A stretch of DNA of 57,646 nucleotides, filler included, from Trichosphaerium sp. ATCC 40318 (taxonomy: Eukaryota; Protista; Tubulinea): NCBI GenBank assembly GCA_038496445.1. It is 3 parts of 3 records of this genome, joined end to end, with 100 filler letters (N's around TTAATTAATTAA, not from the genome) between each part and the next. Parts side by side here need not be neighbours in the genome. Positions count along the whole stretch, not along the records: positions 1 to 23,259 come from JALMLS010000555.1; 2 more parts are not named here. One strand, written 5' to 3'. Position 1 is the stretch's first letter. Every line of letters starts with the position of its first letter. The notes below the pieces were generated by a model. The model was not told where the DNA came from. It was given only the letters and a program-made list of their open reading frames with translations, and made no database searches. Positions 1-57,646 of this stretch are shown piece by piece. The translations under genes were made by a program, and so were the position numbers.

Positions 1-405
1 GATGTTACATACTTTTCATACACTTTCACCCAAACACTTTTATCACTTTGTGCGCATAGAGCAACTGTCAATGCATTGCTTACGCGAAATAATAGTATCT
101 AAACTATTTTAGGTATGAAAAAAAAAAAGTGGTGATATTCAAACTGCCACAAAAGTGTACAGCCACCTTATGTGCATGCACACAGTGAGTAGGTCAATGG
201 ATGGAGGGTTCTGAGATTTTGTGACAGGGACCGTTTGGACCGATAAAAATCCAAGGGAGTACCCTTTGACAAAAATTCCTTTTTCGGCTATTTTTCCGAT
301 TTTCCAAGGGTACTCCCTTTGCCAGCGGACCGTTTGGACCGTTTACGGACCGGTCTTTGCGTTTCGGTCCGGAACCGGTTCGGACCGGTATTTCTGCCAT
401 CTCTA
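1..405 (-). mobile_element. One end of a probable hAT-family DNA transposon (other end outside the window)
   Basis: Minus strand reads TAGAGATGGCA from 405, resembling hAT termini (TAGRGATG). It is followed by a GC-rich block (228-388) of repeated GGACCG/CGGTCC and CCGTTT (=AAACGG, the Ac subterminal motif) in both orientations. No partner TIR or TSD visible. Confidence 0.55.
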
Positions 406-1152
406 GGTTCTGCCATAGATCACGTGTTTAAAGGTCGTTTTTGTCGTAGACTTTACCAGACGAGGAACCAAAAAAAAGCCTCAGGAACTGTAAAAAAAAT
501 GTAAGGAGAGTTTAAACTTCTTCAAAAAAGCTCAAAAACTCTCGGAAACTCATCTTGCACATGAGGGCTCCTGTGGTAGCTAGAACAGCATTTGACACCG
601 ACGTGAGTGCTAGCGCAGGTAAACCTCTATGCAAATCTCAGTTCTTCGAAAGATCAGCCAGAGTATTCGCACTGGTCCAGTAGTTGTGAACAGAAATAGA
701 AAAACAGTATTGACTTGAATGACAGACAATGTTACACTTACAAAGTGATAAACATACTAGTTCTATTCATTCGTATCATAGCAATAGCCTTTCACCAAAC
801 CTTGTCCCAACACTACTATTTGCTGACTTTCAAGAAGCACCAATTACAGAGGTTTTGGTGACTACCTGCCCTATTAAGGTTAGGTAATCTAAAGCAACCG
901 TCGCTACAAGAATATTCCGCTGTGCTCAGGTGCCTTAAACATCACGTGTTTGTTTTAATTTTGATTTTGTGTTGTGGCTATAAATAGACACTCGAGCCTC
1001 TATATCGCTTTATTTAGATTATAGTTGCTCCCATCAAACACCTTTATGCCTAGTGAGAGCGAACACAAGTCAATGTTGTTCTGTAATTTAGCTAAACTAG
1101 TTGTGACACAACACAAAAACCTTTTCATAGATTTCTCATCTCTGACTTCGAA

Positions 1153-2539
1153 ATGGCAACATCTTGTTGTTTTTTATTTTCTCTATGCATCGCTATCACC
1201 ATTGCTTCTATTCCAGCAACTTTCGACAGCTACGTTGTCGATTTTGTAAATACTGTTGATGAAACTACTGGTATTCGTTTTTTAAGCAGGTCTGACCCAT
1301 CACAAGTAATTGGCGGTAAGTTAGATCAAACCAATCTGAACTACCTCAATAAGCAGGTTTTTTCTGATTTGTTAGTGCCTAACGCTAATAATTTCACTAG
1401 AGTGCGTAAATGTAACCACAAGACCAGGCGATGATTCAGTAGGTATTGCTGTTCTACAAGATGAACGAATCGTACTTTCACGTGGGCCAAAAACTCATAT
1501 TGGGGAAGATGGAGATCTAACATTTGTTTATGACAGAAATTGTAACAAGGTAAGAGGTTTGCGCTATTTTTACCAAACTGCCTGCAAGGTCAAAGGTCTA
1601 CATTTCATCACAATTCTCAGTACTTAATTGTTGTTATTTCTTACACAGAATGTAGTTGAAAGAGTGTAACGTTACTGCTTATTCTTCTTTGACAGTTGAT
1701 CCAATTTCAGGAAAGTTATACATGTGGGGAGCAATTTCTTCGTCATCCTATTTGATCAAAGGACTTGCCGAATTGGATGTAGATACTTGTACTGTGACAA
1801 AGAGATGTCCAGAAATTCTAACAAGTATTCCCGATGTACAACATGGTAAGCGGTATAGTAACAATTCAAAAAACATATACTTACTAGTGTTGTTTAGCTG
1901 CTGTCATTGGCGATAAAATATATCAAACAAGTGACTCAAGTATGATGATAGAAGCGTCCATCCCTCAAGGTGTCAATATTACCAATGATTGTGAAACAAC
2001 AAGAACTGTATCTATGCCAATATTTTGTGAAAATCCAACAGGTGAGCGCTCACAAAACTATTTCGAATGGATTTTTCGGGTTTTTTTCTTGGTTCTAATT
2101 GATTAATTGTTCAGGTATGTCAACCTTGGATGTAGAGACTCTCATAGTTGTATGTGATAATGGATCAGTAGTGTTATTCAACATCACATCATTTGATTTT
2201 TCAGGCATTGTTTCTAACAGTGTCAGCGTTGGTTCTTTTGACATGGCCTTGTTTCCGAATCCTAGTATAGTTCCTACACCGAGTACTCAGCCTCCTACAA
2301 CTACCTCACCTACAACTGAGGCTCCCACCACTCTATCGCCAACATACTCTTCTATTAATAGTACCACTGTATCGCCAACGTCTTCTTCAAATACAACAGC
2401 TACTCCTACCACTGTAACACCAACTGATGCTTCAAACAGCACTATTGCTCCTTCTACTGTTGCACCTACTGGTCAACCAAGTACTGCTTCACGTGTTCTA
2501 TTTGCAAGTATTCTTGTTATGGTAGTTTTACTCCAATAA
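1153..2539 (+). CDS. Multi-exon secreted surface protein with Ser/Thr/Pro-rich stalk and probable GPI-anchor signal
   Basis: Hydrophobic N-terminus (MATSCCFLFSLCIAITIA), exons joined by short GT-AG introns, PTT-rich mucin-like stretch, hydrophobic C-terminus (ASRVLFASILVMVVLLQ*). Confidence 0.75.
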
Positions 2540-2599
2540 ACAGTTTGTATTACAAGTGTACCCAATTAGTACCTTACCATTACTTAGTAACCGCTTGAT

Positions 2600-3123
2600 A
2601 TTCTATTGCAGGCTATTGCGGATTTTTATGTAAAAGGTGAACTTGACAGGGAGTATATATCATCCAATAGCAGAACAAAGGTACTATGTCAATTGTAAAC
2701 CACGTGGTGAGTTCGAGATGTATGACTGTGGTCAATTGGCATTACACCGTTTCTATGTGCATGGGTGTATAAAACTTGGAATAGAAAACGCTCCTTGGAA
2801 AAGAGGTAACTACATTAATGACAAAATGGAAGGGAATGCAAGTATTGGAACAGAAATGGTATTTACAATATTCCGCCAATGGTAAAAAAGAAGGGAATAC
2901 AAGAAATGGCATGATAATGGTCAGTTACATGAGCACTGCCATTACGTCAGGTAAAAGAGGAAGAAATGGTAAATTACAAGTACGATGCAATTATGTCCAT
3001 GGTAAACTAGAAGGAGATAAAAAGATAAGACATCTGGTGGCAAAACAAATCAATACTAAATTGCAAGAGTATTACAAAACAACAAGGTTGGAACTGCACT
3101 TTTTCTTTGACGTATTTGACTAA
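2600..3123 (+). pseudogene. Degenerate MORN-variant (YwqK-like) repeat gene
   Basis: Fragments such as YVNCKPRGEFEMY..GQL, YINDKMEG and NGKLQVRCNYVHGKLEG are split over different frames with stops. Confidence 0.6.
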
Positions 3124-3405
3124 ACACGTGATATCCTTTGTTAAACCCACAATACAGTGGCATCATCAAGTCGTGCTCTTGTTCAGAATTAGTTTCTTAG
3201 CGTTCTCTTCGAGCTTTTCCTAAGTTACCTTACTTCAGACGGTGATTTTTGTTCCCTCTCAATTGTAACAACTGTTATGCAAATAATCACAGCATAAGAT
3301 TCCGGGAAACGTAAAAAACCAATCACGTTTCACAATAAAAATCTCCTTTTATTTTAAGCACACACGTGTAATAAATCTCCCAAAAAACGACCTCCACAAC
3401 CACCT

Positions 3406-5146
3406 ATGAAGGTTTTCTATGTTTCGTTAGTATTATGCTCTCTCTTATACTTGGCAAGTTCTCAGGAGATAGATTTGTTTACTGCTTTCAGCTCCATATC
3501 TGTTGATGGACCCGACATTGTTACAACTGCTGAACAGAGAACAACAGACGCTGCATCAATCATAGGTGGTACTAGGATCCTTCGAGCTACACGTACTAGC
3601 TCAGCAGCAGATGTTCTAGGCCTTCACTGTGCCGTTGCTACCAGTTTTATTTCATACAGTGCAGATGTCTCCGTTTCAGGTGAATGTAGAGCCATATACG
3701 CTGGTGAAGATGGTAACGGTTTCACTCCTACGAACTTCATACAGAACGGTTGTGGTAAGCATCTTTGCATCTTCGTTCTTAGTCCCTATCAAAAAACTTT
3801 AACGGATTTTTTACCGTTTTTCTCACAATTCCTTTGACTGAATGTCATGTATTCAGAATAGCTTTTCTTTGTCCTATTTTTTTATCACGTGATAAAAAAC
3901 TTACTGTCTTTTTTTCATAAGATTGTTGGAATCTACATATCTTAGAAACAGATAATGATGTCGTACTTGAGTTCATTGCGCGTAGTACTCTTCAATCCGA
4001 ACTTTTGGTGTCCAGACTACCAATAGAAACGGATATTCTTGACGCAGACGTTTGTTTTCCTTACGGTGGTAATCGCGCTGCGTACGCTTCTGTAGACCGT
4101 ATAGAGATTGGTATTATTGGTAATGCTCCTAATGTTGATGCTAACATCGGATACTCATGCTGTCAACCAAGTCTATCGTGCTGGTACGTTTGTTTGAGAG
4201 CATCATTTCATTTTTTCTTAAAGCGTTCAGAATCTCTTATAACGTCTACTCCTTAGGCACACTATCACAAATTTGAACGGTGATAGGGTAGAAAGCGCAC
4301 TTGTTGGAGATGCAATAAAATTGGGTATCACGTGCGAGAACTACGCTTCGATACCAGAAACGCTTGAAGAGTTTGAAGTCTTTTTCAGTTTCCCTCAGAC
4401 TATTGGTCGTATGGACAACACAACTATCAACTGTACAACAGAAGTACGCTAAATACACTCAGTCAAAATGAAATTTTCATATCTGACACTGTTGCTAAGG
4501 CAATAAATCCAACAGTTTCCGGGAATGAACTCAGATTCAATGCAAGCCTGATAGAGGAAGAATTTGTAAATTGCGTGGTCGAGGTTGATTTGTTTGCTGT
4601 TGGTACTGCTAATGATGTTGCCGCTGATATTAAGCTATCGCTTTCACCTGATATTACGTTCAAATCAAACGCTAATGTGAACAGGTGAGCGAAACATACA
4701 AGAGCACAATTTTTCTTTTTTTGATGTTGTTTTTTTGTCTTGTTCTTTTCTGTTTTGTTGACTTTCTTCTCAGGCAGGGAACAGCTGAGTTTTGTGAACC
4801 TCCAGTAATATCTACTGTAACTATAGGCAATCTACCAACCACTCTTACACCGACAACTAAATCACCAACAGAAGAGCCAAGTGGATTAATATGTATTTCA
4901 CCACGTATCATTGATGGCATGTGCCAGTACGACGTCGTTTTTCAAACATCTCAACGCCCAACTCTTTTACCTCTCCCTTCTAATGTATTTTAAAGGTGTC
5001 AGACATTCCCTTGTTTCAGGACATCAGATGGCAGTGATATACATTGTGAAACAGATGAGTGGTATTGTTATTTTATAACAATGGCTCCACCTTCAGGATC
5101 CTTTAGAGTGACTTACAGGGGACACGAATGCTTTTGCACTGTGTAA
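3406..5146 (+). CDS. Multi-exon secreted protein of unknown function with PT-rich linker and Cys-rich C-terminus
   Basis: Signal peptide MKVFYVSLVLCSLLYLASSQ; several GT-AG introns; last exon ends ...GHECFCTV* at 5146. Confidence 0.7.
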
Positions 5147-5375
5147 ATATAACCGAAATTCTGTAGCGAAAATAATCAATGAAGCAAGGAATAAAAAAAA
5201 AGTTTTGTTCTCATGCTTTCGCACTCAGCATGCCTTCAAGGTTATATCGAAGACTCTTTGCCTTACACAAGTTACTAAAAAAGATATTGCTTTATTTTGC
5301 ACCACAATAAGAGTGTTGTAAGTTTAGAACAATTTGATCAAGGAGTGAATATCAAAATATTGCCGAAATTTTGTG

Positions 5376-7228
5376 TTAAAGAGTGTTGTTGTTCTTTGCT
5401 TTGATGATTTTAATACGTTCCCTCAAGCTGAATCCAAGATCTATCAGCACATCTTTATCAATTTCATCAATTGTTGCGCCTGCATCGTTCATCAATGATC
5501 CAAGTTCTTGAGCTCTTTGATTTGCGATACCCAACTTCATCAATATTGACTTCCAATCAGTTTCAACATTTAGAACCGATTGATTCTCGTGTGGTACACC
5601 GAAATGTGACTAAACAAACGCCATTAATAACAATTGTGTTACAACAAGAAGAAAGAAGCAAAGTGGTAGAGATATGTACCTTGTTCTTGGTGTCAACAGA
5701 AACATTTGGTTTATTGAGCCACGATTGTTGATTTAAAGCGTTTAGATTATCCGATGAAGAAGAGCTGCTTCTGGAGTCATCTTCATCAAGTGTTGTACTG
5801 TCTAGTGATGAAAAGTTGTTGGCAATGTCATGCTGTGGGTTATCATCTGATTCGTCATTCTAGAATAATGATCAGTTGTCACGTGCATTGTTAGTTGTAA
5901 AGACATACTTTAAAATTTTCTTCTTGCTTTTGTATTTCAAGGGCTTCAAGGGCATCTTGAATGATATCAAGGTGATCAGGAGCATCTCCAAACTTGGTGT
6001 AATCACGATTGGGATCAACCACAGCTTTTGATAAGTACTTATCTTTTCGGTCTTCTTTTAACTCTGCATTTATTGCTTTCACAGCATCATTGTTTTTATC
6101 TTTTGCGATTACTTTATTGGCTGGTTTAAAGTGCTTGTAGATTGTCAGACAGAAAGAAAGACAAATAAGATTTCAAAGTACCTTTCGATAATTGGTGAAT
6201 GTTAACTTTTGTCGTGTTGATTCACCATAATTATTATATCCACCTGTGACCAACTGAAAGTCATGAGATATTGCCAAATAATGAAATCGTTTATTGGCAA
6301 ACTCAAGATATTTTCCAGGTAATTTTAATGGTTTGTTTGATGAGAACCAATCAATCCATTTCCCATTACCCCAACCAAACAAACAACCTTCATCATCAAT
6401 CACAAATGATGTACAGTCACCAGCATGTACAGATTTGATGTTATTGAGTCCTTTGATGATACCCTGGCCATACTCGTCATCAATACCCAACCCAAGACAC
6501 CCACGCAAGCTGTATCCAAAAGAAAATACTTGTCCTGACTTGAGGAGAACAAGTACATGATGTTCGCCAATGGCAATATCAGTGGCATCATCAATACTTG
6601 GAACACGTGAAATTGTCTTTGGATTCAAGAATAATGGTTTATCTAGCGCTTCATGTTTTGTTGTTCCCCAAAGAAAGACATGACCTGTTGATGTCATTGC
6701 TCCACTTACATAACAATTATTTTGAATTTTTTGAACATTTTGAAGATTTGGAATAACCGCTGGTGATGAAACTTTTGAATTGTCGAATGAATGACCCAAT
6801 CCTTGATATTCGTTGTATCCCCAAGAGTAGACATGACCTGATTTTGATAACGCCATACTCACACGATAGGCAGAGACTTTCGTGATATTGTTGAGATTTG
6901 GAACACGTGTTGGTGACGAAACAGGTGACGCAAAGTGACCCAGACCCAATGACCCGTTTGAATTACGGCCCCATGAATACACAATACCGTTTGAATCAAC
7001 GGCAAGGCTATGATTCCGTCCAGCAGCAATACAGACGATATTTATGACTGATTTTATTGGTCTTGCGATAGAACTCTTTCTTTCGTCTGTGTTACCCAAT
7101 TGGCGCTCATCGTTTTGTCCCCACGTGTAAACAAAGCCATCGTCTGCGATTACCATTGAATGGTCGCAACCAGTGGCCAAACGATTAACATATTGTAAAT
7201 TAACCGACGAAGTGCGAGGTTCTGCCAT
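5376..7228 (-). CDS. RCC1/BLIP-II repeat beta-propeller + linker + C-terminal SAM-like domain, copy 1 (4 exons)
   Basis: RCC1 motifs (GxxHS, VYxWGxNxxGxLG). The ORF's VL* end is an intron donor (AAG|gtactt). Spliced exons read HFKPANK..., NDESDDNPQ..., and WKSILMKLGI...IDKDVLIDLGFSLRERIKIIKA (SAM-like), stop at 5376. Confidence 0.85.
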
Positions 7229-7320
7229 GCTTGTATTGCGTTGAAATACATCAATTCAAAGCAAGTCCATTTTGATAGCCAAACAGAGAACTAGTGGTTC
7301 AATTAAAGGCTCAGCTCTAA

Positions 7321-10300
7321 ATGACTGTAGACGGCTTATTAGCTCTAAAATTGTTTCACAAAAAAATAAAGTTTGGCTTGTTCAGCTGCACCACTTGCAT
7401 GTCTGAAGTTCTACATATTCTAAAGAGGTTCACACATAGTTTATGCACTAATACAGCGGTCAAAAACCACCATTAAGATGTTTAGACGGTATAAAATGGA
7501 CCAAAAAAAAGTCAGGGCTTTTTTTTTTTCTCGCATTCTTTATGACGTTTTTTTACTCTTACTCTAACAGACAGCTTATTCTGGAATACTTGACACAACT
7601 CTAAAACAAGAATATGAAACACCTACGCAATGCGCGCATTGTCGTTTAGGTCTGAACGAAAAGCGTTCGTTAGACATGTAATCAAGGTTTTTTTTTATGG
7701 TGATACGTGTTTTAACGTACTACAGGTAGAGAAGCGGCTAAGTATAACAAAACACAACGATTGGTATAGCGTTTCATGGCAAGATATCGTAAAACTAGGC
7801 GGGGGGGCTTTAAATAGGTAAATTAGATCGTTTTACGAGTGTTATTCAACGTTTATTGTAAAATATTACAAATGGCACTTACATTATGCATAGCACGTAC
7901 GAAGGATGTTTGCGTACGCTATTAACCGATGTATACCCAAATGTTAAATGGAACAAGTGGCTTTTCAGTACGTTTGATTAAATACGCCTGTATACAGCTC
8001 CGTAGACTATTTAATGATTAACCAACGCTTAAAACGATGCGTTAGTTAAAAAAGCATAGCAGCTAACAATTTACGTTAGACGCTGTGCCATTGGACTTTT
8101 GGGAATCACAGGATAATAAAATAGCGTTTATGAATCATGTACGACACTTACACATGCTATAAAAACCCAAAACTTTTGTGTCATTCCAGAAAATTTTTCG
8201 GTTCAAAACGGACTTTTAGGTTAACTCGTCACGTGTTGTTTACTGACATGAATGTTTTATAGGTTGCTGAAACGCTAGAATACTGTTCAATGGACAGATT
8301 TTATGAACTTTCAATAGAGAAAGTTAAAAAACTAGGTGGTACACAGCTGTTAAGGTGAGTCGTATATTACATAATAAGAAAATTTTAGGATACGCTTTTT
8401 ATCTGAAACTGTGACTTATAACTCAATTAGACAGTACAGATTCTACCTTGTATCATGTATGGAGGATATATTTCGCTCTTATAAATGGTTTCCATGGCGT
8501 TTTGGTACTACTGTTGTTAGTGAGATACTTCAAGAGTTCTAATATATTTTTTTGTTGTAGTTCATCATAGCGTTCCTAAGAGTTATTGGTTAGACCTTGA
8601 TAATGTCCTGGATTGTTTTATTGAGGTACACACATTCAAGCCTTCTTAATTGTTTAGCCAATCTTCAGTGTTATGAGAAGTTTGTGGGATGAGTAAAGCG
8701 AACATCCCTTTATGAAGAAAAAACCAACCTTGAAACTTTGTCATTTTTACGTTTTTGCTTGACTATACTGACTTGTTGTAGGTTGAGCGTCTGCTTGATA
8801 TAAGAAACGTAAGGGATTGGTATAACTGTAATAATTTTGATATAACAAAATTGGGTTGTGCAAGTGTTATAACGTGCGCAAATAGTTCCAAGTTTTTTTT
8901 TACTGGTTACTCTTGTCGGTTTCATCTATTTTTATATGTACTTATTAATATTTCTTAGCCAGTTTGGTTCTTCTTTACACTTGATTGTGAAGTATATGTA
9001 CCCAGATCACGAATGGGTTCCTTGGAAGTTCAGTAAGGACCTATTTTATTTTTTCTTCAAAAAAAAAACTGTTCTTCATAACGTCTCATTAAAACTCCTT
9101 TTAGAGCAAGTGCCAAGAAATTTTTGGAATGATATTAACCACCACCGCGCTTTCTTACATTCAGTAAGTCAATCACGTGTTACACATTTTGTTTGAAGCC
9201 AAAAGAAACGAGAAATTCCTCTTTCATTAAATGACATAAAATCGCTTTATCTACCCACGTGTTTTGAGTTCTAATACTTTATCAGGCTGCTGAATATCTT
9301 AATGTGAAATATCTAGATGATTGGTATGATATTACTGTAAATGATATGAGACGTGCTGGGGGTTGTATTGTAGGGTACAGTTAAAATTAGTTAAATTTTT
9401 TTTGGGTTTTTTTTTCCGTTTTTGCAAGTATTTTTGTGTTATGTCTCACAATGATATTCCAGGGCAGCTAACCGGAAGCTACCACATATTTTACAATCCT
9501 TGTATCCTGATTATAAATGGAACTTGTCTAGGTTTAGGATTAGAACTCATGGTATGATCAAAAAAAACTAAAACAATCAAAAAAAACCACTTCTTGATTC
9601 CCAAAAGTTTACCTATCCCGAAACAAAGCCAACATCTCTTTGAAAACGAATTAACACCGTTGGCTTGTGTAGGGATTTTTTACTGTCCTTTTCGGTTGCA
9701 AGTTACTTTTATCAAAACTACAGCTTGTCCTTTACGACAATGTTGTTTTTTCTTTTCTTTTGTTCGTTTTGAACGAATTTTCTTGACTCTATGACAAGTT
9801 CAAAAAAAGCTTGTCACGTGTGCATTCTTTGTTTCTGATATTTTAAGCATGTGCTTTCTAGACTGACTTCTTTCCTTCAAAGATACACCGAGGAATTACT
9901 GGAGGGATACAGCCAATGTAAAAAAGTTTTTAGAAAGTATTGCTGAGTCTCTAGAAGTGACGTCTCCAGCAGATTGGTATAGGGTTTCTCATACCAATTT
10001 GAAGAAATATGGAGGTTCTGGGCTAATAGCATACTGGCCGCAGATTTTACATAAAGTATATCCATTACACACTTGGAAAGATGTTGAGTTTTCTACACGA
10101 GACAGAAGAACAACACAAGGGTATTTTTTTGAAAATTTAAATTATATCCAAATCCGCTTGCACTTGGCCTATTGGACTTAATTTATTATGAACTAAAGCC
10201 TGTGTGCTATATTTTTTTAGAAGTTTAGAGGAGCTCGCTCTTTATTGTGAGGGAGACGAGGCTTTTGAAGTTTTTGGTCTTTTTTTTTTGTTCGAAAAAA

Positions 10301-10990
10301 ACGCATATTTTTTCTTTCTTTTAATGGCTGTTACTTGCGTTGGTACTGACATTTTTTCAAAGGATAATGGCACAAACGCTTAAAAAGATATTTCCAAACA
10401 TGGATATCATAGAAGAATACTACCTTGGACTTCGCGGAGACGCTGATAGAGCAGTTACGTTGGATGTATTTGTACCAGATGTCAATATCGCTTTGGAGTA
10501 CATGGGCGAACAGCACTATATCGAATTTATTGGTGCGTACGGTCACGTACACCTACAAGAAGCTAGAGATGCTGAAAAAGTTCACAAGTGTAAAAAAATA
10601 GGTACATACCAAGCTTCAAGTTCGTTTCTTGTTTTTTTTTTTTTCACACTCTCAACTTCTTTAATTTCAACGCTGGTATTGACTTGAATGACTTTATTTT
10701 TCAGGAGTTTCACTTATTCCTATTCCATTTTGGTGGGATACAGGCGATGTAGATAGCTTAATTTCAACAATTTTGTATTATAGGTAACAAACACGCTTTT
10801 CTTATTATTTTCGTTTTCTTTTCAGTTTTTTTTTTCTTGTGCTTTTCAAAAACCGGTTATTTCTTCCCTTTCTCTTTCTGCTTACAGGATTTTTTCTAGA
10901 CCAGATATTAAGCTACCAAAACCTGATGTTAGTCCGTTATTAGAAATACCGGAAAAATCAAAGAAGGAGATTTTTGGAAGTACGTTGTAG
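7321..10990 (+). CDS. Intron-rich protein with tandem DWYxV..GG..YP..W.PWKF..VP..FW repeats and a C-terminal PD-(D/E)XK (Vsr/DUF559-like) nuclease-like domain; 5' end uncertain
   Basis: Exons encode NDWYSVSWQDIVKLGGG, YPDHEWVPWKF, VPRNFWND, ADWYRVSHTNLKKYGGSGL, then LDVFVPDVNIALEYMGEQHY...RDAEK..CKK..LIPIPFWWD. Confidence 0.7.
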
Positions 10991-11857
10991 GAAGAGCAAA
11001 CCGACTTTCGTCAACTATCCAGTTTGCTTTTTTTTTTCTTTGACATGACATTTGTTGGGGATTCACTGCTCACTTCTCTGTTTAGTTGTAGCAATATCAA
11101 AGCTCATGAGTGCTAATTCATTTGCCTCTTTTGAAGACAGTGTACATATGTGATAAAAAGTATCAGCTTGATTTGATTGTCAAGCATTTATTTGTAATGG
11201 CAAAGGTTAACTTGGATAATTGATAGTGCTTAGAACAGTGTTAGGAACTAGAGCTGTGCTTCATTTTCCTGTTACTCGCTCATTGCGCTCAATAGTTTGA
11301 TATTAGGCCTAGTGATAGAGTCCTATTAGCTTCTTAATAGCTAAGCCAATAAGACGAAAATAATAAACTCAATAAGGCTGTAATGAAAATCGTGTTTTTA
11401 GGAAGGAGTTTGGTAAACAAAGAACAAAACAGGATTTTTTACTGCAAAGGATTTTTAGTGTTTTTATGAGCTGGTAGCAGCTCGTACATACACCGAATAT
11501 TGTCTTTTGGAAATAGCTTATTGTATTTATTTGTATCATCACTGGGTGCAATAAAGCATTGTTCATGCCTCTGCCTAGCTGTGCACCTCCACGTGATCAC
11601 TTTAGAAAGAGTGTATATGCCTTTAACTGTTACTGTGGCCATGAACCAGTGCTCATGTAACAGCAAACAGACTGTTTGAAACATATGGTGGTTGGAAGCT
11701 ATCCAAGGGCAATAGCTTCTATAGGTGGAACCAAATAATAGTAAAACATTTTATGCTTCTAACTGAGTTTTATTTGTTCAACACTACAATTTTTGTTCAT
11801 TTATTTTTCCCTTCGTTCTATTCATGTTAAACGGTTTTTATCAAATGGTGCTGAGTT

Positions 11858-13886
11858 TTAAAGAGTGTTGTTGTTCTTTGCTTTGATGATTTTAATACGT
11901 TCCCTCAAACTGAATCCAAGATCTATCAGCACATCTTTATCAATTTCATCAATTGTTGCGCCTGCATCGTTCATCAATGATCCAAGTTCTTGAGCTCTTT
12001 GATTTGCGATACCCAACTTCATCAATATTGACTTCCAATCAGTTTCAACATTTAGAACTGATTGATTCTCATGTGGTACACCGAAATGTGACTAAACAAA
12101 CGCCATTAATAACAATTAAGTGTTACAACAAGAAGAAAGAAGCAAAGTCGTGGAAGTGTACCTTATTCTTTATGTCAACAGAAACATTTGGTTTATTGAG
12201 CCATGATTGTCGCCTTAGGTTGTCAGATGAAGAGGAGCTGCTTCTAAAATCGTCACCAGGTGCTGGACTCTGATAAGACGATTTCTTTGGTGATGAAGAG
12301 TTGTTGGCTATGTCATGCTGTGGCATACTATTTTCCTCTAATTCATAATACTAGGAACCAATTAGTTGTAACATTCATCTCGCATGTGCAGTATTTTATA
12401 AAGCAAATGGTACCTCATTGTTGGCTTCAACAGATACATTTGGTTTATTGCTCCAGGATTGTTGATTTAACACTTGGTTGTTTGATAATGTTTCATCAAC
12501 TATCAGACTATACTTGCGTTGGTTACAATCCTACAAATGTCAGTAAGTTGTTCACCTTATAGTGAGACGTACAGAGTTATTTTGTTGCTGTATGTTCAAG
12601 CCTTCAAGTGCATCTTGAATCATGTCAAGGTGTTCAGTAGTATCTCCAAATTTGGTGTAGTCATGACTGGGATCAATCACAGCTTTTGACAAGTACTTAT
12701 CTTTTCTGTCTTCTTTTAACTCTGCATTCATTGCTTTCACAGCATCATCGTTTTTATCTTTTATTGTTACTTTATTGGCTGGTTTAAAGTGCTTGTAGAT
12801 TGTCAGACAAAAAGAAAGACAAATAAGATTTCAAAGTACCTTTTCATAATTGGCGAATGTTAACTTTTGTGGTGTTGATTCACTATAATCATTATCTCCG
12901 CCTGTGACCAACTGAAAGTCATGAGATATTGCCAAGGAATGAAATTGTTTATTGGCAAACTCAAGATATTTTCCAGGAAATTTTAATGGTTTGTTTGATG
13001 AGAACGAATCAATCCATTCCCCATTACCCCAACCAAACAAACAACCTTCATCATCAATCGCAAATGATGTCCACACACCAGCATGTACAGATTTGATGTT
13101 ATTGAGTCCTTTGATGATACCCTGGCCATACTTGTCATCAATACCCAACCCAAGACGCCCATTCAAGTTGCCTCCAAAAGAAAATACTTGTCCTGACTTG
13201 AGGAGAACAAGTACATGATAGCCGCCAATGGCAATATCAGTGGCATCATCAATACTTGGAACACGTGAAATTGTCTTTGGATTCAAGAATAATGATTTAT
13301 CTTTTGCTTCATCTTCTGTTGTTCCCCAAAGAAAGACATGACCTGTTGATGTCATTGCTCCACTTACACACAAGTTAGTTTGAATTTTTTGAACATTTTG
13401 AAGATTTGGAATAACCGCTGGTGATGAAACTTTCTTCTTGTCGAATGAATGACCCAATCCTTGATTTATGTTGTTTCCCCAAGAGTAGACATGACCTGAT
13501 TTTGATAACGCCATACTTGCAAAATAGGCAGATACTTGCGTGATATTGTTGAGATTTGGAACACGTGTTGGTGACGAAACAGGTGACGCAAAGTGACCCA
13601 GACCCAATTCACCATCTGAATTACAGCCCCATGCATACACAATACCGTTTGAATCAACTGCAACGCTATGCCAGGCTCCAGCAGCAATACAAACGATATT
13701 TATGAATGATTTTATTGGTCTTGCGATAGAACTCCAGAATTCGTCTGTATTACCCAATTGACGCTTATTATTTAGTCCCCACGTGTAAACAAAGCCATCG
13801 TCTGCGATTACCATTGAATGTTCGTAACCAGTGGCCAAACGGTTAACATATTGTAAATTAACCGACGAAGTTTGAGGTTCTGCCAT
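11858..13886 (-). CDS. RCC1 repeat + SAM-like domain protein, copy 2 (one extra linker exon)
   Basis: Near-identical scaffold and SAM exon to copy 1. Start at MAEPQ (13886) by homology. Extra exon repeats the QQSWxNKPNVSV module. Confidence 0.85.
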
Positions 13887-15434
13887 AATAACCCCGCAAT
13901 ACTGTAAAAGAAATTCGGCGACAGCTTTCAATTTTTTTTCGCGAAGATGCCTTCATCTGCTTTCTACGCGTTTTTATTGCTATTGGCAGTATGTACCTGT
14001 GTCATAAATGCTCAAGGGGATTGTTTTTATCATTGCCCGAAAGGAAAGCTAAAACTCAATGCTGAGTAATTCTAACAGCGAATAGGCAGCGTTAAGATGG
14101 TAAATACAAAACACACGCCCACAGCCAATGGATGTGGTGCAATGGGCATACAAGTACGTAAGCGCATCATTTTTAGCGTCTAGATGATGTTTTAAGCGTT
14201 GTTTATTGATAATCAAGTAAAGTAGCATTAAAGAGCGCTGATTCCCTTCTAGGTATCATCCAAGTTCGATTTTACAAGCTGTTGCAACCGTCATGATTAT
14301 TGTTACGATACATGCAGAAAAGACAAAAAAAAGTGTGATGACGCATTCCACGTACGCTAAGAGATGCAGTGGTTATTTTTTTGTGCTTCAATCGCGTTTC
14401 ATGTGCTATTTGAACAAAAAACCGCTCAAAACTGATCAAACAACGCATGAAATCGAATTAAATGCTTCTTTATTGTCTTTCTTGTCTAACTTCTTTTTTT
14501 TCTGTAGCAATGCATGCAAACGCACTGTAGAAAACAATACAAAGCGACTCTCAACATAAATGAATGTTTGGGAATGGTACGGTCGCTTTTTAAACCTCAG
14601 CGTCCGTTTTCACAAAAAGTGACGATTTCTCTTTTTTTCAAAAAAACAATTTTTTATGGTGTTCCTACGTACTCCAAGGCCCAAAGGACTTTGTATTACT
14701 ATAAAACAACTATTTATAAATCTATTCCATACATTACTGGATTTGTTTGACGGTCATGAGAGGCGATAGGCTTTTTTTACTTTTTTCTTTTTTTATTCTT
14801 ATTTTTTTTTTTCTTTAGGCCAAAACGTACTATAGTGGTACTCTCATTTTCGGATGTACTCCATTCTTGGAAAGTCAACAAAACGCTTGCACGTGTGTTA
14901 AGAAAAAGCCAAAAGATTATGATGCTAAACAAGCTGCAAAGAAATCAAAAAAAGCGAAAGACAAGCCAAAGTACGAGCTTTAAAAAAAAAATAATAAACA
15001 TTCCATTCTCGTACATACCTTCAAGCTTGTTTTCAATGTGTATAGCTTTTGCTTAACCAAACCACAACATTCAACTTTACAGCAATACTGTTGCTTGAAT
15101 ACTAAAACGCCTTGCTTGTACTGACCTTGAAGTACTTCTTCCTCGCTGTATGTCCAAATATCTCTATGTATCGTGTATTTACCATCAAGACTCGTTCTTA
15201 TAGTTATTCACAAATAGAGTCTCTTACCTCTTCTTTCTCCTAAAACTCACCTTCGCTTTTATTGTTGTTGTACCATCCTTCCCATGTTCTAATGTCATTT
15301 GTTATCATGCCTTCTCTACGTGATTTAATGTATTTAAACATTTCCATGTATTACATATTTTGATGTTACTTAGACGCCACAATAATGCTGTAGCTACACA
15401 TTTGATACTAACTAAAGGGAGCTTTATTGAACGT

Positions 15435-17315
15435 TTACAATTGTTTGTCTTGGTACTCAATAAAGTCAAGACGCTCAAGTACAGTGAATCCAAGCCTTTT
15501 CATAACCTTTCCTGTGACATCATTCAAGTCAACGCACATACGATTCAGTTTGGATCCAAATTTTTGTGCTCTTGATTTGTCAAACCCTGCTGATATCAAA
15601 GTACTCACCCACTCAATTTTTTCACTTGATTGTACGGTTCTTTCAGACGGTTTCGGCTTCTAACAGAAGTGAGTATAATCAATAAAAAACGGTAGCTTGT
15701 ACATTCACTTTAGCAACATCTGAATGAGTTGTAACAAATGGTGTACTAGATAAGTTGATGGTATTCTAAAAACCAGTTAATTAATACAAAATAAACATTT
15801 TTTATATTGATGTACCTTCTTGTCAATTACGGAAATATTTGGTTTATTTATCCATGAATTTTGAGGCATTGCTGCTCTTGGATCATTTTGTATGTTGTCA
15901 GAACGATTATCATCATTTGGTTGGTCATACTTCTTTATCACTATTAGCTATACTATTTGATTAGAACATACCTTATTGTAGTCTTTATGGCTTTGACTTA
16001 TGTTGAGGAAGTTGTTGTCTTGATTTTGGTGTATTTTAAAGGCTTCAAGGGCATCTTGAATGATATCAAGGTGATCAGGATCATCTCCAAACTTGGTGTA
16101 ATCACGATTGGGCTCAACCACGGCTTTTGACAAGTACTTATCTTTTCTGTCTTCTTTTAACTCTGCATTCATTGCTTTCATGTCATTGTCTTTGGCTTTG
16201 CAAGTATCTTTGTTTGTTTGCTAATGACTTGTCAAATAGACAGAAAGATGAATGAGATTACAAAGTACCTTTTGGTGATTGTTGAATGTTAACTTTTGTC
16301 GTGTTGATTCACCACAATAATTATCTCCACCTGTGACCAACTGAAAGTCATGAGATATTGCCAAGTAATGCCATTGTTTATTGGCAAACTCAAGATATTT
16401 TCCAGGTAATTTTAATGGTTTGTTTGATGAGAACGAATCAATCCATTTCCCTTTACCCCAACCAAACAAACAACCTTCATCATCAATCGCAAATGATGTA
16501 CAGTAACCAGAATGTACAGATTTGATGTTATTGAGTCCTTTGATGATACCCTGGCCATACTCATCATCAATACCCAACCCAAGACGCCCATTGTCGTTGT
16601 ATCCAAAAGAAAATACTTGTCCTGACTTGAGGAGAACAAGTACATGCCTAAAACCAATGGCAATATCAGTGGCATCATCAATACTTGGAACACGTGAAAT
16701 TGTCTTTGGATTCAAGAATAATGATTTATCTATTGCTTTATATGGTGTTGTTCCCCAAAGAAAGACATGACCTGTTGACGTCATTGCTCCACTTACAAAC
16801 AAATTAGTTTGAATTTTTTGAACATTTTGAAGATTTGGAATAACCGCTGGTGATGAAACTTGAAAATTGTCGAATGAATGACCCAATCCTTGATATTCGT
16901 TGTCTCCCCAAGAGTAGACATGACCTGATTTTGATAATGCCATACTCACACGATAGGCAGAGACTTTCGTGATATTGTTGAGATTTGGAACACGTGTTGG
17001 TGACGAAACAGGTGACGCAAAGTCACCCAGACCCAATGACCCGTTTGAATTACGGCCCCATGAATACACAATACCGTTTGAATCAACGGCAAGGCTATGA
17101 TTCCGTCCAGCAGCAATACAGACGATATTTATGACTGATTTTATTGGTCTTGCGATAGAACTCTTTTTTTCGTCTGTGTTACCCAATTGGTGCTCATTGT
17201 TTTGTCCCCACGTGTAAACAAAGCCATCGTCTGCGATTACCATTGAATGTTCGTAACCAGTGGCCAAACGGTTAAAATATTGTAATTTAACTGACGAAGA
17301 TTGTAGTTCTGCCAT
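15435..17315 (-). CDS. RCC1 repeat + divergent SAM-like domain protein, copy 3
   Basis: RCC1 exon near-identical to copies 1/2 with the same donor (AAG|gtactt) and the same KAMNAELKEDRKDKY exon. Last exon WVSTLISAGFDKSRAQKFGSKL...KRLGFTVLERLDF aligns with the SAM exon of copies 1/2. Confidence 0.8.
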
Positions 17316-17714
17316 AACGTTATAATTGTAGAGCCTGTATCTAAATAATGTAAATAGGTTTTGGGGCAGCTATTCGTACTTGTTTATTCTCAGACACCGT
17401 ATGTTATTGCCACGTGATAGTAGTAAACCTTGGTCAAACAATAACCGATATTTTATTTGCGCTTTTTACAAGGAGGTCACGTGCCAAGCCAGGTCAGGAT
17501 AGGGTTCGCACGTGAGCGATAATCTAGATAAGAATAAATTTTTGAATTTGCAAAACACAGTTTCAACCTCAAATAATACATCCTTGACGCTCACTGCTTC
17601 AAATGTAGTGACTAAGCTAAGTCACAATTACGGTTGAACTTATTCAGTTTGTAGTTAAGCATCAAACTTGTAATTGACATATAAAGAACGTTTAATCGCC
17701 TGTGAGGTTGAATA

Positions 17715-20681
17715 ATGGCACATAAGGTGCTTTTAATAGTATATTTATTTTCTATGGCTCTGTGTGTACTGTGTGACTGCGCACCCTATATACACAATGT
17801 TACAGGAACCCCGTTTAGGTACGCGCAATACAAAAAGATTAATCCGAATCAAAACTTCGCTTTTGCTCGCAATGCACTTCTATGCGCCATTTTTACTGCT
17901 ATTGAGTATTTATAATCACTTTAAAGAAAGTTTTCACAAAGTGTTGTTTACGCTAACAGAAGTAATTCTTTGTTAAACCATCTGTACACTAAAAAAACAC
18001 CATCATCACGCGTTGTAGACGTTTTTGATTGGAAAACAAGTTTTAGAGAGAAAAAGAATTTGAACTCGTCTTTTGTTTGCTATCGCTTTCTTACGTTTTA
18101 TTAGGTGCGACAGCGTAATTGAAAATCAATTAATCGTCTTCCTTCCCGAAAATGAAACGCAAGCATCAATACAATCGTACGACCTTTTAATTACAAACAA
18201 ACAACACCTAGAATACTGTACAGCTCGAAATCAGCAAAGATTAGACGGTTGTCTATTACCTATTTACTTTTTTGTTCGTCGTTGGCTTACAGCAGCTTAG
18301 CTCGATTGAAAAGCAATTTCAACAGCTAGATATCTTGGATTTCGTTGGTGGCGCATCGTGCAAGGCATCTGTTGTGTTGTTCGGGTGTCAAAGTGCTTTT
18401 AAAACATGCAATGATTCGTTTCGTGAAGGTTTTTCTCTACCTTGTCGAGATGCCTGTGATGATATTGCTCTTCAGTGCTCTCCATTCTTATCGCTTGGAG
18501 ATGTGGATTTACCAGATTGTGATGTGGTGTCTCAGGAATGCAATGGCACCACAACCAATAATGCTACAGGTGACTGAAGCCTATTTTTGTGTCATTTTTT
18601 TCTCGCGGTTTAATTTCTTCCAAACACCATGCCTACTCATGCTTAATACTGTAGTGGGCGCTTTGACTTGCTTCCCTCCACGTTTATTACCGGACGTAGA
18701 GTCAACAGAATACCTATATAGTATGTTCCTTACTTCCAAAGAAAGCTACTTGGAAGCAAAAATAATATTTTGTTTAGATGAAGGACCTTGTTATTCTTGT
18801 CCTCCTACAGCGTTCTCAGACCGATCACAGAATATAATAAATATATTCACTGCAATTGTAAGTGGGTTAGGGTCTTTATTAGCGTTAGGAAGCTTCTTGA
18901 TGTTCATAGGAAGTCCGAAGTAAGTACCATCAATAGATCGCTTTTTCATGCTAACTTTTTTTTTTTCCGGTTTCGGAAATTCCAAACTCAGTTCTTTCCA
19001 ATCATCACAGCAGATGCTTTCGCTACAGGAGTCTGCTTATTTGTATCTATACTATCACCAAACTTTTTTATTTGTGAAAACAAAGCGAGGTTAGCTCATA
19101 CATGGCATGCTCCATGTACAATTCAAGGTGAGTTAAAATATTTTAAAACAGTAGCAATTTCTGATCCCAAAAAATAGGTGTTTTTGTTATATTTGCTGCA
19201 CATCAACTTATTATTACGTGGTCAGTAATGGCTACAAATCTTGGCTATATAACTTTCCGTGGTACCAAGCTTGTGAGTGGTAAATTTCCGTTACATTATA
19301 GAATTGTACGTTTTACTCTGTCCATCGCCTCTACAGAGAGTAATGGGTCTTTAGATTGTTTATTGTATACTTTGGGGTATACCAGGAATATTCACTTTCA
19401 TTGCTTTGGTAGGCGGATATATTGAGGCAGTTCCTGGACTACCCTTTTGTTTCAGTACGTGATAAACTTATTCTTATTTTTTTTTCTTTTTTTCAGCAAG
19501 CGATGAAAAAATGTTTACTGTCACGTGATTTTGTTTTACTATCTGTGATACCGAAAATGAACACATAGATATTATGCTTGAAACATTTACGTTACAGCTA
19601 GTACCTACAATAGCACTATGCTGCCAAACAAAACCAGATTGTCGTTCAGTTTTCTTATTTTGTTTTAAGTTACAATTGGAGATGACTGGGCTCAATGGAT
19701 ATTTTACTTTGGATTACCGTTGATACCAGCTTCATTTGTAGGAGTTATTTCGCTTGTTTATATGCTCTATCATATCTACAAGGTACCATACAAAGTCAAA
19801 GTTTTATTGGAAAAAAATTAACTTTGAATTTTAAAGCAAAGAAATTTGGCAGCTGACTCGAAGTCTAAAATGCAAACAAGAAATCTTATCATAGCACATC
19901 TTGTTTGTTATTTTTGCACGTTAATGTATATAGTAGGGTACACGCTACACGTTTTTTTTTCCACCAGTGGTTTTATGCCAATAGCTTTTTGATTAATTTT
20001 TTTTGTTTTTTAGGTTCAGGGCTTACACTGAGTCTCTATCGGGCTTTGGACTTAACAAGTTGGTAACATGTTTACAACAAAATACAGGTAACGTAGATAA
20101 ATGTTTTACAGATGATTTCCTATCCTTACCAGCTACGCTCCTGTTTGTCTTTTGTATTGGTGGTACGTTTTTTTATTTACTCATATTGGACTCAAACAAA
20201 AAGACTGGAACAATCCTCCTTCAGCAGTAGTTACTTTGCACTTTGGAAACAAGAAATTTACTTGCATCAAACGTCAGTTGATTTATCCAGTTTAATACTG
20301 GCGATAGTCATAGAACAACGCTTATTTTTTTTAAAGAAGTAAAACTTGTTCTTTTTTGACCACGTGGAGAATTTTCTATGAATACATTCTTTGCTCGCTT
20401 ATTGTTCTTGATAATAATATTAACTGGGTTTAGGAAATGGTATTATTTTGTTCATAGCTTTTATGTTTGGCAGGTAATCAAAAAGAACAACTTGCTGCAT
20501 TTTCCAACTTTTTTTTTTGTGATGATATCACTTTTCACCTGTTTTTAGATCATATCGGCAATTGATCGCTAGTTATTTCTGTCCTATATGGAAAGCAGCT
20601 GGTGGAAGCACTCTTTTTACCTCATCAGAGAGTAGTACTACATCAGTTATAATGGGACAACAAGGCTCATTTCAACAATGA
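17715..20681 (+). CDS. Frizzled/Smoothened-like GPCR (Cys-rich domain + multi-TM), multi-exon
   Basis: Signal peptide; Fz-type CRD pattern (C...FGCQSAFKTC...LPCRDACDDIALQC...LPDC); PCTIQG motif; several hydrophobic segments. Confidence 0.75.
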
Positions 20682-20906
20682 CGTACATCTTACCAACAAA
20701 GACTTTTTGTCACAAATGTCGGATTATCAAGCATCTAATAATAATCTTGATACTACTTTAAATAAACTATAGAATCGCTGTACAAAAATAAGTGGGTTGA
20801 AGTCCAAGGGCAGTAGCACCAAGCGAAGCATCGACAGTTTTTTTAGAAAAAAGTCAACGTTTTTTCTTTTCGCTTGAAATAAAACTCATCACGTTAATTA
20901 GCCGCC

Positions 20907-23010
20907 ATGACTACTGAACAGCTGCCTAAAGAGATTTTATCATCTATTCTTTCCGAATTGCCGCTTTGCGAGTTGAATAGAGTGTCGTTGGTTTGTAAGT
21001 ACGTGATTTTGGTTTAATTAGATAAATAACGGTATACAGACGCTGGTCAGACACGTTTAGTAATGAACGGCTTTGGAGGACCCAATTTCGTTCTAGGTGG
21101 ATGCCACAAAGCGAAGATGTTCCAAAATCGCATAGACTAGCGTCTAAAACATGGAAAGAGGTAATACATGGCAAAAACAAGCGTTAAAACTCACAATATT
21201 ACAAGACGTACATTAAACACCATATAACGAGTACATGGGATTATATTGATACACGTATAAAGCTTGACGAAGTGCGTTTGGGCAAAATAATGAAATGACA
21301 CACTTGGCGTTAACGTATATTTTTTTGAAGGTATGGAACGTTAGTTGGAGTCCAAACGGAGAATATCTTTGTGCTTCAGGCAAGTCTACAAATACCTGCT
21401 TTTTTTTTTATTATTTAAAACCTTCTTCAACAATGACACGTACAGTGGTCGTTCCATAGGACCATGGATGATCTCCTCCAGCGACCACTATGTTGTCATG
21501 TTTGTTGAGGTTTTATTTCTTGAAAGGTACAAGACGTGTTAATTAGTGTTACAGGCGCACATGGTATAAGCTTGTTTAAACTAGAAAATGATGAACTAGT
21601 ATCTTGGCTTGACCTGGTAGATGGTAGAAGTGCTGTATCTTCACATAAATGGTCTGAATGTAGTAATTACCTTGTCTATGCTATGAAAGTACGTCAAGCA
21701 CATTTTTTTTTTGTCACGTGATTTAATTTAACCAAACTACAGGACAATGAAGTATGTACTATTTGGTACATGAAAGAGGAAAAGTATGTTGGAACGTTTG
21801 ATGCGTCACCTTTTGATATAATGCCGCAGTTTGTGACAATAGAAGATAGGCTCTATTTGCTTACAAGTAAGATTTTCTTGGTACCTTTTTTTTTTTTTTT
21901 TTTTTCTTCTTTTTGTTATGTCTTTCTTTCTGCCTTTCTCTTTATGCTATCTATCTTGTTTTTTACTCATGTTGTTTCAAAGATTGTATTCATAGACGTC
22001 AAGTAGTTTTTTCAATATATACTATCTCTAATGGTAACTTGTTACCTTACAAGGTGGATGACTTTGGGATGACAATTCATAAGATGATACCACAAAAGTA
22101 TGTATCTGAAATATGGTATTATACAATATCAGGTCTGATGGTAACCAATGATCAGAAATATCTTGGCACGTGACAGAATATAAGTCTTTCACGTTTTTTT
22201 CGTTTTATTCACAAAAATATCACGTGACTTCAAGTTTTTTTGTACTAATTTGGTGGTGACGTTTAGTCGCTTCTTGTTTTGATGAGATAGGTGGTTCAGA
22301 TTATAAGATAAGCATAGTTGTCTATGAAATAAGCATGCTCTTCTCAGAAGAAACGAATGTGCTTAATTTTGATAATGCTTATTTACATGTACACGCGCCA
22401 GGAGATATTGTTGGATTAGTATGTTCACCTGATTCGAAATCTGTGCTAGTAACGTATGTCTGTACAACACTTTTTGCTGTATTTTTTTTTCTCCAATTTT
22501 GAAGCTCTTTCGTTCAATTTCTTTGTTTCTTTTGTCCTTATTTGTCAATTTAACCTCTTATTCAGTTTACGTGCTATTACTGAAGAAGGCAACTTCTTGA
22601 GGATTTACATATAGTAGAAATGTCGTTAGAGGATGGATCAATGACGACTATTGTTAATACAAAATGTCTTCATGGTGGAGGAGCTGATGTGTTTTTCATT
22701 TTTCCTTCATACTCCAATGACGGTAATTATATTCTATGTGGTGATAATCATGGGAAAGTGGGTATTTTCACTAGAGGTGGAATAAAGCTGGCTATAATGG
22801 AACACAGTAAGTAACAAAAAATGTTGTGTGGCTTGTTTTTTTTGTTTTCTAATTTTTTTCTTACAAGAAATGAAAAAGCTTGTAAACCAAATATCTTGGC
22901 ACCCGATAAAAGAAATGTTTGCAACTGGATGTGATGATTATACTGTAAAATTATGGAAACCAAAAGCATCCATCGCTCCTCAAAAAGTGCAAGAAACGGA
23001 AGAAAACTAA
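20907..23010 (+). CDS. F-box/WD40-repeat protein, multi-exon
   Basis: F-box EQLPKEILSSILSELPLCELNRVSLVCK|RW; WD repeats YSNDGNYILCGDNHGKVGIF and ISWHPIKEMFATGCDDYTVKLWK. Confidence 0.8.
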
Positions 23011-23259
23011 TGATTTGATGTCATATATGAAGTAAAAAAAAAAAAAAAGCTGTTCTGTGTTTGTCATTCGATTATAAACCTTGTAGTAAAAATATAGTAC
23101 TAGCTGTATCAAGTTGGTGGCATTCTGTAAGAAATAGCGAGTTGTCACATCTACCAATCAACAAATCTAACTAACGACAGAAGCTTTCATCAATTGATAA
23201 TGGAACAATATTTTCTACATTGAAATTGTTTGTTAACTGTTTTGATAATACGATTGATT

Positions 23260-23359
23260 NNNNNNNNNNNNNNNNNNNNNNNNNNNNNNNNNNNNNNNNN
23301 NNNTTAATTAATTAANNNNNNNNNNNNNNNNNNNNNNNNNNNNNNNNNNNNNNNNNNNN
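23260..23359. other. Artificial contig linker
   Basis: N44-TTAATTAATTAA-N44, stops in all six frames. Confidence 0.98.
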
Positions 23360-24143
23360 AAAAAATGGGTTCTCAGTGCCTTCTTCTTCTTCATCACTTT
23401 CTTCATCAGATGGAGCTTGGCCCATAGTATTAGGGACTACCTTTGGCATTTGTTGAGGGCCTTTTACGTCTGGTGGAGCGCCACCAGTGGATTTTCCCTA
23501 AAATAAAATTAAAAACATAAAAGTTATTTTACGTAAAATGTTCTTAGTTTGCGCCAAATGTGTTTGTTACCTTTTTTACGCTTTCTGTCTTTACCATTGC
23601 ATTTGGTGTCGATTCAAATCGAGCCAACACGTCTGTTTCGTCTTCGTGTATAGCGCCATTATCAATTAATACGCCCTTGTTAATGGTTATGATGGGAATT
23701 AATAAAAATTTGTACAAATTAATATAAAAATAACGAACTTGTCCTGGACCAGTCTCAAATGGGTTGAATGGGGTTGGTTGTTCTTCAGGGCGAAGACCGC
23801 GAGCGCTATTAGGTTGATCCGGTTCAGGGATGACTATTGTGTCTTCTTTCGATTCGTGCTGGTTAAAAAACCCAAAAGGGTTGTCTGAATCGGCGCCATG
23901 ACTACTTGCTGGCGCATGGAAGAAAGAATCTTAATAAGATAGTTAATGACATGTACATAGTAGTGTATAGTAGTCTTTTAGCGCGTACTTCGTCCTCTAG
24001 AGCTATCTAGCCTGTAAATAGAAAAAGGATCAAACTGAGCGTCCTGTGCCTTCTTAAGGTCTAGCGACATTGTTGTACAGACTGGTGGTGCGGACAAAAT
24101 TGACCAATATTTTCTGGAGTAACTCACACTTATTCTCCGTCAT
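23360..24143 (-). CDS. 5' part of a spliced gene with repeated NPF motifs (possible endocytic/SCAMP-like protein); cut by contig end, start uncertain
   Basis: Spliced reading contains DNPF, FNPF and ENPF in low-complexity acidic sequence. Confidence 0.5.
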
Positions 24144-24289
24144 AAGTCAACCACAAGGCTTTTAAAAACAAACTACGCACTGTAGGACGATTTGTGATAT
24201 TAATAGATAATGATAAAAACACTGATAATTAATTTATTGGCGTTTTATAAGCTACAGAGTTATACATACATTTGTATCAATGCTTGAGC

Positions 24290-24885
24290 CTAGTTAGAGC
24301 GATGAAAATGTACATGTATCCATTTGCCCTTGAAGTACTGTTAGTTGGTCTCAAAAGTAGCTAACAACGTACATCACGCTTCTCAAATACTCTTGTCTCT
24401 TGTCCTGCGCCTGTGACTGGTGCACCGCTACTAGTTACTTTTTGGCGCAATCTTACGTACGAAACTATTCCTACGTTGCCCATAACGCGAACGTGAGGCG
24501 AAGAGATTGTCATGTTTCGCAAAGCAGCGTTACCCTCTTTTTTAGGTGCACCTTTACACAAGTCAGTCCCAGCAAGCGTAAAAAACAAGCTTTGAACGTT
24601 TTTGTGTAGATCAGAGAACGTTTTTCGGTTTAAACAACGAACCTTTCATAAAATCGAAGTAGAACTTGTGAAATGGTAATCCTTCAACGAGGTGCCTGTA
24701 TTGGTACGTTATGAAAAGAAAATTATTTGGTGGCCATGTAAACGCGCATACCCTGATGCCTCAGGTTCAAAGGCTGTTAAACTAGCGTCACAGAGCGTTG
24801 AGTACGTTTCCCAGTCTCCAGTACCAATTGCTTGTATTAGTTTGTGTGTTGCGTCTAAGAGCTCTTGTTTGGCTGCTTCTGTCAT
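24290..24885 (-). CDS. Stand-alone CaMKII association (hub) domain protein, NTF2-like fold
   Basis: MTEAAKQELLDATHKLIQAIGTGDWETYSTLCDASLTAFEPEA|GHLVEGLPFHKFYF...PHVRVMG..GIVSYVRLRQ...ETRVFEKRD..GKWIHVHFHRS*, matching the CaMKII hub consensus; no kinase domain. Confidence 0.9.
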
Positions 24886-24929
24886 TGTAACTGCTATTTT
24901 ATGAAGTCAAGGTCAGTTCAAGTGTCATA

Positions 24930-27424
24930 ATGCAATCTTGGCTCTCACGTTCACGCTCGTGGCTTGCTCGTGCTACTGCACAAACACCACAAAAAAATAA
25001 ACAACGCGTGGCGAGGAGCTTTTCTTCTGGAAGAATTGGCCAACCAACGCATAAAACGCATCCTCACTTGTTGAAAGAAGGAGAACGTAAGTTAGTAACT
25101 TAATTTTCTTTAATGTAACATTTGTTAGTTACGGTAGGCATACAAGCTTCAGAATACGCTCAAAGGCGCCAAAAACTTGCCAATGAGCTTCAAGATGATG
25201 ATGTAGTTGTTTTATACGCGAACAAGCATGCGCAGATGAGCAATGATATCCCGTACGCTTAGAGATCATACTACACGCCTTTTAGCGCTTGAAATAATTT
25301 TTACAACATGAACAATGCCAAACGCCGTTTAACACGCTTCCTCTAGTTACTACTATCATCAAAATGTAGATTTATTGTACTACACAGGGTTTCAAGAGCC
25401 AGAGTCATTTGCTGTACTCGGTATGACGTTTTTTTCAAACCAACTGATTGCCATTTAAAAAACCGCAAAGAGCTACTCTCCACGTTTTTTGATTTACATC
25501 TGACTTTAGAGAAGAGGTCTGGTAAGATCATATTTAACTTGTTCTTACGAGAGTACGATGCTACAAGGTAATTAAGAAGTGTGACATCTCAAACGAAATG
25601 ACAGCAATTTGTATCATTTTGGCTTATAGTTTACTGCAATTTGTTACATTTCTCGTGTAGTAGTGCTAATATGTTTATAAGAGAACTTTGGAATGGTCCA
25701 TGTGCAGGTCTAGATCGCGCAGCTGATATATTTGGTGCTGATAGGGTACGTTAAATGAAGAGAAACTTATCGCTTTGAAACTTATTGTTATTTGTAGGTA
25801 TTTAAAAGCACTGGACCAGATGCTAAGAGAGCTCTTGATGAGCTTGTCAAACACAATAACACAGTTTACGTTAACACACCTATTGGAGGAGCACCAGAGA
25901 GTCAACCAAAAGTATCAATGAGCGAAGAAAACTGGCAAGATGGTGAGTGAAACCAACACGAAATGTTGTTATTTTAATTAACCAACGTTAGGTACGCCAG
26001 TCGTAGAGCGTTTAAGAATGATCAAGTCTCCTGCTGAGATTGAAGTTATGCGTAAAGCAGGTAGCATTTCCGCTAACGCTTTCAAGCAAGTACGTGCTCT
26101 CAACATCTATTACTCAACATTAATGATAAAAAGGTAATGAAAGATACAAAGCATTTTAAGACTGAGCATCAATTATACTCTGCTATAGAGTATGAATGCA
26201 TGAAGAGAGGATGTCAGAGATTAAGTTACCCTCCTGTCGTAGCTAACGGCGACAGTAACTTGATTCTACATTACATTGAAAATGATGATGTTTTAAAGTA
26301 AGCAAAATGAATTGAAAAAAAAATCAGCCTGATAGTTTTTGTTTTAACGTGACCTAGAGACAATAAATTAATTCTAATGGATGCTGGTGGTGAATATTGG
26401 AATTATAGTAGCGATATTACACGAACATGGCCAGTTAATGGCCGCTTCACACCAGCCCAGCGTGAAGTTTATGATGCTGTACTCTCAGTAAGTTTTGTTA
26501 TTTGTGTCACTTCATGATGTTTATCCTTTCTTACTAGGTCAACCAACAAGTAATACAGAGAGTAAAACCAGGTGTAACTTTAAATGAGTTACATTCAGAC
26601 AGTATATTTTCATTTTTGAAGCCAATGCAAGACATGGGATTAGTTAAGGTAAATTCTCCTGTCTTTGAACCTGCTTGAAAAGAAAAGAAAAAAAAAGAAA
26701 AAGAAAAAATGCGTTAATGTTATCTTACAGGAGAGAACAAATGTTCAAGCTTCTTCAATCACAAGGTTTTATGTCCACTCTGTATCACACTACCTTGGTA
26801 CGCTATACTAATATAGTTGGATAGCTGAAATTAACAAATTATCAAAATAGGAATGGACACACATGATACATCTACAATATCTCATAATATACCTCTAGAA
26901 CCTGGAATGGTATGTTGTCTTTCTCTTTCTACGATCTTATTTTTGTTTAATTCTTTCCAAAACACCTATGTAGTTACCTTTAAGACGTTTCTCAAATAAT
27001 GTTTTAAACAACAAACTTTTTCTTTGATTTTTTATTTCTTTTTTACCTTGTAACTCTTTTATTCGTTTAGGTGTTTACAGTTGAGCCTGGTTTATACATA
27101 GGATATGAGGATGATATACCAGAAAGGTACACAACATAATCTTCAACTCTAAAGAATTGTTTGTCGTTCAGTTTTTTCTTGAACTACGTCCGTTTTTCTG
27201 GACTTCTATTTTAAAATGGAAGTTTGTAGTACAGATTTGATTGATTCTTTCAGAAAATTGAGCTTTGTTCTTGTAGAATAGCGCTCTTACACTTTTTCTA
27301 TAGGTTACGCGGTATTGGCGTTAGAATTGAGGATAATATTCTAGTAACAGAGAATGGTTGTGAAGTTCTAACAAAAGAAGCACCAAAGGTTCCGGAAATG
27401 ATAGAACAAATAATGAACAACTAA
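24930..27424 (+). CDS. XPNPEP3: Xaa-Pro aminopeptidase 3 / Icp55 (M24B), probably mitochondrial, multi-exon
   Basis: Arg/Ser-rich presequence, [72 protein letters not shown]. Confidence 0.9.
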
Positions 27425-27799
27425 AATAACGCTAAAAACACCAAAAACGCTGTTTTTTTTTTGATTTTCGGACAAGTTTCTTAGACTTGTTTTTGTAGTT
27501 GTGAGGCTAGCCGTGATTACCTCTATACCTTTACGTTGTGTTTTGGGGCAAACCGACATAGTCCCAGAACGTATCGCGTTGACATGCTCCCAATTTAAGT
27601 AAGCGCAATATATACTTTATAAATCTGTGTACAACACGCACGACGGGGTTTGGTATCAGTTTTGACTCGTTGACATCATCTACGCAATCGACAAATAAGG
27701 CATCAGACCTGAATTCTCCTTTTAACGAGGTAGCGCTACGACTAGTATTAATTAGCGTATTTAACGCTCGTAGGTATTGTGTACAAATAGATAACTACT

Positions 27800-30700
27800 A
27801 TGAGCCGCATAACACTCGCCTGTGCCCGTAAATTGGGTATCATACTGTTAATAGCGCTTTGCATGGGTGCTACCAGTAACGGTTGCGCTGAGGTTCCAAC
27901 AACCTTTTCCAGCATCAGCGACGCACTTGTACGTAACCAATAAGAGAGCTTTACGCTAATATTGTATTATTACAGCAAGCTGGAAACGATTGTATTTTAT
28001 ATTTGGATACCGACCCTATCACTATAACCAGTCGTAGTAACGTCATAATATACAACAACGTAACGGTATGCGCTATTTAAGAGACTCGCCAGCCAAAAAA
28101 AATATAGAATCGGAAACTTACCTTTTGGTAGGATACTTTGGATTCTATTGTTGTTGAAACATCTCAAAACATAACTCTCGTGGGGTTCAAGTCAAAATCA
28201 CTTGTTGTTGAAGGCTCTATTGGTATAGTATTTGATAGATTGTTGCTAAGAAAAACGACGTTTGCACCCAAAATTGCTGGTAGTATAGAAGATGGTACTT
28301 GCTATTCTTACTATTTGCTCTTCTTTTTTTGACTTTGTAGGTTCAAATGTCACCTTCACGAGAACTGTTATAGATGTAGCCCCTTCTAGTGTTGAAAGTA
28401 TAGCAGTTATTTCAAGTACAGTGTATTTTGAGGATACAGATATAGTAGCTAACTGCGTGCGTGGATAAACTATAACGACATGATGGTTTTTTTTTGACTC
28501 ACTTTTCTTCAATAGCTTGTTGCTGTTAATAGTGTAAACTCTTTTATTTCGATGAACCATGTTATTCTTCGTGGCCTCGCACCAAGTACTAATACATTAT
28601 CATAACTTGAATGCTCACTTTAAGCTGTAGCACATGTTATACTGCGGGATAGTAGTACTGGTGTTTTTGGTATGCTTTTCTTTCTTTTTTTTTTCTTCAT
28701 TACTCATCATTAGTCTCTTACATCTTTATAGACAGATGCTCTTTCATTTCTTTAACGCCTGCTTACATTGGTATATAGTACGTTATATAAATTCATTCCC
28801 AGTTTAATGTGATAAGAAACAAAAAGTGAAAAAAAAAATCACAACCAGATTTTGTTTTAGTCACTATTTCTCTTCATTAGCGACTTCTTTCATTATAATG
28901 TTAACTCCCTCTAATATTATAAAACAGTTGTCCAAATAATAATTCCGTAGAGGTGTACAATTCAGTTATTGATGGTCCTGGGTTAGGTAAGTTATTCAAT
29001 TTTTTTTGCATTGAGCTATTATGGCACTAATCATTCTGTAGCTGTCTCGTCTTGTAGTGCAACTATGGAATCTGTTACAATAGGGCATGGTACTATAATC
29101 AATATAACAACATATATGTTACCTTACTTTAAATTTAGGTGTAACTGACTTACCTTCCAATTACAGTTCATGGAAAAACATATTACTACTGAAGAACGAA
29201 TCTTCCTACACTTCTTATTCAGAGCCAAACGAATCTTTTTTATTTTTAAATAATGAAGATGTATTCATAGACTACTTTACTTCATTTGATTATAGATTAA
29301 ATGGGTCAACAGCAGGAACAGTATTTAACTTTACAGGTAAAGCCATTGTTCTATTCTTATAAATTTCCTGATTTTTCAATTAATTTTTTCTTCAGGTGCT
29401 GATACTTCTGTTCGTTTGTATGATCTTGGTACATACTCTGTTTCCATAAATTGGTTTTACTTATTATTTGGTAAGACAATAAAGTCCGAGATATATCAGT
29501 TATAGATGTCGGTGCTTTTCAATACGTACAATCTTGATTTCTTCTTGCTTTCAAATTAATACCGATGTAATTGTTTATACTATCATAGCGTGATCCTCCA
29601 CCACCTACTACTGAGTCTCCCACAACTATGCCACCTACTACTAAGACACCACCTACTATGGCTCCTACAACTCTACCGCCTACAACTAGATCACCTACAA
29701 CTGTATCGCCCACTGCGACCCCAACACGGGCACCTACAACAATTATACCGAGCATATCTCCGTCAGGAGCGTCACTTCCTATACCAACAAGTATGCCCAC
29801 ACAACCGACAACGACAGGTGTGTTTTCAAGAACTTTAACTCAGTATTTAACTCTATTAGCAAGCAACGCTTGCCTAGGAGATGCGCCCAATGAAAATGCC
29901 ACGTGTTCCGATGGGAAATGGGCTATTTTTAACTTATCACTACGACCTAATGAAGTATTCGTTTTGACTAACAATGTGGTCATTGAAAACACTCTTGTGT
30001 CTACAAACACAAGTACTATTGTATTTAATGATGCGACCATTGAGCTAAGAAGTATGAATTGTTCCGATAGTTTCTTCTTTTTTTCTATTTTTTTTTCTTT
30101 GGCATTTTTGACGTTTGGATTTAGGCTGTACTGTTTTGAATGGGCATGCTGTTCTTAATAGAACAACAGGTGTTTTAGACGGAGACAGAATATCCTTTGT
30201 TTCTTTTAATGAGTCACTTCGTAGTTGTATCACAGGTACAGCTTTTGATACAAAACCGAAATTCTCTGAACAGTTTTTCGTTTGGTTTGAGCAGCGAGAT
30301 GATTGACGTCCTTGCCTATGATTTAACTCTTTGATTAGGAGATTTTGTAACAGTTGATATTATTTCTCCTGATAAGGATTGTGAGACCATAACAGCAAAA
30401 GTAGAGCAAGAAACACGTGAGTACTTTTTTTTTTCAAACCTTTTTGAGTTTTTACAATCTGCCTTACGTTTGCTTTCATTTGATTCAGTGCTGCTTTGTA
30501 TAAAAGTAGTTTATTCCTTATGTCTAATTCTCAGCCTATCAGATTAACACGTGTTGAAGTTTTTATTTAGAAAGGATTGCTGCAATAGTAGATGTTGATA
30601 AATCATCATGTGGTTCATCAACTACCAGGAATATTGCTATAGCATGTTCGTGCATAATAATTATTATAGTAATAGTTGCACTTGTACTTATATTCCGGAT

Positions 30701-30893
30701 TGATTGCTTGAGGCAGATTGTATTCCCTTATAGATACACTGCTGACGGAAGAAGACGTAAAACTGGAGCTGTTATGAATATACAGACACCAAGAGAGCAT
30801 AAAGCAAATCCACCATTATCTAGAGAATCTGAAAAAGGATCTCTTATTGAGATGGAAAAAATAGAGAGGGAGATGCAAGCACAGGACGTTTGA
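27800..30893 (+). CDS. Multi-exon type I membrane protein with beta-rich ectodomain, Pro/Thr mucin-like stalk and short cytoplasmic tail
   Basis: Signal peptide, PTT repeats (29600-29815), hydrophobic segment near 30630-30700, tail RQIVFPYR...AQDV*. Confidence 0.65.
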
Positions 30894-31168
30894 TGAAAAA
30901 AAAAACAAAAGAAGAAGTAATTACAGATTGCAGAAGATTAAATCAGTAATTACTTCTGAATCTGTCTCTACAACTTGACTTGTAATATAAATTGTTAGTG
31001 AATATGTTATAAACTTGAGTCTTGTTCAGAAAGAACATAACATAAATATGTCAAAAAAAATAAAAATATATTACTGAAATCAACCACATGCTTTGTTAAG
31101 TTATGGTCACAGTACATGCTTAATAGAAATGAAATATAGTATGTAGGAAACAGCACAGAATAAGAAAA

Positions 31169-34100
31169 ATGAAGCTATCTGATGCTGTAAAAGCTGTTGT
31201 GAAGGAATGGGGTAGCATTAATGCTACCAAGCTGATTATTGCAAAAACAGGTGCAGATGATGCAACTGTATTCATAAACGCACTGTTGCCCCATTACCCT
31301 CATGATTTGCAATTTGCAGCTTTCATTGCAAAATCATTTACAATCGAACGATGCAATTGCAAAAAAGAGTGCTACAAAAAATACAACCGAAATTATTTGT
31401 ATTTTTTGCAATTTTTGGTGTTTTCAATGAACCACCTTGAAAAACGCAAATATCTAATGTTGTTTTTTTCCAAAAAAGCATCTAGCCTCAATCCAAACGT
31501 GTCAAAATGGAATTACTACATACACTATTATGGAGATTTACGACAACAAGTGTGTAAACAGTTTTTCATGAACGTGCATCATTTGACTACACAAAGTATG
31601 AAAACAATGCACTGTTTCAAAGAAACCAACTGTTCTATACCTTTTGATAACAGAGGCAAACACAACAATCGACCACATAGGTACCATTAAACGTTTAATT
31701 GATGTTATGCCGTAAAACGATATCGTTTTAGAGGTATCGTGTGTCATAAAACGATATCGTTTTAGAGCATATTTATACTGTAAAACGATATCGTTTTAGG
31801 ACGTATTTATACTGTAAAACGTCATCGTTTTAGAGTGTACTTGCATCGTAAAACGTCATCGTTTTAGAATGTACTTGCATCGTAAAACGTCATCGTTTTA
31901 GAGTGTACTTGCATTGTAAAACGTCATCGTTTTAGAGTGTACTTGCATTGTAAAACGTCATCGTTTTAGAGTGTACTTGCATCGTAAAACGTCATCGTTT
32001 TAGAGTGTACTTGCATCGTAAAACGTCATCGTTTTACGATGCAAATATTATTGGTTTTATTCAAATTTCTTATACATTATAGAAAGTCTGTGAGCATTCA
32101 AAACAAGATAAGTGAGCATATCTCAAACTACATAGTATGTACATAAGTAATATTAAGTTTATAATTTGTACTAAGGTAGAAAGATCACACTATGCCATAG
32201 CAAAACATAAATTGGTGTTCTTCTTCAAACAAGGTTTGACGTTGCAAACAATTTATGATGAGTTTATATCATCAAATGATGATTTGTATGCAAAAAAGGT
32301 TGAAGGTGTGAGTAAAGATAATGTAGTTTCCCAAAGCACTTTTCGCAGGTACATCACAAGTATAAGAATTACATACAATAAAAATTGACTGGTTTTGTAG
32401 ATATTTCAAAAAAGAAACTGCTGGAAAGTACAAGTTTGGCTGTAGTAGAGAAGATGTATGCAATATTTGCTTTTGGTATAAGTGCCGCTTTGGAGATAGG
32501 ACTTTAAGAAAAGCAGATAGAGATCAATTACATTTAGAACATGATACTCACATTCGTATTGCTGAAAGAAGATCAGAGTTTATGCGGTATGATATGCAAT
32601 CCAAATTGCGATTGCAAAATGAGCAAAATGTCTATTTACTTCCAAATTGGTTGTATTTTGATGTTAACATGAGAGATATTGCTGACACAGAATGTTTTTG
32701 GAGTGCTCAAAAAGAAGATCATTGGTATGAAAATCAACTAAGTTATGAATATGAAGAAGATGAAGATTCAAATGAAGAGTTTGAAGTAAATGCTATTTTG
32801 ATGACTACTGTGAATGAAGCTACAAAAGAGATGAATGCACTAGTATCATGGAAGGGCCTTGAACAAATTCCTTTATTTCATGAGTTATCATTATTTAATA
32901 AGGATGTTTATTACCCTACATGGCATCAATATAACATGTGGAAAAGACATAATTCATCAGTTATTAGTATCGATTATATGCAAATGCTTAGCATGCCTAA
33001 ATTGGCAGATCAACCTCAAATTCAATACTACTTAAGGTACACAAGATTTAGAGGTTTGTTTAATGTAAGTTAGAGCTTTGGCAGTGCAAACTTGTGGTAT
33101 TTATGATTGTGATCAAAAAAAGACTTTTTGCTATCATTGGAATGAATATGAAGCAAGAAGAACTATTCAAGACACTATTGCAGTGTTGTACAGGCACTAT
33201 CAATTATTTATAATAGTTTTAATGTTTGTTAGACATTTGGCTGGTATAAACAGAAAACGTTTTCTGATTGTTTGGGCAGATAATTGTACCTCTCAAAACA
33301 AATGTTGGGAATTGATATTTTTTTATTGTCACTTAGTATATAAAAATGTGTTTCAAGAAGTTACCTTGAACTATCTACGTATTGGCCACACATTTTTACC
33401 TAATGATAGAGCTTTTGGAGTAGTACGAAACAAATTGAAAAAAAGGTATGCTGCTTATGGATAGCTAAACAATCGTAATGTGTGTAGATGTTTAATTTCT
33501 ATGAATGATGTTCAAGAATTGTTTACTGCTTCTGGGCCTAGTGTTGTGGGAGTTAAAATGGAACAAAATAGGTTTAGAGCTACTAAAGAGTTTGTTGCTG
33601 GTTTCAGAAAACCTTCCAAAGACATAAATAAAGTGAATAGAGGCAAAGCAATGACAAATGCTGCAATTATTAGGTAACCAATTTTCCCATCACTTTTACT
33701 TATTTTTCAAAGAATAATTAAAAGCACACATGGCAGAGTACACATGATTACAGAGCATGAAATGCATGCTGGTAAAGAAAGATCTAGAATATTTAATATG
33801 CATTATGTGGATGATCGTGAACCACCATCTGTGTCTTTTAATAGTTTGCCATATTTGTATGGTAAAAAGTCTCATGGCAGTTACAAAGAAGTTCGCTTGA
33901 AAATCAATCCCAAAAAAGCAATAGATATTTATTTGTTAGCAAATAGATATGGTTTGGACACTTCTGAAGACAGTTTGTATCCTAAACCTGAAGATTATGA
34001 TGGTTCAACAGAATATACACCACCAAAAGAAGCAATGGTGTGGTCAGAATTTATACAAGAGCCATTGGCTACATTGTCTTTAGAAAATGCAAGAGCTATA

Positions 34101-34226
34101 GAAGCTTATGAAGTGCAAGAACAAGTGTCTGAAGATAATCAAGAAAGAATGCAAACATTAGCAAATGAAGATATGACTGCTTTTATTAGTACAAGCAGTG
34201 TTTTGAATCGAATTCCGAGATATTAA
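31169..34226 (+). CDS. Sola1-like DDD transposase, spliced, with chromodomain-like insertion
   Basis: Motifs CNCKKEC, VCKQFF, DNRGKHNNRP, SHY, DVCNIC, DYMQMLSMP, YYLR, YHWNE, WADNCTSQNK, GHTFLPNDRAFG. Exons join in frame through GT-AG introns (first intron 31681-32082). Confidence 0.85.
31713..32044. repeat. Tandem array: 10 units, exact 34-bp period, palindromic core AAAACG(AT/TC)ATCGTTTT
   Basis: Units start at 31713, 31747, 31781, 31815, 31849, 31883, 31917, 31951, 31985, 32019; all inside transposase intron 1. Confidence 0.95.
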
Positions 34227-37200
34227 TTTCTATTGGCTTTTTTACGTGCTCTACCTGAACGTCTAGGTACTGTAATCTTTGGTTTTTTAGCCTTAGGTTT
34301 TTTAGCTGATGGAGATAAGCCACGTTTTCTAGGTGTTAATTGGTTGTCATTAGATCTTTGATTTGGACTTGCTCTTTTACCACGTGTATCTGTTCCCTAA
34401 TACTTTTGTTAAATAAAATTGAATTTCTGAAAAATCTTATCACACTCTTTTTGGTTGCACTGGACTGATTGCTGGAGAGCTGGTCATCAATGAATCCAAA
34501 GGCTCTAATATAAGTCAATGTGTTATGATATTGACTATTCAACTAACCACTGTCAGTAGGAAAGCCTAATCCAGTTTGAGAGTCCAAATCAAGTTTCAGT
34601 GGTTCAATTGTTTGTGTCAAATCAATGTAATTTTCACCGTCAACAAATGTGTCTTTTGGAACTTTAAAAAGAAAGTAATCAAAATCACTATTTGAGCCCA
34701 CAGTTATGGAATCAAGGTCTCCTAGTATTCATTAGTGATCAATAAAATAAAGCAGAGGTACCTTCTGTAAGTTTTTGAATCTCTAAGCCGCTGAATTTGA
34801 CAGTACGCGGGGTAGAAACTCCTTCAATTACTGTGTTATCGCCATCTGTATTGTATTCATTAGCATTTTTCCTGTAAGTAATAATTGTACCATTTACATT
34901 CTCATCAAACAAGTCAACACTCATAGCATCATCACCTTCATGAACATGTGTAACTTCTGTTCCATTACCAACACCTGTGCTGTCGCCTTTTCCAGCACCT
35001 GCGTTTTCATCAACAGTTGTGACATTATCATGACGTCTGACGTGGGTTTTGCTACCAACACCTTCATTACCAGCGCTTGTTTTGTCATCAGCTTTTGTTT
35101 TGTTGGCAGCAGCTGTTTCATTATCCGCACTTGCTTTGTCCTTGGTACCTGCTTCATTATTCGCACCCGCCTTGTCCTCGGTACCTGCTTCATTACTCGC
35201 ACCCGCTTTGTCCTCGGTACCTGCTTCGTCATCGGCTTTTGCTTTATTGCCGACACCTGTTTCATTATCGGCACTTTTGTTATCAGCACCTGCTTCGTCA
35301 TCGGCTTTTGTTTTGTTGCCAACAGCTGTTTTGTTATCCGCAATCGTTTCGTTATCGGCGCCTGTTTTGTCATTGACACTTGTTTCGTTACTGGCGCCTG
35401 CTTTGCCTTTGACTTCGTTATTGTTTGCAGCGTCTTCGTCATTGCTATTTTTCTTGCCAACGTTCTTGTTTTTGACTGCATCCACATCTTCATCGGAATC
35501 ACTGGAAATACTCATAGGCGTAATATCACCAGGACGGAGACCGAAACCTAAACAGTTAAGTATTTGTTGTATTATCTACTTTTGGCATACTTTCACTGCT
35601 ATCTTCATCTTTTTCTTGCTTACTTGCATTTTTCATCGTGCTTTCAGCTTCTTTACGAATTAGTGATTCTTGTTCGTCCGCTTCTCTTTGTCTTTTAAGT
35701 TCTTCAGCTTCCTGTTTTTTTTCCTTAACTGCGCTAGGAGTCAACGTATGGTTCTCACAAGGTTTGATAGAGTCTGGAAGACGTTCATACTTGACATGCA
35801 AAGTTGCCACTAAAAAACTATAAGTATGTGATTGATCACAATTACATGCCTATTTTGAGAACCTTGTTTGCAGAATACAGTCTTTCTAAACACTTTGTTA
35901 TTAATGGACTGCAAGCAACTGCTTGAGGTTTCCAAAAGAGTAGTATTTTTGGAAAAAGCGAATTAGAATAGTTTTTCTTTCCAAACAACAGATTCAAATT
36001 GAAGCTTTTCAAGTCACGGAACAAGGCACAGTTTGTCTTTTTGAGTGGATCAGTCAAGTTGTTTTTTTTGCATAATTCTTGTATCTATCACTTATCAGTT
36101 GGTGCTAAAGTGCATTCAACGTACTGTAGTAAGTGCTTTTACAGCATTCATAAAGTTTTTTGCTTGTCCTTTATTTGGATTGCTAGTAAAATACTCACCA
36201 GTAATCGCTTTCATCAACTACTCCAAGTAAGTGAACGCAACGTTGATAATTAAACGTGCCTGTAGTCTTGCTGTTATGTTTTTAGCAAAGCAATTTCGCG
36301 AATAGAAATGATAATCATGTCCATACACATATTTCTTAGTCATTTTTTCTTTCTAGGATAATGAATTAGTAGACAGTTTATAGGAGCTATTGTACCGCTT
36401 CCACTACTCGGCAATGTTCTTTAAATTCTTGTTCTATGCCAATCGGAAAGAGAGAAGCTTTTAAAATCAACCCATAATTTAACACACTCAATATTTTTCC
36501 AATAGAATAATGGTCATCAATATTTTGAAGCTCCTATTGCGCTCAACAATAAACAAATAAACAATAACGAACCGCTATACAAACATCTGAAGGCAAGTAA
36601 TTTTTGAGACTAAATCTAACCCACACTTGTTTGTACTCAGAAAAACCTTCAGTATTTGCGACCAAGTTATCATGTAGCATCTTAGCTCTATCTCTGAAGG
36701 TTTTTAATTTATCGTAATATGTTGGGTTTCCTAACAACAACTTAGTCGCAGGAAAACAACACTGCACATACCAACTTGCATTTGCAACAAGTTTATTTGG
36801 GAACCAACTCGCACCAGACCAAAGAACCCAGCCTGTATGTTAAAAAAGTTTACTGTTGAGAATACGATGTTTGAGATCTTTTGCACCAAACGCGTTTTTT
36901 TAGACCTAAGCATAATTACTACACAGGATATGACATGCGCATACATTAGCGAACTTAAACTCGTGTGTGTTCCATCAATCACTGCAATGGTGGTTAAATC
37001 ACCCATTGGAAGCCAAGCAACAGTCATACATCTGTCTTGTATTTTTTTGGTAGCTGAATGTGTCAATAAAATTAATACGTGTAGTTACGTACTACTTCTC
37101 TCACTAAACGCCATTTTGTCTTTGAAGTTACTTGCAGAAAATTCACGTATAGCGATGAAACATGAGATATCTGAAAATCTCCAGTCACGGTCAAAGACAA

Positions 37201-38557
37201 TATCATGTTCAATGTTGGTTTCACAATGTGCTGAAACCTTTGAGTCTCCATCTATGGTGATGTTATTGAGTAATTTGGTAGGCACTTTCTCAATCTCCAT
37301 CTCTTTGAACTCAGCCTTATAAGACGATTTTTTTTTGGCACCTCTACATTAAGTTAAAAAAATAACTTACACGCTCGTACTCTATCAGTGCATCCAATTG
37401 CACATCACAAGACACCAGAATAGAACTTCTAAAAAGCAGCGCTGCAACATATAAACCATAATGAGAAGTGCCATCATTGAAGCAAAAAGCTGCTTCAAAC
37501 ATATCAAAATGATACAACAATTGGTAAACAACCACTTTCGTGGTTAAATTATAAATAAACATCGTTTTCTCCTCATCAGATGGTTCATCTACATCTGTTA
37601 AGGATGGTTTAAACCAACACTCAGCATCGAGCAAGTCAGAAGCATTTTGTAAAAAAGATTCCACATTCTTGACACCAATCTCCTAACAAAAGTACTAAGA
37701 TTCAAAAAAACATGTACTACATCTGTACCTTTTCACAGTTGTAGTTTTGTACAGCCAGCGTTTCCTTCAATTCTGCTATTGAACTCAACAAACTTTTCTT
37801 TATGTCTCGTGTCATGATGTGTGTTCCTGGTAGTACACCATACACAGCTGTAGGTGTACTCACCAATGCTCTTAAACACATTAACAACAGCAACAATATC
37901 AATACGTACTCAAAACGCAGTTCAGCAGTAGACTTTAACCGATCTGCTTTGTGTTTTTCAATATCTGGAGGAGCATCGTCAGACAGTATCTCCAAACGTT
38001 CCACAAGCTGCCTTGGATAGGCTGAAAACACTTCTAAAATGTATGCATAAGTACATACAATAGTTTGTTTTCAGTCATCATGAAAAACGATATCGTTTTA
38101 CAGGGTCTAAAGTGAAAAAACGATATCGTTTTACAGAATCCGATATGATCTATGACATGAAAAAACGATATCGTTTTATGAAAATCCGAAAATGATAAAA
38201 CGATATCGTTTTTCCATGTGAGTCATTCACAAAACGATATCGTTTTCTCGTGTGAATCCCTCATAAAACGATATCGTTTTAAGACATTAAAAAAGGATAA
38301 AACGATATCGTTTTATAGCAAAAAATGGTTTAAAGCGTTGCGCAAGAAGAATCTACTTTGCAAACGCAAATTACACACCAATTCAAATATGGTGTTGTTT
38401 TAACCAAAGCGCATAGCATACGTAGTACGCCCATGGATTGAAGAGGCGTTTTGAAATAAAAAACAACAAATACTAGTAAAAGAAACATATAGTACTAGTA
38501 CGCACCTTCCAAAGCATTGAAACGGCGATAGAGTGGTTTTTTCTTCCTTGAGGTCAT
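34223..38557 (-). CDS. Large spliced accessory gene of the transposon, function unknown
   Basis: MTSRKKKPLYRRFNALE|VFVVFYFKTPLQSMGVL|QVFSAYPRQLVERL... joins in frame over GT-AG introns. Contains an acidic 12-aa repeat region and a basic tail ...PRKRGLSPSAKKPKAKKPK...RKKANRN*. Confidence 0.7.
35060..35400 (-). repeat. Coding ~36-bp (12-aa) degenerate repeats (NEAGTEDKAGAx)
   Basis: Visible in ORF 34739..35515(-); explains the multiple overlapping shadow ORFs there. Confidence 0.85.
38084..38314. repeat. Array of 7 perfect 16-bp palindromes AAAACGATATCGTTTT with non-identical spacers
   Basis: Cores at 38084, 38117, 38162, 38197, 38231, 38265, 38299 (spacing 33, 45, 35, 34, 34, 34); inside intron 2 (38034-38421) of the accessory gene. 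Confidence 0.95.
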
Positions 38558-39666
38558 TGCAGTCGAAAGTAGTACTATTAAGTTATTTGTTAAGTGTTGG
38601 AATTAACGTTCAACAAAAACCATAGACCAACAGATAAACAGTACTATCATGTGACTTACAGGTCTATGTGTATGTTCTATAACATACAAAAACAATTGAC
38701 AGACATCAAACAGAATTAGAGCACAATTTGCACCATAAGTGCAAACGCAATGAAAGTGATGCAATTATTTTAAGGATGTTTTTATTGCATTAATAGACAA
38801 CACGTATGTGTGGTGTTCCATTACAAGCATTGAAATGGCCACAACTTTAGTTATGTTCTTTCTGAACGAAACTCACTTGTCATAAAACAAGAATGTTTGG
38901 CTTTTTTTTTTCAAAGAATTCCCACGAAGTTTTGTTCCCACTCTTATCGTTATTCTTACAGGGCTGGTTTAAAAACAGTTAGATCATGTAATAGTAGAAA
39001 TGGATCTACTGATGATAAAAAGGGAGATGAAGCCCTGTTACCGATTTTAGAAGCATTTTGAGTCGAAACAATTGAACTTTCGAAGAAAAAATAAAGTCGG
39101 CACTCTCCTTTTTATCATCTATCACTGTTGCACAAGTACTGAATAAGAAACGTTATGCAATGAATTCACTATAAGGTTGATGTCCCAACTTACTCCATCC
39201 AATATCTTATAATAGTAAACACATAGTAGGTTGCAAGTGACATTGCGCTTGTAGTTTATATGAAGTCCTATCTGGAAATTGTAATTTTATTCAATAATAT
39301 TTGTCGCACAATATTGCTTGGAAATAAGCGCTGGTTCAGATGGACATTTGGGTTAGGGGTGCTGAATAATACTTTGTTATTACAACTAGTTAGTATGTTG
39401 AAACAAAACTTGATAAGTGACACATGTTCATGTCAGTCATTCAGCAATGTCTTTGTTCAAAAGATAGTAGTACAGTATTTCACAGTCTCATTGAATGATT
39501 AACATTGGTTGCGCAATACTACATCCTAAATGTACTTATAGTAATATCACAGGTACTTACACAATTGAATTCATAAGTTTATTGTAGTGTCACTTTGATT
39601 TGTGACGTTATTATTTATATATACAAGTTCCTTTTAATTCTTTTTCTAGTTCTTGTTACTACAGTT

Positions 39667-40878
39667 TCAATTACGTTTATATATATGTTTTGTCCCAACA
39701 AGCGCTTTGATGCCTTCATTGGTTACTGGAGTATAGTTGAGGTAAATAGTATGAACGCCAACAAGTGCTTTAACACCTTCATCTGTTACTGAAGTGTTAT
39801 TGAGGTTAATAGTATGAACACCAGCAAGTGGTTTGACACCTTCATCTGTTACTAAAGTGTTATCGAGGTAAATAATATGAACACCAGCAAGTGCTTTGAC
39901 ACCTTCATCTGTTACTAAAGTGTTATTGAGGTTAATAGTATGAACTCCAGCAAGTGCTTTAACACCTTCATCTGTCACTACGGTACGATAAAGGCTAATA
40001 TAATGAACTCCTGCAAGAGCTTTGACACCTTCATCAGTTACTTTAGTATCGCCAAGGTGAATAGTATGAACACCAGAAAGTGCTTTAACGCCTTCATCTG
40101 TTACTGAAGTGCTATTGAGGTTAATTTTATGAACGCCAGAAAGTGCTTTTACGCCTTCATCTGTTACTGAAGTGTAACTGAGACAAATGGTATGAACGCC
40201 AGCGAGTGCTTTAACGCTTTTGGCAGTTACTAAAGCGTTGGAAAGACCAATAGTATGAACGCCAGCAAGTGGTTTGACACCTTCATCTGTTACTGAAGTG
40301 TTATTGAGGTAAATAGTATGAACGCCAGCAAGTGCTTTAACACCTTCATCTGTTACTGAAATGCTATTGAGGTAAATAGTATGAACGCCAGCAAGTGCTT
40401 TAACACCTTCATCTGTTACTGAAGTGTTATTGAGGTAAATAGTATGAACGCCAGCAAGTGCTTTAATGCCTTTGTCAGTTACTGAAGTGGATTCAAGTAC
40501 AATAGCATGAACGCCAGCAAGTGCTTTAATGCCTTCATCAGTTACTGTAGCACATTCGAGGTCTATAGTATGAACTCCAGCAAATTGTTTGATGCTGGTT
40601 TCGTCAAAATCACTTGAGCTAAGGTCTATCCAGGTGTTTTTCAGAATCCCACGATGTTTTACTACTGATTTTACTTGGTCTACAGTTTTAACCCTGATAG
40701 CGGTGTATCCGATAACGTCGTGAACAATAGAAGCGAATAAACGACAGGTTTGACAAGCTGCAAATCGTGATTTGAATGATGTTTGAAGCAAAATATGCGT
40801 TAATATCTCCGTAGGTAGATGCAACAAATTATTGCGTGCGATGTTGTCGATTGTATAACGCGTTGAAATAGGAAGCAT
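39667..40878 (-). CDS. F-box + leucine-rich repeat protein (about 14 x 21-aa repeats), single ORF
   Basis: F-box LLHLPTEILTHILLQT...CQTCR; repeats VTDEGVKALAGVHTIxLxxTx. Confidence 0.9.
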   Translation of the reverse strand: MLPISTRYTIDNIARNNLLHLPTEILTHILLQTSFKSRFAACQTCRLFASIVHDVIGYTAIRVKTVDQVKSVVKHRGILKNTWIDLSSSDFDETSIKQFAGVHTIDLECATVTDEGIKALAGVHAIVLESTSVTDKGIKALAGVHTIYLNNTSVTDEGVKALAGVHTIYLNSISVTDEGVKALAGVHTIYLNNTSVTDEGVKPLAGVHTIGLSNALVTAKSVKALAGVHTICLSYTSVTDEGVKALSGVHKINLNSTSVTDEGVKALSGVHTIHLGDTKVTDEGVKALAGVHYISLYRTVVTDEGVKALAGVHTINLNNTLVTDEGVKALAGVHIIYLDNTLVTDEGVKPLAGVHTINLNNTSVTDEGVKALVGVHTIYLNYTPVTNEGIKALVGTKHIYKRN

Positions 40879-41422
40879 TGTATATGGTTAAAATGTACTT
40901 TTATACGCCAATATCTAGAATGGAGGCGGTATGTGCTGCGAAAGGAGCGTTTAGGCTGTGATATTAAGGTACGAGTAAGTTAAGCAGCCTGTTCGTACAA
41001 AAAAAATTACGTAATTTTCTAAAACCCCTTGTTGACCAATGACAACTGAAACGTGCAACGTCACCATGATCAATATGCATGCTTTCCAAGTATTTCCACG
41101 AAGATATTCACAGCGAACTTTGACGAAATACACAAATGTATTTTTTGATTGTGTATTTCTCTGAATGTACTAATGCTTTTATCCTACAAGTAAGGCAACG
41201 TCTCTCTTACACGTATTCTCATCTTTCGTGCGCTTTAACGTTTCAACAACATTAATACTGCTACATTGGTTACCTATTCCAATAGTTTAAAAGTCAATTA
41301 GCACAAAATAAAACGCAAAAAGACGTTACAATGGTACTTATTGTCTTGTTTTGTTTTAGGCCTTTTTCTATGTCAACGCTTTTGAAACCAAGTTCACTCT
41401 TCAAACACTTTACTACATTGGT

Positions 41423-41800
41423 ATGAGAGGTGAAAGACCTCCTATTGGAACACTTCTCGTATCTATCAAGGGTGATCCGAGTTGTATCAATAACGTCGAA
41501 CCAGCAACACCAAAACAAAAAGTGGCTTCTTCACTATGTCGTATTACCACATGCAACGGCACAAATGGGCATGGAGATATCAAGAAGTTGTATGTAGAAA
41601 AGTCGTTCACATATGATGAATTGATGAAACACACTAATGATTCTCACGACTATCGTCAAATGATCAAGAATGTGCCTCAACTCATTCCAGGACCTGGTGG
41701 AAATCCAGGTGGATTGACAATCCTTGGTGGGAGAAAGCATATTACGATTGGACCCAATTCTGCATGTAACTCTAAAAACCAAATAAAACATATCTTCTAG
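41423..41800 (+). CDS. Hypothetical protein (probably 3' exon); partial inverted second copy at 44837-44865
   Basis: 125-aa ORF; 41746-41774 is the exact reverse complement of 44837-44865. Confidence 0.45.
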   Translation: MRGERPPIGTLLVSIKGDPSCINNVEPATPKQKVASSLCRITTCNGTNGHGDIKKLYVEKSFTYDELMKHTNDSHDYRQMIKNVPQLIPGPGGNPGGLTILGGRKHITIGPNSACNSKNQIKHIF

Positions 41801-42091
41801 TACTGATGTACGTTCATATCACATCGTGAAAGAGTGTACATCACGTGTATATTGTACCTTAATATCAGTCGATATGCTACTTACACATCACATGACTTCA
41901 CCATTTTACATGCGATGGTACCAACATAAGAAAACGTGTACTTAAGCAATTGTATTAAGTCTGTTTAAGAACAGTTTTGTCATTAAAGAATGACAATACT
42001 TACCGGTTAATTTCGCAGGTTAATTTCACGGGTAAATAGTATTTAAAACAACATCTCTTGTACTTCAATAGCAACGCAACAATCTTCAAAT

Positions 42092-42600
42092 ATGTCCCAA
42101 GATTGTACTGTAGAGGCCAGATTATGTAATGATGGGATATTTAAGTTACCTACCAAATTATTACACCAGATTATAGACCTTTCCGCAGCGGTATACGTAT
42201 TGTGGCCGCTACTTTGTTATCAAGCTGCTGTAACAAGTAGATTTACTTTTAACTTGGAGAAACATGGCAAATGGATTGGACATTGAATGTGTTCATTTGA
42301 CGAAGGAAAAATGGTAGGATCATACAAAAGTTGGTACACTAATGGCGTGTTGAAAGAAACTTGCTTTTATGTCAATGGAGTCCGTGAAGGAGAGAATATA
42401 GCTTACTATGGTTGTAATCCTTACATACGTAGGGGTCATAACGGTCAATATATTAAGCCCTTGAAGCCTTTGCTAAAGAGAAAGTGCTTTTTTAGGAACG
42501 GATTACTTCATGGCGAAGTAAAGAGATGGTACAACAATGGTCGACTACAAAGACATTGCTTTTACGTTGATGGTAAGCTAGAAGGAGAGTATAAAACCCT
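42092..42600 (+). pseudogene. F-box-like + MORN-variant repeat gene with an in-frame TGA
   Basis: IFKLPTKLLHQII, TGA at 42284-42286, then same frame: YKSWYTNGVLKETCFYVNGVREG, HGEVKRWYNNGRL..FYVDGKLEGEYK. Confidence 0.65.
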
Positions 42601-43275
42601 TTTCTTTTATTGTTCTTTTTTTAATTTAATTTGTAGATCGTTCAGTAATCTTATTTTAAGCTATTTCCGTCCTATTTGGAATAGGGCAAGTACCAAAATG
42701 ACTCCTTCCTCTGCAGAATCAAGTGTGTCTACTACAGAAACGCCCATGAATAATTTAATAAAACAGCAACAAGCAATACAAACTGTAGAATAAAAACGAC
42801 AAATGTAATTTGTGTCATTAGTACGTAATATGTGAAACACAGAGTATGCTATGATCAAGTTGCGAAGTCAGTTTTGATAATACGAACGTATCTCATAGTT
42901 GCAACATTCAAGCACTAGAGTGTAGGTGCATAAAAGCTCTTGGACAGCGCATGTAATCTCACATACTGAAATACGACTTCAGATCTTTTGTCTTTGTAGT
43001 CAAACTACAATTGCCAATCAGACCAGCGTGCTTACCTTTTCAAATATAACATTTCCAATAGCAACATGCACGCAGCACCAGCCAACAAGCTACTTTGACA
43101 CATCGAAATATTTCCGCACGTGATAAACCGACCTATGCCTCAAAGCACGTGTAGGAGAGGTCATCGAACAATTTTAGCAATTAACAAGGATACGAAACTA
43201 AGCCTCAGACAAAGCTCGAATTAATCAAAGCATGGCGAGGCTAAACGGTCATAAGCAATCCAGTGTTATTCGTAA

Positions 43276-44774
43276 ATGTCGTCAAGCACTTTCTTGTTAA
43301 CATTTGAAGCACTACCAAACGAAATGGAGTCAACAGCAAGGTCAGTATTGACAATACATCTTTCCAAACTCTTGATTGCTAAAACCACGCAACAGATACG
43401 AAAATGAACCCACACGCCTTGTGGATCTCCCACCAGAACTATTAGCAATGCTTTTGGAGAAAACAACCGATAAAACGCGCTTCACCGTTGTAGCTTGTTG
43501 TCTAACACTCTCATCTATTATTCATAACATTATTGGGTTTAAAAGAGCAAATCTAACCAGAGTGTCAATGGTTTCATCTGTCGTCAATGCCAGGCGTACT
43601 TAAGAACACGAGACTTAAAATAAACCTCAAGTTTCTTAAATACGATAAAGCCGTAGAAGCTTTAAAGTATATTGAAGGTGTAAAACACGTTGACTTGTCA
43701 CGTGGCATGGTAGTAGCTAAAGGACTAAAACACTTGTCCGGTGTTCATACTATTAGCTTGTCTTCAACAAAACTTAGTGGTTGGGGTCTAAAGTACTTGT
43801 CTGGCGTTCATGACATCAACCTTTCAAGTACCAAAATACGTGATCAACACTTAAAACATATATCTGGTGTCCATACAATAGATTTATCTAACACACGCGT
43901 AACAGAGTTAGCAGCACTTTCTGGAGTCCATACAATAGATTTATCTAACACACGTGTAACAGAGTTAGCAGCACTTTCTGGAGTTCATACGATTAACTTG
44001 TCACGTACAAAAATAAGTGGTTCTCAACTGACGCATCTTGCTGGTGTTCATACGATTGACTTATCTCTTACACAAGTCGAAGATGTAAGCGCTCTCGCTG
44101 GAGTCTACTCTATAAACTTGAGACGTACAAAAGTAACTGAAAGTGTAAAGGCATTGGCTGGTGTTCATACTATCAATCTCAATGACACTAAGGTAACTGA
44201 TGAAGGTGTTAAGGCTCTTGCTGGTGTTCATACTATAAGCCTCGCTTATACTAAGGTAAGCGATGACGGTGTAAGCGCTCTTGCTGGAGTTTATTGTATA
44301 AACTTGCGACGTACAAAAGTAACAGATGAAAGTGTAAAGGCATTGGCTGGTGTTCATACTATCAATCTCAATGACACTAGGATAACTGATGAAGGTATTA
44401 AAGCACTTGCTGGCGTTCATGAGATATCTCTGAATTGTACTAGAGTTACAAATGCCGGTGTAAAAGCTTTAGCTGGTGTTCATACAATTAATCTCAGGTA
44501 CACCAAGGTAACAGATGAAGGGGTACTTGCACTTATAGGTGTTAGTAATATACACCTTACAAAGACTGCTGTATCAGATGATGTAAAGAAAGCTGTTAAT
44601 GCCACAATCCATCAGTGGTATGTAGATAAAATGTTAACTTTCGGCACCTTTATTTTTTGTCAATTTTCTGTCAATGTGCTTTTTGATCACTTTGAATTTA
44701 TTGAATTTGGCGGGTACTGTAAAACACAGTGCTTCTCAATATTGTATTCATCCATGTTGACATATGTGATGTGA
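43276..44774 (+). pseudogene. F-box + LRR paralog with an apparent 1-bp frameshift near 43590 (or assembly error)
   Basis: F-box LVDLPPELLAMLL and LRRs lie in different frames; the paralog at 39667 reads VVKHRGILKNT continuously across the same point. Confidence 0.7.
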
Positions 44775-44865
44775 AAGTAATAGAAATATACAGTTTAGTG
44801 TGGTCTTTATTTGTGACTTTAATTACAAGACGTTTCTAGAGTTACATGCAGAATTGGGTCCAATC

Positions 44866-44965
44866 NNNNNNNNNNNNNNNNNNNNNNNNNNNNNNNNNNN
44901 NNNNNNNNNTTAATTAATTAANNNNNNNNNNNNNNNNNNNNNNNNNNNNNNNNNNNNNNNNNNNN
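44866..44965. other. Artificial contig linker
   Basis: N44-TTAATTAATTAA-N44. Confidence 0.98.
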
Positions 44966-45346
44966 ATGTACGGTACTCCTCAAGCAGAATATGCATGGAG
45001 GGTATACAGAAAAAACCATAGTAAGCTAAAATGAACAATCATTGTACTGACTGCTTAAAGAAAACCCTGTATTGCTTCTTGCAATATGCGCATTAGGTCA
45101 TCCTTATCCTGTAATACATAAGGACTTCAAGGATGACGGATTAATGGGAAAGTCTAATGTTGGAAGTCATGATTCTCACTGGGTTAGTAATATATTAGAG
45201 GAATCTATTCTAACCACATGTTGTAGGTTCCTATCACATCAAAGTTTAAACCTCCTGTTGACGAAAAAGAAAAGGTAATTTTCGATGAGATTGTATTATT
45301 CCAAGAGGCCAGTGTTCTTCCTTGTGCAATTTTCAGACCTTGCTAA
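44966..45346 (+). CDS. 3' end of a PARP/ADP-ribosyltransferase-like catalytic domain (cut by contig start)
   Basis: MYGTPQAEYA, LLLAICALGHPYP, HDSHW, DEIVLFQEASVLPCAIF. Confidence 0.65.
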
Positions 45347-48078
45347 TAAAGAAACAAGCAATCATATCTGACTTTGCTACTTAACTTGTTGCACGTGTTG
45401 TCAAAAGAAAAATAATCAAATACAAATAACAACCAACTACGAATATCAAGTATTGTTAACTTGTATAATATAGGTGAGAGATTCCAACCACAGTTGTGCC
45501 TTAACTTAACTAGCGATTAAGTTTGAGCTATTGTTTCCTCGTTTGGCCTCAACGCCATGAGCGCATTTACTGATAATAATACAACAGATGAGGAGATTGA
45601 TCTACCTCATAACAAGGAAGAAGATGTGGCTAGAAACATGTTACTTGGCACTTCACCCAATCAGCAGAAACATCTCAGTGAGCAGTTGTCTAAGCTAATT
45701 GGTAAAGATTCAGTGCTCGCAAACGACGATAGTGACGAAGAAACTGAATTAAGACGCGAAACCAGTCAAAAGGACCAAATCGTACAAATACACGCTTATG
45801 CCTTCGATTGACGTGGTTTTTAGGATATAAACGAGTTAGAGTTTGGCAACCTCGATTTTACGAGTACAAATATCGCAGATGACCTTAAAGGTTGACAGAG
45901 AGAAAATTTTCTAGTATCTAACTGTTTTGTTAACACGTAGATCTTGACGGTGGCTATATCGCTCAGTTTATGAATGACCCACTCGTAAAAGAGGCGTTAA
46001 ACGAGGTTTGGCTATTTTCTAAAATGTCCGCTCATTGTTTTTAGATAAACGACCTTAAATCGTACACACAACAAATATCTGATCGTTTGGCACAAACACA
46101 AAAACAATCGGTTGATGACTGTATCCAAAACAACCAAATTTCTTTTTTTCAAGCATTCCAAAAAATCGGACGAATTGTCTTTGTTACTAGCCTTAACAAC
46201 TAGATTTCTCACAGAGAGAGGAAATGGCGAAGTTGTATATTGATATGGGTGACTGTGACGATATACTTGGTCAGATGGAAACAATTATGGGTAAGTAAAG
46301 CTTGGTGTTTTATTTGAAAACTAGGGTTAAAACACAGCGTTTTTGAGCATTCATTTTTTTTTTTGTATTTTTATGACATTTTGACACGTGACAGCTGGTT
46401 TTCAAAAAGATCTTAGCACAATATCTGCGGATATAAAATATATGCAAGAAAGCGCAAGAGAAAGTGAGAAACGTTTGAGTAATAGACAAGTACGGTGAAT
46501 ATTCAAATCTGATTTTGTTCTTCTGTTTTAACTACAATATTTGATTTTTACTGTTTTGGTCAATCCGTTGTAGAACTACGCTTGTGCAACTAGTTGTATT
46601 TCATCAACGTTATTTACGATTACCTTGTCATAATGTATACATTTCTAGGAGGTTCAAAAAGATATCAGTAGATTTGTTAATGAGATCAATATGCCAGAGA
46701 ATCTACTGAAGTGCGTAACGCACAATTGTTGGTTTTTTTTTAAATATATGAATGTCTGTGTAATTAACATGTTGTATTTAGCGCTGTTGAGAATTTCCCT
46801 ATCAATGCAGAGTTTAGTCAATGGCTAGTTTTATTTGCGCAAAAAGTGTCTTATTATAAAGCTATTAAAGGTAAAAAAATACGCTCTGTAGATGGCCTAT
46901 CTAGGCGTATTACAATACTCACAGAAAAGGTTCGTTAAATCGTGACTCATTACTAACAACGTCGTAAATGATACCGTTTACAATTTTTACTAAACAGTCA
47001 CGTGATGCTGAGAAAAAAATCCAATAAGTTTTGAAAGGTTTGCTTCTGTTTTTTTTTGTTTACTTTTTTTGTAGACTTGTATACGTATTGAAAAGTGGGT
47101 CAGACAAAATTTGTTACAAGGTACAACAAACTTGGAGGAATTAAGGAGAGCACAAGCAAACTTATCAGAGATGAATTATATTTTTAAGTTCCTTGCACGA
47201 CACAAGAAAGTGGCAGCTTCTGCTGTACGTTTTTTTTTAGAGGTGTTTTTCCTAATTTTTTCGCGTTTCCAAAAGGCGCTCTCTAAGTCTATGAAACTCG
47301 CCCTGAAGCTTTACTTGTTTTTGTATTTCGTCCCTTGTTTCCTGGTTTAATTTCTTCAATAGATATTGTCGGAGTACATTGCTATTACTGATAAGATATA
47401 CACTCAGTATTTTAAGACAAACTACATTCGTCACATCTCTAAGCTTCATGTACTTATACATTTAATTTACTGTTGTTAAAACTTGCTAATAATATGCCTT
47501 AAGCTTGAACTGGCAGGAAAGCATGACCTTATTGCTGTAACCGAAAGCAAGATCCGCAGTATCCTTTAAACAAAATGCTTCAAAACGTTTTTTTTTGGAG
47601 TTCGCCCTCCTGGAGCAATTATAAGCCTTAACGATACCTTAAAGGTTTTTTTACACAAAAGATTAGTAAGAATAGAGCTAGTGTGTTTTCTCTTGCTTCA
47701 AGACAAAAGGTACAGTACCACTTCTTGTTTGTTTTTGATACTCATGTTGTTGTTTAAGGTTCTTAGTAACTTGGGTGCCGGTCTTCCTTTCCCAGATGTA
47801 ACACATGCTTATGCCAATAAGCTAAAATTCACATATGAAGAACTGTTCAGTGCTACAAATCACTTGCTAGTTACCATAGCTTCAGATGAAACTAGTTTTA
47901 CAAGAGTACGTACTTACCTTTTGTTAGTGTTTGGTTAACTTTTTTCTTTAGGACTTCTTTTCTTCAAGTGGCGTTTGTAATCGAATTTTTGCTGGCACTA
48001 TTGATTTATTCAGTGTACGTTTTTTAAACTATTTTTTCTTTTAATTCAGGCGTAAACATAATTTATCACGCACGTGAT
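44966..48078 (+). repeat. Left arm of a ~3.1-kb inverted duplication
   Basis: Reverse complement of 51258-54376; identical ORFs appear on opposite strands in the ORF track. Confidence 0.95.
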
Positions 48079-48391
48079 AATGAAGAATAGAGGAAACTTT
48101 TTTTTGCTGTTTCAAACTTTTTTTTCTGGAAAACCAGAAAGTGCTCACTTGTTAGTCTTGTTTTTTAGTTGTATGAAAACCAGAAAGTGCTCACTTGTTA
48201 GTCTTGTTTTTTAGTTGTATCTAACTTTTTGTATAGAATAGTGTTACGTCTGTAATAAGCCACAGTTACGATGCTATTGGTATTTTAACAAACCTATGTG
48301 TTACAAGATGTTATCAAAATATAATGACTGAAAGAAAAGAAGATGCTTTGAATAAGTACTTTGACTCTATGAGCTCCATCCTTTTCAGCCG
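45557..48391 (+). pseudogene. VPS52: Vps52 (GARP/EARP subunit)-like gene, 3'-truncated
   Basis: DPLVKEALNE, DLKSYTQQI, DCDDILGQMETIM, DLSTISADIKYMQ, RLSNRQ, SYDAIGIL...ALNKYF...LFSR; then meets the ZNFX1-like fragment head-on. Confidence 0.75.
48129..48220. repeat. Perfect 46-bp tandem duplication in a Vps52 intron
   Basis: GAAAACCAGAAAGTGCTCACTTGTTAGTCTTGTTTTTTAGTTGTAT x2. Confidence 0.9.
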
Positions 48392-48421
48392 GTACTACTT
48401 TTACTCCTTACAATCAACTAC

Positions 48422-51203
48422 TCAGTCCTTTATATTTTTTGATGTTCGTTGTAGATTTTTCTTTGGCTTTTTGCAGAAACCTAAAAAGCGAGTTAAGTCA
48501 ATAAACTTAAGCGATGTTCCTTACCTTGCTTTCCATATTGTAAATAGACGAATTCGTTGCTCCATATGCAAGTCTGTTAGATCATCTGTTGTTAATAATA
48601 TTGAGTCTTTTGCACCATTGCTTTTAACGTTCACAGATAGATTCGAGAGTCTTACACGTCTGTAGTCAACATGAGTTCTACGAGCAAGTTGCCTGTGTTT
48701 TTCGATTTCTTCAACTTCTTCTTCATCTATTTCTTCATGATCTTCCTTAGTTTTGAGATCATTCATATTAGAACTAATATACATCATTGTTTGAGTCGAA
48801 AAACCGTTTTAGTAAGACGCACTTTGGAGTCACGTGTGGTGATTGACTTTTTAAAATTTTCTTCAAACGTTTTGCAGGAATCCATTGTTTGAAGCCTTCA
48901 AACAAAGCGTTTCGCGTATTTTTCGTCAGATGATCTCTATCAACATCACCTACACTTAACTGCACAGTTGCGAGACTTCGTTTTTGTGCTATCGAAGCAG
49001 AAACCATAAAAATATCAAAATTTGAAGGGCTGGATAGCTTGTTAAAGTTAGTGGCAATCTTGGTCTCCAAAGTTCGTAGTGTATCTTTTGTGTTCATATA
49101 ATCGCTGTAAATATCACGATCCACTTTTCTAGAACTGAACAGAGATGTTTCCTTCTTGTATAGCATGTACGGTTCAAGAATCGGAAGCTGACAACTAAGC
49201 AAACATAAGTATTTTCAAAAGTAGAACTCATACCGTCCTCCAATACGCGTCATTGCCTTACAAAACTTTAAGCACGATGAAAGAAATTGATCCAAGCAGT
49301 GATTCTTGTAAGTTACAACAACAACAGGGCCATCAGGATTAGCACTTAAGATCATCTCTGTCAACTTCAACGCAACATATGTCTACATAAAGAATAAACA
49401 TTCTTGTAGCACGTAACCAAAAATTTTAGTACTACCTTTCCAGCGCCTGGAGGACCTTGTATGAGAGCGATAGGATTTTTCATTACATTGGCTATAGCTT
49501 CAAACTGTGTATCATCTACCAACGTGCTAAACTACTTGTTAAATCTATTACATTAATAAAGTTATACCAAACGTGTTTATAGCTTGGAAGCTGAGATGAA
49601 CGAATAATCATTGAATGCCCAGTGAGAGGTTTTATGTCTACTACACCTAAGTACTCAGGTATCTTTTCGTAAAATACACCTATGGGATTTATTATTTTCT
49701 AGTAGTACTACTTGAAACAACTTACCATCTACAAGAGACTCTGAGAAAGGTAAACTATCAGAGGAGAAATCAAGCAATCTTTTCAGTACGGGCTGATATG
49801 CTCTGTAATATGCTGGACTTTCTACCATAACAGCATTCTTCCATTTTGACATAGTTTCCAGGGCTTCATACGTGTCCATTTCTTCCACTTTGACTAGTAT
49901 CGTATCCTTTTCTATCACGCAATTGACATTAGATTTTCCTACAAGAACAAAGAAAAGTACGTACTTGGGTCTGGTTCCTTGTTTATTACTGTAGCATAGA
50001 CGACATTATCATCAAAAGTTCCACTTCCAGAAAAACATAACAGGTTCCCTTGCATCAAGCTTCTTCCCTTTCTCCAATCTTTGCGTGCTTTGTGCGCTTT
50101 AGCTGTTAAGGCAATACCATATCCGCGACAATGAGGAGCAAAATATACACCAGCAAGGTTTACGTTTGTAAATACTTTAATATCACGTGGATCATATTCC
50201 TATTTTTTAGCGTAAGTATATACCTGTATACTACTAATGTCAAGTCATACGGCAGCAAGAATATCTTCATGCCACGTGCAAGTGCAGTGAAGCAATCAGC
50301 TCGAAGTAATCGAAAATATGTATCCAAATATTCATCGGCGTCGTCATAAGGCCACTTGTTTTCACAATAGGTAGAGGCGTTTCTAAGATCGTCTCTTTGC
50401 CAATAAATTCTTCTAATAGTTGGAGTTAACACCACAACGGATAACAAAAGGACAGCTGAAATACCTTGAGCTGGAAATAACGACAGCTCGTGCCATTCCA
50501 AAAGTGACACGTGTTGAGTTGGAAGAATAGCCGAAACTAAATATTCAAGAACCTTGTTACCGCTTTCAGTATCAAGGCTCACCAACATCTCAAACAAAGG
50601 CATCACATTCCTGACATACTTGGGACAGTACTTTGCGAAAAGACCAAGAAATTCCCATAAATATTCTAACTCGCCACCCTGCTCTAATAAAGCAGCGTAT
50701 GGATATACTGAGGATTGACTAAGCAGTGAACTATCTACTGTCGCTAGACCTTCAAAGAGTTTACTTCGTCTAAAAAATAATAGTGGTGAGCCTGATTCAA
50801 CCTATAGCTGTACAAGTACCTTGATGTATCCTTTATTATTTGGAGCATTACAAAACATTTTCTTAGTACTATTGCAGTGACGGCAGAGTTCCATGATTTT
50901 GATACCATAAAGCCTTTCCAGACGTGCGGGAACTAGTGACATTAACAAAGAAAAAGAGGATACGGTGCATAAGAGAGGTGGTTACCTGAGTGATTAATGA
51001 AAAAACTTGAAGAGGTGTCTTTTTCATGAGGATATTACCGAAAGCTCTACAATCTTCAGCGGCCTGGCAACGCACCCAAGTAAGAGATTTAGCCAAAAAG
51101 AGCCTTGTGTTCTCGGTAACTACCGCTGATGATATTTCCTTTTTGGAGTAACTCACGTAATAAAGCTAAAGCGACAGGATCCAAAACATTAAAATTAGAA
51201 GCC
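48422..51203 (-). pseudogene. ZNFX1: ZNFX1-like (Upf1-type SF1) RNA helicase fragment, apparently truncated at both ends
   Basis: YDDADEYLDTYFRLLRADC, SLMQGNLLCFS, MVESPAYYRAYQPVLKRL, LPFSESLV, Walker A ALIQGPPGAGK|T, TYKNHCLDQFL, RIGGR. No motif II onward seen. Confidence 0.8.
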
Positions 51204-51257
51204 CTGGAAATAAAAAAAAATAATTAAAAAACACCAAACAAACCTTTGTCAAGAAAA

Positions 51258-53785
51258 ATCACGTGCGTGATAAATTATGTTTACGCCTGAATTAAAAGAA
51301 AAAATAGGTTAAAAAACGTACACTGAATAAATCAATAGTGCCAGCAAAAATTCGATTACAAACGCCACTTGAAGAAAAGAAGTCCTAAAGAAAAAAGTTA
51401 ACCAAACGCTAACAAAAGGTAAGTACGTACTCTTGTAAAACTAGTTTCATCTGAAGCTATGGTAACTAGCAAGTGATTTGTAGCACTGAACAGTTCTTCA
51501 TATGTGAATTTTAGCTTATTGGCATAAGCATGTGTTACATCTGGGAAAGGAAAACCGGCACCCAAGTTACTAAGAACCTTAAACAAAAAGATGAGTATTA
51601 AAAATAGACAAGAACTGGTACTGTACCTTTTGTCTAGAAGCAAGAGAAAATACACTAGCTCTATTCTTACTAATCTTTTGTGTAAAAAAACCTTTGCGGT
51701 ATCGTTAAGGCTTATAATTGCTCCAGGAGGGCGAACTCCAAAAAAAACGTTATGAAGCATTTAAAGGATACTGCGGATCTTGCTTTCGGTTACAGCAATA
51801 AGGTCATGCTTTCCTGCTAGTTCAAGCTTAAGGCATATTATTAGCAAGTTTTAACAACAGTAAATTAAATGTATAAGTACATGAAGCTTAGAGATGTGAC
51901 GAATGTAGTTTGTCTTAAAATACTGAGTGTATATCTTATCAGTAATAGCAATGTACTCCGACAATATCTATTGAAGAAATTAAACCACGAAACAAGGAAC
52001 GAAATACAAAAACAAGTAAAGCTTCAAGGCGAGTTTCATAGACTTAGAGAGCGCCTTTTGGAAACGCGAAAAAATAAGGAAAAAACACATCTAAAAAAAA
52101 CGTACAGCAGAAGCTGCCACTTTCTTGTGTCGTGCAAGGAACTTAAAAATATAATTCATCTCTGATAAGTTTGCTTGTGCTCTCCTTAATTCCTCCAAGT
52201 TTGTTGTACCTTGTAACAAATTTTGTCTGACCCACTTTTCAATACGTATACAAGTCTACAAAAAAAGTAAACAAAAAAAAACAGAAGCAAACCTTTCAAA
52301 ACTTATTGGATTTTTTTCTCAGCATCACGTGACTGTTTAGTAAAAATTGTAAACGGTATCATTTACGACGTTGTTAGTAATGAGTCACGATTTAACGAAC
52401 CTTTTCTGTGAGTATTGTAATACGCCTAGATAGGCCATCTACAGAGCGTATTTTTTTACCTTTAATAGCTTTATAATAAGATACTTTTTGTGCAAATAAA
52501 ACTAGCCATTGACTAAACTCTGCATTGATAGGAAAATTCTCAACAGCGCTAAATACAACATGTTAATTACACAGACATTCATATATTTAAAAAAAAAACA
52601 ACAATTGTGTGCTACGCACTTCAGTAGATTCTCTGGCATATTGATCTCATTAACAAATCTACTGATATCTTTTTGAACCTCCTAGAAATGTATACATTAT
52701 GACAAGGTAATCGTAAATAACGTTGATAAAATACAAATAGTTGCATAAGTACTGTCAAGCGTAGTTCTACAACGGATTGACGCCAAAACAGTAAAAATCA
52801 AATATTGTACTTAAAACAGAATAAAAAAATCAGATTTGAATATTCACCGTACTTGTCTATTACTCAAACGTTTCTCACTTTCTCTTGCGCTTTCTTGCAT
52901 ATATTTTATATCCGCAGATATTGTGCTAAGATCTTTTTGAAAACCAGCTGTCACGTGTCAAAATGTCATAAAAATACAAAAAAAAAAATGAATGCTCAAA
53001 AACGCTGTGTTTTAACCCTAGTTTTCAAATAAAACACCAAGCTTTACTTACCCATAATTGTTTCCATCTGACCAAGTATATCGTCACAGTCACCCATATC
53101 AATATACAACTTCGCCATTTCCTCTCTCTGTGAGAAATCTAGTTGTTAAGGCTAGTAACAAAGACAATTCGTCCGATTTTTTGGAATGCTTGAAAAAAAG
53201 AAATTTGGTTGTTTTGGATACAGTCATCAACCGATTGTTTTTGTGTTTGTGCCAAACGATCAGATATTTGTTGTGTGTACGATTTAAGGTCGTTTATCTA
53301 AAAACAATGAGCGGACATTTTAGAAAATAGCCAAACCTCGTTTAACGCCTCTTTTACGAGTGGGTCATTCATAAACTGAGCGATATAGCCACCGTCAAGA
53401 TCTACGTGTTAACAAAACAGTTAGATACTAGAAAATTTTCTCTCTGTCAACCTTTAAGGTCATCTGCGATATTTGTACTCGTAAAATCGAGGTTGCCAAA
53501 CTCTAACTCGTTTATATCCTAAAAACCACGTCAATCGAAGGCATAAGCGTGTATTTGTACGATTTGGTCCTTTTGACTGGTTTCGCGTCTTAATTCAGTT
53601 TCTTCGTCACTATCGTCGTTTGCGAGCACTGAATCTTTACCAATTAGCTTAGACAACTGCTCACTGAGATGTTTCTGCTGATTGGGTGAAGTGCCAAGTA
53701 ACATGTTTCTAGCCACATCTTCTTCCTTGTTATGAGGTAGATCAATCTCCTCATCTGTTGTATTATTATCAGTAAATGCGCTCAT
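51258..53785 (-). pseudogene. VPS52: Second, shorter Vps52-like copy ending in an intron at the duplication breakpoint
   Basis: Same exons as the left copy up to ...GTIDLFS; lacks the SYDAIG exon. Confidence 0.75.
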
Positions 53786-54376
53786 GGCGTTGAGGCCAAA
53801 CGAGGAAACAATAGCTCAAACTTAATCGCTAGTTAAGTTAAGGCACAACTGTGGTTGGAATCTCTCACCTATATTATACAAGTTAACAATACTTGATATT
53901 CGTAGTTGGTTGTTATTTGTATTTGATTATTTTTCTTTTGACAACACGTGCAACAAGTTAAGTAGCAAAGTCAGATATGATTGCTTGTTTCTTTATTAGC
54001 AAGGTCTGAAAATTGCACAAGGAAGAACACTGGCCTCTTGGAATAATACAATCTCATCGAAAATTACCTTTTCTTTTTCGTCAACAGGAGGTTTAAACTT
54101 TGATGTGATAGGAACCTACAACATGTGGTTAGAATAGATTCCTCTAATATATTACTAACCCAGTGAGAATCATGACTTCCAACATTAGACTTTCCCATTA
54201 ATCCGTCATCCTTGAAGTCCTTATGTATTACAGGATAAGGATGACCTAATGCGCATATTGCAAGAAGCAATACAGGGTTTTCTTTAAGCAGTCAGTACAA
54301 TGATTGTTCATTTTAGCTTACTATGGTTTTTTCTGTATACCCTCCATGCATATTCTGCTTGAGGAGTACCGTACAT
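51258..54376 (-). repeat. Right arm of the inverted duplication
   Basis: Reverse complement of 44966-48078, with scattered substitutions and small indels mainly in the inner half. Confidence 0.95.
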
Positions 54377-54423
54377 GCCTTTACCATACCAACCTTCATC
54401 TAACCGCTGCAGAGAAGCGAATC
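53996..54423 (-). CDS. PARP/ART-like catalytic domain, C-terminal exons; upstream exons not identified
   Basis: GFASLQRLDEGWYGKGMYGTPQAEYA...LGHPYP...HDSH...DEIVLF, a PARP-type pattern. Confidence 0.65.
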
Positions 54424-55651
54424 CTGTACAACCATTCAATGAGCGCTTTCTTTATCATCGTAGTACTGTTTAGCCATTGTTGATGAGTTGGTTTATCGGG
54501 TTTCTTGCACGATACAACCAATGTAGATACGCGCAGATAGTCAAAATCGTTCACGGTATTTTTCCAAACACAAAGTTTCCTTGTACTCACTGCTCTCTAA
54601 GTGCCTATATCGCTATGTGCAGGAGTTTTGTAGCTCCTGAGGGTAAAATTATCTCTGTACGTCTTATTGGCCCCACTGGGAAAAAAGTGCATGTGTATGG
54701 TCGTAATGGCTCCAAACCATTGCCAGTACGCTGTAAACATCCAAAAAAACTATCTCCGGAAATTTTGAAGGAGTCTGTACGTAGGGAAACGAAATAGTTC
54801 TATTTATTCTGTTTGTGCAAACTGAATTAGTTGTTTGTACGTCAAGATCACTTTGTGCATACTAAAAATGTTGTATGAGCTCACGTACACGGCAAACGCC
54901 AAAGTAACTTTTATTTGTAAAAGCGTTTTTTTTGAGCTATTATTTTCGGTCATTTCGCGTAATCAAAACTATTTGGTGACGTTTCTCATGCGTAAGTAAT
55001 GTGGTTGGGAGGAACTTTGCTTGTTTTATAGTGTAAACTCTACCTTTTGTACTGACACACTCCAATTACATGTACATTAGCTAATAGAATGGTTTTAAGG
55101 AATTACAGGTCATTTGTTGTACGAGAGTACGAGACTTTTGGTTTTCACGTAACTGGTAACAAAAACCTAAATCAGGCACAAGTCACTTTTACTCCCCAAA
55201 ATTGTACCATCACAAGGTACACGTTATAAATAACATTAGTAACGATTCTTTGTGCCATGTACAATTAAAAACCCAAACTAGAAACAAAAGGACGTGTATT
55301 AAGCATTTTTAGATGCGTTTAGGGCAGTAGGGATGCAAAAATAGTGTTTCTTTTATCGTTGAACTGATCTTTGTTTATCGCTGTGTGCTGGGCGGAAAAC
55401 GTACAGTGACAACGTAACATGGGATGTAAAACATATGTAGTGTATGCAGGGTTCACAAAACAAGGAGCTTTGTGTGTACGAGCGTTGGACTTTGGGTGGA
55501 TATTGCAAAAAGAATTTGCCTATCCGCCAGAATCTACAACCAATGGTATCGCATTGTTAAGTCACGTGCAGAGATTTAGGCCGTTTAGTTTTTAACGCTT
55601 TCGCAGTTGCAACTGACCGAAAAAAAAGTTGATAGCAATGAATGTGAATGT

Positions 55652-57088
55652 TTATTGGCCTATTTTAATTGCAGCACTACACAGTCCACCAGAGCAATAT
55701 TTGCAAGTAGCTTGATCGCAATCAGTATCAACAACACAGTGTGAATTACATGGGAGACCAACAGAGCACCTAGAGCTTACACATCTAACACAAATTGTTA
55801 CAATACACCTTGGTTGATATTAGTGACAGTACTTGGAACACTTTCCGCCACATGCATTGTTGTTAGAGCAAGGAGCACCACATTGATCGGATGGCTGACA
55901 TTTACCTTAATCAGACGTTGTTAGAATAGTATTGTATAGTTATGTAATGTTACCTTCTTTGCACTGACCACATCCAGTTAAAACTTCATAAAACCGTTTA
56001 GAAACACGTGCCATAAAATTTAAAGCTAAATAACGTACCACCGTTACAATCACTGTTAGAAGAGCATGTATCATTGCAGGCAGTAACACAATGTTGTGAG
56101 TTACAAGTAGTACAATGTCCTAAAGATAATACTTAATTTGTACCAAAACCAAGACTTGGTGACTCTCGTGACGGCCACGTGTTCTAGTTTGTCGAAAATA
56201 TTCAAGGAACTTAGTTCCTGTAGGTACCTTGATCTCTACAGTCGCTATCAATGAGACAAGTAGAGCCACAACCACCAACTTGGCATCTTTGATCGATACA
56301 TTGCTTACAAGAAGTACCTAAAGAAAAGTCAAAAAATTACAACAAAATCATCTCAACAAATACTTACCTGGGTACAAACACTGTTGCGCTGTCTCACACA
56401 CTTCACCGCATTTAGAATAGCACTTATTGTTAACACAAGAGTGACAGACGGCTAGAAATTCACAAATTAAAACAAACTTTCAAGTTTGTGAAAAAAAGAT
56501 CCGGCAGAAGTTCTTAAAACGTACATCCATAGCAGTCTAGGTCTGTATCACAGTAGCTGAAGCAGTTACCTCTTCCTTGGCACTTTGTGTTTCCAGGAGT
56601 GCCTAGAATAGCGTTAAAACATTACCATTTGAACCCCAAAGCTTTAAAAACTAGGTTCTTAGCGTACCTCTGCAAACAGGACAACTTCCGTTTTGCGCGC
56701 AGTCTGTACCGACTAAACAAGAAGAACCACATGGTAGACCAGCGCCACAACGGCCTATACAATGATTAATACGCTAATAACTTCTCTTTGGAGTATTCTA
56801 GTTGTTTTAAATGTCGTACCATTGTCAAGACACTTGGAGCAACGGTAGTCGTCTTCACAGTCTTAATAGTCGTGTTAGAGTGACAAATAAGCTAGTTTAA
56901 CCAAGTTTATGAGGTACCGTTGTTATTTGAGCAGAAGCCACCGCATCCACTCGCGTCTACGTTAACAAAAGGTTAGTTTCTCGATGGTAGTTTCTGTGTC
57001 CCACAAAAAAGTTCAATCACGTGCCTGTTGATTGAAGGGATAGTAAAGCGATTAATACTACAGCAAGGCAGGTATAATGAAGAAACAT
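55652..57088 (-). CDS. Secreted cysteine-rich repeat protein, many small exons
   Basis: Signal peptide MFLHYTCLAVVLIALLS; repeated CxxxCxxDxDC units (CFSYCDTDLDC, CGSTCLIDSDC, CNSHCVVDTDC); ends ...CSAAIKIGQ*. Confidence 0.7.
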
Positions 57089-57646
57089 GTCAAATGTAAT
57101 CTGTTTATTGTTGAAATGAGTTTAAGTAAGCTCAGTTTCTTGTTCAGCGAATTCAAGAAAGTTACTGAGGTCACAAGAGCAAGCAATTCAGTGTTGTAGG
57201 AAGTCTATTTATCGTATCACCAGGCATGCTTTTCTCCTTTAAGTTGACTCATACTCCACAATGATAGAGTTGTTGCAAGTTTAAATTAACTTCGTTTATT
57301 CTCGAACCAACAAAGAACAATTGTATCTTGAAGAATGTTCAGTGCCTGTGCTTGATTGTGCGTTTCTCAATATACCAATTGGAAGTATGCGACTCAAAGT
57401 ATTCCAGGAGTTATTGATTCATGCTTAAAGGATTGAACTTAGGTTTATTACAAATACAATCCGGCATTCAAAAAGACATATCAATCTTGCTTATACAGTT
57501 AGATTTATGAACAAAATACAAAGCATCTCCATGCCATATTGGACTTAGTATGTTAACAATGCCAACCATTGGAATCTTTACCAAATCTTTTGTCTCAATG
57601 AACAAACAATACAAGCTATGATCATTGTAATGCGTTTCTTTATCAT

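Follow-up and report, generated by a model that had tools for sequence, protein, structure and literature searches.

A lineage-specific family of RCC1-like propellers with a predicted hypervariable face and a predicted SAM-like tail in the amoeba Trichosphaerium

What kind of protein keeps a nearly constant propeller from one gene copy to the next, except at a few sites that recur in each blade? The question is raised by the window (the whole stretch of 57,646 nucleotides analyzed here) from the genome of Trichosphaerium sp. ATCC 40318, a marine amoeba belonging to Amoebozoa. Three minus-strand open reading frames (positions 6176 to 7228, 12834 to 13886, and 16263 to 17315; genes A, B, and C) encode RCC1-like propellers with pairwise identities of 85 to 88%. 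Their differences recur from blade to blade at a small set of equivalent positions, as the original prediction had noted, and the motif sets that it singled out (ERK/EFW/EKK, GRNH/GAWH/GRNH, YRV/YFA/YRV, KHEAL/EDEAK/PYKAI, GEHH/GGYH/GFRH, YSLRGC/GNLNGR/YNDNGR, GDCT/GVWT/GYCT, and YNNY/DNDY/DNYC) were all found in register. Across the three genes, 81 of 351 codons vary (66 with amino acid changes and 15 with silent changes only). The changes preserve the reading frame and stay within whole codons, and many of the varying codons differ by two or three bases, in agreement with the multibase replacements described at the outset.

Each propeller is encoded by a first exon that is predicted to be joined to three further exons by short, canonical GT-AG, phase 0 introns, and the last exon encodes a SAM-like domain (predicted). 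Exons were analyzed one by one, each by itself. In gene A, exon 1 (6182 to 7228, minus strand, as are all exons described here) encodes a 349-amino-acid (aa) seven-blade RCC1-like propeller, starting with an ATG at 7228 and ending at a donor (K/GTACTT) that is kept in most paralogs. Exon 2 (5909 to 6133; GT-AG, phase 0; 75 aa) encodes a charged, probably helical linker with a conserved motif (DYTKFGD...IQDALEA), and its conservation is 38 to 96% in most paralogs. Exon 3 (5680 to 5859; 60 aa) encodes a Ser-rich acidic linker with the C-terminal motif SWLNKPNVSV, which is also present in P0041, and exon 4 (5376 to 5609; 77 aa plus a TAA stop) encodes the predicted SAM-like helical domain. The introns carry GTATGT...ACTAAC signals, which at first suggested a fungal source, but matches to transcripts pointed instead to Trichosphaerium.

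The first exons of gene B (12840 to 13886) and gene C (16269 to 17315) were assigned by Pfam matches, identity to the other two propellers, and the donor, and the boundaries of the downstream exons were placed by homology. For gene B (downstream exons, 11858 to 12791; repeat family D6), these are exon 2 (approximately 12567 to 12791), two exon 3-like copies (approximately 12414 to 12473 and 12162 to 12338), and exon 4 (11858 to 12091), which encodes the same protein sequence as gene A exon 4. For gene C (15435 to 16217), they are exon 2 (approximately 16008 to 16217), exon 3 (approximately 15828 to 15914), and exon 4 (approximately 15435 to 15659), which encodes a SAM-like domain of a second subtype, with 27% identity to the gene A domain.

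The window holds a small part of a much larger family. At least 114 matches were found in the genome itself, approximately 50 of which are open and full length. The paralogs are clustered in tandem arrays on C104, C168, C171, C226, C446, and other contigs, and the arrays also contain fragments and copies with stop codons. L038 and L039 are nearly identical, L040 and L041 are identical, and haplotigs may be present among the contigs. When exon 1 or its N-terminal half served as the query in protein word searches, no match exceeded 38% identity; the best outside identity for the family was 35%. The family is lineage specific and tandemly arrayed, with approximately 50 intact copies plus fragments. 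The Trichosphaerium genome has been reported to contain unusually many giant-virus genes, and RCC1 goes unmentioned in that report (PMC10521059). Relatives of the family were not found among IMG/VR viral contigs, and there is therefore no sign of a giant-virus origin.

A same-strand SAM-like exon lies downstream in 48 of 50 loci. In addition, a public transcript-derived protein of 596 aa (P0040) exactly matches three exons with GT-AG introns (C104:203246-205218), which proves that an RCC1-like propeller is spliced to a SAM-like exon at one divergent paralog. The proposed splicing thus stands on exon structure and on the transcript of this paralog, but transcripts of hypervariable members were not found in public protein collections, which include a Trichosphaerium transcriptome.

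The identity of the propeller is clear. All three genes match Pfam PF25390 (E value of approximately 1e-59, with 2.3e-59 for gene A exon 1; 199 to 203 bits versus a curated cutoff of 150), as well as RCC1 (PF00415) and RCC1_2 repeats. A PDB sequence search with exon 1 recovered UVR8 (E value of 5.8e-45). The AF2 model of gene A exon 1 (pLDDT, 88.7; 27 strands) was superimposed by Foldseek on UVR8 with a TM score of 0.86 (rmsd, 2.4 to 3.0 Å), and its fold matches include the RCC1-Ran complex (1i2m), RPGR, and BLIP-II (3qi0 and 3qhy). Pfam searches matched solely RCC1 families in exon 1 and gave no hit in exons 2 to 4; no NACHT or NB-ARC NTPase domain, HECT ligase domain, or HET, TIR, or other effector domain was found in any of the four exons. 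The maximum Kyte-Doolittle score was 1.18, indicating no membrane helix, and the encoded protein is predicted to be soluble and cytosolic, without a signal peptide or membrane helix.

The C-terminal exon was expected to adopt a SAM fold, and this expectation held for the predicted structure but not for sequence profiles. The AF2 model of exon 4 (pLDDT, 83) consists of four helices and a short helical turn. Its top fold match was Sla1 SHD2 (Z score of 9.1, close to the level that the comparison tool calls common for helical models; rmsd, 1.7 Å over 61 residues), followed by a list composed mostly of SAM domains with Z scores of 4 to 6.5, among them SARM1 and TIR-1, and the Foldseek list was likewise dominated by SAM domains. 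Pfam SAM families did not match any of 21 exon 4 members scanned (E values up to 1), and a PDB sequence search with the exon 4 profile gave no match at E values up to 10. An Atlas feature search provided leads only (SAM_TNK and SAM_1/2 at 0.85 to 0.87), and a profile of the tail detected nothing outside the host organism among 1.84 billion representative proteins. Within this genome, the same tail ends EH-domain genes (one open frame is at L062:2023-2934). It is likewise found after SPRY domains and possibly after LRR domains and, for this reason, looks like a general module.

How strongly the variable positions are driven was evaluated with 46 distinct paralogs. Relative to the gene-wide silent rate, 32 codons showed omega values of 2.6 to 5.4 (significant after Bonferroni correction), in a site-wise test that uses parsimony on a single tree despite recombination among the paralogs. 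The remaining 317 sites had an omega of 0.44, and the whole-gene dN/dS was 0.70. The gene-wide rate replaced a per-site binomial comparison with each site's own synonymous count, which had little power (13 sites at an uncorrected P of <0.05). In gene A (6182 to 7228, minus strand), the 32 codons correspond to residues 21, 22, 38, 40, 41, 50, 71, 72, 88, 90, 91, 93, 122, 140, 141, 151, 172, 191, 195, 222, 223, 239, 241, 242, 271, 272, 288, 296, 314, 315, 331, and 333, where residue n occupies genomic positions 7228-3n+1 to 7228-3(n-1). Six register positions per blade (42 of the 349 positions) accommodate 28 of the 32 sites (hypergeometric P of approximately 1e-26, for a register chosen post hoc). 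The signatures formed by these sites were unique in all 46 paralogs, with a median pairwise difference of 27 of 32 sites, and most loop words were singletons. Tyr (4.3-fold), Arg (4-fold), Glu (3.6-fold), Cys (3.4-fold), and Trp (2.4-fold) were enriched at the sites. With regard to the adenine-directed changes of diversity-generating retroelements (which also comprise a reverse transcriptase and a template repeat), A occupied the second position of 54% of the hypervariable codons, with a third-position composition like that of the scaffold. Synonymous counts were higher in the hypervariable class (7.5 versus 4.2), which could reflect multihit paths or a locally raised mutation rate. Purifying selection acts on the propeller, a rigid scaffold, and intense diversifying selection acts on two loops per blade, which change about 10 times faster than silent sites. 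The initial observation of hypervariable loops on a fixed scaffold is therefore confirmed, in a stronger form than first seen.

The hypervariable sites had been expected to map to one propeller face, and the model bears this out. In the AF2 model, the 32 sites fall in two loop types per blade, namely, the hairpin between strands 2 and 3 (motif GxxH) and the loop from strand 4 to the next blade (WGxNxxGx). The variable sites align with UVR8 W198/W250/W302 and W233-R234/W285-R286/W337-R338, and 8 to 15 residue types (up to 15 per column) were found at the UVR8-aligned positions. These Trp residues of UVR8 sit at its dimer interface (PMC7455749). Strand topology and the UVR8 alignment thus place all 32 sites on a single predicted face. 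Because the hypervariable loops together form one face, each paralog is predicted to present a different binding surface.

Recent duplicates show the process at short range. In pairs with an upstream kilobase that is 94 to 99.7% identical, 8 to 30 of the 32 sites differ, and nucleotide divergence is 12 to 56% in the hypervariable codons versus 1 to 4% in the rest of the exon. The 32 sites change at 5 to 14 times the silent rate in recent pairs, and up to 30 of them have been replaced while silent sites differ by 3 to 6%. In several recent pairs, pN exceeds pS over the whole exon, a comparison for which no prior selection of sites is needed. Between duplicates with 97 to 99.7% identical flanks, hypervariable codons diverge at 10 to 14 times the rate of the other codons in the exon, and half of the changed codons in recent duplicates carry two or three base changes. 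For 26% of the differing loop words, both words are found in other paralogs as well. Exchange between paralogs also leaves traces: in a GENECONV-like run test, 103 of 1,035 pairs shared identical runs longer than those in any of 200 permutations. By a PHI-type test, the signal of recombination was marginal (17 of 300 permutations gave a value no higher than that observed). Diversity appears to arise mainly from new substitutions fixed at the hypervariable codons, to which segment exchange among paralogs adds. The 10- to 14-fold divergence, the changes of two or three bases, the raised synonymous counts, and the loop words shared with other paralogs also hint that the 32 codons are actively targeted by programmed mutation or templated microconversion, possibly somatically among the many nuclei, which would create an adaptive-like repertoire; we regard this as quite improbable.

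Could the pattern have arisen without selection for diversity, from relaxed surface loops, decaying pseudogenes, or misassembly of repeat arrays? The fragments and stop-codon copies in the arrays and the possible haplotigs (L038/L039 and L040/L041) would fit such an origin. Neutral sites, however, cannot outpace the silent rate, as the 32 sites do 5- to 14-fold in recent pairs. In approximately 50 copies, moreover, the reading frame has stayed open and the splice donor is conserved; the omega of the scaffold is 0.44, and the changes are confined to whole codons. We consider this origin extremely improbable. The evolutionary pattern and the architecture are the basis on which an immune or recognition role, as put forward in the original prediction, may be inferred; as a whole, the interpretation given there is partly supported. 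The protein would combine an N-terminal seven-blade propeller, a charged or acidic linker (exons 2 and 3), and a C-terminal SAM-like domain (exon 4). Its variable face may bind diverse ligands, and the constant SAM-like tail may link this binding to a partner that the paralogs share or to self-association, with polymerization a conceivable form. In a family with site-specific diversification confined to one predicted face, the outcome would be a repertoire of intracellular recognition receptors, directed against non-self (viruses or bacteria) or serving allorecognition after cell fusion. We favor such a repertoire as the best overall explanation and consider it probable.

Other roles for the same surface can be weighed against this repertoire. 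In an allorecognition or fusion-incompatibility system, the propellers would recognize polymorphic partner proteins from a different individual after cytoplasmic mixing, as in fungal HET-E/D. The predicted cytosolic location, the extreme and copy-specific diversity, and the parallel with the hypervariable WD40 face of fungal NOD-like receptors (NLRs) are consistent with this role. So is the biology of Trichosphaerium, which is multinucleate and has been described as having a complex life cycle in which signs of sexual development are seen (PMC10521059). Approximately 50 paralogs per genome, however, fit a repertoire better than they fit a small number of polymorphic loci, and such a system seems fairly unlikely. 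Adaptors for endocytic or phagocytic cargo, with a tail that docks trafficking proteins and a propeller that picks cargo or prey-derived ligands, are suggested by the tail being closest in structure to Sla1 SHD2, an endocytic adaptor domain, and by the EH-domain genes ending in the same tail. A common fold does not show function, however; the presence of the tail after SPRY and possibly LRR domains gives it the look of a general module, and trafficking adaptors are normally conserved rather than driven at 5 to 14 times the silent rate, which makes this role improbable. It is very unlikely that the paralogs act as exchange factors or regulators that each serve a different small GTPase of an expanded family, with a face that reflects partner specificity rather than conflict. 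RCC1, a guanine-nucleotide exchange factor, does bind Ran via a propeller face (1i2m), and RPGR and further RCC1-like domains have GTPase-related binding partners, but the replacement of up to 30 of 32 sites at 3 to 6% silent difference and the uniqueness of all 46 signatures are unlike stable enzyme-substrate pairs.

Families of hypervariable receptors on a fixed scaffold are known on LRRs (plants and lampreys), on WD40, ANK, and TPR repeats (fungal NLRs), and on immunoglobulin folds. In Amoebozoa, about the recognition systems of which little is known, the same evolutionary solution is now seen on an RCC1 propeller that carries a SAM-like tail. If the proposed function is true, the candidate receptors of innate immunity or allorecognition would gain a new class; the family would also allow the limit of selection alone in site-specific diversification to be tested and would provide a natural binder library on a stable propeller.

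Comparison with known systems separates what is shared from what is particular to the amoeba. The family shares the seven-blade RCC1-like propeller and the GxxH and WGxxxxGxLG blade motifs with UVR8, RCC1, HERC2, and RPGR, but differs from them in its approximately 50 paralogs, its SAM-like tail, and its lack of a HECT or other catalytic partner domain. Its variable positions are those of the UVR8 dimer interface, but the Trp/Arg triad (GWRHT) and interface Trp positions conserved in UVR8 are hypervariable here. BLIP-II binds via aromatic-rich loops on one face. It is likewise an RCC1-like seven-blade propeller and a pure, tight protein binder (3qi0 and 3qhy, titled as picomolar binding), but it is bacterial, secreted, single copy, and not hypervariable, and it has no SAM-like tail. 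HERC5 and HERC6 use an RCC1-like domain in innate antiviral defense and are reported to evolve rapidly (PMC7775381). Rapid evolution is shared with the amoeba family, as a role in defense would be, but HERC5 and HERC6 are few, are HECT ubiquitin/ISG15 ligases, and lack blade-periodic hypervariability of such a degree. SARM1/TIR-1, SAMD9, and Sla1 SHD2 use a small SAM-fold domain as a constant assembly or docking module, as the predicted fold of the tail would suggest here; compared with SARM1/TIR-1 and SAMD9, the amoeba tail has no sequence-level SAM signature and no TIR or other effector domain. Fungal NOD-like receptors of the HET-E/HET-D/HNWD type carry a hypervariable WD40 propeller interaction face under diversifying selection. 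In contrast to these, the amoeba family has RCC1 rather than WD40 blades and no NACHT/NB-ARC, HET, or other N-terminal effector domain in Pfam searches, and its diversity lies between paralogs rather than among near-identical repeats within a gene (inspection of the blade stack showed that blades within one protein clearly differ from one another). In both systems, nevertheless, each blade has a small number of fixed positions under diversifying selection, which lie on one face (predicted here) of a protein that is, or is predicted to be, intracellular, and both combine this diversification with recombination or concerted evolution.

Three open reading frames (ORFs) of 351 to 366 aa lie on the minus strand of window positions 1 to 23259 (contig C446), and all three were matched by the Pfam family PF25390 (RCC1-like domain) above its curated cutoff (E, about 1e-59). 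These ORFs, which contain exon 1 of genes A, B, and C (6182 to 7228, 12840 to 13886, and 16269 to 17315, respectively), are 85 to 88% identical in pairs and carry all of the motif triplets listed in the original prediction. Among the three genes, 81 of 351 codons vary (66 amino acid changing and 15 silent only), with changes of two to three bases concentrated at residues 50-51, 71-72, 122-123, 151, 191-195, 222-223, 239-244, 271-272, and 331-335. The similarity begins at the ATG and stops just past the stop codon.

Each exon was analyzed separately. Gene A (minus strand) comprises exon 1 (7228 to 6182; 349 aa, ending K|GTACTT), exon 2 (6133 to 5909; 75 aa), exon 3 (5859 to 5680; 60 aa, acidic and Ser rich), and exon 4 (5609 to 5376; 77 aa plus TAA). 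Its introns (6134 to 6181, 5860 to 5908, and 5610 to 5679) are all GT-AG, in phase 0, and 48 to 70 nt long; their donors (GTATGT/GTACTT) and branch motifs (ACTAAC- or CTGAC-like) follow a yeast-like style of splice signal, here in an amoebozoan. Genes B and C share this layout, except that exon 4 of gene C is of a different subtype and an exon-3-like segment is present twice in gene B. The two "SW.NKPNVSV" copies of this segment (12157 to 12217 and 12409 to 12469; repeat family D6) suggest that the linker of gene B may have grown by exon duplication. No hydrophobic stretch fit for a signal peptide or membrane helix was found in any exon.

Sequence searches with exon 4 (Pfam and PDB profile) yielded no match. 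An AlphaFold2 (AF2) model built from 21 paralog exons was helical and confident (pLDDT, 83), and a structure search of 48,161 PDB representatives ranked Sla1 SHD2 first (Z, 9.1; rmsd, 1.7 Å over 61 residues). Most other matches were SAM domains (Z, 4 to 6.5), including those of Tric1, ASK3, DGK-delta, SARM1, TIR-1, BICC1, Eph, Shank, and tankyrase, and Foldseek agreed on SAM domains. The predicted SAM domain thus held at the level of the modeled fold but went undetected by sequence methods; we accept exon 4 as having a putative SAM-like fold, with the caution due for small helical models.

The same tail also terminates genes with other binding domains. An EH/EF-hand and the SAM-like tail share one open frame at L062:2023-2934 (minus), and further tail loci beyond RCC1 lie at L063:5918-7344 (plus), L065:2095-3200 (minus), L064:4148-5395 (minus), and L058 (contig C11). 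SPRY and LRR_6 domains occur on the same strand 0.6 to 2.5 kb upstream of a tail, a candidate linkage.

Among 1.84 billion representative proteins, the exon 4 profile recovered only two real relatives. The first, P0040, is a 596-aa ORF marked "complete," listed from JGI/IMG, that contains an RCC1-like domain and the SAM-like tail; its cluster partner, P0044, differs by one residue and is an MMETSP transcript record. P0040 is 40% identical to gene A, and its residues agree without exception with three exons at C104:203246-205218, which are separated by GT-AG introns (60 and 125 nt); splicing of the two domains is therefore real in this paralog. The claim that the propeller is spliced to the SAM-like exon thus stands at the transcript level for the P0040 paralog, but no hypervariable member was found in public protein collections. 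The second relative, P0041 (MMETSP0405, Trichosphaerium sp. ATCC 40318), matches contig C11 at 97 to 98%; it is a further tail-bearing case, and its N-terminal part has no Pfam match. The published draft genome of the strain (70.87 Mb, 710 scaffolds, 37.7% GC) was described without mention of RCC1 (PMC10521059).

With exon 1 as the query, at least 114 matches were obtained in the genome of the organism itself (642 contigs, 70.3 Mb), about 50 of them open and full length (60 to 92% identity). Copies are clustered on C104 (about 19 in 213 kb), C168, C171, C226, and other contigs, in arrays that also hold fragments and stop-containing copies. Of 50 loci retrieved, 48 have a same-strand SAM-like ORF downstream of exon 1 (median distance, 534 nt). 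The upstream kilobase is 94 to 99.7% identical between L001/L005, L003/L022, L015/L028, L009/L013, L038/L039, and other loci, with two such copies on one contig; judged by these flanks, the copies are apparently recent segmental duplicates. In inverted orientation, window positions 5376 to 17315 are collinear with C104 positions 66000 to 90000, genes C, B, and A pairing with 68058, 71483, and 86584 and the DUF559-like gene with 83113. Paired upstream flanks are 94 to 98.6% identical, and C104 has two additional RCC1 genes within the region. The arrangement reflects either duplication of the segment or the presence of another haplotype that differs in copy number. The DUF559-like gene is a multiexon gene between genes A and B (7600 to 10700, plus strand) with repeated "DWY.VS...GG" modules; ESM Atlas groups its last ORF (10340 to 10687) with DUF559-like (Vsr/PD-(D/E)XK-type) phage proteins (0.92 to 0.93). 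It has at least 133 matches genome-wide, and near-identical copies adjoin other RCC1 arrays (C104:1836, C104:83113, and C168:132345).

We aligned 47 full-length copies and counted synonymous and nonsynonymous changes per codon by parsimony on a tree of the 46 distinct ones. Global dN/dS was 0.70. At 32 sites, however, the nonsynonymous rate was 2.6 to 5.4 times the gene-wide synonymous rate (Bonferroni significant), whereas the other 317 sites had an omega of 0.44, many being close to zero, which confirmed the anticipated fixed scaffold with diversifying hypervariable sites. In a tree-independent comparison of recent duplicate pairs, silent divergence of the scaffold was 0.03 to 0.06, while 8 to 30 of the 32 residues differed (pN, 0.15 to 0.61; ratio, about 5 to 14), and pN exceeded pS over the whole exon in several pairs. 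Nucleotide divergence was 12 to 56% in hypervariable codons versus 1 to 4% in the rest of the exon, and half of the changed codons had two to three base changes. All 46 site signatures were unique (median, 27 of 32 differences), and loop words were mostly singletons. Identical runs exceeded all 200 permutations in 103 of 1,035 paralog pairs, and for 26% of differing loops both variants were present in other paralogs; sequence exchange among paralogs contributes as well. Between L038 (C168:8018-9067) and L039 (C40:353250-354299), whose flanks are 99.7% identical, eight hypervariable residues differ, all in blades 1 to 3 and five of them by change to Tyr, with zero silent changes in those codons; a local burst of very recent change or a short tract of conversion may explain the pattern.

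When the seven blades were stacked, 28 of the 32 sites fell in six register positions, namely, both x residues of GxxH and x1, x3, x4, and x6 after WG. In the AF2 model (pLDDT, 88.7), these positions form the strand 2-3 hairpin and the loop that connects strand 4 with the following blade, and the remaining four sites (50, 151, 195, and 296) also lie in the latter. Because both connections exit the same side of an antiparallel four-strand meander, the topology of the predicted model would place all 32 sites on one propeller face. Tyr, Arg, Glu, Cys, and Trp are enriched at the variable positions, a composition characteristic of hot spots for protein binding.

The findings are in keeping with a repertoire of binding proteins that are soluble, intracellular, and equipped with a shared tail. 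A role in recognition, against non-self or for allorecognition, is considered the best explanation; readings of the family as adaptors or as exchange factors are weaker. Neutral or artefactual origins of the variability are excluded by the rate excess at the 32 sites. The speed of the changes and their confinement to hypervariable codons leave a small chance that a targeted diversification process acts on those codons. For the recognition repertoire, the expected single variable face was supported by both strand topology and an independent PDB alignment with UVR8, which is also a fold match (TM, 0.86). In UVR8, the variable sites correspond to W198, W250, and W302, each of which follows WG, and, within GWRHT, to W233-R234, W285-R286, and W337-R338; those Trp residues are located at the UVR8 dimer interface (PMC7455749).

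Follow-up and report, generated by a model that had tools for sequence, protein, structure and literature searches.

The window, a stretch of 57,646 nucleotides of DNA from Trichosphaerium sp. ATCC 40318, contains a Sola-type element of 7,858 bp (31017–38874), apparently an intact and autonomous cut-and-paste transposon from a Sola1-type lineage of protist elements in which the transposases have a chromodomain insert. As read from the sequence, there is about an even chance that this element is a Sola1-type transposon with a chromodomain, whose palindromes are bound by an accessory, degenerate ParB-like protein that marks the element as self. Among the mechanisms considered, this one, in which the accessory protein marks its own element, appears to be the likeliest. 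The features are as follows (positions in the window).

31013–31016, no strand: left target site duplication (TSD), ACTT
31017–31041, plus strand: left terminal inverted repeat (TIR), 25 bp, beginning with GAG; 23/25 identical to the right TIR
31169–34226, plus strand: Sola1-type DDD transposase, 8 exons (gene model; DUF7869; exon-wise homology with L001–L003 and L031–L033)
31681–32082, plus strand: long intron 1 of the transposase, 402 bp (gene model; same position in L003, ~60 bp there)
31714–32035, no strand: left array, 10 units with a 34-bp period, 3 perfect palindromes followed by 7 homogenised variants
32777–32950, plus strand: degenerate chromodomain directly before the first catalytic Asp (clade profile against PDB; Pfam Chromo at the equivalent place in P0004, P0005 and L009)
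32972–33407, plus strand: catalytic triad, D (32972), D (33279) and D (33405), from alignments with relatives
34223–34226, no strand: TTAA in which the stop codons of the two genes overlap (gene models; same overlap in L031 at 1489–1492)
34223–38557, minus strand: accessory gene, 18–19 predicted exons, ~1,070–1,090 aa (predicted gene model; codon model)
35063–35396, minus strand: coding 18/36-bp repeat of the accessory gene, a D/E/K/A/G-rich linker
36945–37200, minus strand: putative degenerate ParB/Srx-like domain, split by an intron (motif IAVIDGTHT at 36962–36991; ParB profiles)
38034–38505, minus strand: predicted long first intron of the accessory gene, 472 bp, or 388 bp if an exon at 38472–38422 is used (gene model, codon model)
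38084–38314, no strand: right array, 7 units, all of them perfect palindromes, the spacers unrelated
38850–38874, minus strand: right TIR, 23/25 identical to the left TIR
38875–38878, no strand: right TSD, ACTT

The intact TIRs and the ACTT TSD described in the initial annotation were borne out, and the termini (GAG...CTC) presumably recall those of Sola2 and Sola3. In agreement with the earlier statement that Sola elements make 4-bp TSDs, the flanks of relatives carry ATAT and ATCT. According to two papers that cite Bao et al. 2009 (PMC3845634, PMC4455052), Sola1 DNA transposons have short TIRs and a 4-bp A..T duplication, with a target preference for AWWT or AWDT (PMC3845634), from which the ACTT of this single insertion departs at position 2. 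One copy of the element was seen in this genome, and the surrounding contig is non-human, being intron-dense and protist-like, with ~36% GC and introns of ~40 bp. Exact searches with the window ORFs and an Rfam search gave no match, and three matches to an 18-mer of the TIR are due to chance, none of them having the GAG terminus.

The transposase exons lie at 31169–31680, 32083–32134, 32176–32348, 32401–33036, 33074–33187 (or –33193 with a GC donor), 33233–33445, 33488–33673 and 33713–34226, giving a reading frame of 799 codons with consistent phases and no internal stops. The short introns are 37–52 bp long, whereas intron 1 has 402 bp and is supported by L003, whose intron sits at the same codon between matching exons. 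In the alignment of relatives, 546 of which were found, the triad is aligned and the second catalytic Asp is invariant; the spliced DDD transposase on the plus strand is confirmed. The match to Pfam DUF7869 (E 9e-15), the TIRs and the 4-bp TSD support the earlier assignment of the element to Sola. The motifs are presumably of the Sola1 type, and the tree of relatives contains only unlabelled sequences. Spliced gene models were searched exon by exon. Neither the transposase, the partner gene nor the palindrome pair was found in scans of viral and prokaryotic collections, and a metagenome scan found mostly distant Sola loci, probably from animals. An AlphaFold model of exon 4 is of low confidence (pLDDT 43) and Foldseek was uninformative.

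The 17 palindrome units are grouped in two arrays, one in an intron of each gene. A perfect palindrome of 16 bp, AAAACGATATCGTTTT, is present in 10 units, and the other 7, all in the left array, carry the two-base variant AAAACGTCATCGTTTT, which is imperfectly palindromic. Thus, the arrays of a single palindrome with a ~34-bp period noted at the outset are both present, but 7/17 units are variants and the periods of the right array are 33, 45, 35, 34, 34 and 34 bp. The arrays are 697–1018 bp from the left end and 560–790 bp from the right end, in good agreement with the earlier estimates of ~0.7–1.0 and ~0.56–0.79 kb. The spacers between the ten identical palindromes have an identity of 0.28–0.30, equal to background, while their length is conserved, as expected for selected protein-binding sites. 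No copy within 3 mismatches was found outside the arrays in the 21.5-kb piece, TIRs included, where 3e-5 copies of the 16-mer are expected by chance. These ten exact palindromes, distributed over both arrays, argue for the self-marking reading. Stop codons in all six frames rule out the arrays as coding sequence, and the right array is intronic under either model of the predicted accessory intron, in keeping with the earlier view that the arrays leave coding unaffected. The arrays resemble selected binding sites placed within introns.

It is conceivable, although somewhat unlikely, that the arrays are subterminal sites of the transposase itself, as are the subterminal repeats of hAT, CACTA and pogo, so that they help to pair the ends and the second gene has some other role. 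Such subterminal repeats bound by the transposase are common in eukaryotic DNA transposons, and the arrays are placed roughly symmetrically, 0.56–1.0 kb from both ends of an element with short TIRs. However, transposase-bound subterminal motifs usually echo the TIR, from which this palindrome is absent, and L003, with a transposase ~50% identical, has no array there. An unlikely explanation is that minisatellites, neutral or selfish, or sites of a host transcription factor have expanded in the introns to give the arrays, and that the second gene is passenger cargo. Seven units of the left array are no longer perfectly symmetric and, like the units of a minisatellite, have recently been homogenised in tandem, which also counts against the self-marking reading; array sequences differ between relatives, and L003 and L033 have none. 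Nevertheless, slippage alone does not account for two arrays 6 kb apart whose cores are identical and whose spacers are randomised, and the second gene with its overlapping stop is conserved in another organism (L031). Both long introns fold far better than shuffled sequences (z −14.9 and −10.7), and nine left units have TTTTAG acceptor-like sites (score 4.5–6.0 versus 6.6 for the true acceptor) with GTAC donor-like sites directly downstream. An action of the arrays as RNA, either as hairpins that shorten or regulate long introns or as cryptic splice sites that throttle transposase expression, is even so quite improbable, because the z-scores do not discriminate when palindrome arrays of any kind fold well, the sense strand of the right array lacks TTTTAG-type acceptors, and the exact sequence is kept without compensatory changes in ten units whose spacers are unrelated, which suggests that the sequence itself is recognised.

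The accessory protein, the most probable reader of the palindromes under the self-marking reading, has a basic N-terminus, a globular part, an acidic low-complexity repeat and a basic C-terminal tail. Its predicted frame is best under the codon model in 15 of the 18 exons tested, which upholds the spliced minus-strand gene facing the transposase that had been proposed. The short introns are 33–49 bp. Since the small exon 38472–38422 scores poorly, the predicted long intron is more probably 472 bp (38505–38034) than 388 bp; thus, of the long introns of ~400 and ~390 bp originally given, one per gene, the first stands at 402 bp and the second is probably longer. A start at the ATG directly after the right array was rejected, as it splices out of frame. 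The putative ParB-like region is the best of the 19 accessory exons with three ParB profiles (E 0.04–0.13, non-significant against the six-frame background), and the assignment is based on one short motif and its context. The Arg of the DGxHR motif is replaced here (IDGTHT), as in the partner gene of L043 (VHGVHS), and is intact in L004 (IDGNHR). Against the assignment, no significant match was found between the accessory protein and ParB, the L004 and L043 partners, or Pfam, PHROG and NCBIfam, searched exon by exon with low power on short exons. tblastn of the exons against 33 related loci gave no match, and a search with exon 37383–37682 found no homologue. A likeness of exon 34549–34719 to the last exon of L009 failed a shuffle test (p 0.23), and P0001, considered as a homologue, is a repeat artefact.

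The window, L001 and L032 form a clade with 97% support in the tree of relatives, and L001 and L032 have different palindrome arrays, repeating every 48 bp, in the intron that precedes the SHY exon and neighbours the array intron of the window. L031 has a convergent second gene with the same stop overlap, consistent with the earlier view that the accessory gene is part of the element, and a convergent gene is also present in L009. L004 is a complete relative with TIRs that share TTCGTTCA with the window, ~122-bp-period repeats between its two genes, and a ParB-like partner gene (PHROG 3264, E 5e-5; SerK/SbnI and phage ParB matches). The partner gene of L043 is ParB-like as well (E 2e-5 for a single protein), and the ParB N-terminal domain profile is matched in both. 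The AlphaFold model of the ParB-like ORF of L004 is of low confidence (pLDDT 44), and Foldseek was uninformative. The arrays, convergent genes and ParB-like partners of these relatives favour the self-marking reading, and the lack of an array in the same intron of L003 speaks against it, as does the single copy seen in this genome. Because kin have other palindrome arrays, a stop-overlapping second gene and a chromodomain at the same place, these comparisons show an inherited origin for much of the design. In the initial annotation, arrays, chromodomain and accessory protein formed one module, and kin were expected to keep the arrays and both genes. The arrays of L001 and L032 and the second gene of L031 agree with this, but an obligatory module is weakened by L003 and also by L033, where a clear chromodomain goes with neither an array nor a convergent second gene on the contig.

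These observations lead to a plausible scheme in which the transposase would cut at the short TIRs and the palindromes would be sites in double-stranded DNA that are bound by a dimeric protein encoded by the element. This protein would most likely be the accessory protein, a DNA-binding or clamp protein of degenerate ParB-like type. By loading on the arrays close to the two ends, it would label the element as self, with the effect either that host silencing does not reach the two promoters or that the ends are brought together for the transposase. The arrays may have ended up in the first introns, at no coding cost, because both genes start ~150–320 bp from the ends. As RNA, the arrays would fold into long hairpins, which may keep long introns spliceable in a genome with ~40-bp introns. 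More tentatively, a protist Sola1 clade may possess a self-recognition module consisting of a ParB-derived clamp, parS-like arrays in both first introns, with sequences turning over by family, and a transposase with a chromodomain that reads histone marks; if so, its members would be compact, intact systems for testing the function of ParB-like proteins of eukaryotic transposons.

In plasmid ParB/parS systems (F SopB/sopC is one), an element-encoded protein reads tandem repeats whose palindromic core is fixed. The window shares this arrangement with them and with VANDAL/VANC anti-silencing, as cited in the Bostrychia paper, but differs in the missing ParA partner, the replaced ParB motif arginine and the eukaryotic cut-and-paste context. 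Compared with Sola1 as described in these sources (PMC3845634, PMC4455052), the window has the DUF7869 DDD transposase, short TIRs and 4-bp TSD in common, and differs in its ACTT TSD, the chromodomain, the second gene and the internal palindrome arrays. That Sola elements are transposase-only and this architecture undescribed, as initially suggested, is not supported in view of Ectocarpus Sola1-1_Ec32 (PMC12477816, 2025), with an opposite-strand accessory gene (~1,100 aa, ParB-like) whose product has been proposed to bind the element that encodes it, and of the PAG3 gene of red-algal Plavaka (EnSpm) elements, a ParB-like accessory gene with tandem inverted-repeat arrays and proposed self-binding (bioRxiv 10.1101/2025.02.11.637652); these parallels lend support to the self-marking reading. 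Sola1-1_Ec32 resembles the window in its Sola1 type, 4-bp TSD and opposite-strand gene of similar size, but is 21.5 kb long, has 282-bp TIRs and a visibly different transposase lineage, and its ParB is fused to an N4C/N6A methyltransferase, whereas neither a DPPY-type nor an FxGxG motif was found in the window exons, short exons giving such a search low power; arrays or a chromodomain are not mentioned in the available part of its description (PMC12477816). Plavaka belongs to another superfamily with a cassette of three genes, its PAG3 includes a putative 2OG-oxygenase domain, and its arrays adjoin the gene, whereas those of the window are paired in introns of both genes, for which the literature searched gives no description. 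Algal transposons had already given a glimpse of the design, although not in this form. Self-binding of ParB-like accessory genes of eukaryotic DNA transposons is a 2025 proposal with no site shown in the literature searched, and in this 7.9-kb element, apparently intact, an invariant 16-bp palindrome between randomised spacers makes an unusually clean candidate for such a site. Since relatives have other palindromes, protein–site specificity can be tested by swapping.

The chromodomain-like insert noticed earlier is supported by a clade profile built without known chromodomains, which matches CDY1 in PDB (E 3e-4) with 10 of its 11 matches being chromodomains, the match covering the N-terminal half only. 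Consistently, Pfam Chromo is found in kin, at E 0.008 in L002 and at the insert position in P0004, P0005 and L009. The insert exon of the window alone has no Pfam match and the insert was missed by a chromodomain HMM made from two sequences; no chromodomain in a Sola-type transposase is described in the literature searched. F and W of the aromatic cage are kept in the window, and the third position is L (WKGL), leaving the cage incomplete, so that this chromodomain may be vestigial; the third residue is Y in four close kin. A functional chromodomain would bias binding or insertion via histone methylation. Chromatin-guided targeting by a chromodomain is known for chromoviral integrases, and its presence within a DDD transposase, common to several protist Sola lineages, suggests such targeting in a cut-and-paste element.

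The element on the JALMLS010000405.1 part of the window is bounded by TIRs of 25 bp (23 of 25 positions identical; termini GAG...CTC) with ACTT directly outside both ends, and so the initial annotation of intact TIRs and an ACTT TSD holds. This TSD deviates from AWWT, given as the hallmark of Sola1 (PMC3845634). The element lies between host genes on an intron-dense, non-human, protist-like contig with ~36% GC, and is compact and apparently intact. The observed/expected CpG ratio of the transposase region (31169-34226), 0.34, falls below those of the accessory gene (0.72) and the flanks (0.8-0.9), a possible trace of past methylation or of codon bias.

31017-38874: element, with TIRs and flanking ACTT
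31714-32035: left array, in transposase intron 1; 34-bp period, three perfect 16-bp palindromes and seven homogenised two-base variants
38084-38314: right array, in the long intron of the accessory gene; periods of 33, 45, 35, 34, 34 and 34, seven perfect copies

The transposase gene (plus strand) has eight exons with 799 stop-free codons, and its introns are 37-52 bp long except for intron 1 of 402 bp. Its catalytic part carries a D, D, D triad, hits Pfam DUF7869 at E 9e-15 and has 546 matching proteins, bearing out the spliced DDD transposase annotated initially. The triad motifs are of what we take to be the Sola1 type. In a quick tree, the transposases of the window, P0003, P0002 and P0027 form one clade (SH-aLRT 97), and the wider chromodomain-bearing group is weakly supported (78). 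For intron 5, a GC donor, possibly at 33194, is favoured by homology to P0003. An insert before the first catalytic Asp had been called chromodomain-like; in agreement with this, a profile of the insert that draws on the window and on four close kin alone retrieves the CDY1 chromodomain from the PDB (E 3e-4), and chromodomains account for 10 of its 11 matches. Pfam chromodomains are clear at the corresponding position in the related transposases P0004 and P0005 and in locus L009. The third cage aromatic residue is replaced by Leu in the window, and so the chromodomain there is degenerate. P0004 has a SAP-like stretch (E 1e-4) beside its canonical chromodomain.

The spliced minus-strand accessory gene facing the transposase is likewise upheld, by a model of 18-19 exons with introns of 33-49 bp and one long intron; the two stop codons share TTAA at 34223-34226. 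With a codon model learnt from the transposase, 15 of 18 accessory exons score best in the frame predicted for them, and the small exon 38472-38422 is disfavoured. Both gene models keep the one long intron claimed, but for the accessory gene, where it was put at ~390 bp, this makes a length of 472 bp likelier than 388 bp. Two GC-AG introns (36259, 35849) are required in this gene. Exon-by-exon searches with the accessory protein give no significant match. Of 19 exons compared with three ParB profiles, the one encoding IAVIDGTHT scores highest, but at E 0.04-0.13 it stays within the six-frame background; calling the protein ParB-like is therefore a reasoned guess that draws on motif and context. 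The accessory exons show no methyltransferase motif.

We infer every functional step of the following mechanism, the leading one, and its chances appear about evenly balanced. The transposase would cut the element out at its TIRs, and an element-encoded, probably ParB-derived protein would load onto the palindrome arrays close to both ends and mark the element, either against silencing or to gather the ends. Arrays of the same palindrome are present in both introns as claimed, but the ~34-bp regularity is broken in the right array by one period of 45 bp among periods of 33-35 bp, and seven left units are two-base variants. Among the perfect units the core is invariant, and the spacers, mostly 18 bp long, are 28-30% identical, which is background; this would be the expected trace of selection on a symmetric, sequence-specific binding site. 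That the transposase itself binds these units as subterminal sites is unlikely, and a neutral minisatellite or host-factor sites are a still less probable reading of the arrays. At up to three mismatches, no further copy of the palindrome occurs outside the arrays in the 21.5-kb piece. Under the ParB-derived reading, the introns would house the arrays at no coding cost. In the two array regions, each of the six frames contains stops. Computed folding of the array introns as RNA gives hairpins, which may keep the long introns spliceable; RNA-level control as the role of the arrays is improbable. Nine units of the left array (31731-32007) have an acceptor-like TTTTAG, most with a donor-like GTAC three bases on. 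This would allow two readings of the array: consecutive ~31-bp mini-introns separated by 3-nt microexons, or cryptic splice sites.

Related Sola-type loci keep some of these parts. In L001 and in L032, an array with a 48-bp period, made of a palindrome unlike that of the window, sits in the intron immediately preceding the SHY exon, the next one downstream from the intron that carries the left array in the window. The close kin L003 is ~50% identical to the window and has intron 1 at the same codon; the array is absent from this ~60-bp intron. A lone perfect 16-bp palindrome in it (676-691, arms AAAAC...GTTTT) overlaps the branch point and acceptor, and is possibly the seed of an array, or chance. 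The second gene of L031 is convergent and encodes a basic tail, its stop overlapping the transposase stop in TTAA as in the window. L009 likewise has a convergent gene; L033 has the chromodomain, with neither array nor convergent gene shown. L004 (109-6388) is a complete, more distant two-gene relative with 45-bp TIRs, in which ~122-bp-period repeats separate divergent genes, the second clearly ParB-like (PHROG E 5e-5). The right flank of L005 differs from that of L004, and therefore this type of element has inserted at more than one site. In L043, a Sola-type transposase of another lineage is followed on the same strand by a ParB-like gene (3091-5637, 848 aa) that has lost the motif Arg. Short repeats lie at 5990-6265 of L043, and a near-perfect 23-bp inverted repeat lies upstream of another Sola-type transposase in L044 (675-745). 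Among the loci compared, only the window shows all parts on one sequence, because most relatives' contigs are short.

The initial annotation also had Sola elements as generally described as transposase-only and this architecture as a candidate undescribed one, which two published elements speak against. In Ectocarpus Sola1-1_Ec32, an opposite-strand gene encodes a 1,104-aa protein, ParB-like with a methyltransferase, for which binding and modification of the element that carries it have been proposed (PMC12477816). In red-algal Plavaka, a ParB-like accessory gene adjoins tandem inverted-repeat arrays, and own-element binding is likewise proposed (bioRxiv 10.1101/2025.02.11.637652). Therefore, two-gene Sola elements and ParB-like genes paired with palindrome arrays are already known kinds. 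Neither chromodomain-bearing Sola transposases nor intron-hidden paired arrays turned up in the literature searched, which did not extend to most subscription papers or to Repbase Reports. Overall, what was initially observed is confirmed with small corrections, and its interpretation is supported in part. With this element, the hypothesis that the ParB-like proteins of transposons bind their own element can be put to a direct test.

The host resembles an AT-rich protist.

24361-24588: CaMKII association-domain ORF
39667-40878 and 43376-44774: divergent gene pair encoding 21-aa leucine-rich repeats; the first gene also encodes an F-box
42287-42793: MORN-variant ORF between the two leucine-rich-repeat genes

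The leucine-rich-repeat genes are ~72% alike as inverted repeats, and a multi-intron gene at ~25900-27430 resembles, by eye, Xaa-Pro aminopeptidase.
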